This document shows, one piece after another, positions 1 through 36,504 of a stretch of 36,504 nucleotides of DNA. The notes below the pieces were generated by a model. That model did not search any database. It saw only the letters and a list, made by a program, of their open reading frames with translations, and was not told where the DNA came from. Numbering within the stretch: position 1 is the stretch's first letter; each line of letters begins with the position of its first letter. The DNA lies in contig JAEMTW010000001.1 in NCBI GenBank assembly GCA_016462095.1, forward strand, positions 6,536 through 43,039, in the 5' to 3' direction. Both the position numbers and the translations under genes were made by a program. This DNA comes from Thermoleophilia bacterium (GTDB lineage: Bacteria; Actinomycetota; Thermoleophilia; Gaiellales; F1-60-MAGs149).

Positions 1-1539
1 CTCAGCGATGCTGCCGACGAGGACGCGCGGGCACAGGCCGGGCGTAGCCACCTCGGCTTGGCTGCAACCGCTGCAGTGCCTGCACTTGGCGACGAGGCCG
101 CGCTGCGGACGGCAGCCGAGACCGTCCGCGAGGCAGAGCGCGAGGCCACTCGCCTTGGCGACGCGGCTCGTACGCTTGCGACACACGTACCCATCGTCGT
201 CGAGCCGTCGTCGGCCACGCCACGGCGCGGGCTTGGTGCGGCCCTGATCGTCATCAGCCTGCTCGCGATCGGTGCCGGTTGGGCGATCAGCATCACCGCC
301 ACGATCCTCGGTGGCATCCTTGGCGTCGCCGTTGGTGCGGCCCTGCTTGGTGGCTTGATTGGCTCGCGCACGGGACGCTCGACGGCTACGGCAACGGCAA
401 GCGATCAGCAGCGACCGACCGCCGAGCAGGCTTTGGAGTTGGCAGAACAGGCCCGGGCTGCGTGGCGCGAAGCACTCGGCGGGCTCGGTCTCTTGGGCGA
501 GCTTCGCAGCGATCAACTCGACGACATCTTGACGACGCTCGCGACGATTCGGACCGCCGAGCAGGCAGCGGCTCGTGCTGGGGCACTCGCCGAGACGGAG
601 GCTACTGCTGCGGCCGAAATCGCGGCGCGGGCAGCGGCTGCACTGATGGCCAGCGGTGTTGAACCCCCGACCGAACTCGGCCAGTTGCGCGACACGATCG
701 ATCGAACGCTGCACCAACTAGAGGAGCAGCGAGCGCAGGCCGCGGCCGGCCGCAACGAGCTGCAGGCGTGGCAGGATCGGCAGGCACTTGCGCAGCGACG
801 AGTCGACGAGCTGTCGCTGGACGATGACGCGCTGGTGGCTGCCGCGCAGGCGCTCGACCTAGAACTCACCGACGCACAGCGCACGGTGCTGGAGCAGCAG
901 GTCGCTGTTGCGAGCGAGGAGCATGCGGCCGCACTCGAGGCGCGCGGTGGCACCCGCGCCCTCCTCGCCAATGCCGAGGATTCCTCCGACCTCGCCTCAC
1001 TCGCCCAGGCCGCTGCCGACGCTGAGGCCGATCTACGAGCCGTGGCGGATCAGTGGCTGACGCTTCAGCTTGCGCACGATCTCGTCGAGAGCGCTCGCGA
1101 TCGCTTCGTCGCCGAGCACCAGCCCGGTGTCTTCGCGCGCGCGGCGCAGCAAATCGAGACGGCAACGAACGGCTCGTGGGTCTCGGTTCGGATGCCCGAT
1201 GGCGAGAAGGCGGGCGCACGCTCCGAGATCATCGCCGCCGACGGGACCACGACGCCCTTTACCGAACTCTCGGAGGGCACGGTTGGTCTCGTCTACCTCT
1301 GCCTGCGCGCGGGCCTCGTCGACGAGCTGCACGACGATGGTGGGGCAGAGCTACCGGTCCTGATGGACGACGTCCTCACGAACCTCGACCCCGAGCGCCG
1401 CGCTGGTGCCGCCGCGGTGATCGCCGATCTCGCAACGCGGCATCAGGTCTTGTACTTCACCTGCCATCCCGAACAGGTTCAGGCACTACGCGATGCCAAT
1501 CCGGGTCTGACCGAGATCGAGTTGCAACGACTCGTCTGA
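1..1539 (+). CDS. C-terminal part of a YhaN/SbcC-like AAA (SMC-type) ATPase; the 5' end lies outside the window
   Basis: Frame 1 is open from base 1 to the TGA at 1537-1539. It has a hydrophobic segment (LIVISLLAIGAGWAISITATILGGILGVAVGAALLGGLIG) and then a long Ala/Glu/Leu-rich coiled coil. The C-terminal block looks like an ABC/SMC signature plus Walker B (FTELSEGTVGLVYLCLRAGL ... LPVLMDDVLTNLD ... QVLYFTCH). Confidence 0.7.
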   Translation, partial: LSDAADEDARAQAGRSHLGLAATAAVPALGDEAALRTAAETVREAEREATRLGDAARTLATHVPIVVEPSSATPRRGLGAALIVISLLAIGAGWAISITATILGGILGVAVGAALLGGLIGSRTGRSTATATASDQQRPTAEQALELAEQARAAWREALGGLGLLGELRSDQLDDILTTLATIRTAEQAAARAGALAETEATAAAEIAARAAAALMASGVEPPTELGQLRDTIDRTLHQLEEQRAQAAAGRNELQAWQDRQALAQRRVDELSLDDDALVAAAQALDLELTDAQRTVLEQQVAVASEEHAAALEARGGTRALLANAEDSSDLASLAQAAADAEADLRAVADQWLTLQLAHDLVESARDRFVAEHQPGVFARAAQQIETATNGSWVSVRMPDGEKAGARSEIIAADGTTTPFTELSEGTVGLVYLCLRAGLVDELHDDGGAELPVLMDDVLTNLDPERRAGAAAVIADLATRHQVLYFTCHPEQVQALRDANPGLTEIELQRLV

Positions 1540-1552
1540 GCGCAGTCGGGGC

Positions 1553-2308
1553 TTAGAACTCGACGGTTGAGCCAGGTTCGAGCAGTCGTGCCTCGCTGTC
1601 GGGTGCAACGCGCGTGCAGTGTTCGACAAATTCGTCGGCGGGCTCGTGCGGAGGCTCGCCGCGACCGATCGGCCAGAGCGTGCCCCAGTGGATTGGGATT
1701 GCGACCTTGGCCTGCAAGCGGCGGGCGGCCTCGGCGGCGCGCTCGGGATCCAGGTGGCCCGGCCCGAGGCCTGGGCCCCAGCCAGAGATCGGCAGACAGG
1801 CGTAGTCGACGGGGCCGAGCAGCTCCATCTCGTCAAACAGGTCGGTATCGCCCGCGACGTAGATGCGCTTTGAGCCCTCAAAGAGAAAGCCCAGTGGATC
1901 GGCCGACCCACTCAATGGGTGGTCGCGTTTCGAGGGATGATCGGCGTGGGTCGCCGTCGCCTTGAGGGCTCCGATCTGGATGCGCTCGCCCTCGGCGATT
2001 TCGATCACGCGCGTGAAGCGCTTACGGCGCAACAGCTGCGCGGAGCCCGCGGGCATGATGATCGGCAGGTCCTTGCCGAGGCTCTCGAGCGATGGTGGGT
2101 CGAGATGGTCGTGGTGCAGGTGCGTGATCATGATCGCGTCGAGCGACCGCAACGCGTGTTTGGGAATCGGATGAAAGCGCTTGAGGTGCATCACGCGCGG
2201 ACGCAGGATCGGGTCGACGAGCACGCGCGTACCGCCCATCGCAATCAGCACCGTGCCATGCCCGATCCACGTCAGGTGGTCACGTCCTGCATGCGCCCCC
2301 GTACTCAC
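1553..2308 (-). CDS. MBL-fold metallo-hydrolase
   Basis: HxHxDH motif (ITHLHHDHLD) and a typical N-terminal strand (LTWIGHGTVLI). I place the start at the GTG at 2308-2306, which overlaps the upstream TGA (2307-2305) as GTGA. The ORF-track start at 2437 would overlap the upstream gene by more than 130 nt and adds only Arg/Pro/Ala-rich sequence. Confidence 0.85.
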   Translation of the reverse strand: MSTGAHAGRDHLTWIGHGTVLIAMGGTRVLVDPILRPRVMHLKRFHPIPKHALRSLDAIMITHLHHDHLDPPSLESLGKDLPIIMPAGSAQLLRRKRFTRVIEIAEGERIQIGALKATATHADHPSKRDHPLSGSADPLGFLFEGSKRIYVAGDTDLFDEMELLGPVDYACLPISGWGPGLGPGHLDPERAAEAARRLQAKVAIPIHWGTLWPIGRGEPPHEPADEFVEHCTRVAPDSEARLLEPGSTVEF

Positions 2309-4398
2309 GAAGTGGCCGCTTCCTCCTGCAGCCGCTCGAGGTGTTTGACGCGCGCAATGTCGTGGCCGAGGTCGTGCAGCCACCCGACCAGAACGCGGTG
2401 GAGGTGCTCGGCGCTGACGACCGGCTCCTCGGGCCACGGAAACTCGGAGGGGAAGAGGACGAACGGGTGCATCTGCTCGCCACCGAGGCCGCCATGCGAG
2501 CCGACGAGCTCCTCGAAGGCGCCGATCTCGCAGGTCTGCTCGTCGAACGAGGCATTGATCATGAGGTCCGCGACATGGGCAAAGCCACTGGTGCGCAGCA
2601 CATGGCGGGCGGCATTCGGGCCGAAGGGCAGCAGCGGGTCGATGCCTTCGATTCGTCCGGTCTCGAGGTGATGCACGCCGTGCGCACCGATTGCGAGGGG
2701 ACCATCCTGCTCGGAGAGCACGAGGATGAAGCCGATGCCTTTGTGCTTGACGAGCCGGGGGATCAGGTGTGGGAAGGTCGCGTTGATCTGCTCCAGCGTG
2801 CGCCGTCCAGGCTCGGCGTCGAGATAGATCAAGCCGAGGCTGCCGGAGGCGAGCACCTTGATCAGCTCGCGGACGCTCTCGGCGCCTTCGCTACTCGCCA
2901 ACTCGTGGCCAGGCCCCAACACGATCGCGTCACCGCTCTCGTGTCCTTGCGTGATGCGCTCCAGCACAGAGCCCTTGCGGATGACGAGCTCCGAGACTGC
3001 TGCGCTCAATTGGCCCCAGGCCTCGTCCGAGCCGAACGGGTTCTCCATCACGGCGGCCTCACAGGCGCCATGGACGAGGCCTTCGAGCGTGATGTCGTAC
3101 TTCGAGAGGAAGGTCGCGCCCTGGCTCTGGCCATGGTCGGAGAGGACGACGACGTGATACGGGCGGTCTGCTGTCTCGGCCGCATGCGTGATCCGACCGA
3201 ACGCCTGGTCAATCCCGCGCAGCACGTCTAACGCGTCGTAGCGCTCGATACCAGAGTGGTGGGCAACCTCGTCGTAGCCGACGAAGGTGGAATAGACGAC
3301 CGGCCGGCCAGCGTAGGCATCGGCAATCACGGTCTGTACGGCGATGTCGCGGAGGATCACGACGGTTACGGCCCGCAGCAGCGAATAGCGGAGGCCGCGG
3401 TGCACGCGTGGAACGACGTCGCGACGGATCTGCTGGGCCGCTGCATAGAGCTCGCGACCAATGTCGAGCATGCTCAGGATAAAGGTACGAAAGACGGTGT
3501 ACGGGTTGGCGAAGTACGCGTAGTAGTCCTTGCCGCGCGTCGGCCGTGCGTGGAGTGCGGAGATCGTAAAGCTCGTGTGCTCGGCATCGCCCGTGACGAG
3601 GTTGCCGCGACTGGCGCCACCGCCTGCCAACAGACCACGACCATCGGAATGCCGCCGCTCGATCTCTGCTGCACCGCCCGGGTGGTTCGAGACGACGAAC
3701 GTACCGGTCTCCTTCTCGAACCAGCGGAAGGCCGGGATGTCCTCGTTCGAACCGTGCAGGATGCCCGACTGGCTCGCGCTCGTCTGCGACGACCAGTCGC
3801 ACTCCCAGCCCTCGAGTCGATGGCTTCCCGAGCGGAGCCAGCGCGCGAGTTCGGGCACATTGCCGTCGCGGATCGCGCGGCGCATGACGGGCTCGGCGAG
3901 GCCGTCAATCTCGAGGAACAAGATGCCGGGAACCGCTTCGCTCAACGACGCATCCGCGTGCTTGCGCGCCTGGCGCCGGATCACATTGCGGTAGTAGAAG
4001 TCGTCGTCATCGATTCCAAACAGGCTGGTCACGATCGTGTTGGTGAGGGTCAACAGGAAGGCCACGATCATGGCCGTCCAGAAGCTGGTGACATCAATGC
4101 CCTCGATCAGGTTGACGATGGCCCAGACCAGGGCAGCGTTGATGGCGAAGCCAGCGAGGCCGAGGGTCAACACTGCGACGGGCAAGGCGAAGCGAATCAG
4201 CAGGGGCCAGAGCAGGGCGTTCGCAACCGAGATCGCGATTGCAGCAACGATCGCCCGGAGCGGGTCTTCGATGTCGAGGCCAGGCAAGATCGCGGACGCG
4301 AAGTAGAGCGTGCCGGTCGAGATCGCGACGCTAATCAGCGCGCGGATGTAGGTATGAAGGTGGAGCAGCGGTGTGTCGCGTCGGCGCGTGCTGCTCAT
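2305..4398 (-). CDS. Membrane protein: N-terminal 4-TM holin-like domain (YvlD / phage holin family 4 type) fused to an alkaline-phosphatase-superfamily (type I phosphodiesterase/nucleotide pyrophosphatase) domain
   Basis: The N-terminus has four hydrophobic helices in the YvlD pattern (ILPGLDIED...LLWPLLIRFALPVAVLTLGLAGFAINAALVWAIVNLIEGIDVTSFW). AlkP-type metal and nucleophile motifs follow (LFLEIDGL, SSQTSASQSGILHG, VVVLSDHGQS). The ATG at 4398 overlaps the upstream stop as ATGA. Confidence 0.8.
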   Translation of the reverse strand: MSSTRRRDTPLLHLHTYIRALISVAISTGTLYFASAILPGLDIEDPLRAIVAAIAISVANALLWPLLIRFALPVAVLTLGLAGFAINAALVWAIVNLIEGIDVTSFWTAMIVAFLLTLTNTIVTSLFGIDDDDFYYRNVIRRQARKHADASLSEAVPGILFLEIDGLAEPVMRRAIRDGNVPELARWLRSGSHRLEGWECDWSSQTSASQSGILHGSNEDIPAFRWFEKETGTFVVSNHPGGAAEIERRHSDGRGLLAGGGASRGNLVTGDAEHTSFTISALHARPTRGKDYYAYFANPYTVFRTFILSMLDIGRELYAAAQQIRRDVVPRVHRGLRYSLLRAVTVVILRDIAVQTVIADAYAGRPVVYSTFVGYDEVAHHSGIERYDALDVLRGIDQAFGRITHAAETADRPYHVVVLSDHGQSQGATFLSKYDITLEGLVHGACEAAVMENPFGSDEAWGQLSAAVSELVIRKGSVLERITQGHESGDAIVLGPGHELASSEGAESVRELIKVLASGSLGLIYLDAEPGRRTLEQINATFPHLIPRLVKHKGIGFILVLSEQDGPLAIGAHGVHHLETGRIEGIDPLLPFGPNAARHVLRTSGFAHVADLMINASFDEQTCEIGAFEELVGSHGGLGGEQMHPFVLFPSEFPWPEEPVVSAEHLHRVLVGWLHDLGHDIARVKHLERLQEEAATS

Positions 4399-5819
4399 GA
4401 CACGAGACGCTTCTTCTGCACCTTGCCGAGCGCGTTGCGTGGCAATTCATCGATGCGTGTGATGACACGTGGGCGCTTGTGCGGGGCGAGCTGGCTGGCG
4501 ACGTGATCCACGAGGACATCGTCTGTCAAATCGCTGCCTGGTGCAACAACGACCCACGCGGCAATGCGTTCGCCGAGGTCGTCGTCAGGAATGCCGAGGA
4601 CGGCCGCCTCGACCACATCGGGGTGTTCGAGCAGGGCCGCCTCGATTTCTCCGGCACCGACGCGATAGCCACCCGTCTTGATCAGGTCGGTCGTACTGCG
4701 ACCCGCGAGGCGAAGCACGCCGTCGTGGTCCAACGAGCCGACGTCGCCGGTACGGAACCAGCCGTCGCGGAAGGCCTCTGCAGTTGCCGTCGGATTGCCG
4801 AGGTACGCGTCAAACAACGCTGCACTACGCAATTCGACGTTGCCAATCACGTCCGTGTCGCCGACGGGGAGTGTTTCCCCGGCGTCATCGGTGATCCGCA
4901 ATTCGACACCCGGCAGCGCGGTGCCGACGGCACCCGGAATGCGCGGGCCATCGTGGCGCGCGCTGGCGATCATCAGGGCCTCGCTCATGCCGTAACGCTC
5001 GACGATCTGTTGTCCCGTTGCCAGGGTATAGGCCTCGTGAACGCGCGCGGGTAGCGCGGCAGAGCCCGAGACGATCAGACGCGCGCCGCGCAACGCATCG
5101 GCAATCTTCGAGTCGGCCTCGGCGGCTGCGAGCAGGCGGCCATGCATGGTCGGCACGGCGAACAGCATCGTTGCGTCGTCGGCAAGCGCGGCCGCGATCG
5201 CCTCGGGCGTAAAGCGACCGACGTGGCGCACGCCGCCACCTAAACGCAATGGTCCGAGCAGACCGAGCACGAGTCCGTGGACGTGGAACAGCGGCAGCGC
5301 CTGCGTGACGATGTCTGCCTCCGTCCAGGCCCACGCCTCGGCGAGAGCCGCCAGGTTGGCAGCGATCGCTCGACGCGACAGCACAACGCCTTTGGGAAGG
5401 CCGGTTGTGCCGGAGGTGTAGACGATCAGCGCTGGTAGATCCGCGTCGGGCTCGTCGGTCTGGAGTGGCGCGCGAGCCGTTGGGTCGACCACGATTCGCG
5501 GCAGCCAGTCGAGCGCGGCAGGCAGCTCGGCTGTTGCCGACGCCAGCACGGCCTCTGGTGCGCTGTCACCCGTCTCGTGGGCGACCTCGGTCTCGCCCGA
5601 GGCAGGGTTGAGTGGCACGACCGTTACACCGGCTACGAGTGCACCAGCGATACCGAGCCCGGTTGCGAGCTCGGACGTGCACCAGAGTGCAACGCGGGTC
5701 TTCCCATCAAGCGACGCGGCCACGGCACCGACCGCGCCGGCCAGGGCATCGCCCTCGAGACGTTCGCCCGCAATCTCGAGCGAGGCACGCGACAGTCCGG
5801 GGAGCAGCGGTGGCGTCAC
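4395..5819 (-). CDS. AMP-dependent synthetase/ligase (acyl-CoA synthetase family)
   Basis: Adenylate-forming enzyme motifs are present: IVYTSGTTGLPKGVVLS, GWFRTGDVG, and a C-terminal PRNALGKVQKKRL. GTG start at 5819, 11 nt after the alkA stop. Confidence 0.9.
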   Translation of the reverse strand: MTPPLLPGLSRASLEIAGERLEGDALAGAVGAVAASLDGKTRVALWCTSELATGLGIAGALVAGVTVVPLNPASGETEVAHETGDSAPEAVLASATAELPAALDWLPRIVVDPTARAPLQTDEPDADLPALIVYTSGTTGLPKGVVLSRRAIAANLAALAEAWAWTEADIVTQALPLFHVHGLVLGLLGPLRLGGGVRHVGRFTPEAIAAALADDATMLFAVPTMHGRLLAAAEADSKIADALRGARLIVSGSAALPARVHEAYTLATGQQIVERYGMSEALMIASARHDGPRIPGAVGTALPGVELRITDDAGETLPVGDTDVIGNVELRSAALFDAYLGNPTATAEAFRDGWFRTGDVGSLDHDGVLRLAGRSTTDLIKTGGYRVGAGEIEAALLEHPDVVEAAVLGIPDDDLGERIAAWVVVAPGSDLTDDVLVDHVASQLAPHKRPRVITRIDELPRNALGKVQKKRLVS

Positions 5820-5830
5820 AGCGCGAAAGT

Positions 5831-6676
5831 CTAGGGCGACCAGAGATGCATCGTGGCAACGCCACGATACGGAGCCCAGGCCTCGCCGCGCAGGCGCGAC
5901 TCGCGCTCGGTGGGGCGTCGCCCATCGGCGTCCGCGAGTGCGATCAGCACGCCGAGATCGGAGGCTGGAAAGGCATCGAGGTCGCGGATCGCGCGCATGC
6001 GGACGTACATCGCAGTCCAGGGACCAATGCCCTTGAGCGCCACGAGCGCCGCCTGCGCCGCCTCCGGGTCGGCACCCGGGGAGAGATCGACACCACCGGT
6101 GGCGACGAGTTCGGCAATCGCGCGCAGCGCATCGCGTCGCGCGTTTGGCAGACCAAGGCCATCAAGGTCACCCTCGGCGACGGTCGCCGCGTCGGGAAAG
6201 ACGAGCCCACCATCGGGCAGGTGCTCACCGTGCCGCTCGGCGAGGCGGGCCGTCAAGGTGCGGGCGGCCGCGACGCTGACGAGCTGGCCGAGCACAGCGC
6301 GAGCACACATCTCCCAGGCGTCCCACGAGCCAGGCATGCGTAGACCAGGCCGGCTTGTGACGCGCGGGCCGAGCACCGGATCCTTACCGAGCAGTTCGAG
6401 CCACGGGCGCGGGTCGTCGTCGAGCCCAAGTAGGTGGCGCACCCGCGGTGTGGCCCGTTTGAGCGCCGTGGCGTTCCACGCGCTGATCTCCACGCCTGTC
6501 TTCCCATTCGCCGTCAGCGAAATCCGCCCGACAGACCGGCCAAGCCGGGCCGTGCGGGTGTAGGTCGTGCCATCCCACGTATCGATGTCGCGCACGGTGC
6601 GATCGCCGAGCCACGCCAGCGTGCCCGCAACGTCGATCGGGCCACGACCACGCTCGACCGTGCTTACGCGAGCCAT
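5831..6676 (-). CDS. alkA: DNA-3-methyladenine glycosylase II (AlkA-type, HhH-GPD superfamily)
   Basis: Helix-hairpin-helix GPD block (LVALKGIGPWTAMYVRMRAIRDLDAFPASDLGV) preceded by an AlkA-N-like domain. I place the start at the ATG at 6676 (MARVSTVERG...). The ORF-track start at 6988 runs about 310 nt into the upstream kinase gene. Confidence 0.8.
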   Translation of the reverse strand: MARVSTVERGRGPIDVAGTLAWLGDRTVRDIDTWDGTTYTRTARLGRSVGRISLTANGKTGVEISAWNATALKRATPRVRHLLGLDDDPRPWLELLGKDPVLGPRVTSRPGLRMPGSWDAWEMCARAVLGQLVSVAAARTLTARLAERHGEHLPDGGLVFPDAATVAEGDLDGLGLPNARRDALRAIAELVATGGVDLSPGADPEAAQAALVALKGIGPWTAMYVRMRAIRDLDAFPASDLGVLIALADADGRRPTERESRLRGEAWAPYRGVATMHLWSP

Positions 6677-7521
6677 GAGCCATCGCGTCCGCTGAGCGCA
6701 TCGCTGAGTCGATGCCGAGCGCGCACGGCGATCTGCGAATCCTCGCCGACGCGCGAGGCAAGCCAGGCCACGGAGAGCAGCTCGCGCACGCGAATCGCAG
6801 CAGCCAGCGCGGCTGGGTCGATACGGCCCCCCAGCGACTCGTAGCCCGCTTGGAAACTCGAAAAACGTGAGGGACCGAGGCCGAGTCGTCGCTCCGTAAC
6901 TTCGAGTGGTGCCAGGTCGTAGACGGCCGGGCCAAGCGACAGAAACTCGGGGTCGATCAACATCCACCAGTCGGCGCGCTCGGGCCACCAGTTGGCGCGA
7001 TGAGCATCGCCATGGATGACGGTCTGTTCCCCCGTGACGTTGGGCCAGTGCTCGCCGATCGCAGCGAGTAGATCGGCACGCTCGGACTCGGTAAAGACCG
7101 CGATCGAACGATCGAGCCAGCGTGTCGCGATCGCCAGCGGATCAAACAATGGCAAGTCAAGCGCATCATCACTAAGCAGGTGACGCCCCGCCGTATGGAG
7201 CGCTGCGAGGCAGGCACCGGCGATGCCGAGGTCGGCATCCGCAGCAGCGCCCGGGACGACGAGGGGGTACGGCACGACGAGGGTGTCACCCAGCACAACC
7301 GCCTCGCCAAGAGGCTGCAAGATGTGCTCGGGCAACTGCACGATTGCGAGCAAGACGCGCTGGGTGGCGACGATCGAGTCGGCATCGCCCGGGATCACCC
7401 GCGCGACGCGGCCCGCATCGACCCGCACGGTGATCGCATCGGCTGCGCGTAGTACCTCAGCCTGCGCCGGATCGGTACCGAGCGCGTCGCAGGCGAGCGC
7501 GAGCGCCTGCTCGGGGGTCAC
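6664..7521 (-). CDS. Aminoglycoside-phosphotransferase-fold (APH/choline-kinase-like) small-molecule kinase
   Basis: Catalytic loop VIHGDAHRANWW followed by LIDPEF (HGDxxxxN ... D motif of the APH fold). The GTG start at 7521 overlaps the stop of the small upstream ORF as GTGA. Confidence 0.8.
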   Translation of the reverse strand: MTPEQALALACDALGTDPAQAEVLRAADAITVRVDAGRVARVIPGDADSIVATQRVLLAIVQLPEHILQPLGEAVVLGDTLVVPYPLVVPGAAADADLGIAGACLAALHTAGRHLLSDDALDLPLFDPLAIATRWLDRSIAVFTESERADLLAAIGEHWPNVTGEQTVIHGDAHRANWWPERADWWMLIDPEFLSLGPAVYDLAPLEVTERRLGLGPSRFSSFQAGYESLGGRIDPAALAAAIRVRELLSVAWLASRVGEDSQIAVRARHRLSDALSGRDGSWLA

Positions 7522-7700
7522 GACTCGAGCGTCTGCAGTGCGTCAGCGACGAGCGACATCGCATCCTCGACCGTCTCGGGGACCTCTTCCTCGCTCTGGC
7601 GCAGCAGTGTCAGGCACTGGCGCAGCGCATGGTCCGCGCCGTGCAAGTGCTGGAGCGCCGTGACGAGCTCCTTGGCGGCGGGGGTCATTTCAGCAGACAT
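7518..7700 (-). CDS. Small acidic helical protein (60 aa), function unknown
   Basis: The ATG at 7700 has a strong SD AGAGGAG (complement of 7709-7715) 8 nt upstream. Its stop overlaps the kinase start (GTGA). It sits in a 15-nt gap after the SIS gene. I recognise no family. Confidence 0.5.
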   Translation of the reverse strand: MSAEMTPAAKELVTALQHLHGADHALRQCLTLLRQSEEEVPETVEDAMSLVADALQTLES

Positions 7701-7715
7701 ACGTTGTGCTCCTCT

Positions 7716-8858
7716 TTACCACGTGGTGTCGGTCTCGATGATCGCGGCGGCCTCGCGCCACGGTTCGAATTCGCGACGAATCAGGTCGGGATAGGTGCCT
7801 GCACTGTGCACCATTTCGAGCGTCACGAGCTGCAGGGCGATTGCTGTGGCAGTCAGTGCGCTCGTGCTCGGGAGCAGGCGTGGAGCATGGGGAAGCAGGA
7901 TGCGACCAGCGTTCGTCAGTTCCCGGCCCCAGACGCTCTCGACAGCTGGCACCATGATCGCCGCGCAGGGCATGCCCACACGACGTGCGGCACGCAGCAA
8001 CATGCGGCCACGGTCGGTGCGACGCGGACGCCCACGGTGCTCCGTCGCGATGATCACGAGCCCGGTGTGCTCGTCACACGCGGGCAGGTGTCCGTGCAAA
8101 AACGTCTCGAGATCGCGCGCTGCGGATGGCAGGTGCAGCCCCTCTTCGACCTTCAAGACCAACTCGTCTGCGCTAATTCGATCGTAGCCACCACCGACCA
8201 CGATCAGCCGCTCGACGCCCTTCAGGTTCGCTGCAATCTCGGCCGCATGGGGGCGGAGGGTGAGGCACTCCTCGAGATGGCCGCGCAGTGCGTTGCCATC
8301 GACAGGCTTGTTGGCGATCACACCAGCGATCACGGCACCGGCGACCATCGGCGACAGGTACCCAATCGTGTGGCACCAGCTCGTGTCCTTGGCGGGCGTC
8401 ATGGCAACAAGGTCGGCGGCCTCAAGCAGTGGGCCGTCGGGGTTCGCTGTGATCAGCGCGGTCGTGGCACCGCCCTCGCGGGCAGCCTCGAGCGCAAGCT
8501 TTGTGGCGTGCGTACCGCCGTCGTGGGAGATTCCGATCGTGATGCCGCCAACCGCTGGGTCGATCGAGGCCTCGAGCGCCTGGCGCCCAACCGGGCGGCT
8601 GCCGCGATGGCCAAGAGCATCGTCGAGTTGAGCCGCCACGGCACGCGCACCGTGCTCGCTCGTCCCACAGCCAGCGACGACGATCGGTTCGCCAGCGGCA
8701 TGGGCCTTCTTGACGGCTGCCGCGATCTTCTTGAGCCCAGCAATACCGACAATCGCCTTTGCCACAGCTGGTTCGGAGTCGATCATCTCCTCCATCAGCC
8801 ACGGGCGTGCGTCGCGCAGTTCAGGGAACCAATCCTCGTGCCACTGTGGAGTGCTCAT
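7716..8858 (-). CDS. Double-SIS-domain sugar-phosphate isomerase/deaminase (GlmS-isomerase-domain / AgaS / FrlB-like)
   Basis: SIS phosphosugar-binding motif (IVVAGCGTSEHGARAVA) and a second SIS-like half (RLIVVGGGYDRISADELVLKVEEG). The length (380 aa) fits two SIS domains. Confidence 0.8.
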   Translation of the reverse strand: MSTPQWHEDWFPELRDARPWLMEEMIDSEPAVAKAIVGIAGLKKIAAAVKKAHAAGEPIVVAGCGTSEHGARAVAAQLDDALGHRGSRPVGRQALEASIDPAVGGITIGISHDGGTHATKLALEAAREGGATTALITANPDGPLLEAADLVAMTPAKDTSWCHTIGYLSPMVAGAVIAGVIANKPVDGNALRGHLEECLTLRPHAAEIAANLKGVERLIVVGGGYDRISADELVLKVEEGLHLPSAARDLETFLHGHLPACDEHTGLVIIATEHRGRPRRTDRGRMLLRAARRVGMPCAAIMVPAVESVWGRELTNAGRILLPHAPRLLPSTSALTATAIALQLVTLEMVHSAGTYPDLIRREFEPWREAAAIIETDTTW

Positions 8859-8897
8859 ATGAGCGAGTCTACGCCAGAGGGTCGTCGTCCGTCGGTA

Positions 8898-8906
8898 TTT
8901 TGAAAA
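8898..8906. promoter_or_regulatory. AT-rich TTTT-G-AAAA palindrome in the 65-bp divergent SIS/ROK promoter region (candidate operator)
   Basis: ggTATTTTGAAAACtgg is the only A/T-rich patch in the 8859-8923 intergenic region, which lies between divergent sugar genes. No regulator is identified, so function is inferred only. Confidence 0.25.
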
Positions 8907-8923
8907 CTGGTAGCGTCGCCGGT

Positions 8924-9889
8924 ATGAGTAAGCGAATCTGTGGCGTCGACGTTGGTGGAACCAAGATCGAGGCAGTCGTCCTCAATGACAAGCACAAGGT
9001 CTGTGGCAAAGCGCGCCTCGCCACCCCCACGGCAGACGGCCCGGCGAGCGTGATCAACGCGATCATTGAGGCGATCAAGGCCGCGGCCGACGATGCGGGC
9101 TGCAAGACCAACGAGTTGGTCGGGATTGGCATCGGGGCGCCGGGCGCAGTGGACGCGAGCGCCGGCATCCTTGTGCGCGCGCCAAACATTCCTGGCTTCG
9201 ACAAGCCCTATCCGCTTGCAGCGGCGATTAAGAAGGGCTGTGGCGCCCCCGTCTTTCTCGGCAACGACGTCTCGGTCGCGGTGCTTGGCGAGCGCGATCT
9301 CGGCGCTGGCGCCAAGCTCCACAACTTTGTCGGCATCTGGTGGGGCACAGGCGTCGGGAGCGGCATCGTGCTCAACCGCGAGCTGTGGCATGGCCGTGGC
9401 GCGGCGGGAGAACTCGGCCACACCGTGATTCAACGGGGCGGTCTCGCCGAACCGAGCGGCATGGTCGGCACGATGGAGGCCTACGCTGGGCGCCGCAACA
9501 TGGAGACGCGCGCCCGGGATGCGGTGGCCGCTGGTCGTGAGACGAATCTCTTCACGCTGATGGAGCAGGCTGGCAAAGAGCGTCTTTCCTCTCGCGTCTG
9601 GCAGGAGGCACTCGAAGCGGGTGATCCGCTGGCCAGCGAGCTGATTGGCGAAGCTGTCGATGCGATCGCGACGGCGGCCGCGAATGTGATCAACATCCTC
9701 GATCTCGACGCAGTAATCCTCGGTGGTGGGCTTGGTTCGCGCTTTGGCCAGCCAATGGCAGACCGCATCGCTGCTGCCATGCAGCCAACGTTGTTCCAGC
9801 CCGACAAGGCTCCGCCAGTCCTGGTGGCTGCACTCGGCGACCTTGGTGGCGCGATTGGGGCCAGCCTGCTCGTGGGTCGACACCTTTAA
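8924..9889 (+). CDS. ROK-family sugar kinase (glucokinase-like; no N-terminal HTH)
   Basis: It starts at the ATP-binding motif (MSKRICGVDVGGTKIEAVV). It also has GIGAPGAVD and the ROK signature region (WHGRGAAGELGHTVIQRGG). The ORF-track start at 8759 would cross the divergent promoter. Confidence 0.85.
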   Translation: MSKRICGVDVGGTKIEAVVLNDKHKVCGKARLATPTADGPASVINAIIEAIKAAADDAGCKTNELVGIGIGAPGAVDASAGILVRAPNIPGFDKPYPLAAAIKKGCGAPVFLGNDVSVAVLGERDLGAGAKLHNFVGIWWGTGVGSGIVLNRELWHGRGAAGELGHTVIQRGGLAEPSGMVGTMEAYAGRRNMETRARDAVAAGRETNLFTLMEQAGKERLSSRVWQEALEAGDPLASELIGEAVDAIATAAANVINILDLDAVILGGGLGSRFGQPMADRIAAAMQPTLFQPDKAPPVLVAALGDLGGAIGASLLVGRHL

Positions 9890-9941
9890 GCCAGCACACG
9901 GAGTTCCACATCCGCAGAGAAAGTGGCGTACCCTAAGCCTC

Positions 9942-11090
9942 ATGTCTTCTCCACGCCTGCGCTCGCGCTTTGCCCTCGTCGCCACGACCGCCGTGGCCGC
10001 CCTCGCCATGCTCGTCCCAGCGGCTGTCGCCGCGCCCGTCACGGTCAACGTCGGTGCCGCGCTCACACTGACCGGTCCGAACCAGGCCTACGGACTCAGC
10101 TCGCGCCGCGGTATCGACCTTGCTGCCACGGAGATCAATGCGGGCGCCGTGTCCGGCGTCAAGCTGAACGTCAAGACCATCGACGATCTGGGCACTGCTG
10201 CCGGCGCGGCTGCTGCCTACGGTGTCTTCTTCCGCGATAACGTCTCGGTTCTGATGGGGCCGACCCTGTCGGATGTCGCCTTGACGGTCGACAACTTTGC
10301 TCAGGCCGCACGCATTCCCGTGCTGGGAATCTCGAACACGCAGCCGGGCATTACGGAGATCGGCACGTTTATCTTCCGGCCGGCACTGACCGAGGCTGTG
10401 GTGCTGCCCGCAGTGGTCAAGGCTGTTGCGACCTCGTCGCTGTTGCCCAAGACGGCCGTGCTCATTCAGGGCAGCGATGGATTTGCTGCGACGTCGGGCC
10501 CGATCCTCGGTGCTGCGATTACCGCTAACGGTATGACTGTTTTGAAGACCGAGCTCGTGCCGGTCGGGACGATCGATTTTGCTGCAATCGCTGCTTCTGT
10601 CAAGGCGACCGATCCGGACATCGTGGCGATCACCGCCTTGCCGGCCGAGGGTGTGCCGTTGCTCGTGGCCCTGCGCGCGGCGGGCTACAAGAAGAAGATC
10701 ATCGGCTCCAACGCCTTCGCTTCGCAGGCCGTGATCAAAGGTGCTGGCACGGCCGCAAACGGTCTGATTGTCGGCACCTCGTGGAGCGCCTCGACGGTTT
10801 CGGATGCCAACACGGCATTCATCAAGAACTTCAAGAAGGCCTATAAGCGGTCGCCCGACCAGTTCGCTGCAACGGCCTACGCCTACACCTATGTGTTGGC
10901 AGCAGCAGCCAAGAACGGCAAGTCGGCAACGCAGGATGCGATTACCGCGCAACTGACTGCGATTACCGGCACGAAGACCGTTTCGACGCTGCTCGGCAAG
11001 TTTACGTTCGACGCTGCCCGCAACGGCATTTCGCCCGTCACGGTGCAACAGGTCGTCAAGCAGAAGTTCACGGCCTTCAAACCGAACTGA
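9942..11090 (+). CDS. Secreted ABC-transporter substrate-binding protein, LivJ/branched-chain-amino-acid-binding type (Peripla_BP_6-like)
   Basis: Signal peptide (MSSPRLRSRFALVATTAVAALAMLVPAAVAAP) followed by the family pattern (VGAALTLTGPNQAYG, VKLNVKTIDD, VLMGPTLSDVAL, IPVLGISNTQPGIT). No permease or ATPase genes are adjacent. Confidence 0.85.
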   Translation: MSSPRLRSRFALVATTAVAALAMLVPAAVAAPVTVNVGAALTLTGPNQAYGLSSRRGIDLAATEINAGAVSGVKLNVKTIDDLGTAAGAAAAYGVFFRDNVSVLMGPTLSDVALTVDNFAQAARIPVLGISNTQPGITEIGTFIFRPALTEAVVLPAVVKAVATSSLLPKTAVLIQGSDGFAATSGPILGAAITANGMTVLKTELVPVGTIDFAAIAASVKATDPDIVAITALPAEGVPLLVALRAAGYKKKIIGSNAFASQAVIKGAGTAANGLIVGTSWSASTVSDANTAFIKNFKKAYKRSPDQFAATAYAYTYVLAAAAKNGKSATQDAITAQLTAITGTKTVSTLLGKFTFDAARNGISPVTVQQVVKQKFTAFKPN

Positions 11091-11100
11091 GGCTACATCT

Positions 11101-12441
11101 GTGCAGGTGGCGCGTGCTACCGTCCCGCCTGTGAGGGAGCGACCAAAGGCGAGCAGATGGCGTAAGACAGGCATAGTTGCCCTGCTCTTCGTCGGTTGGT
11201 TGCTGGTCACGCTCGGCGTCGTGGGCGTGTACCTGCAGCGCTCGCTCTACAACTCTGAGGCCTTCGCGAGCCGCGTGTCGGCTGTCATCAGCGAGCCGGG
11301 TGTGCAAACCGCGGTCGCAACACAGTTGACAACGGCGATCGTCGAGAAGGCGCCGAAGGCTGCGATTGCGCGACCGCTGATCCAGTCGGCTGCGATGGCG
11401 ATCGTCTCTGAACCCGCCTTTAAGACCATCCTCACGCAGTCACTCGTGCGCTTCCAGAAGGTGCTCGTCGATCCAGATACCGCCTCGCTTGTCTTCAAGA
11501 TCGAGGGTGCGCCGGAGATGATCCAGGCAGCGCTCAACGGGATCAACCCGAAACTGGCTGCGACGGTCAGCGGCGTGGCTGCAACCGAACTTGCGAACAT
11601 CCCCAACCCCGGACCCGCCTTCCGTCTGATTCAACTCGGCGCGAAGGTTGGCCCGATCGCCTGGGGGGTAATCCTGCTCGGTCTAATCGTCGGCGGCATC
11701 TCGAGTTTGATCTCGCCCGACCGGCGCCGGGGTCTGATTACGTCGCTCGTGGTGTTGGCAGCGGCAGGACTTGGACTCGTGCTGATCTTGGCGCTCGCTC
11801 AGCTCGGCCTCGTATCCGCTACAGCGAGCCAGCCAGTGTTGTCCGAGGCTCTCGACGGCGCCTTTGAAGGTCTCTTTGGTGATCTCCGCCGCATCGCCTA
11901 TTGGATCGGCGCTCTTGGCATGGTTACCGCCGTCATCGTCTGGTCGCTGCGCTTCGCACTGCCGGTCGCGTCGTCAGTTGCCTCCCGGGCGCGCGCGTCG
12001 GCGTCGGGTGCGCTCGACGCTGCGTCGGACAAGGTGGGTGGAGCACTCACCTCGGCGTCCGATTCGGCAACGGGTGCATTGACTGCGGGCTCCGCCGCCG
12101 TAGCCGCGACGACTGGCTCTGCCGTCGAGGCAGCGGGACACCGCAGCGTCGAGGCGCAGGATTTGATGGTTGTCATTCGCAGTGGCGTGCAGCGTCTATT
12201 CGTACCGGCTGCGACCAATCAAGGCCGGCTGATCCAGGGCGCAATCGCGCTCGTCATCGGCCTACTGATCCTCTTTGCCTGGTCGATCGTGATCGACGTG
12301 ATCGTCTTCGCGCTCGGTCTTGGCCTGCTGGCGCTCGCGCTCAACCGGATCCTGATCGTGATCTTCTCGCACCGAACGCAGCGCGCCCTCGCCGCCGAAC
12401 AGCAGACCGCTGTTGGTGCTGGTTCGCCGACCAACACCTAG
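11101..12441 (+). CDS. Integral membrane protein, function unknown
   Basis: N-terminal TM (IVALLFVGWLLVTLGVVGVYL), central TM helices and a C-terminal TM pair (LIQGAIALVIGLLILFAWSIVIDVIVFALGLGLLALAL). It contains three 11-residue repeats (see the repeat feature). The start (GTG 11101 or 11107) is uncertain. Confidence 0.6.
   Translation: MQVARATVPPVRERPKASRWRKTGIVALLFVGWLLVTLGVVGVYLQRSLYNSEAFASRVSAVISEPGVQTAVATQLTTAIVEKAPKAAIARPLIQSAAMAIVSEPAFKTILTQSLVRFQKVLVDPDTASLVFKIEGAPEMIQAALNGINPKLAATVSGVAATELANIPNPGPAFRLIQLGAKVGPIAWGVILLGLIVGGISSLISPDRRRGLITSLVVLAAAGLGLVLILALAQLGLVSATASQPVLSEALDGAFEGLFGDLRRIAYWIGALGMVTAVIVWSLRFALPVASSVASRARASASGALDAASDKVGGALTSASDSATGALTAGSAAVAATTGSAVEAAGHRSVEAQDLMVVIRSGVQRLFVPAATNQGRLIQGAIALVIGLLILFAWSIVIDVIVFALGLGLLALALNRILIVIFSHRTQRALAAEQQTAVGAGSPTNT
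12007..12105 (+). repeat. Three tandem, diverged 33-bp (11-codon) repeats inside the membrane-protein gene
   Basis: In-frame units are GALDAASDKVG (12007-12039), GALTSASDSAT (12040-12072) and GALTAGSAAVA (12073-12105). Confidence 0.6.
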
Positions 12442-12604
12442 CGCGTCTCGTCGCTTCCGCTGGGCGTCCGAACCGTCTCGTGTTTGACCGGACAGCGAGG
12501 CAGCTGCGCCCTCAAACGCCCGGGTTACCGATTCACCGCAGGTGCTGATAGATTGCCGGGCATGATTGTCGCCGGCATTGTCGGCTCAGACTAGGAGAAC
12601 GAAC

Positions 12605-13303
12605 ATGGCATCGCAAGATACAGCTGCTGGGGACTCGGGTAGCGGGGAGTCCGAACCGCGCCAACGGCGACTCGATCGCCTCGAGGTTTCGATTGCGATC
12701 CTGCTCGGAATCGCAGCGATCCTGACCGCATGGTCGACGTTTCAGAGTGCTCAACTCGGCTCAGGCGTCTCGGCGGCCTACAGTGAAGGCATCCGCTCGT
12801 CGGATGCGGCCTCGCAGGCGTATAACGACGCTGCGGCTACCGACGTCGCTGACCAAGCGCTATTCCTCGAGTATGCGAAAGCCGAGTTCGCGGGCGACGT
12901 CGATGCGGCCACGTACATCCACGACTCGCTGATGACCGAGGAACTCCAGGCCGCGATCGACTGGTGGGACACACAGCCTGATGCGGCGCAGTACGACACG
13001 CCATTTACCGAAGACAATCCGAATTGGTCGACAGAGCTGTTCGACGCCGCCGAGGCGCTCGACGTGGAGGCGCAGGCGCAGTTCGATGAAGCGCAGACGA
13101 AGGATGGAATCGGCAGTGACTTCGACATCCTGTCGATCATTATTGCCCTCGCTCTTTTCCTCTTTGGCGTCGCAAGTCTCGTCCGACAGGAGCGGATCAA
13201 GATCGGCCTTGGCGCGGTCGGTGCCGTCATCTTGGTGTTCTCAATTGTCCGATTGATCCAGCTCGGCAATCCGGCTGGCGTCACTCTAAGCCTGCTCTTC
13301 TAA
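12605..13303 (+). CDS. Two-TM membrane protein with an acidic helical central domain (DUF4337-like architecture), function unknown
   Basis: The ATG at 12605 has an SD AGGAGA (12593-12598) 6 nt upstream. One TM lies near the N-terminus (VSIAILLGIAAILTAWSTF) and two near the C-terminus (ILSIIIALALFLFGVASLV, LGAVGAVILVFSIVRLI). It ends 5 nt before the channel gene. Confidence 0.65.
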   Translation: MASQDTAAGDSGSGESEPRQRRLDRLEVSIAILLGIAAILTAWSTFQSAQLGSGVSAAYSEGIRSSDAASQAYNDAAATDVADQALFLEYAKAEFAGDVDAATYIHDSLMTEELQAAIDWWDTQPDAAQYDTPFTEDNPNWSTELFDAAEALDVEAQAQFDEAQTKDGIGSDFDILSIIIALALFLFGVASLVRQERIKIGLGAVGAVILVFSIVRLIQLGNPAGVTLSLLF

Positions 13304-13308
13304 GCGCC

Positions 13309-15201
13309 GTGGCACGGCAGATCACCACACGCGATCGCCTGCGCTATCGCTTCGAGGCGACGCTATCTCGGGGCACGATCGGCGTGATGGGGTGGCTGGC
13401 CGCCGTGACGCTGGTGGTGGTGCTTATCGCCGGGCTGATCATCACACTGCTTGGCCTGCGAACTGCCGACCAAAGCCAGACCAGCTTTGGTGAGGGTGTT
13501 TGGACGAGTCTGATGCGCGCGATCGATCCGGGCGCGCTTGGGGCAGATCAGGGTTGGTCGTGGCGGATCGTCGCGTTGTTGGTGACGATTGCTGGCATCT
13601 TTGTGTTGTCGACCCTGATCGGCCTAATCGGCGCCGGTATTGATCGCAAACTCGATGAGCTGCGCAAGGGGCGTTCGCTGGTCGTGGAAGAGGGGCACAC
13701 GCTGATTCTTGGCTGGTCGCCAAAGTTGCATCAGGTCCTCAACGAGATCGAGGTTGCCAACGAGAACCAGCGCAACCCGAGCGTGGTTGTCCTTGCTCCG
13801 CGCGACAAGGTCGAGATGGAAGACGAGGTTCGGGCCCGTGCCGGTGGACCGCGCCGCACTCGCGTGATTTGCCGGTCGGGCGACCCATCGGACCCTTCGG
13901 ACCTTGCACTCGTCCGTCCGATGGAGGCGAAGTCTGTCTTGGTGCTCACCGATGACGAGGCCGGCGACCCACAAACGGTCAAGACCGTGCTGGCCTTGAT
14001 GGGCTTTGACGAGGGCTTTGAGCACCTCCGTGTCACGGCAGAGTTCTTGGCGGCTGATTCGGCTCAGGCACTCGAACGCGCCACCGGGGGCCGGCTCGGC
14101 GTGGTGGTCTCCAGCGATGTGATCTCGCGCATCACCGCTCAGGTCTGCCGACAGGCCGGACTCAGTTTCGTGTTCCAGGACTTGCTCGATTTCGACGGTG
14201 ATGAGATCTACTTCCAAGCCGAACCGCGGCTGACGGGCCATACGTTTGGTGACTGCCTGACGCTGTACGAATCGTCGGCCGTGATTGGTGTGCGAGCGGC
14301 CGACGGTACGGTCACTCTGAGCCCTCCGATGCAGCGTGTCTTTGCCGATGGCGACCAAGTCATCGCGATTTCGGCGGACGACGACACCGTGATGCTCAAC
14401 GGCGAAATCGTCCCGGGGCAGGCCGCCGCGACAGCCTCAGAGCCACCGCTCGAGTTGAAGGTCGAGCGAACCCTTGTGATCGGCTGGAACGCGATGGCGC
14501 CGCTTGTGTTACTCGAATTGGATCGCTACGTGGCGCCCGGTTCGGAGGTGCGCGTACTGTTCGACCCGGCACGGACGGGCATGGCACCGCGCGCCGCTGC
14601 GGTGGAAAACATGGCGATCGAGCTCGTCGAGATGGATACGATCAACGGACAGTTGTTGGCCGCCGAAATCGGTCGCAGAGCCTACGACCAGGTGATCATC
14701 CTCTGCTACCGCACGGGCGATGTCGCAGACAGTGACGCCCGCACGCTCTTGACGCTCCTGCAGGTGCGACAGGCGACAGAACTAGAGGGCAGCCCAAACC
14801 ACGGCGTGCGTCTCGTCACCGAACTGCTCGACGTTCGCGATGTCGAATTGGCTCGCATTGCAAACCCCGACGACTTCGTCGTCAGCGAGCGCCTTACGAG
14901 TCTCATGCTCGCGCAGTTGTCGGAGAACGCAGACCTCCGTGGTGTCTTCGCCGACCTCTTCGATGCCAAGGGAGTCGAGCTCGTGCTCGTGCCTGCGGCG
15001 CGCTACGTCACGACGGGCGAAGAACAGCCCTTCGCCGACGTCGTGGCAGCGGCTCGTCGGCGTGGCCACGTCTGTGTCGGCTACCGCCGTATTGGCGACG
15101 ATCAGGGCGATGTGACGCTCGGTGGCGGTGTCGTCCTCAATCCGCCGAAAAGCAAGCCCGTCACGTTTAGCGAGGACGACCAGATCCTCGTGCTTGCCTG
15201 A
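13309..15201 (+). CDS. CASTOR/POLLUX(DMI1)-type ion channel with two RCK/TrkA-N-like domains
   Basis: TM helices plus a pore-like region (SFGEGVWTSLMRAIDPGALGADQGWSWRIVALLVTIAGIFVLSTLIGLIGAGIDRKLDELRKGRSLVVEEGHTLILGWSPKL). As I recall it, this is collinear with the plant CASTOR/POLLUX pore-to-RCK junction (...LRKGKS.V.E..HILILGWSDKL). A second Rossmann-like start is RTLVIGWNAM. Confidence 0.8.
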   Translation: MARQITTRDRLRYRFEATLSRGTIGVMGWLAAVTLVVVLIAGLIITLLGLRTADQSQTSFGEGVWTSLMRAIDPGALGADQGWSWRIVALLVTIAGIFVLSTLIGLIGAGIDRKLDELRKGRSLVVEEGHTLILGWSPKLHQVLNEIEVANENQRNPSVVVLAPRDKVEMEDEVRARAGGPRRTRVICRSGDPSDPSDLALVRPMEAKSVLVLTDDEAGDPQTVKTVLALMGFDEGFEHLRVTAEFLAADSAQALERATGGRLGVVVSSDVISRITAQVCRQAGLSFVFQDLLDFDGDEIYFQAEPRLTGHTFGDCLTLYESSAVIGVRAADGTVTLSPPMQRVFADGDQVIAISADDDTVMLNGEIVPGQAAATASEPPLELKVERTLVIGWNAMAPLVLLELDRYVAPGSEVRVLFDPARTGMAPRAAAVENMAIELVEMDTINGQLLAAEIGRRAYDQVIILCYRTGDVADSDARTLLTLLQVRQATELEGSPNHGVRLVTELLDVRDVELARIANPDDFVVSERLTSLMLAQLSENADLRGVFADLFDAKGVELVLVPAARYVTTGEEQPFADVVAAARRRGHVCVGYRRIGDDQGDVTLGGGVVLNPPKSKPVTFSEDDQILVLA

Positions 15202-15215
15202 CTCTGGCAGCGCAT

Positions 15216-15286
15216 GGGCCGACAGGGAATCGAACCCTGACCGAGAGATTAAAAGTCTCCTGCTCGACCTTCGAGCTACCGGCCCG
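15216..15286 (-). tRNA. tRNA-Lys (anticodon UUU); CCA not encoded
   Basis: The reverse complement folds as a cloverleaf. Acceptor GGGCCGG/TCGGCCC (one G-U pair). D arm GCTC-GAAGGTC-GAGC. Anticodon arm GGAGA-CTTTTAA-TCTCT. 4-nt variable loop CGGT. T arm CAGGG-TTCGATT-CCCTG. Discriminator A. The ends are good to about 2 nt. Confidence 0.85.
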
Positions 15287-15319
15287 CTGGGAGTGTACGA
15301 CGGGTCTAGCGGGGAGACG

Positions 15320-16564
15320 CTAGCTGTAGATGCCCGGCGTCGGCTCGCGAAGGCGAAGCACGGGGATTAGAGCAATCAGCAGTAGCGCCGCCAAGCTGAT
15401 GCCGACGGCTGGAAAACCAAAGCGGTCAAGCACGAAGCCAGCAGAAATTACCGCTGCGGCACCACAGAGCGCGACGATCTGATCGTTTGTTGCCGTTAGG
15501 CGCCCACGCTCCTGTGGCGTCGTCACATCCGCCAAGACCGTCGTACCCGCCACCCAGCTTGCGCACCAGCCGAGTCCGAGCAGGAAAAAGAAGGGGAGGA
15601 TTGCGATCGAGTCGCCGAGCAGCGACGTGCCCACGGACCCGACGGCAGTGACGAGGATGCCGGCGATCAGCGTGCGGCGTCGCCCGGCCCGGTCGGCCAG
15701 CCGGCCAAGCGGTGCGGCCAACCCAAACATGCCGAGGTAGTGGGCGGAAATGAAGATCCCGAGCGCCGCTGGACCCATGCCCTGATTGTTCAGCACGACA
15801 GCCGTGACGCCCATCACGCCAACCATGGCAGCCTGGATCAACGTGGAAGCGGTAATCGCAGCTCGTGCAGGTTTCAACTGCAACAGCTCACGGCGGCTGC
15901 GAGGCTCGCCGTGCTCGGGCTCGTCGGCTGCACCAGGAAAGTAGTCGCTGAGGTGGCGCGCAACGTCGCGCGGATCGACGGCAATACCGCGCACGAGCAT
16001 GAGGGCTGCGATCGCAGTGATCGGCACGAGAAACCACGGTGCGGCGCTCTCGTTGAGGCTAAACACTCCGGCGACCAGCACGAGCCCCGAGCCAAGCAGC
16101 GGACCGATGATGCTGCCGATCGCGCCGGCCGAGACGACGAGGCCGACGCCGTGGGCTCGCTGCTCGAGTGGGTAGAGGTCGGCGGCAGCCGCGCGGTGCA
16201 TCATCGCTGGCCCCTGGCCACAGCCGAAGACGATCGTGCCGAGCACAAGCAAGGGATACGACTTCGTCACGATCGCCAGCGCGCAGATGATCGCACCGAC
16301 GGTGATCAGTGCGAGTCCAGCCGTCAGGACGGGGAGGCGGCCATGGCGATCACTCACGCGACCAGCCACCCACAGCGCGGCCACACTGGACAGGAGAGCG
16401 AGACCGACGCTGGTACCTGCCATTCCCGCGTGTCCCGAGAGGTTCGCGGTGGCGACGGCGCCGACGCTGGCGTTGAGGGGAATCGCGGCGCTGATCGCGG
16501 CCTGGCCGGCAGCGAGGCGCAGCGTCCACTGCGAAATGCGACGCGGCGTCTGGACTGTCGCCAT
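15320..16564 (-). CDS. MFS transporter
   Basis: About 12 hydrophobic helices. MFS loop 2-3-like motifs (GRVSDRHGRLPVL, LADRAGRRRTL). The ATG at 16564 overlaps the algH-like stop as TGATG. Confidence 0.85.
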   Translation of the reverse strand: MATVQTPRRISQWTLRLAAGQAAISAAIPLNASVGAVATANLSGHAGMAGTSVGLALLSSVAALWVAGRVSDRHGRLPVLTAGLALITVGAIICALAIVTKSYPLLVLGTIVFGCGQGPAMMHRAAAADLYPLEQRAHGVGLVVSAGAIGSIIGPLLGSGLVLVAGVFSLNESAAPWFLVPITAIAALMLVRGIAVDPRDVARHLSDYFPGAADEPEHGEPRSRRELLQLKPARAAITASTLIQAAMVGVMGVTAVVLNNQGMGPAALGIFISAHYLGMFGLAAPLGRLADRAGRRRTLIAGILVTAVGSVGTSLLGDSIAILPFFFLLGLGWCASWVAGTTVLADVTTPQERGRLTATNDQIVALCGAAAVISAGFVLDRFGFPAVGISLAALLLIALIPVLRLREPTPGIYS

Positions 16565-17112
16565 CAGTTGAGCGACGGATCATCGGGCTGGAGCGCGAAG
16601 ACCGCGACCGCCCCACCATGGCGACGAAGAACGTTCCGCCAGAGCGTCTCAGGGTCTTCGGTAAAGCAATCGTCGATCTGGGCTTCGACTACCACCCACG
16701 CCTCTTCTTCGAGCTCGTCTTCAAGCTGGCCGGCACTCCAACCCGAGTAGCCAGCGAAGACGCGAGCACGAACGAGTGTCGTGGGATCGAGGGTCTCTTC
16801 TGCGTCGGCTGGCAGAAAGCCAACGCTGCCAAAAGCGATCGCAGCCGAGCGCTTTCCATCAACAAAGTCACCGAGCGCCATCACTGCCTCGGGTTGGACG
16901 GGCCCACCCGAGTGCACGCTGGCGTCTTCGGCCACGAATTCGCTGAGGATTGGTACGGCGCTGGCGACTGTCACTCCGAGCGGGCGATTGAGCACGAGGC
17001 CCATCGCGCCCTCGTCGGAGTGCTCGGTGATCAACACGACAGTGCCGGCAAAGTTCGGGTCGCCAAGCGTCGGCATCGCGATCAACAACTGGCCTTGGAG
17101 CGAGCGGTACAC
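16564..17112 (-). CDS. YqgE/AlgH family protein (UPF0301)
   Basis: Family N-terminus (LQGQLLIAMPTLGDPNFAGTVVLITEHSDEGAMGLVLNRP) and C-terminal block (FAGYSGWSAGQLEDELEEEAWV). GTG start at 17112. Confidence 0.85.
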   Translation of the reverse strand: MYRSLQGQLLIAMPTLGDPNFAGTVVLITEHSDEGAMGLVLNRPLGVTVASAVPILSEFVAEDASVHSGGPVQPEAVMALGDFVDGKRSAAIAFGSVGFLPADAEETLDPTTLVRARVFAGYSGWSAGQLEDELEEEAWVVVEAQIDDCFTEDPETLWRNVLRRHGGAVAVFALQPDDPSLN

Positions 17113-17133
17113 GCAGGCAGCATACGCCTACTC

Positions 17134-18684
17134 TCAGAGTGTGCCGGCGCTGATCGCCTCTGCGACCGTTGCGGCCCGAGCGCGAATCTGTGCCTGCTCT
17201 TCGGCAGAGAATCGCTCCCAACCCCGGGCGGCCTGCGCGGTGCGTGGGTTGGCGGCCAGGCGCGCATGGTGGCGAGCGGTGAAATCCCAGTAGAGCGTGG
17301 TGAAGGGACAGGCCTTGTCGCCGGTGCGTTGGCGCGGATCAAAGCGGCAGCCGCTGCAGTGCCCGGTCATGCGCTTGAGGTAGGCGCCACCGGCCGCATA
17401 GGGTTTCGTCGCCATCAGACCACCATCTGCGTGCAGGCTCATGCCGGTGACGTTCGCTTGCATCACCCAGTCGTAGCCGTCGGCGAAGCGCTCGCGAAAC
17501 CACGCATTGGCGGCCTGTGGCTCGGTACCGAGCAGGAGCATCAGGTTGCCAGCGATCATCAGACGATCGATGTGATGCGCCCACGCGTAGCGCTCAACAA
17601 TGTCGGCGACGTGTTGGACGCACGCGAGATCAGTGGTCGCCGCGCCTGTCAGGGCCGGGGGCACGGGGGCGTGTGCATCGAGCTCGTTGAGGGCTGCGTA
17701 GCCCGGCATCTCGCGCCAGTAGACGCCGTTGACGTACTCGCGCCAGCCGAGGATCTGCCGGATGAAGCCCTCAACAGAGGCCAGCGGGGCAGTGCCGGCA
17801 CGGTAGGCAGCCTCGGCCGCGGCAATGCATTCGCGTGGCTCGAGCAGACCGATGTTGAGGAGGGGCGAAAGCGTCGAGTGCCGCAGCCATGGGTCGTCAG
17901 GGTCACTGACATCTTCGAACGGACCGAAGCCCGCGAGACGTTGCTCGACAAAATCTGTCAGCCACCTGAGGCTCTCTGCGCGCGTGGTGGGGAGCCAGAA
18001 GTCCTCGGCTCGACCAGGCAGGCCCGGAGCGTGTCGATCGATGTCGGCCTGGACGGCTGCGAGCACTTCGTCGTTGTGATCAATTGGCGGAGGCGGGGTC
18101 GGCCGCGCGCGCTCGTCGCTGCGACGCCAGGCGGCGAAGGTCTCGCGGTTGTCGTGATCGAACGACCACTTGCCACCACACGGCTCACCGTCGTCCAGCA
18201 GCACGTCGTGCTCTCGGCGCATCCACGCATAAAAGTCCTGCATCCGCAGCCGGCGTCGCGCCCCTGCCCAGTCGGCAAACTGCTCGCGCCCACAGAGAAA
18301 GTGCGAGTCGAGAGTGGTCTGGATCGGGCAGCCGATCGCCTCAGCGAGCCGAGGAAGGTTGGCCTGTGCCTGCCACCCGGGTAGCTCCATCACGAGCACC
18401 TCGGAGGCAGCATGGCTGGTCACCGCGCGCTTGAGGGCCTCGGCGAATCCGACCTCGAGCTCGAGACGAAACTCGTCGACCTGCCAGCCGTCGGCGCGTA
18501 GCTGCTCGGCGAAGCGTCGCATGGCTGTCACTACGAGCGTGACCTTGTGGCGATGCAGGCGTCCGCGAAGGACCTGCGGCAGCGACTCGATCAGCACGAC
18601 GCGATCGTGGTCACGATCGGCGGCGGCGAGGGCGCTGTTGCGCAGTGATAGCTGCGTGCCTTGGATCCAAACGAGGCGAGTCAT
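17134..18684 (-). CDS. Fe-S cluster-containing cryptochrome/photolyase family protein (FeS-BCP; PhrB/CryB-type (6-4) photolyase)
   Basis: Photolyase-related fold with a C-terminal Cys set spaced C-x87-C-x2-C-x12-C (TDLACVQH ... HCSGCRFDPRQRTGDKACPFTTLYWDF). This equals the spacing of the four [4Fe-4S] ligands I recall for Agrobacterium PhrB (C350/C438/C441/C454). I place the start at the ATG at 18684, overlapping the fpg/nei stop as ATGA. The track start at 18777 is inside the upstream gene. Confidence 0.85.
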   Translation of the reverse strand: MTRLVWIQGTQLSLRNSALAAADRDHDRVVLIESLPQVLRGRLHRHKVTLVVTAMRRFAEQLRADGWQVDEFRLELEVGFAEALKRAVTSHAASEVLVMELPGWQAQANLPRLAEAIGCPIQTTLDSHFLCGREQFADWAGARRRLRMQDFYAWMRREHDVLLDDGEPCGGKWSFDHDNRETFAAWRRSDERARPTPPPPIDHNDEVLAAVQADIDRHAPGLPGRAEDFWLPTTRAESLRWLTDFVEQRLAGFGPFEDVSDPDDPWLRHSTLSPLLNIGLLEPRECIAAAEAAYRAGTAPLASVEGFIRQILGWREYVNGVYWREMPGYAALNELDAHAPVPPALTGAATTDLACVQHVADIVERYAWAHHIDRLMIAGNLMLLLGTEPQAANAWFRERFADGYDWVMQANVTGMSLHADGGLMATKPYAAGGAYLKRMTGHCSGCRFDPRQRTGDKACPFTTLYWDFTARHHARLAANPRTAQAARGWERFSAEEQAQIRARAATVAEAISAGTL

Positions 18685-19445
18685 GAGGTCTCCATGATGA
18701 CCTGCTCGTTGGGACACCAGTACGTCGTGCGTCCGCCGACGGTGGCGCGCTCGAGTTCGCAGCTGCAACGTGGGCACTGGCCGCCGCGTCGAGCCCGCGC
18801 GAAGCGGCCTCGACCCGAGCCACCCTTTGGTGTCAGAGCTTCGCGCAGGGCGAGCCGCAGAGACGACCGCAACTGATTGAGAGCGTCTGTCGACAGCGTC
18901 CCCGCGGGCTGTCGGGGATTAATCATCGCGTCGAACAACGCCTCGTCGGCGAGCAGGTTGCCCACACCGGCGAGTACCGCCTGATCGAGCAGGCGCGCTT
19001 TGATCGGTGCACGGCCCGCACCGACCCGCTTACGGAAGGCTGCGGGAGTAATCGTCAAGGCGTCGGGTCCGAGCTTGTCGATGCCGGCGCCGAGGTGCGC
19101 GCGCGACAACCGCCGCTTGTCGCGGAGAGCGACGCGCGACCCGTCGTCAAAGACGATCGTGATGCGGTCCCAGTTGCGTGGTGAGGGCTTCGGTGCACTG
19201 CGAATCGATCCGCCCATGCCGAGATGCAGTCCCAGCTCGTGTCCACTGTTGGTTTCGAGCCAGAGAAATTTGCCGTGGCGTCCTGCCGCGATCACGATTG
19301 ATCCGCTCAGCGCGCTATTAAGCTCGCCCGGTTCGTGTGGTCGGCAGACCCATTCGTCGTCATCCTCGACGTGAACAATGCGCAGCCCGACGCAGAGGCG
19401 CTCCAGCGTCCGGCGGGCCTTTTCGGCTTCAGGCAATTCCGGCAT
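18681..19445 (-). CDS. Fpg/Nei-family DNA glycosylase/AP lyase (formamidopyrimidine/endonuclease VIII type)
   Basis: Hallmark N-terminus MPELPEAE (catalytic Pro2/Glu3). H2TH region. C-terminal zinc finger (CPRCSCELERATVGGRTTYWCPNEQ). Confidence 0.9.
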   Translation of the reverse strand: MPELPEAEKARRTLERLCVGLRIVHVEDDDEWVCRPHEPGELNSALSGSIVIAAGRHGKFLWLETNSGHELGLHLGMGGSIRSAPKPSPRNWDRITIVFDDGSRVALRDKRRLSRAHLGAGIDKLGPDALTITPAAFRKRVGAGRAPIKARLLDQAVLAGVGNLLADEALFDAMINPRQPAGTLSTDALNQLRSSLRLALREALTPKGGSGRGRFARARRGGQCPRCSCELERATVGGRTTYWCPNEQVIMETS

Positions 19446-19505
19446 ACACGACCCTTCGCGCTGCGTCTTGCTGCGGCGCGAGGGCGGCAGCGTTTCGCAA
19501 CGACA

Positions 19506-19539
19506 GGCGACATTCTGGGCCCGGGCCCAAAATGTCGCC
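19506..19539. promoter_or_regulatory. 34-bp near-perfect palindrome (17+17, one mismatch) in the divergent fpg / flavoprotein promoter region; candidate operator
   Basis: The sequence is GGCGACATTCTGGGCCC|GGGCCCAAAATGTCGCC. The half-sites differ only at C19515/A19530. The centre is the perfect 12-mer GGGCCCGGGCCC. It lies 60 nt from the fpg ATG and 46 nt from the ATG at 19586. There is no flanking T-tract and no convergent gene, so it is not a terminator. Confidence 0.55.
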
Positions 19540-19585
19540 TCTCCTCATATCGCATCAAAGACAAACCCATGGCAAACTCGTGCCT

Positions 19586-20833
19586 ATGGCTGACGTGATT
19601 GTGATTGGAGCGGGCCTCTCGGGTCTGCGTTGCGCTGGCCTCTTGGCCGAGCGTGGCCTTGAAGTCGTAGTCGTCGAGGCGTCCGATGGTGTTGGTGGAC
19701 GTGTCCGCACGGATGCGGTCGATGGCTTCTTGCTCGACCGCGGCTTTCAGGTGCTGTTTGAGGGCTATCCGGAGGCACAGCGAGCGCTCGATCTCGAGGC
19801 GCTCGATCTGCGGGCCTTCCTGCCGGGTGCGGACATCTGGTGGGACGGGCGCATGCGCACGATCGGCCATCCGCTGCGCGACCCGCGCTCACTGCCCGAT
19901 GCATTGCGTGCTGGTCTCGGCAAGCCTCGCGACATTCGAGCAGCCGCCAAGTGGTTGCGCGAGGCGCGTCCGCTGGCCACCGCGACGGCGCCCGAGACGA
20001 CTGCCGACGAGCGACTGCGATCGCTGGGCTTCTCGGACGATGTTCGCGAGCATCTCTTGCGCCCGCTCTACGCCGGTGTGTTTCTCGAGCGAGAGCTCGG
20101 TGTCTCGAGCCGTCTCTTGGATCAGGTCTTCTTGCAGATGGCGGCGGGTCGCACAGTCGTGCCTGCCCGGGGCATGGGAGCCATTTCTGAGCAGCTGGCA
20201 GCACGACTACCCGCGGGTGCAATTCGTCTCAACGAACGGGTTGCAAAAGTTGGCAAGCGCAGCGTGACGCTCGCTTCGGGCGAAAAATTACGTGCGGAGA
20301 TCGCGGTTGTGATTGCCGCCGGCACCGACGCTACCTGCACGTTGGCGGGCGTCGAAGCACCTGCGCCCCGAGGCTCGACGTGCCTCTGGTTCGACGCGCC
20401 CGAGGCACCTGCAGGGCGCCGCATCGTGCTCGATGGCGATGGGGTTGGCCCGGTCAACAATGTCGCCGTGATGAGCGCGGTTGCACCGGCGTACGCTCCG
20501 TCCGGCCGTTCATTGGTCGCGGCATCCTGTGTTGGCATGCCGTTTACAGGCGACGATGCGGCTCTCGAATCGGCCGCGTATGCACAGCTTGCAGGTTGGT
20601 TTGGAGGCGACGTTGAGACGTGGCGCCTCTTGCGAACCGATCGCATTGAATGGGCTCAACACGCCCAGCCGCCTGGTTCGCTGAGCACCGGTGCGCATTG
20701 GTTGCGAGATTCCGTCGTGGTGTCGGGCGACGGTACCGAGAATGCTTCGATCGATGGCGCGTTGCGCGCGGGGCGTCGGTCCGCGGATCTCGTGCTCGCT
20801 GGTGTGGTCGCGCAACAGTCTGCGGTGTCGTGA
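19586..20833 (+). CDS. NAD(P)/FAD-dependent oxidoreductase, amine-oxidase / phytoene-desaturase-like family
   Basis: N-terminal dinucleotide fold (MADVIVIGAGLSGLRCAGLLAERGLEVVVVEASDGVGGRV) and a C-terminal FAD-binding block (VVVSGDGTENASIDGALRAGRR). The ATG at 19586 is in frame with track ORF 19337. The upstream part is Arg/Ala-rich and crosses the promoter. Confidence 0.85.
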   Translation: MADVIVIGAGLSGLRCAGLLAERGLEVVVVEASDGVGGRVRTDAVDGFLLDRGFQVLFEGYPEAQRALDLEALDLRAFLPGADIWWDGRMRTIGHPLRDPRSLPDALRAGLGKPRDIRAAAKWLREARPLATATAPETTADERLRSLGFSDDVREHLLRPLYAGVFLERELGVSSRLLDQVFLQMAAGRTVVPARGMGAISEQLAARLPAGAIRLNERVAKVGKRSVTLASGEKLRAEIAVVIAAGTDATCTLAGVEAPAPRGSTCLWFDAPEAPAGRRIVLDGDGVGPVNNVAVMSAVAPAYAPSGRSLVAASCVGMPFTGDDAALESAAYAQLAGWFGGDVETWRLLRTDRIEWAQHAQPPGSLSTGAHWLRDSVVVSGDGTENASIDGALRAGRRSADLVLAGVVAQQSAVS

Positions 20834-21981
20834 TGAAGGTTGTCGTCGTCGGTCTCGGGGCAATGGGCTTGCCGACCGCGCGAGTGCTGGCAGAGCGTGG
20901 CCACGACGTGATCGGCATCGATCGGCACGGCATCTCCGCACCCGCTGGCTCGTCGGCGGGCGAGACCCGCAGCTTTCGTCTCGCCCACGATCGTCCCGAA
21001 GACATCCGCCTCGCACGCCGTGCGCTCGAATTGTGGCGCGAGCTAGAGCAGCTGAGTGGTGAGCAGCTGATCGATCAAGTCGGCCTGATCCTCCGCGGAG
21101 AACCAGTACCGGCTTGGGTGACTGCGATGCGCGACGAGGGGCTCGCCGTTGAGGAACTCGATGCGGCCGGCGTTGAGCGCGTCTTCCCCGAGTTGGCGTT
21201 TCGCCCAGACGAGCCTGCAGTCTTGGTCCCTGCCGATGGAGTCGTCTTTGCGCGACGCGGTCTGGCAGCAATCGCTGCCGCAGCACGCGCGGCCGGCGCC
21301 GAGCTGGCGATGCCCGAACGGATGCTGGAGATCACCGAGACGCCAGCGGGTGTGCGCGTCACGACGGATCTGCGCGTGATCGAGGCCGATGCGGCAGTCA
21401 TCGCCGCCGGGCCATGGGCGGAGGAGTTGCTGCCACCGCTCGGCTTTAGCCTCCCGCTCGTCCCAGCGATTGGGCAGGTCTCGTACTGGCGTGGAGGGGG
21501 CACCTGGGAGCGCCGCCCGTCGCTGGTCGATTTTCAGGAAGACGGCAAGATGGGCGTCTACGGTCTGCCGACGCCGGGCAAGGGCTACAAGATTGGTCTC
21601 GATTATGGCGACGAGGCCGCCTGGTTTTCTGATGCCACCGAGTGGGAGCGTCGCGAATTTGAGGAGGAGTGCAACGGCGAGTGGGTTGCAACGCATGCGC
21701 CCGGCCTCGTCACGGATGGCCCGTACATGACCGAGGCCTGCCCGTGGACGATGACTCCGGATGCGGATTACACGTACGGTCGGCGTGGGGCGATCGTGGT
21801 CGCAGCGGGCTGCTGTGGACATGCCATGAAGTTCACGCCCGTGCTCGGCGAGATCCTTGCCGACTTGACGGAAGGCCGAGAGTTGTGGCCGGACGCCAAG
21901 GCTTTCGCACTCGAGCGGATCCCCGCCGAGATGCCGTTCACGCGCTACGACACGCCGATGGGTTCGCGCATCTCGCTCTGA
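20833..21981 (+). CDS. FAD-dependent oxidoreductase of the monomeric sarcosine oxidase / N-methyl-amino-acid oxidase (SolA/MSOX, DAO) type
   Basis: MKVVVVGLGAMGLPTARVLAERGHDVIGIDRH (GxGxxG), and near the C-terminus VVAAGCCGHAMKFTPVLGE, which resembles the MSOX ..SGHGFKF.. block. The ATG at 20833 overlaps the upstream TGA as TGATG. Confidence 0.8.
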   Translation: MKVVVVGLGAMGLPTARVLAERGHDVIGIDRHGISAPAGSSAGETRSFRLAHDRPEDIRLARRALELWRELEQLSGEQLIDQVGLILRGEPVPAWVTAMRDEGLAVEELDAAGVERVFPELAFRPDEPAVLVPADGVVFARRGLAAIAAAARAAGAELAMPERMLEITETPAGVRVTTDLRVIEADAAVIAAGPWAEELLPPLGFSLPLVPAIGQVSYWRGGGTWERRPSLVDFQEDGKMGVYGLPTPGKGYKIGLDYGDEAAWFSDATEWERREFEEECNGEWVATHAPGLVTDGPYMTEACPWTMTPDADYTYGRRGAIVVAAGCCGHAMKFTPVLGEILADLTEGRELWPDAKAFALERIPAEMPFTRYDTPMGSRISL

Positions 21982-22048
21982 CGATAATCGTCGGTGTTGG
22001 ATGACGGTGGCACGGATGTCTTGTCGTCGGCTGGCGAAATCCACCACA

Positions 22049-22708
22049 ATGCACGGCATGGAACGCTTTGCCGAACTCGCGCAGACCGATGCGCCGCACC
22101 TCGACGTGCTGGCGCTTGCGATTGCGAGTGAGCTACGCGAGGTCGACAGCGAGGCCGCGCTCGCCGAGCTCGACCGGTTGGCCGGCGAGGTCGTGCGTCA
22201 TGGCTTGGGGGAGACGCCCTACGAACAGCTCGACGCGCTGGCGGCCGTGCTTGGGCGGCACGAGGGCTTCGCAGGTGACGTCGAGGAGTACGACCATCCC
22301 AACAACTCGATGCTGGACCTCGTCCTGCAGCGTCGGCGAGGTCTGCCGATCCTACTCAGCGTCGTCTGGATTGAGGTGGGGCGACGGCTCGGACTACCCC
22401 TGCGTGGAGTTGGCCTGCCGGGTCATTTCGTGGCTGCGTACTTTGGCGAAGGCGATCCGATCCTGATTGACCCGTTCAAGAGTGGCGTGCGCATGCCCGA
22501 TATTCCCACTGGCGTGACTGTCGAATCGACCTCGACGCACCAGACCGCCCTCCGCATCCTCTCGAACCTCGTTGGCTCGTATGAGCGTCGGGGCGATGTT
22601 GGGCGGACGCTGATTGCTGCCAGAATGCGCCTTGATCTGCCGTTAGACGAGCGCGATCGCCGGGTCATGGAGTTTGATCACAAGCGCGTCTCTGCGCGTA
22701 TGAACTAG
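22049..22708 (+). CDS. SirB1/YchA-type transglutaminase-like protein (UPF0162)
   Basis: Core block RRGLPILLSVVWIEVGRRLGLPLRGVGLPGHFV matches my recollection of the family signature. The start is ATG 22049 or 22058. Confidence 0.65.
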   Translation: MHGMERFAELAQTDAPHLDVLALAIASELREVDSEAALAELDRLAGEVVRHGLGETPYEQLDALAAVLGRHEGFAGDVEEYDHPNNSMLDLVLQRRRGLPILLSVVWIEVGRRLGLPLRGVGLPGHFVAAYFGEGDPILIDPFKSGVRMPDIPTGVTVESTSTHQTALRILSNLVGSYERRGDVGRTLIAARMRLDLPLDERDRRVMEFDHKRVSARMN

Positions 22709-22751
22709 TCGGACATTCCCCCGACCCGCCGCGAACGATTAGGATCTCTCC

Positions 22752-24749
22752 ATGCATTCCTCCTACGCCCTCAACTCCGAGGATTTCGCTGTCGTTCGTG
22801 ATGGCGCGTCCGCTCCACTTGCGAGCCTCTGGCCCGGTGGTTACAAGAACGGTGATCGCTTCTGCGTGCTGATGGGAACTCCGATGGATGCGGTTGGGTG
22901 CTCGAATCTGATTGGTGGCACGAACACGCTGTTTTACGATCATCTGCGCGAGACGCGCGGCACGTCGAACTTCTTCCGCTACGCCGACACGTACATGATT
23001 GGTGTCGATTGCGAGCCCGGCGATTGGAACCAGCTCGACGTCTGGCCGATGCACAAGTTCGTCAGCATCATGTCGCCGACGGCCGAGTCGCTGATCCACA
23101 CGATCAACGATCGTCGGATTACGCATCTGGCGATTCCCGAGACGGGCATTCGCGTGCGTGGACCGGTCGTGTTGTCGACGTGGAACTCGTTCCTCGACAC
23201 CGTCAAGTGCATCGTGCTCTACAACCCGTTGACGGGCAAGGCGCGCGAAGCCGACGTCGGACTGCTTGGCAATAAGGTGATCGAGTCGTACGTCGAGCAG
23301 GCGATCTTCTCGACGCCGGGTATCGGCGCCGGTGCGCAGGCGCGCTATCGCCGCATTCGCCGCAATCTCGATCAAGAGCCGATGCGTTGCCTCGAGGAGT
23401 ACCGCACGCTGGCGAATCCCGCCGCGGCGCGCGCACTGCTTGGCGTCTCCGAGGTCTTGCCACCCGGCCACCAGCCGCCCGACCTGCGGCAGGCACCGAT
23501 CGTGATCATTCCCGTCGACAGCCCGATTGCCGCAGCCGACCAGGAGAGTTCGCCGCCGATTAATGCCGCTGGCATCACCGTCGTCGAGCCTCCCGCGCCA
23601 TTGCCGTCGACCGAGGGTCTTCGCAAGACGGCATTCGACGGCATCTTGCGTCGCTCTGGCGGCAACTTTGCGGAGTGGGAGGGCTGGTCGTGGATCTCCG
23701 ACTTCGGCGATCCCCTCAACGAGCATCACGCTGTTCGCGAGACCGTTGGTATCTGGGACGAGTCGCCGCTGCAGAAGTGGATCTTCCGTGGCCCCGACGC
23801 ACTCAAGGCTGTCGACTACTGCTTTGCCAATGACATGGCTTCGATGCAGGTTGGTCAGGCGCGCTACTCCTGCTTCCTCGACGAGCACGGCCGGATGCTT
23901 GGTGACGGTGTCGCCTTCAATACGGGTGATCCGGAAAAGGCGGGCATTCTCGTCGTGACGGCACTGCCGAGCGATGTCGACCAGTTCCGCCGCGTCTTGA
24001 AGCAGCAGGGCTTTGACGTTGAGGTGCTCGATCGCACGGAGGAATGGCCGCACATTCAGGTGCAGGGTCCCAAGGCGCGCGATCTGGTCGATTCGATGAC
24101 CGACTTCGATGTCGCCAGCCTCAAGTACTTCCGCTTTACCGCGGAGCCAATCACGATCGCCGGTATTGATGGCTGCTACCTGGCCCGCACCGGTTACTCG
24201 GGCGAGCTCGGCTACGAGATCTACGTGCCGAAGGGTGCCGCCGAGGCGCTCTGGCAGGCACTGCTCGACCATGGCGCCTCGCTGGGTATTCGCCCGTACG
24301 GCCTCGCCGCTGTCGAGTCGTTGCGCATCGAGTCGGGCCTGATCTTCCTCGGCTATGACTACTTCCCTGGCCTGACGTCGCCGTTCCATATGAATTTGGA
24401 GCGCACGATCAACTTGGAGACGGGCGACTTCGAGGGCAAGCAGGCGCTCGTCAACGAGTTGGCTGGTGGCATTACACATCGCCTCACGACCCTCGTGGTC
24501 GCGGGCAACGAGGCGCCGGATTATGGCGCTGATGTGTTCGTCAATGGTCGTGGTGTGGGCAAACTGCTGTCGCCGTCGGATGGTCGCTCGCCAAGCATTG
24601 ATCGTCTGATCGGCATCGCATGCCTCGAGGCCGACTTGGCCGAGCCGGGCAACCGCGTCGAGGTGGCGTTGCCGGATGGTCGTCTCGTGCCGGCCTACAC
24701 CGATACGTTCCCAATTTATGACCCCGAAAAGAAGAGGCCGCGATCATGA
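22752..24749 (+). CDS. Fusion protein: unrecognised N-terminal domain of about 270 aa, a Pro-rich linker, then an aminomethyltransferase (GcvT/DmdA-family, folate-binding) domain
   Basis: The ATG at 22752 has AGGA 8 nt upstream. The C-terminal 373 aa are GcvT-like (IWDESPLQKWIFRGPDALKAVDYCFANDM, ARTGYSGELGYEIYVP, PYGLAAVESLRIESG). The N-terminal part has normal globular composition (W, Y, C, H, N, K) but no motif I can name. The linker is PPGHQPPDLRQAPIVIIPVDSPIAAADQESSPPINAAGITVVEPPAPLPS. Confidence 0.85.
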   Translation: MHSSYALNSEDFAVVRDGASAPLASLWPGGYKNGDRFCVLMGTPMDAVGCSNLIGGTNTLFYDHLRETRGTSNFFRYADTYMIGVDCEPGDWNQLDVWPMHKFVSIMSPTAESLIHTINDRRITHLAIPETGIRVRGPVVLSTWNSFLDTVKCIVLYNPLTGKAREADVGLLGNKVIESYVEQAIFSTPGIGAGAQARYRRIRRNLDQEPMRCLEEYRTLANPAAARALLGVSEVLPPGHQPPDLRQAPIVIIPVDSPIAAADQESSPPINAAGITVVEPPAPLPSTEGLRKTAFDGILRRSGGNFAEWEGWSWISDFGDPLNEHHAVRETVGIWDESPLQKWIFRGPDALKAVDYCFANDMASMQVGQARYSCFLDEHGRMLGDGVAFNTGDPEKAGILVVTALPSDVDQFRRVLKQQGFDVEVLDRTEEWPHIQVQGPKARDLVDSMTDFDVASLKYFRFTAEPITIAGIDGCYLARTGYSGELGYEIYVPKGAAEALWQALLDHGASLGIRPYGLAAVESLRIESGLIFLGYDYFPGLTSPFHMNLERTINLETGDFEGKQALVNELAGGITHRLTTLVVAGNEAPDYGADVFVNGRGVGKLLSPSDGRSPSIDRLIGIACLEADLAEPGNRVEVALPDGRLVPAYTDTFPIYDPEKKRPRS

Positions 24750-25912
24750 CCGAACAGACAGACGCAGCAGGCTCTGAGGGCCTTCGCTTGACGGCATTTG
24801 ACGCGATTCAGCGTCGCCAGGGTGGCAATTTTGCGGAGTGGGAAGGCTGGGACTGGATCTCGGACTTCGGTGATCCGCTCGCTGAGCATCACGCTGTTCG
24901 TACTGCGGTTGCCATCTGGGACGAGTCGCCGCTTCAGAAGTGGATTTTTCGCGGCAACGATGCCACCAAGGCTGTCGATTACTGCTTTGCTAATGATATG
25001 TCCGCGTTGGCCGTTGGCCAGGCGCGTTATTCGTGCTTCCTTGACGAGAACGGTCGCATGCTTGGTGATGGCGTTGTCTTTAATACGGGCGATGACGCCG
25101 GTGCCGGCATCCTCGTCGTAACCGCGCTACCGACCGATGTCGACCATTTTCGCCGCGTCTCCGAGCAGCAGGGTTTTGACGTTGAGGTGCTCGACCGGAC
25201 GGAGAAGTGGCCGCACGTGCAGGTGCAGGGGCCGAAATCGCGCGATCTCGTCAATGCGCTGACCGACTTCGATGTCGACTCACTGAAGTACTTCCGCTTC
25301 ACGACGGAGTCGATCACGATCGCTGGCATCGAGGGTTGCTACCTGGCGCGCGCCGGCTATTCGGGCGAGCTCGGCTATGAGATCTATGTCCCGAAGGCCA
25401 GTGCCGAGGCGCTGTGGGAGGCACTGCTGGCAGCGGGCGCGGCGCATGGCATCCTCCCGTACGGTCTTGCTGCTGTCGAGTCGCTGCGCATCGAGTCGGG
25501 TCTGATCTTCATTGGTTACGACTACTTCCCGGGTGAGACCTCGCCGTTCCACATGAATCTGGATCGGACGATCAGTCTGGATACGGGCGACTTCCTCGGT
25601 AAACAGGCACTTGTGGACGAGTTGGCGGCGGGCGTCACCCATCGCCTCACGACGCTGGTCGTCGCGGGCGAGGAGGCGCCGGACTACGGTGCTGAGGTCT
25701 TCGTTGACGGGCGTAATGTTGGCACGCTGCTGTCGCCGTCCGCGGGGAGTTCGCCGAGTGTCGATCTCGTGATTGGCATGGCATGCATCGAGGCAGACCT
25801 CGTCGCATCCGGTACTCGTGTTCAGGTTGCACTCCCTGACTCAAGCCTCGCCGAAGCCACGACCGATGCGTACCCGATCTACGACTCGGAGAAAAAGCGA
25901 CCACGGTCGTGA
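23613..25912 (+). repeat. Tandem direct duplication of a roughly 1.14-kb GcvT-family coding unit (23613-24749 and 24776-25912; period 1163 bp)
   Basis: The two copies align without gaps at a constant offset of 1163 nt from GAGGG..CTTCGC to the stop codons. The proteins align without gaps over 373 aa, with 42 of the first 50 aligned residues identical. Both end in ...KKRPRS*. Confidence 0.9.
24746..25912 (+). CDS. Aminomethyltransferase-family (GcvT/DmdA-like, folate-dependent) protein, stand-alone paralog
   Basis: Same motifs as the C-terminal part of the upstream gene. The ATG at 24746 overlaps the upstream TGA as ATGA, with GAAGAGG 8 nt upstream. Confidence 0.9.
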   Translation: MTEQTDAAGSEGLRLTAFDAIQRRQGGNFAEWEGWDWISDFGDPLAEHHAVRTAVAIWDESPLQKWIFRGNDATKAVDYCFANDMSALAVGQARYSCFLDENGRMLGDGVVFNTGDDAGAGILVVTALPTDVDHFRRVSEQQGFDVEVLDRTEKWPHVQVQGPKSRDLVNALTDFDVDSLKYFRFTTESITIAGIEGCYLARAGYSGELGYEIYVPKASAEALWEALLAAGAAHGILPYGLAAVESLRIESGLIFIGYDYFPGETSPFHMNLDRTISLDTGDFLGKQALVDELAAGVTHRLTTLVVAGEEAPDYGAEVFVDGRNVGTLLSPSAGSSPSVDLVIGMACIEADLVASGTRVQVALPDSSLAEATTDAYPIYDSEKKRPRS

Positions 25913-26673
25913 CCTTGGTCAGGGCCTGGAGCGTCGACTCGGCTGGACCAATCGGAGTCGTCGCAGAGGGCTGGGAGGGGGTGCGTGGAGCAGAGCTCTT
26001 GCGCGCCCAGTTGCCGAAGGAGGATCTGGTCGTGGTCGCCGACCACGCCTTTGCGCCGTACGCGAAACGGCGGCCCGATCAGATCGTGCAGCGGGTGCAG
26101 GACCTCGCCGTGGGTCTCCTTGACGAGGGCGCTAAGGCGTTGCTTCTCGCGAGCGGCTTTGCCTCGTTCGAGGCGCGCCCCGAAACTGAGGGCATCACTC
26201 TACGTGGCCTCGAGTGTGGCCTGCGCGCGGCACTTGCCGAGGCCCAGGGGCGTCCCGTCGTAGCGGTCTTCTCATCGGCCGAGGTCAAGCCGATGGTGCT
26301 CGCCAAGACGATTCGTACGCTGCGCGGTGGAGGCAGCGTGACGCTGATCGAGCGTGGCGAAGATACCGTCACCGAACTGCTTGCTCGCCTGCGCGGCCAT
26401 GCGCCTGAGGTCGCAGTGCTCCTGCTCTTGACGCCGAGCGCCTACGCCGACACCGAAGCGGTGCGCGCAGAGGCCGGCACCCTCGTCGTGATCGACGCTC
26501 TCGAGGCGGCCACCGACTTTTTGATCCACGACATTCGACGGCACCAACTGCTTGCCCACCACGGCGAGCGTTCGGGTCGCATTACGGCCTACGCCACGCG
26601 GGGTGGCACGACGGGCAGCTCGCGTGAGCCACTCTCAACGGCGTCGGTGGCAGCACTCCAGCGGCGCAGATAG
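25909..26673 (+). CDS. Glutamate-racemase (MurI / Asp-Glu racemase)-like protein with substituted catalytic motifs
   Basis: Collinear by eye with MurI: IGVVAEGWEG (MurI: IGVFDSGVGG), VVVADHAFAPYA (GDxxxxPYG), KALLLASGFAS (ACN[ST]AS, catalytic Cys), VLLLLTPSAY (GCTHYP, second Cys). The GTG at 25909 overlaps the GcvT stop as GTGA. G/C-rich third positions support coding. Confidence 0.6.
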   Translation: MTLVRAWSVDSAGPIGVVAEGWEGVRGAELLRAQLPKEDLVVVADHAFAPYAKRRPDQIVQRVQDLAVGLLDEGAKALLLASGFASFEARPETEGITLRGLECGLRAALAEAQGRPVVAVFSSAEVKPMVLAKTIRTLRGGGSVTLIERGEDTVTELLARLRGHAPEVAVLLLLTPSAYADTEAVRAEAGTLVVIDALEAATDFLIHDIRRHQLLAHHGERSGRITAYATRGGTTGSSREPLSTASVAALQRRR

Positions 26674-26717
26674 TTAGTTTTGAGACTTATTTTCTCACTA
26701 TAATGTAGTATTTGGGT
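26674..26717 (+). promoter_or_regulatory. Strongly A/T-rich intergenic promoter region with an exact TATAAT (26699-26704)
   Basis: The sequence tagttagttttgagacttattttctcacTATAATgtagtatttgggt ATG stands out from the GC-rich flanks. TATAAT ends 13 nt before the ATG at 26718, so the leader would be very short. -35 candidates: TTGAGA (26680-85) has only a 13-nt spacer, and TTAGTT/TAGTTT give 18-19 nt. The imperfect inverted repeat ACTAtaatgTAGT overlaps the -10. Confidence 0.5.
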
Positions 26718-27431
26718 ATGAATACCGCTGCCCGCGACACTGCACTCCACGCGCTGGTCTCCGTGGAGCGCCTGCTTCGGCGCGCCGATCCCGCTGCGGT
26801 GCCCGATCTGCTCCAGGTGCGTGCCGCCTTCGAGTCGACGGCAGGTCGCACGGTCACCCGCGGTCGTGCCGCGCGTTTACTTGCACTCACGCAGACGAGT
26901 GTCGATCGGTGGATTGTCGATGGAGCGATTCCAACCGTGATCGACGTCGATGGGCGCACGATGGTGCCGACGCGCGAACTCATACGGTTACGCGTGGAGA
27001 TGGATGAGGAGCGCCGCCGCGGCATCCAGCGACCGCTCGGTATCGTCGTGCGGCGGCGGCGAGCGGTGGCCTCCGCACTACCGATCGCGGAACTTCTGCC
27101 CGTGGCGTCGGAGTCGGATCGAGGACATCGGCAAGCCGAGATTGCCGACTTGGCGGTGCATCGTCTGATTGGGCGTGGGCTGACTCCGCTCCAGATTGCG
27201 ATCGCGCGCTGGCAACTTGAGCAGGCTCATGAGAGTGGTCGTCTTCACCCATCGTGGTATGCGGCATGGCAATCGGTGTTCGATGCCGGCGCCGATCGGG
27301 TCCGCGAGGTTCTGACAGAGGATTCACCTGCTGCGGCGTCGCTCCGGCAGACGTCGCCCTTCAAGGGGCAATTGGGGCATGAAGACCGGCGGCGATTGTT
27401 CGCGGTACTCCACGAGGATGTGACTGCGTGA
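26718..27431 (+). CDS. HTH (excisionase/MerR-like HTH_17-type) DNA-binding protein with an unrecognised C-terminal domain of about 140 aa; putative antitoxin/regulator
   Basis: VTRGRAARLLALTQTSVDRWIVDGAIPTVIDVDGRTMVPTRELIRL fits the excisionase-type HTH pattern (..LLGVS..TV.RWI..G.LP.....GR..I....L..). The gene has many A/T-ending and rare codons (tta, ata, gga, cca). Its stop overlaps the next start (GTGA). Confidence 0.65.
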   Translation: MNTAARDTALHALVSVERLLRRADPAAVPDLLQVRAAFESTAGRTVTRGRAARLLALTQTSVDRWIVDGAIPTVIDVDGRTMVPTRELIRLRVEMDEERRRGIQRPLGIVVRRRRAVASALPIAELLPVASESDRGHRQAEIADLAVHRLIGRGLTPLQIAIARWQLEQAHESGRLHPSWYAAWQSVFDAGADRVREVLTEDSPAAASLRQTSPFKGQLGHEDRRRLFAVLHEDVTA

Positions 27432-27961
27432 AACGCGCCGAATTTGAGCATGTCATTCGTGCTGCTGTTGCCATTGTTCACGACGAGTTGATCGTCGTCG
27501 GGAGTCAGGCAATTCTTGCGAGATACCCAGATGCGCCAAGCGATCTTTTGGTATCGGACGAGCTTGATATGTATCCACGAACGCACCCCGAACGGGCGAT
27601 CGACCTTGATGCGCTGATCGGTGCGGGATCACAGTTCGAGGAGACGTTCGGCTACCGAGCGCATGGCGTCGCACCAGAGACGAGCACGCTTCCTGAGGGA
27701 TGGGAGCAGCGATTGGTACGGGTTGAAGTGGAAAGTATCGATGGTGGTATGGCCGTGGCATGGGCTCTTGAACCACACGATCTTGTCCTCGCAAAACTTG
27801 CGGCGGGACGCCAGCAGGACTACGACTTCGCGGTTGGAGCCCTACGTGCGAATCTCGTCGAACGTTTGGAACTGGTGCGTCGTTGCGAGGGGCTCGGGAT
27901 TGCCATTCGCAATGACGTGCGTCGCCGTGTTGAGGGGGTGACGGTGCGCGCTGGCAGCTAG
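27428..27961 (+). CDS. Minimal nucleotidyltransferase-fold protein (DUF6036-like / MNT-AbiEii-like); putative toxin or effector
   Basis: Pol-beta NTase-type signature: LIVVGSQAIL (hG[GS]) followed by VSDELDMY ([DE]hDh). Small size (177 aa). Third positions are clearly less G/C-biased than in the neighbours. It is translationally coupled to the HTH gene. Confidence 0.6.
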   Translation: MKRAEFEHVIRAAVAIVHDELIVVGSQAILARYPDAPSDLLVSDELDMYPRTHPERAIDLDALIGAGSQFEETFGYRAHGVAPETSTLPEGWEQRLVRVEVESIDGGMAVAWALEPHDLVLAKLAAGRQQDYDFAVGALRANLVERLELVRRCEGLGIAIRNDVRRRVEGVTVRAGS

Positions 27962-28782
27962 GACGCGAGTCCTAGCCCGGTCACCGCAATCAGCGTCACC
28001 GCAATACCGATGTACTGGTTGACAAATAGCCGCTCGCGCATGCCGAAAATCCCAATCAACGCAGCGGCCGTGCCCCACTGGGTGGCGGTGACCGACGCGA
28101 CCGACAGCGGACCAATCGAGGCGGCGAAGGCGAAGCAAACGAAGCCAACGGCGTCGAGCAGTCCACACCAGATAATCGGGTACACGTTGACGCGGCTCGG
28201 TAGCTGACGGACGAGGAGAAAAGCCGGCAAGATCACGAGCACGCTCGTTGCTCGTGTGATGCCAACCGTAGTCAGGTCGGGCAGCTCGGATTGGCCGAGC
28301 GCGATCAGGACGCCGGCATAGGCAACGGCCGCCAGGATCGCTTCGGGGGCACCGGCCGCAGTGCGGCGTCCCGGCTCCAACGCGACAAGCACAGCACCGA
28401 TTACCGCCACGACAATCAACGCGTACATCAGCATGGATGGGCGCTCGCCGAGCGCGATCGAGAAGATCGTTGCGACGCCGCCTTCCAACGCGATGATGGG
28501 GGCGATCACGCTCAGGCTGCCCTTGCGCAAGGCACGCAGGAGCAGAAAGAACCCAACATCAGCGAGCACACCGGCGGCGACAGGCCAGGCGAGGGCCTCG
28601 ATGGTCCAGGGGCCCTCAAGGTGGTCGACGATCAGGGCGAGCGGTAACACCGCAGCCGTCGTCACGATCAGCACCCAGAACATGATCACCGCCGGCTTGG
28701 TCTTGGTGCGGGTGACCTGCTGGGTGAAGACGTTTGCAAACGCCCAGGCGAACGCAGTTACAAGTCCGAAGAGTACGGTCAC
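27958..28782 (-). CDS. EamA/DMT-superfamily transporter (paralog 1)
   Basis: About ten hydrophobic helices in two EamA-like halves (e.g. LSVIAPIIALEGGVATIFSIALGERPS; VASVTATQWGTAAALIGIFGMRERL). It starts 1 nt after the stop of paralog 2. Confidence 0.85.
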   Translation of the reverse strand: MTVLFGLVTAFAWAFANVFTQQVTRTKTKPAVIMFWVLIVTTAAVLPLALIVDHLEGPWTIEALAWPVAAGVLADVGFFLLLRALRKGSLSVIAPIIALEGGVATIFSIALGERPSMLMYALIVVAVIGAVLVALEPGRRTAAGAPEAILAAVAYAGVLIALGQSELPDLTTVGITRATSVLVILPAFLLVRQLPSRVNVYPIIWCGLLDAVGFVCFAFAASIGPLSVASVTATQWGTAAALIGIFGMRERLFVNQYIGIAVTLIAVTGLGLAS

Positions 28783-28783
28783 G

Positions 28784-29605
28784 CTAGATCAGCAATCCAA
28801 GGCCCGTGACCGCGAGCATCGTGACGGCGATCCCAACGTATTGGTTGATGTGCAATCGCTCGCGTAGAAAGAAGATGCCGATCAGTGCTGCTGCCGAGGC
28901 CCATTGGGCCGACGTGACGGAGGCCACAGTCAACGGCCCAAGCGAGGCGGCGATGGCGAAGGCTGCGAAGCCAACCGCGTCGAGCGTGCCAGCGGCGAGG
29001 AGCGGTTTGATGGCCGGGCGTGGCGGCAGTTGACGCACCATCAGAAACAAGGGAATCGCAGTCAGGAGGCTCGCGACGCGCGCAATCCCAGCCGAGGTCA
29101 TTGCCGGTTGCTCCGTGTGCCCCATGGCCACGAGCATGACTGCGTAGACGAATGCTGCAAGCACGGCCCAACCGGCACCCTTCGCCGTCCGTCGCCCTGG
29201 TTCGATTGAGACGAGCACGGCACCAACGGCGGCAAGCGCGAGTAGCGCGATCGTCGCGGGCGAGGGGCGCTCACCAAGCACGACCGCGACGGCTGCCGCG
29301 AGTCCACCCTCGATTGCGATGATCGGCGCCACGACGCTGATGCTGCCGACCTTCATCGCCTTCACCATCAGCAAAAAGCCGATGTTGCCTGCGATGCCGG
29401 CCAGCGCGGGGGGACCGAGCGCTTGAAGGTTGAACGGACCCTGTAAGCCATCGACGATCAACGCAACCGGGACGACCACGCACGTGCTGATCAACACGAT
29501 CACGACGAGCATCAAGCGGAGATCCACGAGTCGGGACGACTTTTGGACGAAGACGCTCGCGAACGCCCACGTGAACGCTGCCGACAGTCCGAGTAGGACT
29601 GTCAC
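28784..29605 (-). CDS. EamA/DMT-superfamily transporter (paralog 2)
   Basis: Collinear with paralog 1 (MTVLLGLSAAFTWAFASVF vs MTVLFGLVTAFAWAFANVF; ISVVAPIIAIEGGLAAAVAVVLGERPS). Roughly half the residues are identical by eye. It starts 9 nt after the MttB-family stop. Confidence 0.85.
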   Translation of the reverse strand: MTVLLGLSAAFTWAFASVFVQKSSRLVDLRLMLVVIVLISTCVVVPVALIVDGLQGPFNLQALGPPALAGIAGNIGFLLMVKAMKVGSISVVAPIIAIEGGLAAAVAVVLGERPSPATIALLALAAVGAVLVSIEPGRRTAKGAGWAVLAAFVYAVMLVAMGHTEQPAMTSAGIARVASLLTAIPLFLMVRQLPPRPAIKPLLAAGTLDAVGFAAFAIAASLGPLTVASVTSAQWASAAALIGIFFLRERLHINQYVGIAVTMLAVTGLGLLI

Positions 29606-29614
29606 TGGGTCAAC

Positions 29615-31060
29615 CTAGTCACCCAGTTCGATGCGACGACGATCGGTGTAGGCCTTCAGCTCGGCGTGCAGATCGGGGTCGAGCTCGGGTGCCTCCCACG
29701 ATTCCTGCAGCTCATCCCACTTGGCGAGTGCGCGCTTCGTCGCGTCGGGTCGCTCCTTCTTCGTCCAGGCCGAATAGTTATCGGTCGTCCAGACTTCGGG
29801 GCGATAGAAGCAGTCGCGGAACCGCTCGAGGGTATGAGCGGCGCCGAAGAAGTGGCCGCCGTGGCCGACTTCCTCGTGGGCTCCGAAGGCGAGCGTGTCG
29901 TCACTAAATTCGACGGGAGTGAACTGCGCGATCATCTGGCGCAGCATCTCCGTGTCCATCGCGACCTTCGAGAAGGAGTGGACGAGTCCGCCCTCGAGCC
30001 AGCCCGTGCAGTGCAACTGGAGGTTGGCACCAGCGAGGAACGACGGCAACATCGTGTTGAGCGATTCGAAGGCCGACTGGCCATCGACGGCGGGGCTCGC
30101 ATTGAGGCCGCCACCGCCGGCGCGCCAGAGGACGTTGTGGCGGCGTGCGATCTGGCCCGTGGCGAGGATGCCCAAGGCGGCCTCGGGACCACCGAAGCCA
30201 GGCGAGCCGGACTTCATATCCGTGTTCGAAACGAAGGAACCCATAATCGCGGGGCAGCCAGGGCGGATCGCCTGCACGAGCGCGATGCCTGCCAGCGACT
30301 CGGCGGTCTGCTGAGCGAGGGCGGCCGGCAGTGAGACGGGACCCATCGCGCCCATCAGGATGAAGGGTGTGATGTTGACGATCTGGTTGCGCTCGGCCAA
30401 CAGCCAGAGCGACTCCAGCATGCGCGTATCGAAGACGAGTGGCGAGTTGGCGTTGATCGTGCCGAAGACGCCGGGGTTCTGCTCGAGCACGTCGAAGCCA
30501 CCAAGCGCGAGCTGGGCCATCGCGATCGAGTCGATCACGCCGTTGACGTGGATCTGTGCGGCGCCAACTGCGAGGTCGGTGTTCTCGTACATGGCGAGCT
30601 GCAGGTCGAGGTGGCGCGAGTCGAGGGGCTTGTCATTGCACTCGATAATCGGGTAGCCCGGGGTATCGATCTCGGGCGTCATCTGGGCAGCACGCAGCAA
30701 CTTGACGGCGTCGGCGAGCGTGCCGTCGCGACGTGGCGTTACGCCGTCATCAACGAACGGCATTGACTGGCCGGTACAGAAGACCATGTTGTCCTTGCCA
30801 AACTGGACGTTCTTCTCGGGGTTGCGCGACAGGAGGGTGAACTCGGTCGGCGTCGTCTTGATGCGCTCCAGCAGCCAATCCGGATCGAAGAAGACGACTT
30901 CGCCCTCAACCCGTTGGCCCTCACGCTTGAACAGCTCGAGCGACGGCTCGTGCATAAACGTGATGCCGAGCTCGGAGACAAGGCGCTTCCAGCCGCGGTC
31001 GATGGTATCGAGCGCGTCTTCCGAGAGTGGTTCAAAGCGTGGAGTGCGATTGACGAACAC
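29615..31060 (-). CDS. MttB-superfamily (trimethylamine methyltransferase family) protein, non-pyrrolysine member
   Basis: Family-typical N-terminus (RFEPLSEDALDTIDRGWKRLVSELGI.F) and TIM-barrel core (NANSPLVFD, MGAMGPVSLPAALAQQTAESLAGIAL, GGLNASP). There is no in-frame TAG. I place the start at GTG 31060, with SD GGAAGGA 6 nt upstream. The track start at 31240 adds 60 Arg/Gly/Ser-rich residues. Confidence 0.85.
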   Translation of the reverse strand: MFVNRTPRFEPLSEDALDTIDRGWKRLVSELGITFMHEPSLELFKREGQRVEGEVVFFDPDWLLERIKTTPTEFTLLSRNPEKNVQFGKDNMVFCTGQSMPFVDDGVTPRRDGTLADAVKLLRAAQMTPEIDTPGYPIIECNDKPLDSRHLDLQLAMYENTDLAVGAAQIHVNGVIDSIAMAQLALGGFDVLEQNPGVFGTINANSPLVFDTRMLESLWLLAERNQIVNITPFILMGAMGPVSLPAALAQQTAESLAGIALVQAIRPGCPAIMGSFVSNTDMKSGSPGFGGPEAALGILATGQIARRHNVLWRAGGGGLNASPAVDGQSAFESLNTMLPSFLAGANLQLHCTGWLEGGLVHSFSKVAMDTEMLRQMIAQFTPVEFSDDTLAFGAHEEVGHGGHFFGAAHTLERFRDCFYRPEVWTTDNYSAWTKKERPDATKRALAKWDELQESWEAPELDPDLHAELKAYTDRRRIELGD

Positions 31061-31308
31061 GTGAGGTCCTTCCCTAGTCCCGTAAATATGGCAGGCGGCG
31101 GGCTTGAGCGCGCTCCGCACCCAACCCGAGCGAGGCAGAGAGACACCTCCTGATTCAGCAACTACTCGGCGCGATCCGTCTGTCGACTTAGCGTCGTCAC
31201 GATGGGCGCCCGCATGGAATCCAGTTCGGCGTAGTGTCACCGCCCCGCGCGAGGGTCTTGTGCATTGTCTTCACGAGCCGCTAGACTGCGCCGCCCGCTG
31301 CTAACCGA

Positions 31309-33207
31309 TTGTTGACTGTGAAATCCTCTCATCAGGGTTCGACCACACCAGGGAGTCACGTCCCTCAGGGCAGGCTCGTCCTGCTCGCATTCGGCGCCAT
31401 CGGCATCATCTACGGCGATATTGGCACGAGTCCGTTGTACGCGTTTCAAGCTGCCTTCAACGATGTCTTTGGCCTCAGTACAAATCGGGAGGAGGTGCTC
31501 GGTCTCCTCTCGTTGTTCATCTGGACGCTCGTGTTGGTGGTCACGGTCAAGTACATCGTGGTGATCATGCGGGCCGATAATGAGGGGGAGGGCGGCACGC
31601 TTGCGTTGGGCGTACTTGCACTCCGGTACGTGCAACAACGGCATCGCGTCGTGGTGATTGCGATCAGCATGCTCGCGATCTCGTTGTTTGCGGCTGACGG
31701 GATTTTGACGCCGAGCATTTCGGTGCTGTCTGCGATTGAGGGACTCTCGATGGTGATGCCGGGCGTCTCGAGCTTCGAGGACGACATTGCACTGGCGATT
31801 CTGGCGGTCTTGTTTCTGGCCCAGCGATTTGGCACGGGCAAGATCGGTCATGTCTTTGGCCCCATCATGGTGCTCTGGTTTGCTGCGATTGCGGCACTTG
31901 GTGTGCGAGCAATCATTGGCAATCCGGAGGTGCTGGCGGCGATCAACCCGCTCTATGCGGCGGAGCTCGTGGTGCGCCATCCGTTGCTGACGTTCGTCTT
32001 GCTTGGCGCGGTCACCTTGGCGATCACGGGAGTCGAGGCGCTCTATGCCGATATGGGTCACTTCGGGCGCCGTCCAATTGCTGCCTCGTGGCTCGTCGTG
32101 GTACTCCCTGCGCTGACTCTCTGCTATCTCGGCCAGGGCGCGCTCGTTCTAGAGAATCCGTCGGCAGCGACGAATTCGTTTTACCTCCTCGTGCCATCAC
32201 AACTCCTCGTCCCGATGATTGTGCTCGCGACGCTGGCGACCATCATTGCCTCGCAGGCGGTGATCTCGGGCATGTTTACGGTCGCACAACAGGCGATGAG
32301 GCTTGGGTGGATACCGCGCATGCGCGTGCTGCACACCTCGAAGACGGTCAGGGGCCAGATTACGGTGCCGATTGTCACGTTGCTGATGTTTCTCGGAGTT
32401 GCCGGCACGGTGCTCAACTTTGAAACCTCCGCACGCCTCGCCAATGCCTACGGCTTGACCGTCACCGGAACGCTGTTGTGCACGACGCTCCTTGCCGTGG
32501 TCGTGGCACGGCACCAATGGCAGTGGCCTGTCTGGCGAATCGTTGCGATTTTCGTGCCGATGGCAATCATCGACGTTGCCTTCTTTAGCGCCAACCTTGC
32601 CAAAATTGTGCACGGTGCGTGGTTCACGTTGTTGATCGCAGCGCTTCTGTTGTTGCTCATTCAGGCCTGGACACGGAGCCGGGACAAAGCGCTCGCCGCG
32701 ATCGAGCAGATGTCGCTTGATGTCCCTGCCTACCTGCAGCTCGTGGAGCGCACCGGACCTGCCCGAACGATCGGGACTGGCGTTCATCTTGCGTCTCGGG
32801 TCGATCGGGTCCCGCGGACGCTGGCTGCCACGTGCGCCGTACTGGAGACAGTTTTTGAGCAGACCATCATGATCACGGTCGAGACGGCCAACACGCCGCT
32901 GGTGGCCGAGCAGACGCAGGTCGAAGAGGTTGCGCCCGGTATCTGGCATATCGTCTTTCGGCACGGCTTCGCTGAGGCTGCTGATATCCCACGTGCGCTG
33001 AGTGAGAGCGCATTGGGGAGTCAGATCGATCCGTTGACCACCACGTATTTCGTCGGGCGCGACAGCATCAATGTGGTGTCGAAGGGGTTGGCAAAGATTC
33101 CGCTCAGGCTCTTCGCGATGCTCCATCAGCATTCGCAAGGGGCGACAGAGTTCTTTGGCATGCCGTCGTCGCGGACGATCACGATTGGGGCGCGCATCGA
33201 CCTCTAG
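31309..33207 (+). CDS. kup: KUP/HAK/KT-family potassium uptake protein
   Basis: Signature FGAIGIIYGDIGTSPLYAF, GEGGTLAL, EALYADMGHFG, about 12 TM helices and a cytoplasmic C-terminal domain. The start is uncertain (TTG 31309/31312 or GTG 31318). Confidence 0.9.
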   Translation: MLTVKSSHQGSTTPGSHVPQGRLVLLAFGAIGIIYGDIGTSPLYAFQAAFNDVFGLSTNREEVLGLLSLFIWTLVLVVTVKYIVVIMRADNEGEGGTLALGVLALRYVQQRHRVVVIAISMLAISLFAADGILTPSISVLSAIEGLSMVMPGVSSFEDDIALAILAVLFLAQRFGTGKIGHVFGPIMVLWFAAIAALGVRAIIGNPEVLAAINPLYAAELVVRHPLLTFVLLGAVTLAITGVEALYADMGHFGRRPIAASWLVVVLPALTLCYLGQGALVLENPSAATNSFYLLVPSQLLVPMIVLATLATIIASQAVISGMFTVAQQAMRLGWIPRMRVLHTSKTVRGQITVPIVTLLMFLGVAGTVLNFETSARLANAYGLTVTGTLLCTTLLAVVVARHQWQWPVWRIVAIFVPMAIIDVAFFSANLAKIVHGAWFTLLIAALLLLLIQAWTRSRDKALAAIEQMSLDVPAYLQLVERTGPARTIGTGVHLASRVDRVPRTLAATCAVLETVFEQTIMITVETANTPLVAEQTQVEEVAPGIWHIVFRHGFAEAADIPRALSESALGSQIDPLTTTYFVGRDSINVVSKGLAKIPLRLFAMLHQHSQGATEFFGMPSSRTITIGARIDL

Positions 33208-34085
33208 GTCGTGGTGCGTGCGGCGTCGAGGAGCGCGCGCGTGAGAGTCGGCAGCGGGTCGCGGTCGGGGACGACGACGCCAATGCGTTGTTCGACGGTT
33301 GGGTCGGTCAGGGGGATCGCGACGATCGAGTCGGGTAGCGCGCCTCCGTCGATCCATGAGGTCGGCCCGATCGTGCACCAACGACCGTGGGCGACGTGCT
33401 CCCAGAGCGGCACGATGTCGTCCGATTCGACGCGCGGTGAGGGCGCCGTACCAGCCGTCGTGAAGGCCGTGTCGATGATGCGCCGATTCTGCATGTTCGC
33501 GGTCAACAGGCAGAGCGGGAGGTCGGCGGCCTCGCGCCAGGTCAGCGAGGTGCGCGCGGCAATCGCATCGTCTTTGTGGGCATAGAGGACGTAGCGTTCC
33601 TGGGCGACGGGAATTGCGCGGACGCCACGGAGTGGCTCGTTATCGAGGTAGGTGATACCCGCATCGATTTCGAACTCGAGCAGGCGCCGTTCGATCTCGC
33701 GGCTGGCGAGCGAGAGCACGGTCACGGAGACGTCGGGGTGGAGTGCGGTGACGGCGGCCGAGAGCGCACTGGCAATCGGCAGTGCAGTTGGAATGGCGCC
33801 GAGGCGTAGGCGGCCAGTGACCGCGCCCTGCATCGAGGCGAGGTCTTCGCGCAGGCCATCGGCGTCGGCGAGGATGCGGTGCGCCCAGGCTACGACACGT
33901 TCTCCCTCGGGTGTTAGACCTGCATAGCGGCGTCCACGAATCACGATCGGGACACCCAACTCGGCTTCTAGGCTGCGGATACCAGCACTCAGCGATGGCT
34001 GCGAGACATGACAGGCGGCAGCGGCATGGCCAAAGTGGCGTTCGCGAGCCAGCGCGGTGACGTACTCCAGTTGACGCAGCTGCAT
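33204..34085 (-). CDS. LysR-family transcriptional regulator
   Basis: N-terminal wHTH (MQLRQLEYVTALARERHFGHAAAACHVSQPSLSAGIRSLEAELG) plus a LysR substrate-binding domain. I place the start at the ATG at 34085; the track start at 34196 crosses into fdhD. Confidence 0.9.
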   Translation of the reverse strand: MQLRQLEYVTALARERHFGHAAAACHVSQPSLSAGIRSLEAELGVPIVIRGRRYAGLTPEGERVVAWAHRILADADGLREDLASMQGAVTGRLRLGAIPTALPIASALSAAVTALHPDVSVTVLSLASREIERRLLEFEIDAGITYLDNEPLRGVRAIPVAQERYVLYAHKDDAIAARTSLTWREAADLPLCLLTANMQNRRIIDTAFTTAGTAPSPRVESDDIVPLWEHVAHGRWCTIGPTSWIDGGALPDSIVAIPLTDPTVEQRIGVVVPDRDPLPTLTRALLDAARTTT

Positions 34086-34094
34086 GCGACAATG

Positions 34095-34109
34095 ATAGCC
34101 CCTGCCTAT
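34095..34109. promoter_or_regulatory. LysR-type T-N11-A box (ATAG-N7-CTAT) in the lysR/fdhD divergent region
   Basis: ATAGcccctgcCTAT is a perfect 4+4 dyad that fits the generic LTTR T-N11-A motif. It lies 10 nt upstream of the lysR ATG. Binding is inferred, not shown. Confidence 0.45.
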
Positions 34110-34116
34110 CAACCGG

Positions 34117-35046
34117 TTGACGAATGCACCTTGCCCGCCGCCCGCAGCGGGAGGATGCTTGAACCGGACGCTTTCCCTGGACTCAATCATCGACATCTCC
34201 GACCGCCCACCGCTTGCAGGACCTACCGCCGATGTCGGCGTGCTGAGCCTTGCGCGCGGCGAACGTCCGGTCGAAAAGCGCGATCGCGTGGCCGGCGAGG
34301 AACCACTCGAGATTCGCGTTGGTGGCCCCGGTCAAGAACTGAGCCAGGTGGCCGTGACGATGCGCACCCCCGGCGCCGACTTCGAACTCGCCGCCGGGTT
34401 TCTCTTGACTGAGGGGTTCGTGGTCGACGGGAGCGAGATCGCGGATATCCGCTACTGCGCCGATGTCGCGAACGCCGAGCAGCAGTACAACGTGCTGTCC
34501 GTGCGGCTGACGAAACCGTTTGACGCGACCTCGCTGCAGCGCAACATGTTCGCCTCGTCGAGTTGCGGGGTCTGTGGCAAAGCGTCGATCGACATGATCG
34601 AGGTCGCCTGCCGACCGCTGCCCGAGGGGCCTGTGGTGGCGTTCGAAACGCTGCTCGAATTGCCCGAGTTGCTGCGCGCCAAGCAGCGCCAGTTCGACCG
34701 CACTGGTGGAATCCATGCGACCGGTCTGTTTACGCCCACCGGCACGCTCGTCGAGCTGCGCGAGGACATTGGTCGGCACAACGCGATGGACAAGGCGATT
34801 GGTGCGCGACTGATGGCGGGCCAGTCACCGCTGCACGACACCGTTGCACTCGTTTCGGGGCGCGCCGGTTTCGAACTCGTCCAGAAGGCAGCCGTCGCGG
34901 GCATTCCGATCGTGGCCGCAGTTGGTGCTCCGTCGAGCATCGCCGTGCAAGCCGCCAAGCGTCTCGGCGTCACGCTCGTGGGCTTCTTGCGCGACGACCG
35001 TGCCAACGTCTACTCGCATACGCAACGCATCGCGGTCGATTCGTGA
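34117..35046 (+). CDS. fdhD: Formate dehydrogenase accessory sulfurtransferase FdhD
   Basis: Hallmarks are SSCGVCGKASID, TGGIHATG, DIGRHNAMDKAIG and SGRAGFELVQKAAVAGIP. The 3' end is secure. The start is uncertain: TTG 34117 is the longest option, but TTG near 34159 or GTG near 34237 are more likely given the LysR box and typical FdhD length. Confidence 0.85.
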   Translation: MTNAPCPPPAAGGCLNRTLSLDSIIDISDRPPLAGPTADVGVLSLARGERPVEKRDRVAGEEPLEIRVGGPGQELSQVAVTMRTPGADFELAAGFLLTEGFVVDGSEIADIRYCADVANAEQQYNVLSVRLTKPFDATSLQRNMFASSSCGVCGKASIDMIEVACRPLPEGPVVAFETLLELPELLRAKQRQFDRTGGIHATGLFTPTGTLVELREDIGRHNAMDKAIGARLMAGQSPLHDTVALVSGRAGFELVQKAAVAGIPIVAAVGAPSSIAVQAAKRLGVTLVGFLRDDRANVYSHTQRIAVDS

Positions 35047-36209
35047 GCCACGATCCAGACCCAGCCGAGGCCTGGAAGCGCTGGCACGCTGCGCTGGCCG
35101 AGGCAGCCTTCGTGGTGCCGCTTGCCTCCGAGCGCGTGCCGGTCGGCGAGGCGGTTGGGCGCATCGCCGCGAAGCCAGTCAGCGCAGTCCGTCCATCGCC
35201 ACCACTGCGGGTTGCTGCGATGGATGGAATCTCAGTGCGTGCGCGCGACACGGAGGGTGCGCCCACGCGCATTGCTCCGACCGATTTCGCGCTGGTCGAC
35301 ACGGGGGCACCTGTGCCCGACGGCTTCGATGCTGTTGTCGTGCGCGAGCAGGTGACAATCGACGAGGCGGGTGCGCTCGTGCAAGAGACGGTCATGCCCG
35401 GTCGACATGTGCGGCCAGTCGGTGAGGACATTCCACTCGATCAGGTGCTGATCCAGGCCGGCCAACGGCTCGGTGCCTTCGACGTTGCGCTCATCGCGGC
35501 GGCAGGGCAGCCAGTGGTTGACGTGGTCTGTCAGCCTGGCGTGGCGGTAATTCCCACCGGGGACGAGCTGCGCTCATCGGGCGAGCGACTCGACGCCCAC
35601 CACGTGATCGACTCGAATGGGCCGATGCTGATTGCACAGGCACGAGCGGACGGTGCGCGGGCCACACTGCACCCACGCGTGCCGGACGACCCAAAGCTGC
35701 TGGGCGAAGAGGTGATGCGCGCGGTGCTCTCGAACGATCTGGTGCTGCTTGTGGCGGGCTCTTCGCGTGGTCACCGAGACTATGCGCGCGAGGTACTCGA
35801 AGAGCTGGGTGAGGTCGCGGTCGATGGCGTCGCGGTGCGGCCCGGCCATCCGGTATTGCTGGCTGTTGTCGGCACCACACCCGTGATTGGGGTACCGGGC
35901 TATCCCGTCTCGGCCGCCTTTACCTACGAGCTGTTTGCGCGCCCGTTGCTGGGTGAACTCTTGGGCGCTATCCCTCCCCGGCCAGCACTCGAGGTACGGC
36001 TTGCTGAGGCTGTTGGTGGGCGCGACGACTCGACCTGCATGGTTGCGGTCGAGCTCGACTCCGTCTACGGGGACATGCCAACAGCGACGCCGTGTGCCCG
36101 CCGGGCGGGTGCTCTGCGCTCGTTGGCCGGTGCAGATGGCTACGTGACCGTGCCGCCCGGCGAGGGGTTTGCCATGGGCGCTGTTGTCACCGCACTCTTG
36201 TTTGCTTAG
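35043..36209 (+). CDS. moeA: Molybdopterin molybdotransferase MoeA
   Basis: Motifs are MDGISVRA, PGRHVRPVGEDI, VIPTGDEL, DSNGPML, VAGSSRGHRDY, VAVRPGHP and GVPGYPVSA. The GTG at 35043 overlaps the fdhD TGA as GTGA. The track ORF start at 34563 lies inside fdhD. Confidence 0.85.
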   Translation: MSHDPDPAEAWKRWHAALAEAAFVVPLASERVPVGEAVGRIAAKPVSAVRPSPPLRVAAMDGISVRARDTEGAPTRIAPTDFALVDTGAPVPDGFDAVVVREQVTIDEAGALVQETVMPGRHVRPVGEDIPLDQVLIQAGQRLGAFDVALIAAAGQPVVDVVCQPGVAVIPTGDELRSSGERLDAHHVIDSNGPMLIAQARADGARATLHPRVPDDPKLLGEEVMRAVLSNDLVLLVAGSSRGHRDYAREVLEELGEVAVDGVAVRPGHPVLLAVVGTTPVIGVPGYPVSAAFTYELFARPLLGELLGAIPPRPALEVRLAEAVGGRDDSTCMVAVELDSVYGDMPTATPCARRAGALRSLAGADGYVTVPPGEGFAMGAVVTALLFA

Positions 36210-36218
36210 AGTGACGTC

Positions 36219-36504
36219 ATGTCCACTCCTCGCACCCGCGTCAAGCGCCTCCCAAAGCGTGGCCAGTACGATCGCTCGACGATTGACGCGATTCTCGACG
36301 AGGCAATCGTCTGCCACATCGGCATCGAGGTCGACGGCCAGCCCTACGTGATTCCCTCGCTGCACGCCCGCGTGGGGGACACGCTCTATCTGCACGGGTC
36401 GAGCGCGAGCCGCACGCTGCGGACACTCGCAGGTGGTGCGCCGTGCTGCGTGACGGTCACGCTGGTGGATGGTCTGGTGTTGGCGCGCGCCGTCTTCGAT
36501 CAAT
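36219..36504 (+). CDS. Pyridoxamine 5'-phosphate oxidase-family (PPOX class, flavin/F420-binding split-barrel) protein; the 3' end lies outside the window
   Basis: This ORF is not in the ORF track because it runs off the end. My translation from the ATG at 36219 is MSTPRTRVKRLPKRGQYDRSTIDAILDEAIVCHIGIEVDGQPYVIPSLHARVGDTLYLHGSSASRTLRTLAGGAPCCVTVTLVDGLVLARAVFDQ. The pattern (R.P.RG.YDR..I.AILDEA..CH.G...DG.P.VIP..H.R.GD.LYLHGS..SR) is typical of this family. Confidence 0.75.
   Translation, partial: MSTPRTRVKRLPKRGQYDRSTIDAILDEAIVCHIGIEVDGQPYVIPSLHARVGDTLYLHGSSASRTLRTLAGGAPCCVTVTLVDGLVLARAVFDQ

Follow-up and report, generated by a model that had tools for sequence, protein, structure and literature searches.

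Two convergent gene modules at a putative methylated-amine locus of a freshwater Gaiellales genome, and an unnamed domain fused to GcvT

The convergent gene cluster described here lies in a window of 36,504 nucleotides (the whole stretch of DNA that was analysed) from a freshwater Gaiellales MAG (2.0 Mb, 85% complete). We hold with moderate confidence that the cluster comprises two separable modules, arranged tail to tail, in a host rich in genes of methylated-amine catabolism. The gene identities, the presence of a corrinoid protein set encoded in trans, and the conservation pattern of the locus were established directly; the sole unusual part of the locus is an unnamed domain fused to GcvT. 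Methylated amines and betaines are large carbon and nitrogen sources of lakes, soils and oceans, and the host is probably an aerobic freshwater actinobacterium. Its genome contains five MttB paralogues (window copy included) and about eleven GcvT-domain matches, which in a small-genome freshwater genus suggests heavy use of methyl groups, in addition to separate DAO+GcvT fusion proteins and one SoxA-like gene.

In the explanation that we favour, the substrates, the C1 hand-off and the service of the window MttB by proteins encoded on another contig (C140) are predicted from sequence. In module A (+ strand), the MSOX-like and amine-oxidase-like flavoproteins would oxidize an N-methyl or primary amine, the unnamed N-terminal domain of the fused protein would receive the reactive C1 or imine product, and the GcvT domain would load the C1 unit onto tetrahydrofolate (THF), yielding 5,10-methylene-THF and not free formaldehyde. 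In module B (- strand), a divergent non-pyrrolysine MttB paralogue would demethylate some quaternary amine, which the co-operonic EamA permeases would transport; the methyl group would pass from MttB to the single MtgC-type corrinoid protein of the genome (C140), and from the corrinoid to THF by means of the C140 pterin-binding methyltransferase, with RamA reactivating the corrinoid.

Gene content of the two strands

Pfam and NCBIfam scans indicated that all genes named in a previous sequence-only reading of this DNA are real and that their coordinates are right (Table 1).

Table 1. Features of the window and of contig C140 (positions refer to the window unless C140 is given)
Feature	Position	Strand	Evidence
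Flavin amine-oxidase-superfamily protein, 415 aa	19586..20833	+	Amino_oxidase PF01593, 124 bits, full length
MSOX/SolA/NikD-family flavoprotein, 382 aa	20833..21981	+	DAO PF01266, 138 bits
Transglutaminase-like SirB1-like protein	22049..22708	+	Transglut_core2 PF13369, 121 bits
Fused GcvT protein, 665 aa	22752..24749	+	First ~290 aa without family; remainder GCV_T + GCV_T_C
Unnamed N-terminal domain, aa 1-245	22752..23486	+	AF2 model; no family match
Pro/Ala-rich linker, aa 246-290	23487..23621	+	Variable, gapped alignment columns
GcvT-type folate-binding domain of fused protein	23622..24749	+	PF01571, 204 bits, plus PF08669
Stand-alone GcvT paralogue	24746..25912	+	PF01571, 213 bits; ATGA overlap with fused gene
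Cys-less Asp/Glu-racemase-like protein	25909..26673	+	NF002035, 36 bits; GTGA translational coupling
HTH-like + DUF6036 nucleotidyltransferase pair	26712..27961	+	PF19502, 38.5 bits
EamA (DMT-superfamily) transporter 1	27958..28782	-	PF00892, two repeats
EamA transporter 2	28784..29605	-	PF00892, two repeats
Non-pyrrolysine MttB-superfamily methyltransferase	29615..31060	-	MTTB PF06253, 505 bits, profile positions 23-500
RamA/RACo activase	C140:1-1056		Fer2 + RACo_linker + Raco_middle; cut by contig end
Pterin_bind methyltransferase	C140:960-1877		90 bits
MtgC-type corrinoid protein	C140:3132-3803		PF02607 (B12-binding_2) + PF02310 (B12-binding); GDVHDIG (DxHxxG) read

The two flavoprotein genes had been described as TGATG-coupled, and direct reading of the letters bore this out, the start of the second overlapping the stop of the first. 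The amine-oxidase-like protein matches solved amine and putrescine oxidases in the FAD motif only, and its substrate may lie outside amines; its gene is found upstream of the fused GcvT gene within the genus only. The second flavoprotein reached 214 bits with NF008425 (cut-off 257) and 164 with TIGR01377 (cut-off 480), its best solved relative being the sarcosine oxidase 7exs (131 bits, full-length alignment). It is only in the genus and the L013 lineage that the SirB1-like gene adjoins the fused GcvT gene.

The GcvT part of the fused protein had Tdm (9q5a, 156 bits) and GcvT (1yx2, 154 bits) as best solved matches. The assignment of the fused and stand-alone proteins as GcvT proper, of the glycine cleavage system, was rejected, as both missed the equivalog cut-offs of TIGR00528 (170 and 183 bits, cut-off 235.85) and NF001567 (225 and 236 bits, cut-off 300), and they are members of the GCV_T domain family only. 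The stand-alone protein shares 79% identity with the fused protein over the latter's C-terminal part. It is a tandem copy and a variable duplicate; only 3 of the 17 genus loci have it, namely the window, L017 and L021. Likewise rejected was the glutamate racemase MurI for the racemase-like protein, which matched in its N-terminal half only (36 bits vs a cut-off of 328); MurI needs two catalytic cysteines, and the alignment of six orthologues contains no conserved cysteine.

On the opposite strand, the second EamA gene lies, by coordinates, 1 nt from the first and 9 nt from the MttB gene, and these short gaps make it likely that the three are cotranscribed; EamA-EamA-MttB is thus probably a single operon, with one or two EamA copies among the genus loci. 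The MttB gene has no in-frame amber codon (the ORF 29615-31240 on the - strand is unbroken), and its product scores 330 bits with the MtgB structures 2qne/9yce vs 83 bits with Pyl-MttB; orthologues at 83-99% identity occur in the genus only. Between the two arms, the HTH/DUF6036 pair is a variable insert outside the pathway, found in the window, L022, L024 and partly L018, and missing from the remaining genus loci.

Conservation of the locus and the domain fused to GcvT

The sequence-only reading had proposed a stepwise demethylation route built from the genes of both strands. In its integrated form, MttB would take the first methyl group of a betaine-like compound imported by EamA, and the flavin oxidases and GcvT proteins would carry out the rest. 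The chemistry is coherent, mtg genes adjoin other betaine-catabolic genes in marine bacteria (according to the accessible part of PMC12478193), and the convergent arms are present in every genus locus of sufficient length as well as in the L013/L014 lineage, at 76-78% identity. However, the full layout is confined to the genus. Gene order there is preserved as well for fpg, kup and lysR, which flank the cluster and are unrelated to it; as these, together with DUF179, MFS and Castor, are equally syntenic in the same loci, the adjacency of the arms may reflect simple descent. In addition, L013 lacks both oxidases, and EamA, DAO and GcvT are missing from the neighbourhood of the closest MttB relatives of other genera (55-57% identity), with the exception of a weak DAO-like match (27%) some 4 kb away from the L147 copy. 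About 30 loci outside the genus, belonging to three families of the order, carry the fused gene with no gene for MttB, EamA, an amine oxidase or DAO in the surrounding 8-12 kb, and the later steps could be performed by the genome's own DAO+GcvT fusions and SoxA-like gene. Co-conservation of the two strands therefore holds for the genus and one sister lineage and fails for the rest of the order, so a single pathway spanning both strands is, in our judgement, unlikely. The fused GcvT and the Cys-less racemase-like genes are the only ones still paired throughout three families of the order; these two constitute the order-wide core, the oxidases were gained in the genus, and the two strands are not one conserved unit.

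Searches of Pfam, NCBIfam and PDB sequences with the N-terminal domain of the fused protein yielded no match, and the first 299 aa gave none in Pfam at E <= 1. The AF2 model of the domain, from an alignment of 52 sequences, has a pLDDT of 91.4, with values below 55 beyond residue 240 of the fused protein. The best Foldseek match was 1uan (LmbE/PIG-L-like; E 1.4e-3), with a weak TM of 0.37-0.41 and an rmsd of 7.3, and the residues at the His/Asp zinc-motif loop of LmbE/PIG-L are unconserved across the domain family (alignment judged by eye); given both observations, no chemistry is assignable to the domain. SoxA chains showed no sequence match to it, and no fold match among the top 50 Foldseek hits.

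Relatives of the domain form about 390 representative clusters, mostly stand-alone proteins, and adjoin amine or imino-acid oxidizing enzymes in 7 of 12 contexts, the other five having no amine enzyme. The neighbour classes comprise MSOX-like oxidases, unfused GcvT, creatinase, Dmm/HODM-like proteins, DgcAB-like demethylases and copper amine oxidases. Stand-alone relatives lie inside Dmm/HODM-like operons in two Bacillus genomes, and a relative in Niallia comes after a DgcAB/ETF-like set. One other actinobacterium displays the order GcvT - MSOX-like - N-domain with SHMT adjoining, and another the order N-domain - OpuA - MSOX-like - creatinase. In L136-L138 the domain and a copper amine oxidase are coupled; 13 locus entries, several being duplicates of one place, have such an oxidase upstream of the fused gene.

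These contexts support folate-linked C1 capture for the + strand. More speculatively, and with low confidence, the domain could be a widespread new partner of oxidative amine N-dealkylation, docking to, or accepting the imine/carbinolamine from, copper, FAD, haem-PAS and FMN/Fe-S enzymes, and delivering the C1 unit to folate; if true, the Gaiellales GcvT fusion would point, in Rosetta-stone fashion, to a component so far missing from methylated-amine catabolism. Its role is genetically testable, since the domain is found within a Dmm/HODM-like operon of the cultivable Bacillus methanolicus.

A quite improbable reading is that the + strand has no relation to methylated amines, the fused protein being self-contained for another substrate and the flavoproteins unrelated neighbours. 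It would account for the genus-specific oxidases, which, in comparison with L013, come and go together with fpg and a photolyase-related gene, for the differing neighbours of the fused gene across the order, and for the 5 of 12 domain contexts that are uninformative, but five classes of amine or imino-acid oxidizing enzyme lie beside relatives of the domain in unrelated phyla, and the fusion to GcvT points to a C1 unit destined for folate. Of the stepwise route proposed earlier, oxidative N-demethylation with THF capture on the + strand is plausible in view of the domain's neighbours; extension into a single two-strand route is unlikely.

Corrinoid partner genes

The sequence-only reading had also found neither a corrinoid protein nor an activase or betaine importer, and raised as an alternative that MttB may act without a locally encoded corrinoid partner. 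Within the window the absence is correct, as the ORFs scanned gave no match to B12-binding, RACo, BCCT or OpuAC domains; genome-wide it fails for the corrinoid protein and the activase, both located on C140, where a whole-genome search revealed a complete canonical set (Table 1) with MTHFR and an MttB paralogue adjacent. This paralogue is nearer to solved MtgB than the window copy (398 bits vs 330). The other two B12-binding matches of the genome correspond, judged by eye from their sequences, to a mutase-type B12 domain and a MerR/CarH-type regulator. Among the 26 genus genomes, the C140-type corrinoid protein is single-copy in 19, including 4 of 4 high-quality ones, and in all 17 of these 19 for which both positions are listed, its gene and the window-type MttB are on separate contigs. 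CobS and CobD were not found in the search of this 85% complete MAG, hence cobalamin would need to be scavenged.

With the corrinoid set encoded in trans, the apparent anomaly of an orphan MttB is gone, and we infer that the C140 corrinoid protein serves the window MttB and not just its neighbour. The MtgB paralogues, MtgC, MtgD, MetF2 and RamA of Ruegeria pomeroyi occupy scattered loci (PMC12478193), and MtcB, MtpB and MtyB of Eubacterium limosum share MtqC and MtqA (PMC8604678); by analogy with both, service in trans to an orphan MttB is already known biology. Uncultured Actinobacteria thereby join the marine Alphaproteobacteria from which the scattered MtgBCD layout is known. That the window MttB acts without a corrinoid protein, passing the methyl group straight to THF or free cobalamin, for example, is very hard to sustain: neither the window nor any related locus has a corrinoid gene around the cluster, but the genome encodes a canonical corrinoid protein, methyltransferase and activase, conserved in the genus, and every characterized non-Pyl MttB uses a corrinoid protein, which several paralogues may share (PMC8604678, PMC12478193).

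Comparison with known systems

The fused protein resembles the TMAO demethylase Tdm (DUF1989 core plus C-terminal GcvT) in having a non-folate N-terminal part followed by a GcvT folate domain. Its identification as Tdm was rejected (NF053776, 227 bits vs a cut-off of 1100, covering profile positions 386-762, the GcvT part, only), and its N-terminal domain, with no Pfam match at E <= 1, is not DUF1989. DmmD of DmmDABC is a GcvT-type folate-binding helper of an N-demethylase, proposed to limit formaldehyde toxicity (PMC5520151). Relatives of the N-terminal domain are found in Bacillus Dmm/HODM-like operons; however, the window contains no DmmABC, its oxidases are flavoproteins, and DmmD as described lacks the extra N-terminal domain (PMC5520151). 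With SoxBDAG and dimethylglycine oxidase, the + strand shares an MSOX-like flavoprotein and a GcvT-type folate domain for transfer of C1 to THF, but here these are separate genes, and SoxD and SoxG were not recognized in the window.

Module B has a close likeness to the MtgB/MtgC/MtgD(A) glycine betaine methyltransferase system of Desulfitobacterium hafniense, of which Ruegeria pomeroyi has an aerobic form (PMC12478193), and shares with it a non-Pyl MttB-family methyltransferase; the genome likewise encodes an MtgC-type corrinoid protein, a pterin-binding methyltransferase, a MetF paralogue and RamA. The window MttB is, however, paired with EamA permeases and not with a BCCT or ABC importer. 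The five MttB paralogues found here are far fewer than those of E. limosum, an anaerobic acetogen. MttB paralogues are encoded apart from the corrinoid gene, as in Ruegeria, and one corrinoid protein with one downstream methyltransferase would serve the several MttB paralogues of the genome, as in E. limosum.

Gene content and arrangement of the two arms

The Gaiellales MAG under study comprises 2.0 Mb in 323 contigs, is 85% complete and has a G+C content of about 64%; the window is the end of its longest contig, reaching the contig end on one side, and most same-genus relatives come from freshwater lakes. Gene identities in the window were assigned by Pfam and NCBIfam scans, which confirmed every gene listed in the sequence-only reading, including the TGATG overlap read between the MSOX-like gene and its upstream gene. 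Likewise, the claim that the window lacks a corrinoid protein, an activase and a betaine importer holds for the window ORFs scanned, among which domain scans returned no B12-binding, RACo, BCCT or OpuAC domains. The + strand genes converge on the - strand EamA-EamA-MttB genes, which are separated by gaps of 1 and 9 nt and therefore probably form one operon.

Features of the window, of contig C140 of the same genome and of a same-genus copper amine oxidase locus; each C140 gene is listed with the span of the whole C140 set
Feature	Location	Strand	Basis or remark
Amine-oxidase-superfamily flavoprotein (AmOx)	19586-20833	+	Pfam/NCBIfam
MSOX/SolA/NikD-like flavoprotein (DAO)	20833-21981	+	Sarcosine oxidase is the best solved relative
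Transglut_core2 protein (TGL)	22049-22708	+	Pfam/NCBIfam
Fused GcvT, 665 aa	22752-24749	+	Last 375 aa are GCV_T + GCV_T_C
Second GcvT (GcvT2)	24746-25912	+	Pfam/NCBIfam
Racemase-like protein (Rac)	25909-26673	+	Faint glutamate-racemase likeness only; conserved cysteine absent
HTH-like and DUF6036 nucleotidyltransferase pair	26712-27961	+	Between the two arms
EamA permease	27958-28782	-	Pfam/NCBIfam
EamA permease	28784-29605	-	Pfam/NCBIfam
Non-pyrrolysine MttB	29615-31060	-	Pfam/NCBIfam
RamA/RACo activase	C140:1-6107		Fer2 + RACo_linker + Raco_middle; cut by contig end
Pterin-binding methyltransferase	C140:1-6107
MTHFR paralogue	C140:1-6107
MtgC-type corrinoid protein	C140:1-6107
IclR regulator	C140:1-6107
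MttB paralogue	C140:1-6107		Transcribed divergently; GntR regulator after it
Copper amine oxidase with coupled N-domain paralogue	L136:4127-6483, also L137, L138		NYDY motif

The window proteins were placed by tblastn on 47 related loci. Within the genus, where the N-terminal domain of the fused GcvT (N-domain) shows an identity of 87-98%, the order is fpg, AmOx-DAO-TGL-fused GcvT-(GcvT2)-Rac, converging on one or two EamA genes with MttB, and kup/lysR. Flanking unrelated genes keep their order as well as the two arms do, a pattern expected from plain descent. In a sister lineage (L013 and L014; identity 76-78%), the surrounding ROK, binding protein, Castor, MFS and DUF179 synteny is preserved and TGL, the fused gene and Rac converge on EamA-MttB, with the whole block of a photolyase-related gene, fpg, AmOx and DAO absent. 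Between window positions 17134-21981 and L013 these four genes are present or absent as one piece, so that the gain or loss of the two oxidases also took in DNA-repair genes.

Outside the genus, at 60-68% identity, the fused GcvT and Rac constitute the sole pair still together (about 30 loci in three families), with none of MttB, EamA, AmOx, DAO or TGL found within 8-12 kb of the fused GcvT at these loci; a crude all-against-all clustering of neighbours at 28 loci recovered only the racemase-like gene as conserved. Further, orthologues of the window MttB (83-99% identity) are restricted to the genus, and the next-best MttBs, at 55-57% identity in other genera, have neither EamA nor corrinoid neighbours. 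The sequence-only reading had brought both strands into one possible route; a link in function between the two arms would make chemical sense, but comparative support for it does not extend beyond genus-level synteny.

The second GcvT (3 of 17 genus loci) and the HTH/DUF6036 pair (three genus loci, plus a partial copy in a fourth) are variable elements. At the site of the pair, L022 and L024 carry both genes, L018 the HTH gene only, and the other genus genomes neither; in its distribution the pair resembles a mobile insert of the toxin-antitoxin type, lying between the convergent operons. A protein of 900-977 aa with APH kinase, Peptidase_M23 and class-III aminotransferase domains was observed at L010:7043-9895, L015:12632-15337 and sister-genus loci, and in several other genera it is a neighbour of the fused GcvT and its racemase-like partner.

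An unnamed domain fused to GcvT

The first 290 aa of the fused protein matched no Pfam or NCBIfam family. Within them, the N-domain (residues 1-245) is highly conserved, displaying the motifs MHSS, FFRYAD, QLDVWPxHK, NDRRIT and ESYVEQAIF, and is followed by a Pro-rich linker. Of 201 genomes sampled from the order, 101 encode it, nearly always in a single copy joined to GcvT; in the remainder of the phylum it is uncommon (4 of 400 genomes sampled). Among 1.84 billion representative proteins, a profile search returned 390 N-domain clusters, most of them stand-alone proteins 220-280 aa long; ten such relatives matched nothing in Pfam or NCBIfam, and against PDB sequences the profile found nothing but chance matches. 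AlphaFold2 supplied with 52 diverse sequences produced a confident alpha/beta model (pLDDT 91.4, pTM 0.89), the input of 26 close relatives having given a pLDDT of 37. Foldseek detected only a weak likeness of this model to LmbE/PIG-L deacetylases (E 1.4e-3, TM 0.37-0.41), whose zinc motif is, by eye, not conserved across the N-domain family; such a likeness of a predicted fold would assign no chemistry to the domain.

The gene contexts of the family were informative. In three loci of the same genus (L136-L138), a 225-aa N-domain paralogue is translationally coupled to, and downstream of, a copper amine oxidase; this oxidase carries the NYDY motif, the site of the topaquinone precursor tyrosine in enzymes of its class. 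Cysteines that are conserved in the fused protein are missing from this stand-alone paralogue. In sister genera, the fused gene is preceded on its own strand, at a distance of 1.5-4 kb, by a copper amine oxidase gene (13 locus entries, several of them repeats of one place). Stand-alone N-domain genes are found in Bacillus methanolicus PB1, where the gene is PB1_03815, and in Bacillus sp. 1NLA3E, in an operon with HODM_asu-like and DmmA-like genes and ammonium transporters; in Niallia after a DgcAB-like set of ETF, Fe-S CCG protein and Oxidored_FMN/Pyr_redox_2 enzyme; in a Caballeronia after a Rieske protein and reductase, with OpuAC near; and in a Pseudalkalibacillus after ornithine cyclodeaminase, proline dehydrogenase and aldehyde dehydrogenase. 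Two unrelated other Actinomycetota (L157 and L159) carry clusters with SHMT and GcvT-MSOX-like-N-domain-amidohydrolase, and with N-domain-OpuA-type ABC transporter-MSOX-like-creatinase, which look like sarcosine/creatine catabolic loci.

Overall, amine or imino-acid oxidising enzymes adjoin the N-domain family in 7 of 12 distinct contexts, the remaining 5 displaying no such link, and one context holds the three parts of the window (MSOX-like, GcvT and N-domain) as separate genes. Because of these contexts and the fusion to GcvT, our results support a role in which the N-domain would transfer to folate the C1 product formed by amine oxidation. A precedent is DmmD, a GcvT-type protein that assists dimethylamine monooxygenase (PMC5520151).

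Probable corrinoid partner, cobalamin supply and reading of the cluster

A search of the whole genome located both corrinoid and RamA genes on contig C140, whose genes are a canonical three-component system with its activase. The genome encodes five MttB paralogues (mutual identity 39-55%) and three B12-binding matches; one is the C140 corrinoid protein (223 aa, B12-binding_2 + B12-binding, GDVHDIG motif), and the other two were rejected as methyltransferase corrinoid proteins, resembling by eye a methylmalonyl-CoA-mutase-type domain and a MerR/CarH-type regulator. The window ORFs scanned include no corrinoid partner for the window MttB, but the genome does carry a canonical set, and most likely the orphan MttB-EamA module uses this single set in trans. 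Location of such a set immediately beyond the window borders was rejected, as the window reaches its contig end on one side and the corrinoid gene and the window-type MttB lie on different contigs in 17 of 19 genomes, that is, wherever both positions were listed, including relatives with large contigs (G072 and G011). Bin contamination was dismissed, since 19 of the 26 genomes of the genus, all 4 high-quality ones among them, encode one copy of the C140-type corrinoid protein at an identity of 91-99%. The window paralogue is less similar to the solved MtgB than the C140 paralogue (330 vs 398 bits), and the quaternary amine on which it acts may therefore differ.

Neither CobS nor CobD was found in the genome, an absence not provable in a MAG of this completeness, and TP_methylase matches were only 2, which suggests that cobalamin is scavenged. 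Together with about eleven GCV_T-domain matches and the five MttB paralogues in 2 Mb, the sparse cobalamin genes suggest a methyl-group specialist. The GCV_T matches include two DAO+GCV_T fusion proteins encoded on contig C291 and, on C214, a SoxA-like gene alongside a DAO partner; these indicate that conventional dimethylglycine/sarcosine enzymes exist apart from this locus, and there is therefore less need for the window oxidases to finish a betaine pathway started by MttB.

The preferred reading of the cluster is that of two modules side by side: the first would perform folate-linked amine oxidation, built around the fusion of the unnamed domain to GcvT, and the second would be an orphan MttB-EamA unit most likely served in trans by the canonical corrinoid set. 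The earlier proposal of a demethylation route assembled from unusual parts is partly supported: it is plausible for the folate-linked amine-oxidation module, but not supported for an MttB devoid of a corrinoid partner, given the C140 genes. Both layouts, one corrinoid protein for several MttBs and MttB genes scattered from it, have already been described: Eubacterium limosum exemplifies several MttB paralogues with one common corrinoid protein (PMC8604678), and in the aerobe Ruegeria pomeroyi the MtgB paralogues, MtgC, MtgD, MetF2 and RamA occupy separate loci (PMC12478193).

Follow-up and report, generated by a model that had tools for sequence, protein, structure and literature searches.

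A two-gene DUF6036 nucleotidyltransferase cassette of toxin–antitoxin-type organization in a Thermoleophilia bacterium

Within the 36,504-nucleotide stretch of Thermoleophilia DNA analysed here (hereafter the window), a 1.3 kb cassette consists of two genes: A, which encodes a DNA-binding protein with an uncatalogued domain, and B, which encodes a DUF6036 nucleotidyltransferase (NTase). We consider it probable (roughly 60%) that the cassette is a toxin–antitoxin (TA)-type module in which B is the NTase toxin and A an autoregulating antitoxin. Its layout is that of a generic type II-like TA locus, with small, co-directional and coupled genes, strict co-occurrence, mobile carriage and variable presence. 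A previous sequence-only reading had proposed a TA or defence module of undescribed type. The TA part of that proposal fits best, whereas the defence part drew no support from PADLOC, phage or neighbouring genes; as for novelty, the family is large and widespread and its NTase already bears the name DUF6036, and it is the C-terminal domain of A that is unmatched in databases.

We infer the toxicity, the identity of the toxin, its target, the neutralization chemistry and the operator binding of the following scheme. B would be an active Pol-beta-fold NTase and the growth-inhibiting component, adding nucleotides to the 3′ end of RNA, for example the tRNA acceptor stem, by analogy with MenT/AbiEii. 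A would be the antitoxin, its C-terminal helical domain of about 100 aa acting as the cognate partner that neutralizes B, perhaps through binding, perhaps also through an enzyme-linked step, for example induced auto-phosphorylation of Ser43 of B. This invariant serine precedes the first catalytic acid by two residues, just as in MenT1 and MenT3, whose [ST]-x-[DE] phospho-acceptor arrangements are T39-x-D41 and S78-x-D80, respectively (PMC11375011). The MerR/excisionase-type helix-turn-helix (HTH) of A would bind an ATAGT/ACTAT inverted repeat and repress the operon, whose probable promoter element is a TAnnnT box lying 6 nt ahead of the ATG.

Gene layout and the upstream spacer

The GTGA overlap of A and B, and the CTAG that the stop codon of B shares with that of the convergent EamA gene, had both been reported from the sequence and are both seen in the ORFs (Table 1). 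The 4-bp A/B overlap recurs at the same position in loci L001 and L088 and in plasmid loci. The pair had also been called compositionally foreign, and this held in part: among the 26 genes of at least 150 aa in the window, A and B have the two lowest GC3 values (0.68 and 0.57, the rest lying at 0.71–0.83), but the whole-gene GC of A (0.65) is host-like, and the shift is confined to third codon positions, chiefly in the C-terminal half of A and in B. The 254-aa product encoded upstream, previously labelled racemase-like, has no Pfam match. Known RNA families are not represented within the cassette, the sole match in the window being a tRNA-Lys (15215-15285).

Table 1. Features of the cassette and its upstream spacer, in window coordinates
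Feature	Position	Strand	Description
ATAGT, left arm of conserved inverted repeat	26670..26674	+	Invariant in 9 alleles
AT-rich promoter/operator spacer	26674..26717	+	27% GC in a 65%-GC window
Conserved block TTTTCTCACTAT	26690..26701	+	Invariant columns T35-T37, C39, T40, A42-T46 of alignment A4
ACTAT, right arm of inverted repeat	26697..26701	+	Reverse complement of ATAGT at 26670-26674
TATAAT	26699..26704	+	First three bases (TAT) alone conserved in other alleles
TAGTAT, TAnnnT -10-like hexamer	26706..26711	+	Invariant T51, A52, T56; fixed spacing to A63-T64-G65
Gene A	26718..27431	+	237 aa; ORF; 42 homologues; AF2 pLDDT 94; predicted antitoxin/autoregulator
MerR/excisionase-type winged HTH of A	26847..27017	+	aa ~44-100; weak Pfam HTH_17, Foldseek
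All-helical C-terminal domain of A	27102..27428	+	aa 129-237; motifs H..SLxxHR, W, LRQxSPFxG..R
GTGA overlap	27428..27431	+	GTG start of B overlaps TGA stop of A; translational coupling
Gene B	27428..27961	+	177 aa; DUF6036 nucleotidyltransferase; PF19502 38.5 bits vs cut-off 23.6; predicted toxin
NTase catalytic motif region of B	27500..27568	+	G25-S26 (27500-27505), S43-x-E45-x-D47 (27554-27568)
Other invariant residues in B: D118, K123, R128, D131	27779..27820	+	Homologue conservation
CTAG	27958..27961	.	Common to the TAG stop of B and the stop of the convergent EamA gene

The spacer is as AT-rich as had been described, and it is kept among alleles whose coding regions share only 60–70% identity. 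It does contain TATAAT, which had been taken for the promoter. However, at least one TATAAT occurs in 43 of 100 window shuffles, so that a single copy is not significant; the hexamer is not conserved among the nine alleles, and no -35/-10 pair was found. TATAAT was thus rejected as the promoter. The left arm of the repeat shares bases with the TAG stop of the 254-aa gene upstream, and empty-site relatives carry C-TAG-C in its place; the right arm is a candidate operator, to which the HTH of A may bind. The distance from the TAnnnT hexamer to the ATG is exactly 6 nt in nine of nine alleles, and because the box sits so close to the start codon it suggests a leaderless or near-leaderless transcript with a putative start at or near 26718.

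The nucleotidyltransferase, its partner and their spread

The match of B to PF19502 (DUF6036) exceeds the gathering cut-off with an E-value of 1.3e-9, and PF19502 is matched by all 33 aligned relatives of B. GSQA and S-D-E-L-D, earlier pointed out as NTase motifs, proved to be such: S26, S43, D47, D118, K123 and R128 are present in 108 of 108 homologues and G25 in 107 of 108, and position 45 is E or D. The AF2 model of B has a pLDDT of 96, and its Foldseek ranking against the PDB is headed by ANT(2'')-Ia and includes MenT1, MenT3, TUTases and Pol lambda among its best matches, nearly all of which are NTases. The features of the Pol-beta NTase superfamily, namely hG[GS], [DE]x[DE], a third acidic residue and the alpha/beta fold, are all found, and judging from motifs and model B is a Pol-beta-fold nucleotidyltransferase. 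B has no sequence relatives in the PDB, and its fold matches are weak (E at least 0.035, TM about 0.4); this weakness, together with a top match to an antibiotic-modifying enzyme, counts against the TA reading. NTP_transf_2 matches neither protein, B matching DUF6036 only. Membership of B in the AbiEii/MenT family (DUF1814) was rejected, given that 0 of 33 B-family members match PF08843 (DUF1814/AbiEii) at E ≤ 1 and that hhalign of alignment A2 against one AbiEii-family protein returned a probability of 1.5%; the lack of a sequence link to DUF1814/AbiEii is a further point against the TA reading.

The DNA-binding half of A is recognized at low significance. HTH_17 (PF12728) is matched with 13.6 bits (E = 0.085), below the cut-off of 27, and precomputed matches to PF12728 or PF00376 exist for distant members of the A family. 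A Foldseek search with full-length A gave matches to the HTH only, retrieving Xis, BldC, RacA, GlnR and MerR-family proteins (probability 0.95–1.0, target TM 0.53–0.77, but E > 0.2). The C-domain is a folded six-helix domain of ~100 aa with an invariant LRQxSPFxG loop; within the domain H148, R210 and R224 are invariant, and H137 and the Ser of the SPF loop near-invariant. It has no Pfam, NCBIfam, PADLOC or sequence-level PDB match. This domain is the only conserved portion of the A family. It occurs alone as proteins of 100–115 aa, is fused elsewhere to HTH_17 or XRE HTH, and is possibly fused to a MazE-like RHH (ribbon-helix-helix), for which the match is weak. Interchangeable DNA-binding heads are a typical antitoxin trait. 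The C-domain partner profile collected ~2,500 clusters at E ≤ 1e-10, a figure to be read as an upper bound, since a captured XRE HTH segment inflates it.

A search for co-occurrence of the pair, suggested as a check in the sequence-only reading, found an A-like gene as the immediate upstream neighbour of B, in the same orientation, at 84 of 84 loci; these belong to Actinomycetota, Planctomycetota, Acidobacteriota, Proteobacteria, Myxococcota and Verrucomicrobiota. Reciprocal look-ups from C-domain proteins found DUF6036 immediately downstream in all three cases, and the A-type gene was directly upstream of B in each of the three plasmids inspected. The C-domain of A is the universal partner of DUF6036. 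Homologues of B are carried by 57 plasmids, 29 of them conjugative; the cassette family is found on Rhodococcus, Mycobacterium and Cupriavidus plasmids and is widespread in soil and freshwater Actinomycetota. In the long-read MAG loci L010 and L052, and possibly L024, the homologue of A looks split and B intact, which could reflect assembly error or a non-toxic B; these two or three loci count against the TA reading.

A non-toxic B is the premise of one alternative, in which B would modify a small molecule or RNA, for example inactivating an antibiotic or metabolite like ANT(2'')-Ia, with the C-domain of A serving as a specificity or regulatory subunit and the HTH providing transcriptional control. 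The similar size of ANT(2'')-Ia, the top PDB fold match, is consistent with such a role, as are the MerR-class HTH of A, a class common in drug-responsive regulators, and the transporters and metabolic genes in the neighbourhood. We nevertheless consider it unlikely. The ANT(2'')-Ia match is weak (E 0.035, TM 0.41, 14% identity); many partners are 100-aa C-domains without a DNA-binding part and therefore cannot be regulators; and three or four unrelated DNA-binding heads have been swapped onto one C-domain. Moreover, the gene overlap, carriage on plasmids, tandem duplicates by PIN/AbiEii, presence/absence polymorphism and fast divergent alleles suit a selfish or conflict module better.

The immediate neighbours of the family are mostly housekeeping or transport genes, which counts against the TA reading. 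Some copies adjoin Phd/PIN, Phd/RelE, AbiEii, Fic and integrase genes, others lie near Uma2 and SNF2 genes, and tandem duplicates occur beside PIN and AbiEii genes. A role in anti-phage abortive infection or defence, with the pair detecting infection and B then shutting down the cell, would be compatible with the TA reading and not exclusive of it, yet we judge it distinctly unlikely. The nearest analogue, AbiE, acts in phage defence (PMC11375011), the AbiEii, Fic, Uma2, PIN and SNF2 genes near some copies point the same way, and the divergent alleles and presence/absence polymorphism resemble those of defence loci. However, PADLOC (PADLOC-DB 2.0) gave no matches for either protein; no phage-borne copy or counterpart emerged from INPHARED or IMG/VR, BFVD returned no significant match, and PHROG gave weak sub-threshold matches only, to the HTH of A. 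The enrichment in defence islands that had been suggested as a check did not appear in 130 flanking ORFs (PIN 2, AAA_21 2), for which the gene calls are crude longest-ORF picks. The expectation that no described TA or defence model would fit was correct, no such model in Pfam, NCBIfam or PADLOC matching either protein. No mention of DUF6036 or PF19502 was found in the literature searched, and a term search of the Makarova 2009 TA census gave no MNT–Xre pairing.

Presence, absence and allele exchange in close relatives

The synteny comparison proposed in the sequence-only reading showed the 1.3 kb to be present in some close relatives and absent from others. The same site is filled in L091, L001 and L094 and empty in L093, L095, L097 and L099. 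The ends of the cassette match the indel in the empty-site relatives within a few bases, in agreement with the boundaries first proposed; on the left, the junction may take in the final codon of the gene upstream, and in the empty-site relatives the same CTAG is common to that gene and EamA. In L092, A is intact and B is cut to an in-frame 19-codon remnant. This allele keeps A without B, so that loss of B alone is tolerated, and it gives indirect support to B as the predicted toxin; that it is known from a single metagenomic contig counts against the TA reading.

The two halves of the cassette have different histories. Divergence in the promoter and in the HTH half of A parallels that of the flanks, whose proteins are down to about 70% identical, and residues 1-115 of A follow the flanks at 91–93%, 81–83% and 71–72% identity in three host clades. 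Residues 116-237 of A and B instead form two co-varying allele types that are discordant with the flanks, the C-domain being 42–47% identical and B 58–62% identical between types; the window carries type 1, and L094 and L088 carry type 2. The DNA-binding and predicted toxin-binding halves of A are separated by a recombination breakpoint, and according to the alignments the C-domain and B are exchanged as a unit, in two divergent allele types. Joint allele types of this kind are what an interacting cognate pair would be expected to show. A recent horizontal insertion was ruled out by the co-divergence of the promoter and HTH half with the flanks, and simple vertical inheritance by the empty sites and the discordant C-domain/B alleles. 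The earlier description of an inserted module thus stands insofar as the cassette is accessory, its site is empty in some relatives and its codons are deviant, but not as a recent insertion.

Should B prove to be a toxin, DUF6036 would join DUF1814 as a second family of NTase toxins with no sequence relationship to it, and the C-domain of A would be a new antitoxin domain, not modelled in any database. More tentatively, it is possible that the C-domain and DUF6036 represent a large unrecognized TA/conflict family with a novel mode of neutralization, in which specificity would reside in the recombining C-domain and toxin unit. The LRQxSPFxG loop might then serve as a pseudo-substrate, undergo covalent modification by the NTase or trigger auto-phosphorylation of Ser43, and the recombining unit might be kept as ancient allele types in natural freshwater populations. 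The locus is a natural experiment, with filled, empty, toxin-deleted and allele-swapped states in close relatives; given these states and the breakpoint between the halves of A, chimeras could test cognate specificity directly. The locus is also relevant to the persistence of TA cassettes in streamlined free-living bacteria.

Comparison with known systems

HepT/MntA is a mobile two-gene module of a small NTase and a small all-helical protein, as is the cassette, and there the NTase carries out the neutralization chemistry. The MNT gene usually comes first in HepT/MntA, whereas B is the downstream gene. The helical partner A differs in having no Rx4-6H motif or HEPN model match and in bearing the DNA-binding domain, which is not on the NTase, and a natural allele keeps the partner without the NTase. 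A type VII-like reversal of polarity, in which B would be an antitoxin nucleotidylating A and the C-domain of A a toxin, for example an RNase, with the invariant Ser of LRQxSPF as a possible modification site, is quite unlikely: small NTases are antitoxins in HepT/MntA (PMC7641770, PMC11586414), and the conserved His, Arg and SPF-loop Ser residues of the C-domain would suit a toxin, but RWQLEQAH (R-x6-H), once offered as a HEPN hint, is not conserved in the A family and no other Rx4-6H is invariant, HEPN models match neither protein any more than NTP_transf_2 does, the DNA-binding heads sit on A, as they do on antitoxins, the NTase gene is second, and the intact A without B in L092 should be harmful were A the toxin. 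HepT/MntA membership was also rejected because B is not of the NTP_transf_2/COG1669/COG1708 type.

ANT(2'')-Ia/KNTase-type enzymes have the same fold as B and a similar length, the match being weak. To our knowledge they lack an obligatory partner gene; in the loci inspected, by contrast, B is always preceded by an A-type gene. Classical type II antitoxins are like A in joining a swappable DNA-binding head to a conserved partner-specific domain, and a palindromic element likewise lies at the cassette promoter; the predicted toxin-binding domain of A, however, matches no described antitoxin family.

The closest likeness is to AbiE and MenAT. The order of the genes had been thought to set the pair apart, but in both of these systems the regulator or antitoxin comes first and the NTase second, and their genes overlap and their antitoxins autoregulate (PMC7450476). 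Like the cassette, MenAT/AbiE are two-gene operons whose genes often overlap, and their antitoxin can be a DNA-binding autoregulator, as predicted for A. B has a MenT-like residue pattern (GS…[ST]x[DE]…K…D), and MenT1 and MenT3 are among its best fold matches; the resemblance to DUF1814/MenT is a pattern analogy only (S43-x-E45, K123, D131). MenT/AbiEii toxins belong to PF08843 and are about 190–300 aa long, whereas B belongs to PF19502 and is shorter. On the antitoxin side, the MenA/AbiEi types are AbiEi/COG5340, COG4861 and MazE-like MenA1, in contrast to the MerR/Xis-type HTH and new C-domain of A. A was rejected as an AbiEi/COG5340 antitoxin, as neither A nor the short C-domain proteins match AbiEi in Pfam, NCBIfam or PADLOC and its HTH resembles Xis, BldC and MerR-family proteins. 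Judged by sequence, the cassette is analogous to AbiE/MenAT while standing outside those families, and here, as in MenAT/AbiE, one toxin fold would be served by unrelated antitoxin families.

Layout of the cassette and its regulatory region

The cassette, consisting of an AT-rich spacer and genes A and B, is flanked by two GcvT paralogues, a 254-aa gene, two EamA paralogues and MttB (Pfam). Its layout had been read correctly from the sequence alone, as the spacer, the GTGA overlap between the genes and the CTAG overlap with EamA were all borne out; an alternative TTG start for gene A lies at 26712. The deviant composition claimed for both genes also held in that A (0.68) and B (0.57) have the two lowest GC3 values among the 26 window genes of at least 150 aa, with the remaining genes spanning 0.71-0.83, but the deviation is confined to third codon positions. 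Along the cassette, GC3 falls from 0.72 in A codons 1-115 to 0.65 in A codons 116-237 and 0.56 in B.

Spacer conservation was determined by alignment of nine alleles. The TATAAT that had been taken for a promoter (26699-26704) is indeed the sole exact copy in the window, but at least one copy occurred in 43/100 shuffles of the window, only its TAT is kept among the nine alleles, and a consensus scan found no -35/-10 pair. From the conserved positions, we infer that TAGTAT is a candidate -10 element for a transcript with little or no leader and that the ATAGT/ACTAT inverted repeat is a putative operator for A.

Features of the cassette (window coordinates) and states of its site in related loci
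Feature or state	Position or locus	Description
ATAGT	26670-26674	Invariant in nine alleles
AT-rich spacer	26674-26717	44 bp; 27% GC vs 64.7% GC for the window
TTT-CT-ACTAT	26690-26701	Invariant in nine alleles; ACTAT is the reverse complement of ATAGT
TAnnnT	26706-26711	Exactly 6 nt ahead of the ATG in 9/9 alleles
Gene A	26718-27431	237 aa counted from the ATG
A/B overlap	27428-27431	GTGA
Gene B	27428-27961	177 aa
Shared stop	27958-27961	CTAG common to the B TAG and the convergent EamA stop
Same allele as window	L091	A and B 97% identical
Same allele as window	L001	A 93%, B 90%
Divergent allele	L094	A 68%, B 60%; flank proteins 94-96%
Divergent allele	L088, L007, L090	A 64%, B 59-61%; flank proteins 79-90%
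Divergent allele	L005, L098	A 68-69%, B 71-73%; flank proteins 70-86%
Empty site	L093, L095	Flank proteins 92-97% identical to window
Empty site	L097, L099	Flank proteins 67-85% identical to window
A intact, B deleted	L092	In-frame 19-codon remnant of B

The 254-aa gene (25909-26673) has no Pfam or PHROG match, and its earlier description as racemase-like is unsupported because the Pfam match is lacking. It adjoins GcvT in every relative, cassette present or absent, and its last codon ends in A in 9/9 filled alleles and in C in 4/4 empty sites. The tandem GcvT pair (22752-25912) comprises a 665-aa copy, with an N-terminal extension of ~290 aa without a Pfam match, and a 388-aa paralogue that shares about 78-80% identity with the GcvT portion of the longer copy; the second copy occurs only in the window and L091, and L088, L007, L092, L095, and L097 carry a single copy. 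The tandem EamA transporter paralogues (27958-29605) are about 55% identical to each other, and their copy number varies among relatives, since L088, L007, and L094 have one. A tRNA-Lys(UUU) on the minus strand (15215-15285), the sole Rfam or ARAGORN match in the window, lies 11 kb from the cassette without association to it.

States of the site and mosaic alleles

Metagenome and MAG contigs of related freshwater Actinomycetota share the order GcvT, 254-aa gene, cassette, EamA and MttB, and four states occur at the cassette site: the same allele, a divergent allele, an empty site, and A without B. The sequence-only reading had treated the cassette as an insertion, and it is absent from the same site in L093, L095, L097, and L099, through either loss or ancestral polymorphism. 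Because the empty sites carry the same CTAG, in which the 254-aa gene and EamA both terminate there, and because L092 keeps a remnant of B (MKREPVLKRIAGCAVRAGS*), the boundaries first drawn coincide with a natural indel, to a precision of a few bases on the left side.

When A was split at residue 115 and compared with three host clades, its N-terminal half was 91-93%, 81-83%, and 71-72% identical, mirroring the flanks, whereas the C-domain, the all-helical C-terminal part, was 42-43%, 46-47%, and 63-64% identical, discordant with the flanks. Gene B groups as the C-domain does, with mutual identities of 71-89% in type 1 (window, L001, L098, L005) and 72-85% in type 2 (L094, L088, L007), and 58-62% between types. 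The mosaic of A and the grouping of B together indicate that the promoter and HTH module have long resided at the site, the C-domain and B being exchanged jointly as a unit. Such co-exchange would be expected if the C-domain sets specificity for its cognate NTase.

Gene products, strict pairing and spread

Gene B matches Pfam PF19502, "Nucleotidyltransferase of unknown function (DUF6036)" (38.5 bits; cut-off 23.6), with no match in NCBIfam, PADLOC or PHROG, and a literature search found no paper mentioning DUF6036 or PF19502. The NTase fold proposed for B was recovered in a model at pLDDT 96 (33-sequence alignment as input), whose top PDB matches, ANT(2'')-Ia, toxin MenT1 (8an5_A), TglT/MenT3, terminal uridylyltransferases and Pol lambda, share the Pol-beta NTase fold and are weak (E at least 0.035, TM about 0.4); a profile search of PDB sequences found nothing. 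Among 108 homologues, including plasmid copies at 33-47% identity, S26, Q27, S43, D47, D118, K123, and R128 are kept in 108/108, G25 in 107/108 and D131 in 105/108, and position 45 is E or D.

The structure of A (pLDDT 94) is predicted to contain an N-terminal helical hairpin, a winged HTH spanning roughly residues 44-100 and a six-helix C-terminal domain. The HTH resembles mycobacteriophage Xis, BldC, RacA and MerR-family proteins (Foldseek probability 0.95-1.0), its Pfam HTH_17 match being weak (E=0.085), and the C-terminal domain was unrecognised in any domain library searched. Conserved positions are H137, H148-R149, W184, R224, and the loop L209-R210-Q211-x-S213-P214-F215-x-G217; the R-x6-H string that had hinted at HEPN is not kept across the family.

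A scan with a B-alignment pattern, covering a single genome for each GTDB species, returned at least 575 relatives; 80 loci were retained. An A-profile ORF lies immediately upstream on the same strand in 80/80 and in 4/4 metagenome loci, so that the pairing held in 84/84. Universal conservation is limited to the C-terminal ~100 residues of A. Thermoleophilia and other Actinomycetota carry this domain as a fusion to the HTH module; in Proteobacteria, Myxococcota, Acidobacteriota, Planctomycetota and Verrucomicrobiota it is mostly stand-alone (100-115 aa) and sometimes follows a different N-terminal region, one example being a weak match to a MazE-like RHH. A C-domain alignment search returned 439 proteins, most of 100-115 aa without a Pfam domain and some fused to HTH_17 or XRE-type HTH. 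DUF6036 lies directly downstream in 3/3 cases with contigs examined: on a Mycobacterium intracellulare chromosome near an integrase, in a tandemly duplicated copy adjoining PIN and Uma2 genes, and at a site close to Fic and AbiEii genes. At E<=1e-10, 2,529 representative clusters were recovered in an exhaustive profile search; since an XRE HTH segment was part of that profile, this number is an upper estimate.

Homologues of B occur on 57 plasmids (29 conjugative; 34 from Rhodococcus), and the upstream gene encodes the same C-domain on 3/3 plasmids inspected, fused to an XRE HTH on Comamonas and M. lentiflavum plasmids and stand-alone on Alicycliphilus pALIDE01, adjoining an AbiEii gene and an integrase. 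Phage genomes and IMG/VR yielded no copy. Residence in defence islands was not supported, as no defence enrichment was seen among 130 neighbouring ORFs from other genomes (91 Pfam families matched, E<=1e-5), the commonest families being MIP (6) and CRCB (5).

Several loci carry further observations. In Solirubrobacterales, the pair often has an ArsR–MIP–LMWPc arsenic-type cluster on one side and CrcB fluoride-channel genes on the other, and in L085 (6803-9313) a Phd/PIN pair follows immediately downstream. The JGI contig 3300043267 (L111) holds two C-domain and DUF6036 pairs (2485-3335 and 5001-5851) less than 3 kb apart, near a PIN pair, Uma2 endonuclease, AAA_14/DUF4143 and SNF2 helicase genes. 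A full-length actinobacterial-type A with an HTH_17-type head (210 bits) precedes B at L018 1016-2250, a 2983-bp contig binned as Phycisphaeraceae (Planctomycetota), reflecting either mis-binning or inter-phylum transfer. In a few long-read MAG loci (L010 5242-5993, L052 5234-5785, possibly L024 5354-6004), A is apparently split or truncated beside an intact B; this could be a homopolymer assembly error or a genuine loss of A with B retained, and the latter, if true, would argue against toxicity of B.

Functional reading and known systems

We consider it probable (roughly 0.6) that the pair is a TA-like cassette, in which B would be a DUF6036 NTase toxin and A an antitoxin that represses its own synthesis, with its new C-domain as the predicted cognate partner of B. 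What the sequence-only reading observed is largely confirmed, and its uncharacterised TA-type module is supported in outline, with several details corrected.

The ANT(2'')-Ia fold match of B would suit a regulator paired with a resistance enzyme, a reading weakened by partners without any DNA-binding domain and by a distribution like that of selfish elements. A HepT/MntA-type model, with the NTase as antitoxin, is disfavoured by the lack of a HEPN motif in A, the different gene order, the DNA-binding heads fused to A, and the L092 allele with A but no B.

For the TA-like cassette, the closest functional analogues would be the DUF1814 NTase toxin systems AbiE and MenAT. B itself falls outside DUF1814, and A does not resemble AbiEi. 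In these systems varied antitoxins are encoded upstream of the toxin, those of the COG5340 type act as repressors at their own promoter, and tRNA acceptor ends receive nucleotides added by the toxins (PMC7450476). The antitoxins induce auto-phosphorylation of an active-site Thr/Ser two residues before the catalytic Asp, arranged as T39-x-D41 in MenT1 and S78-x-D80 in MenT3 (PMC11375011). With its invariant S43-x-E45-x-D47, together with K123 and D131, B appears to follow the same pattern.
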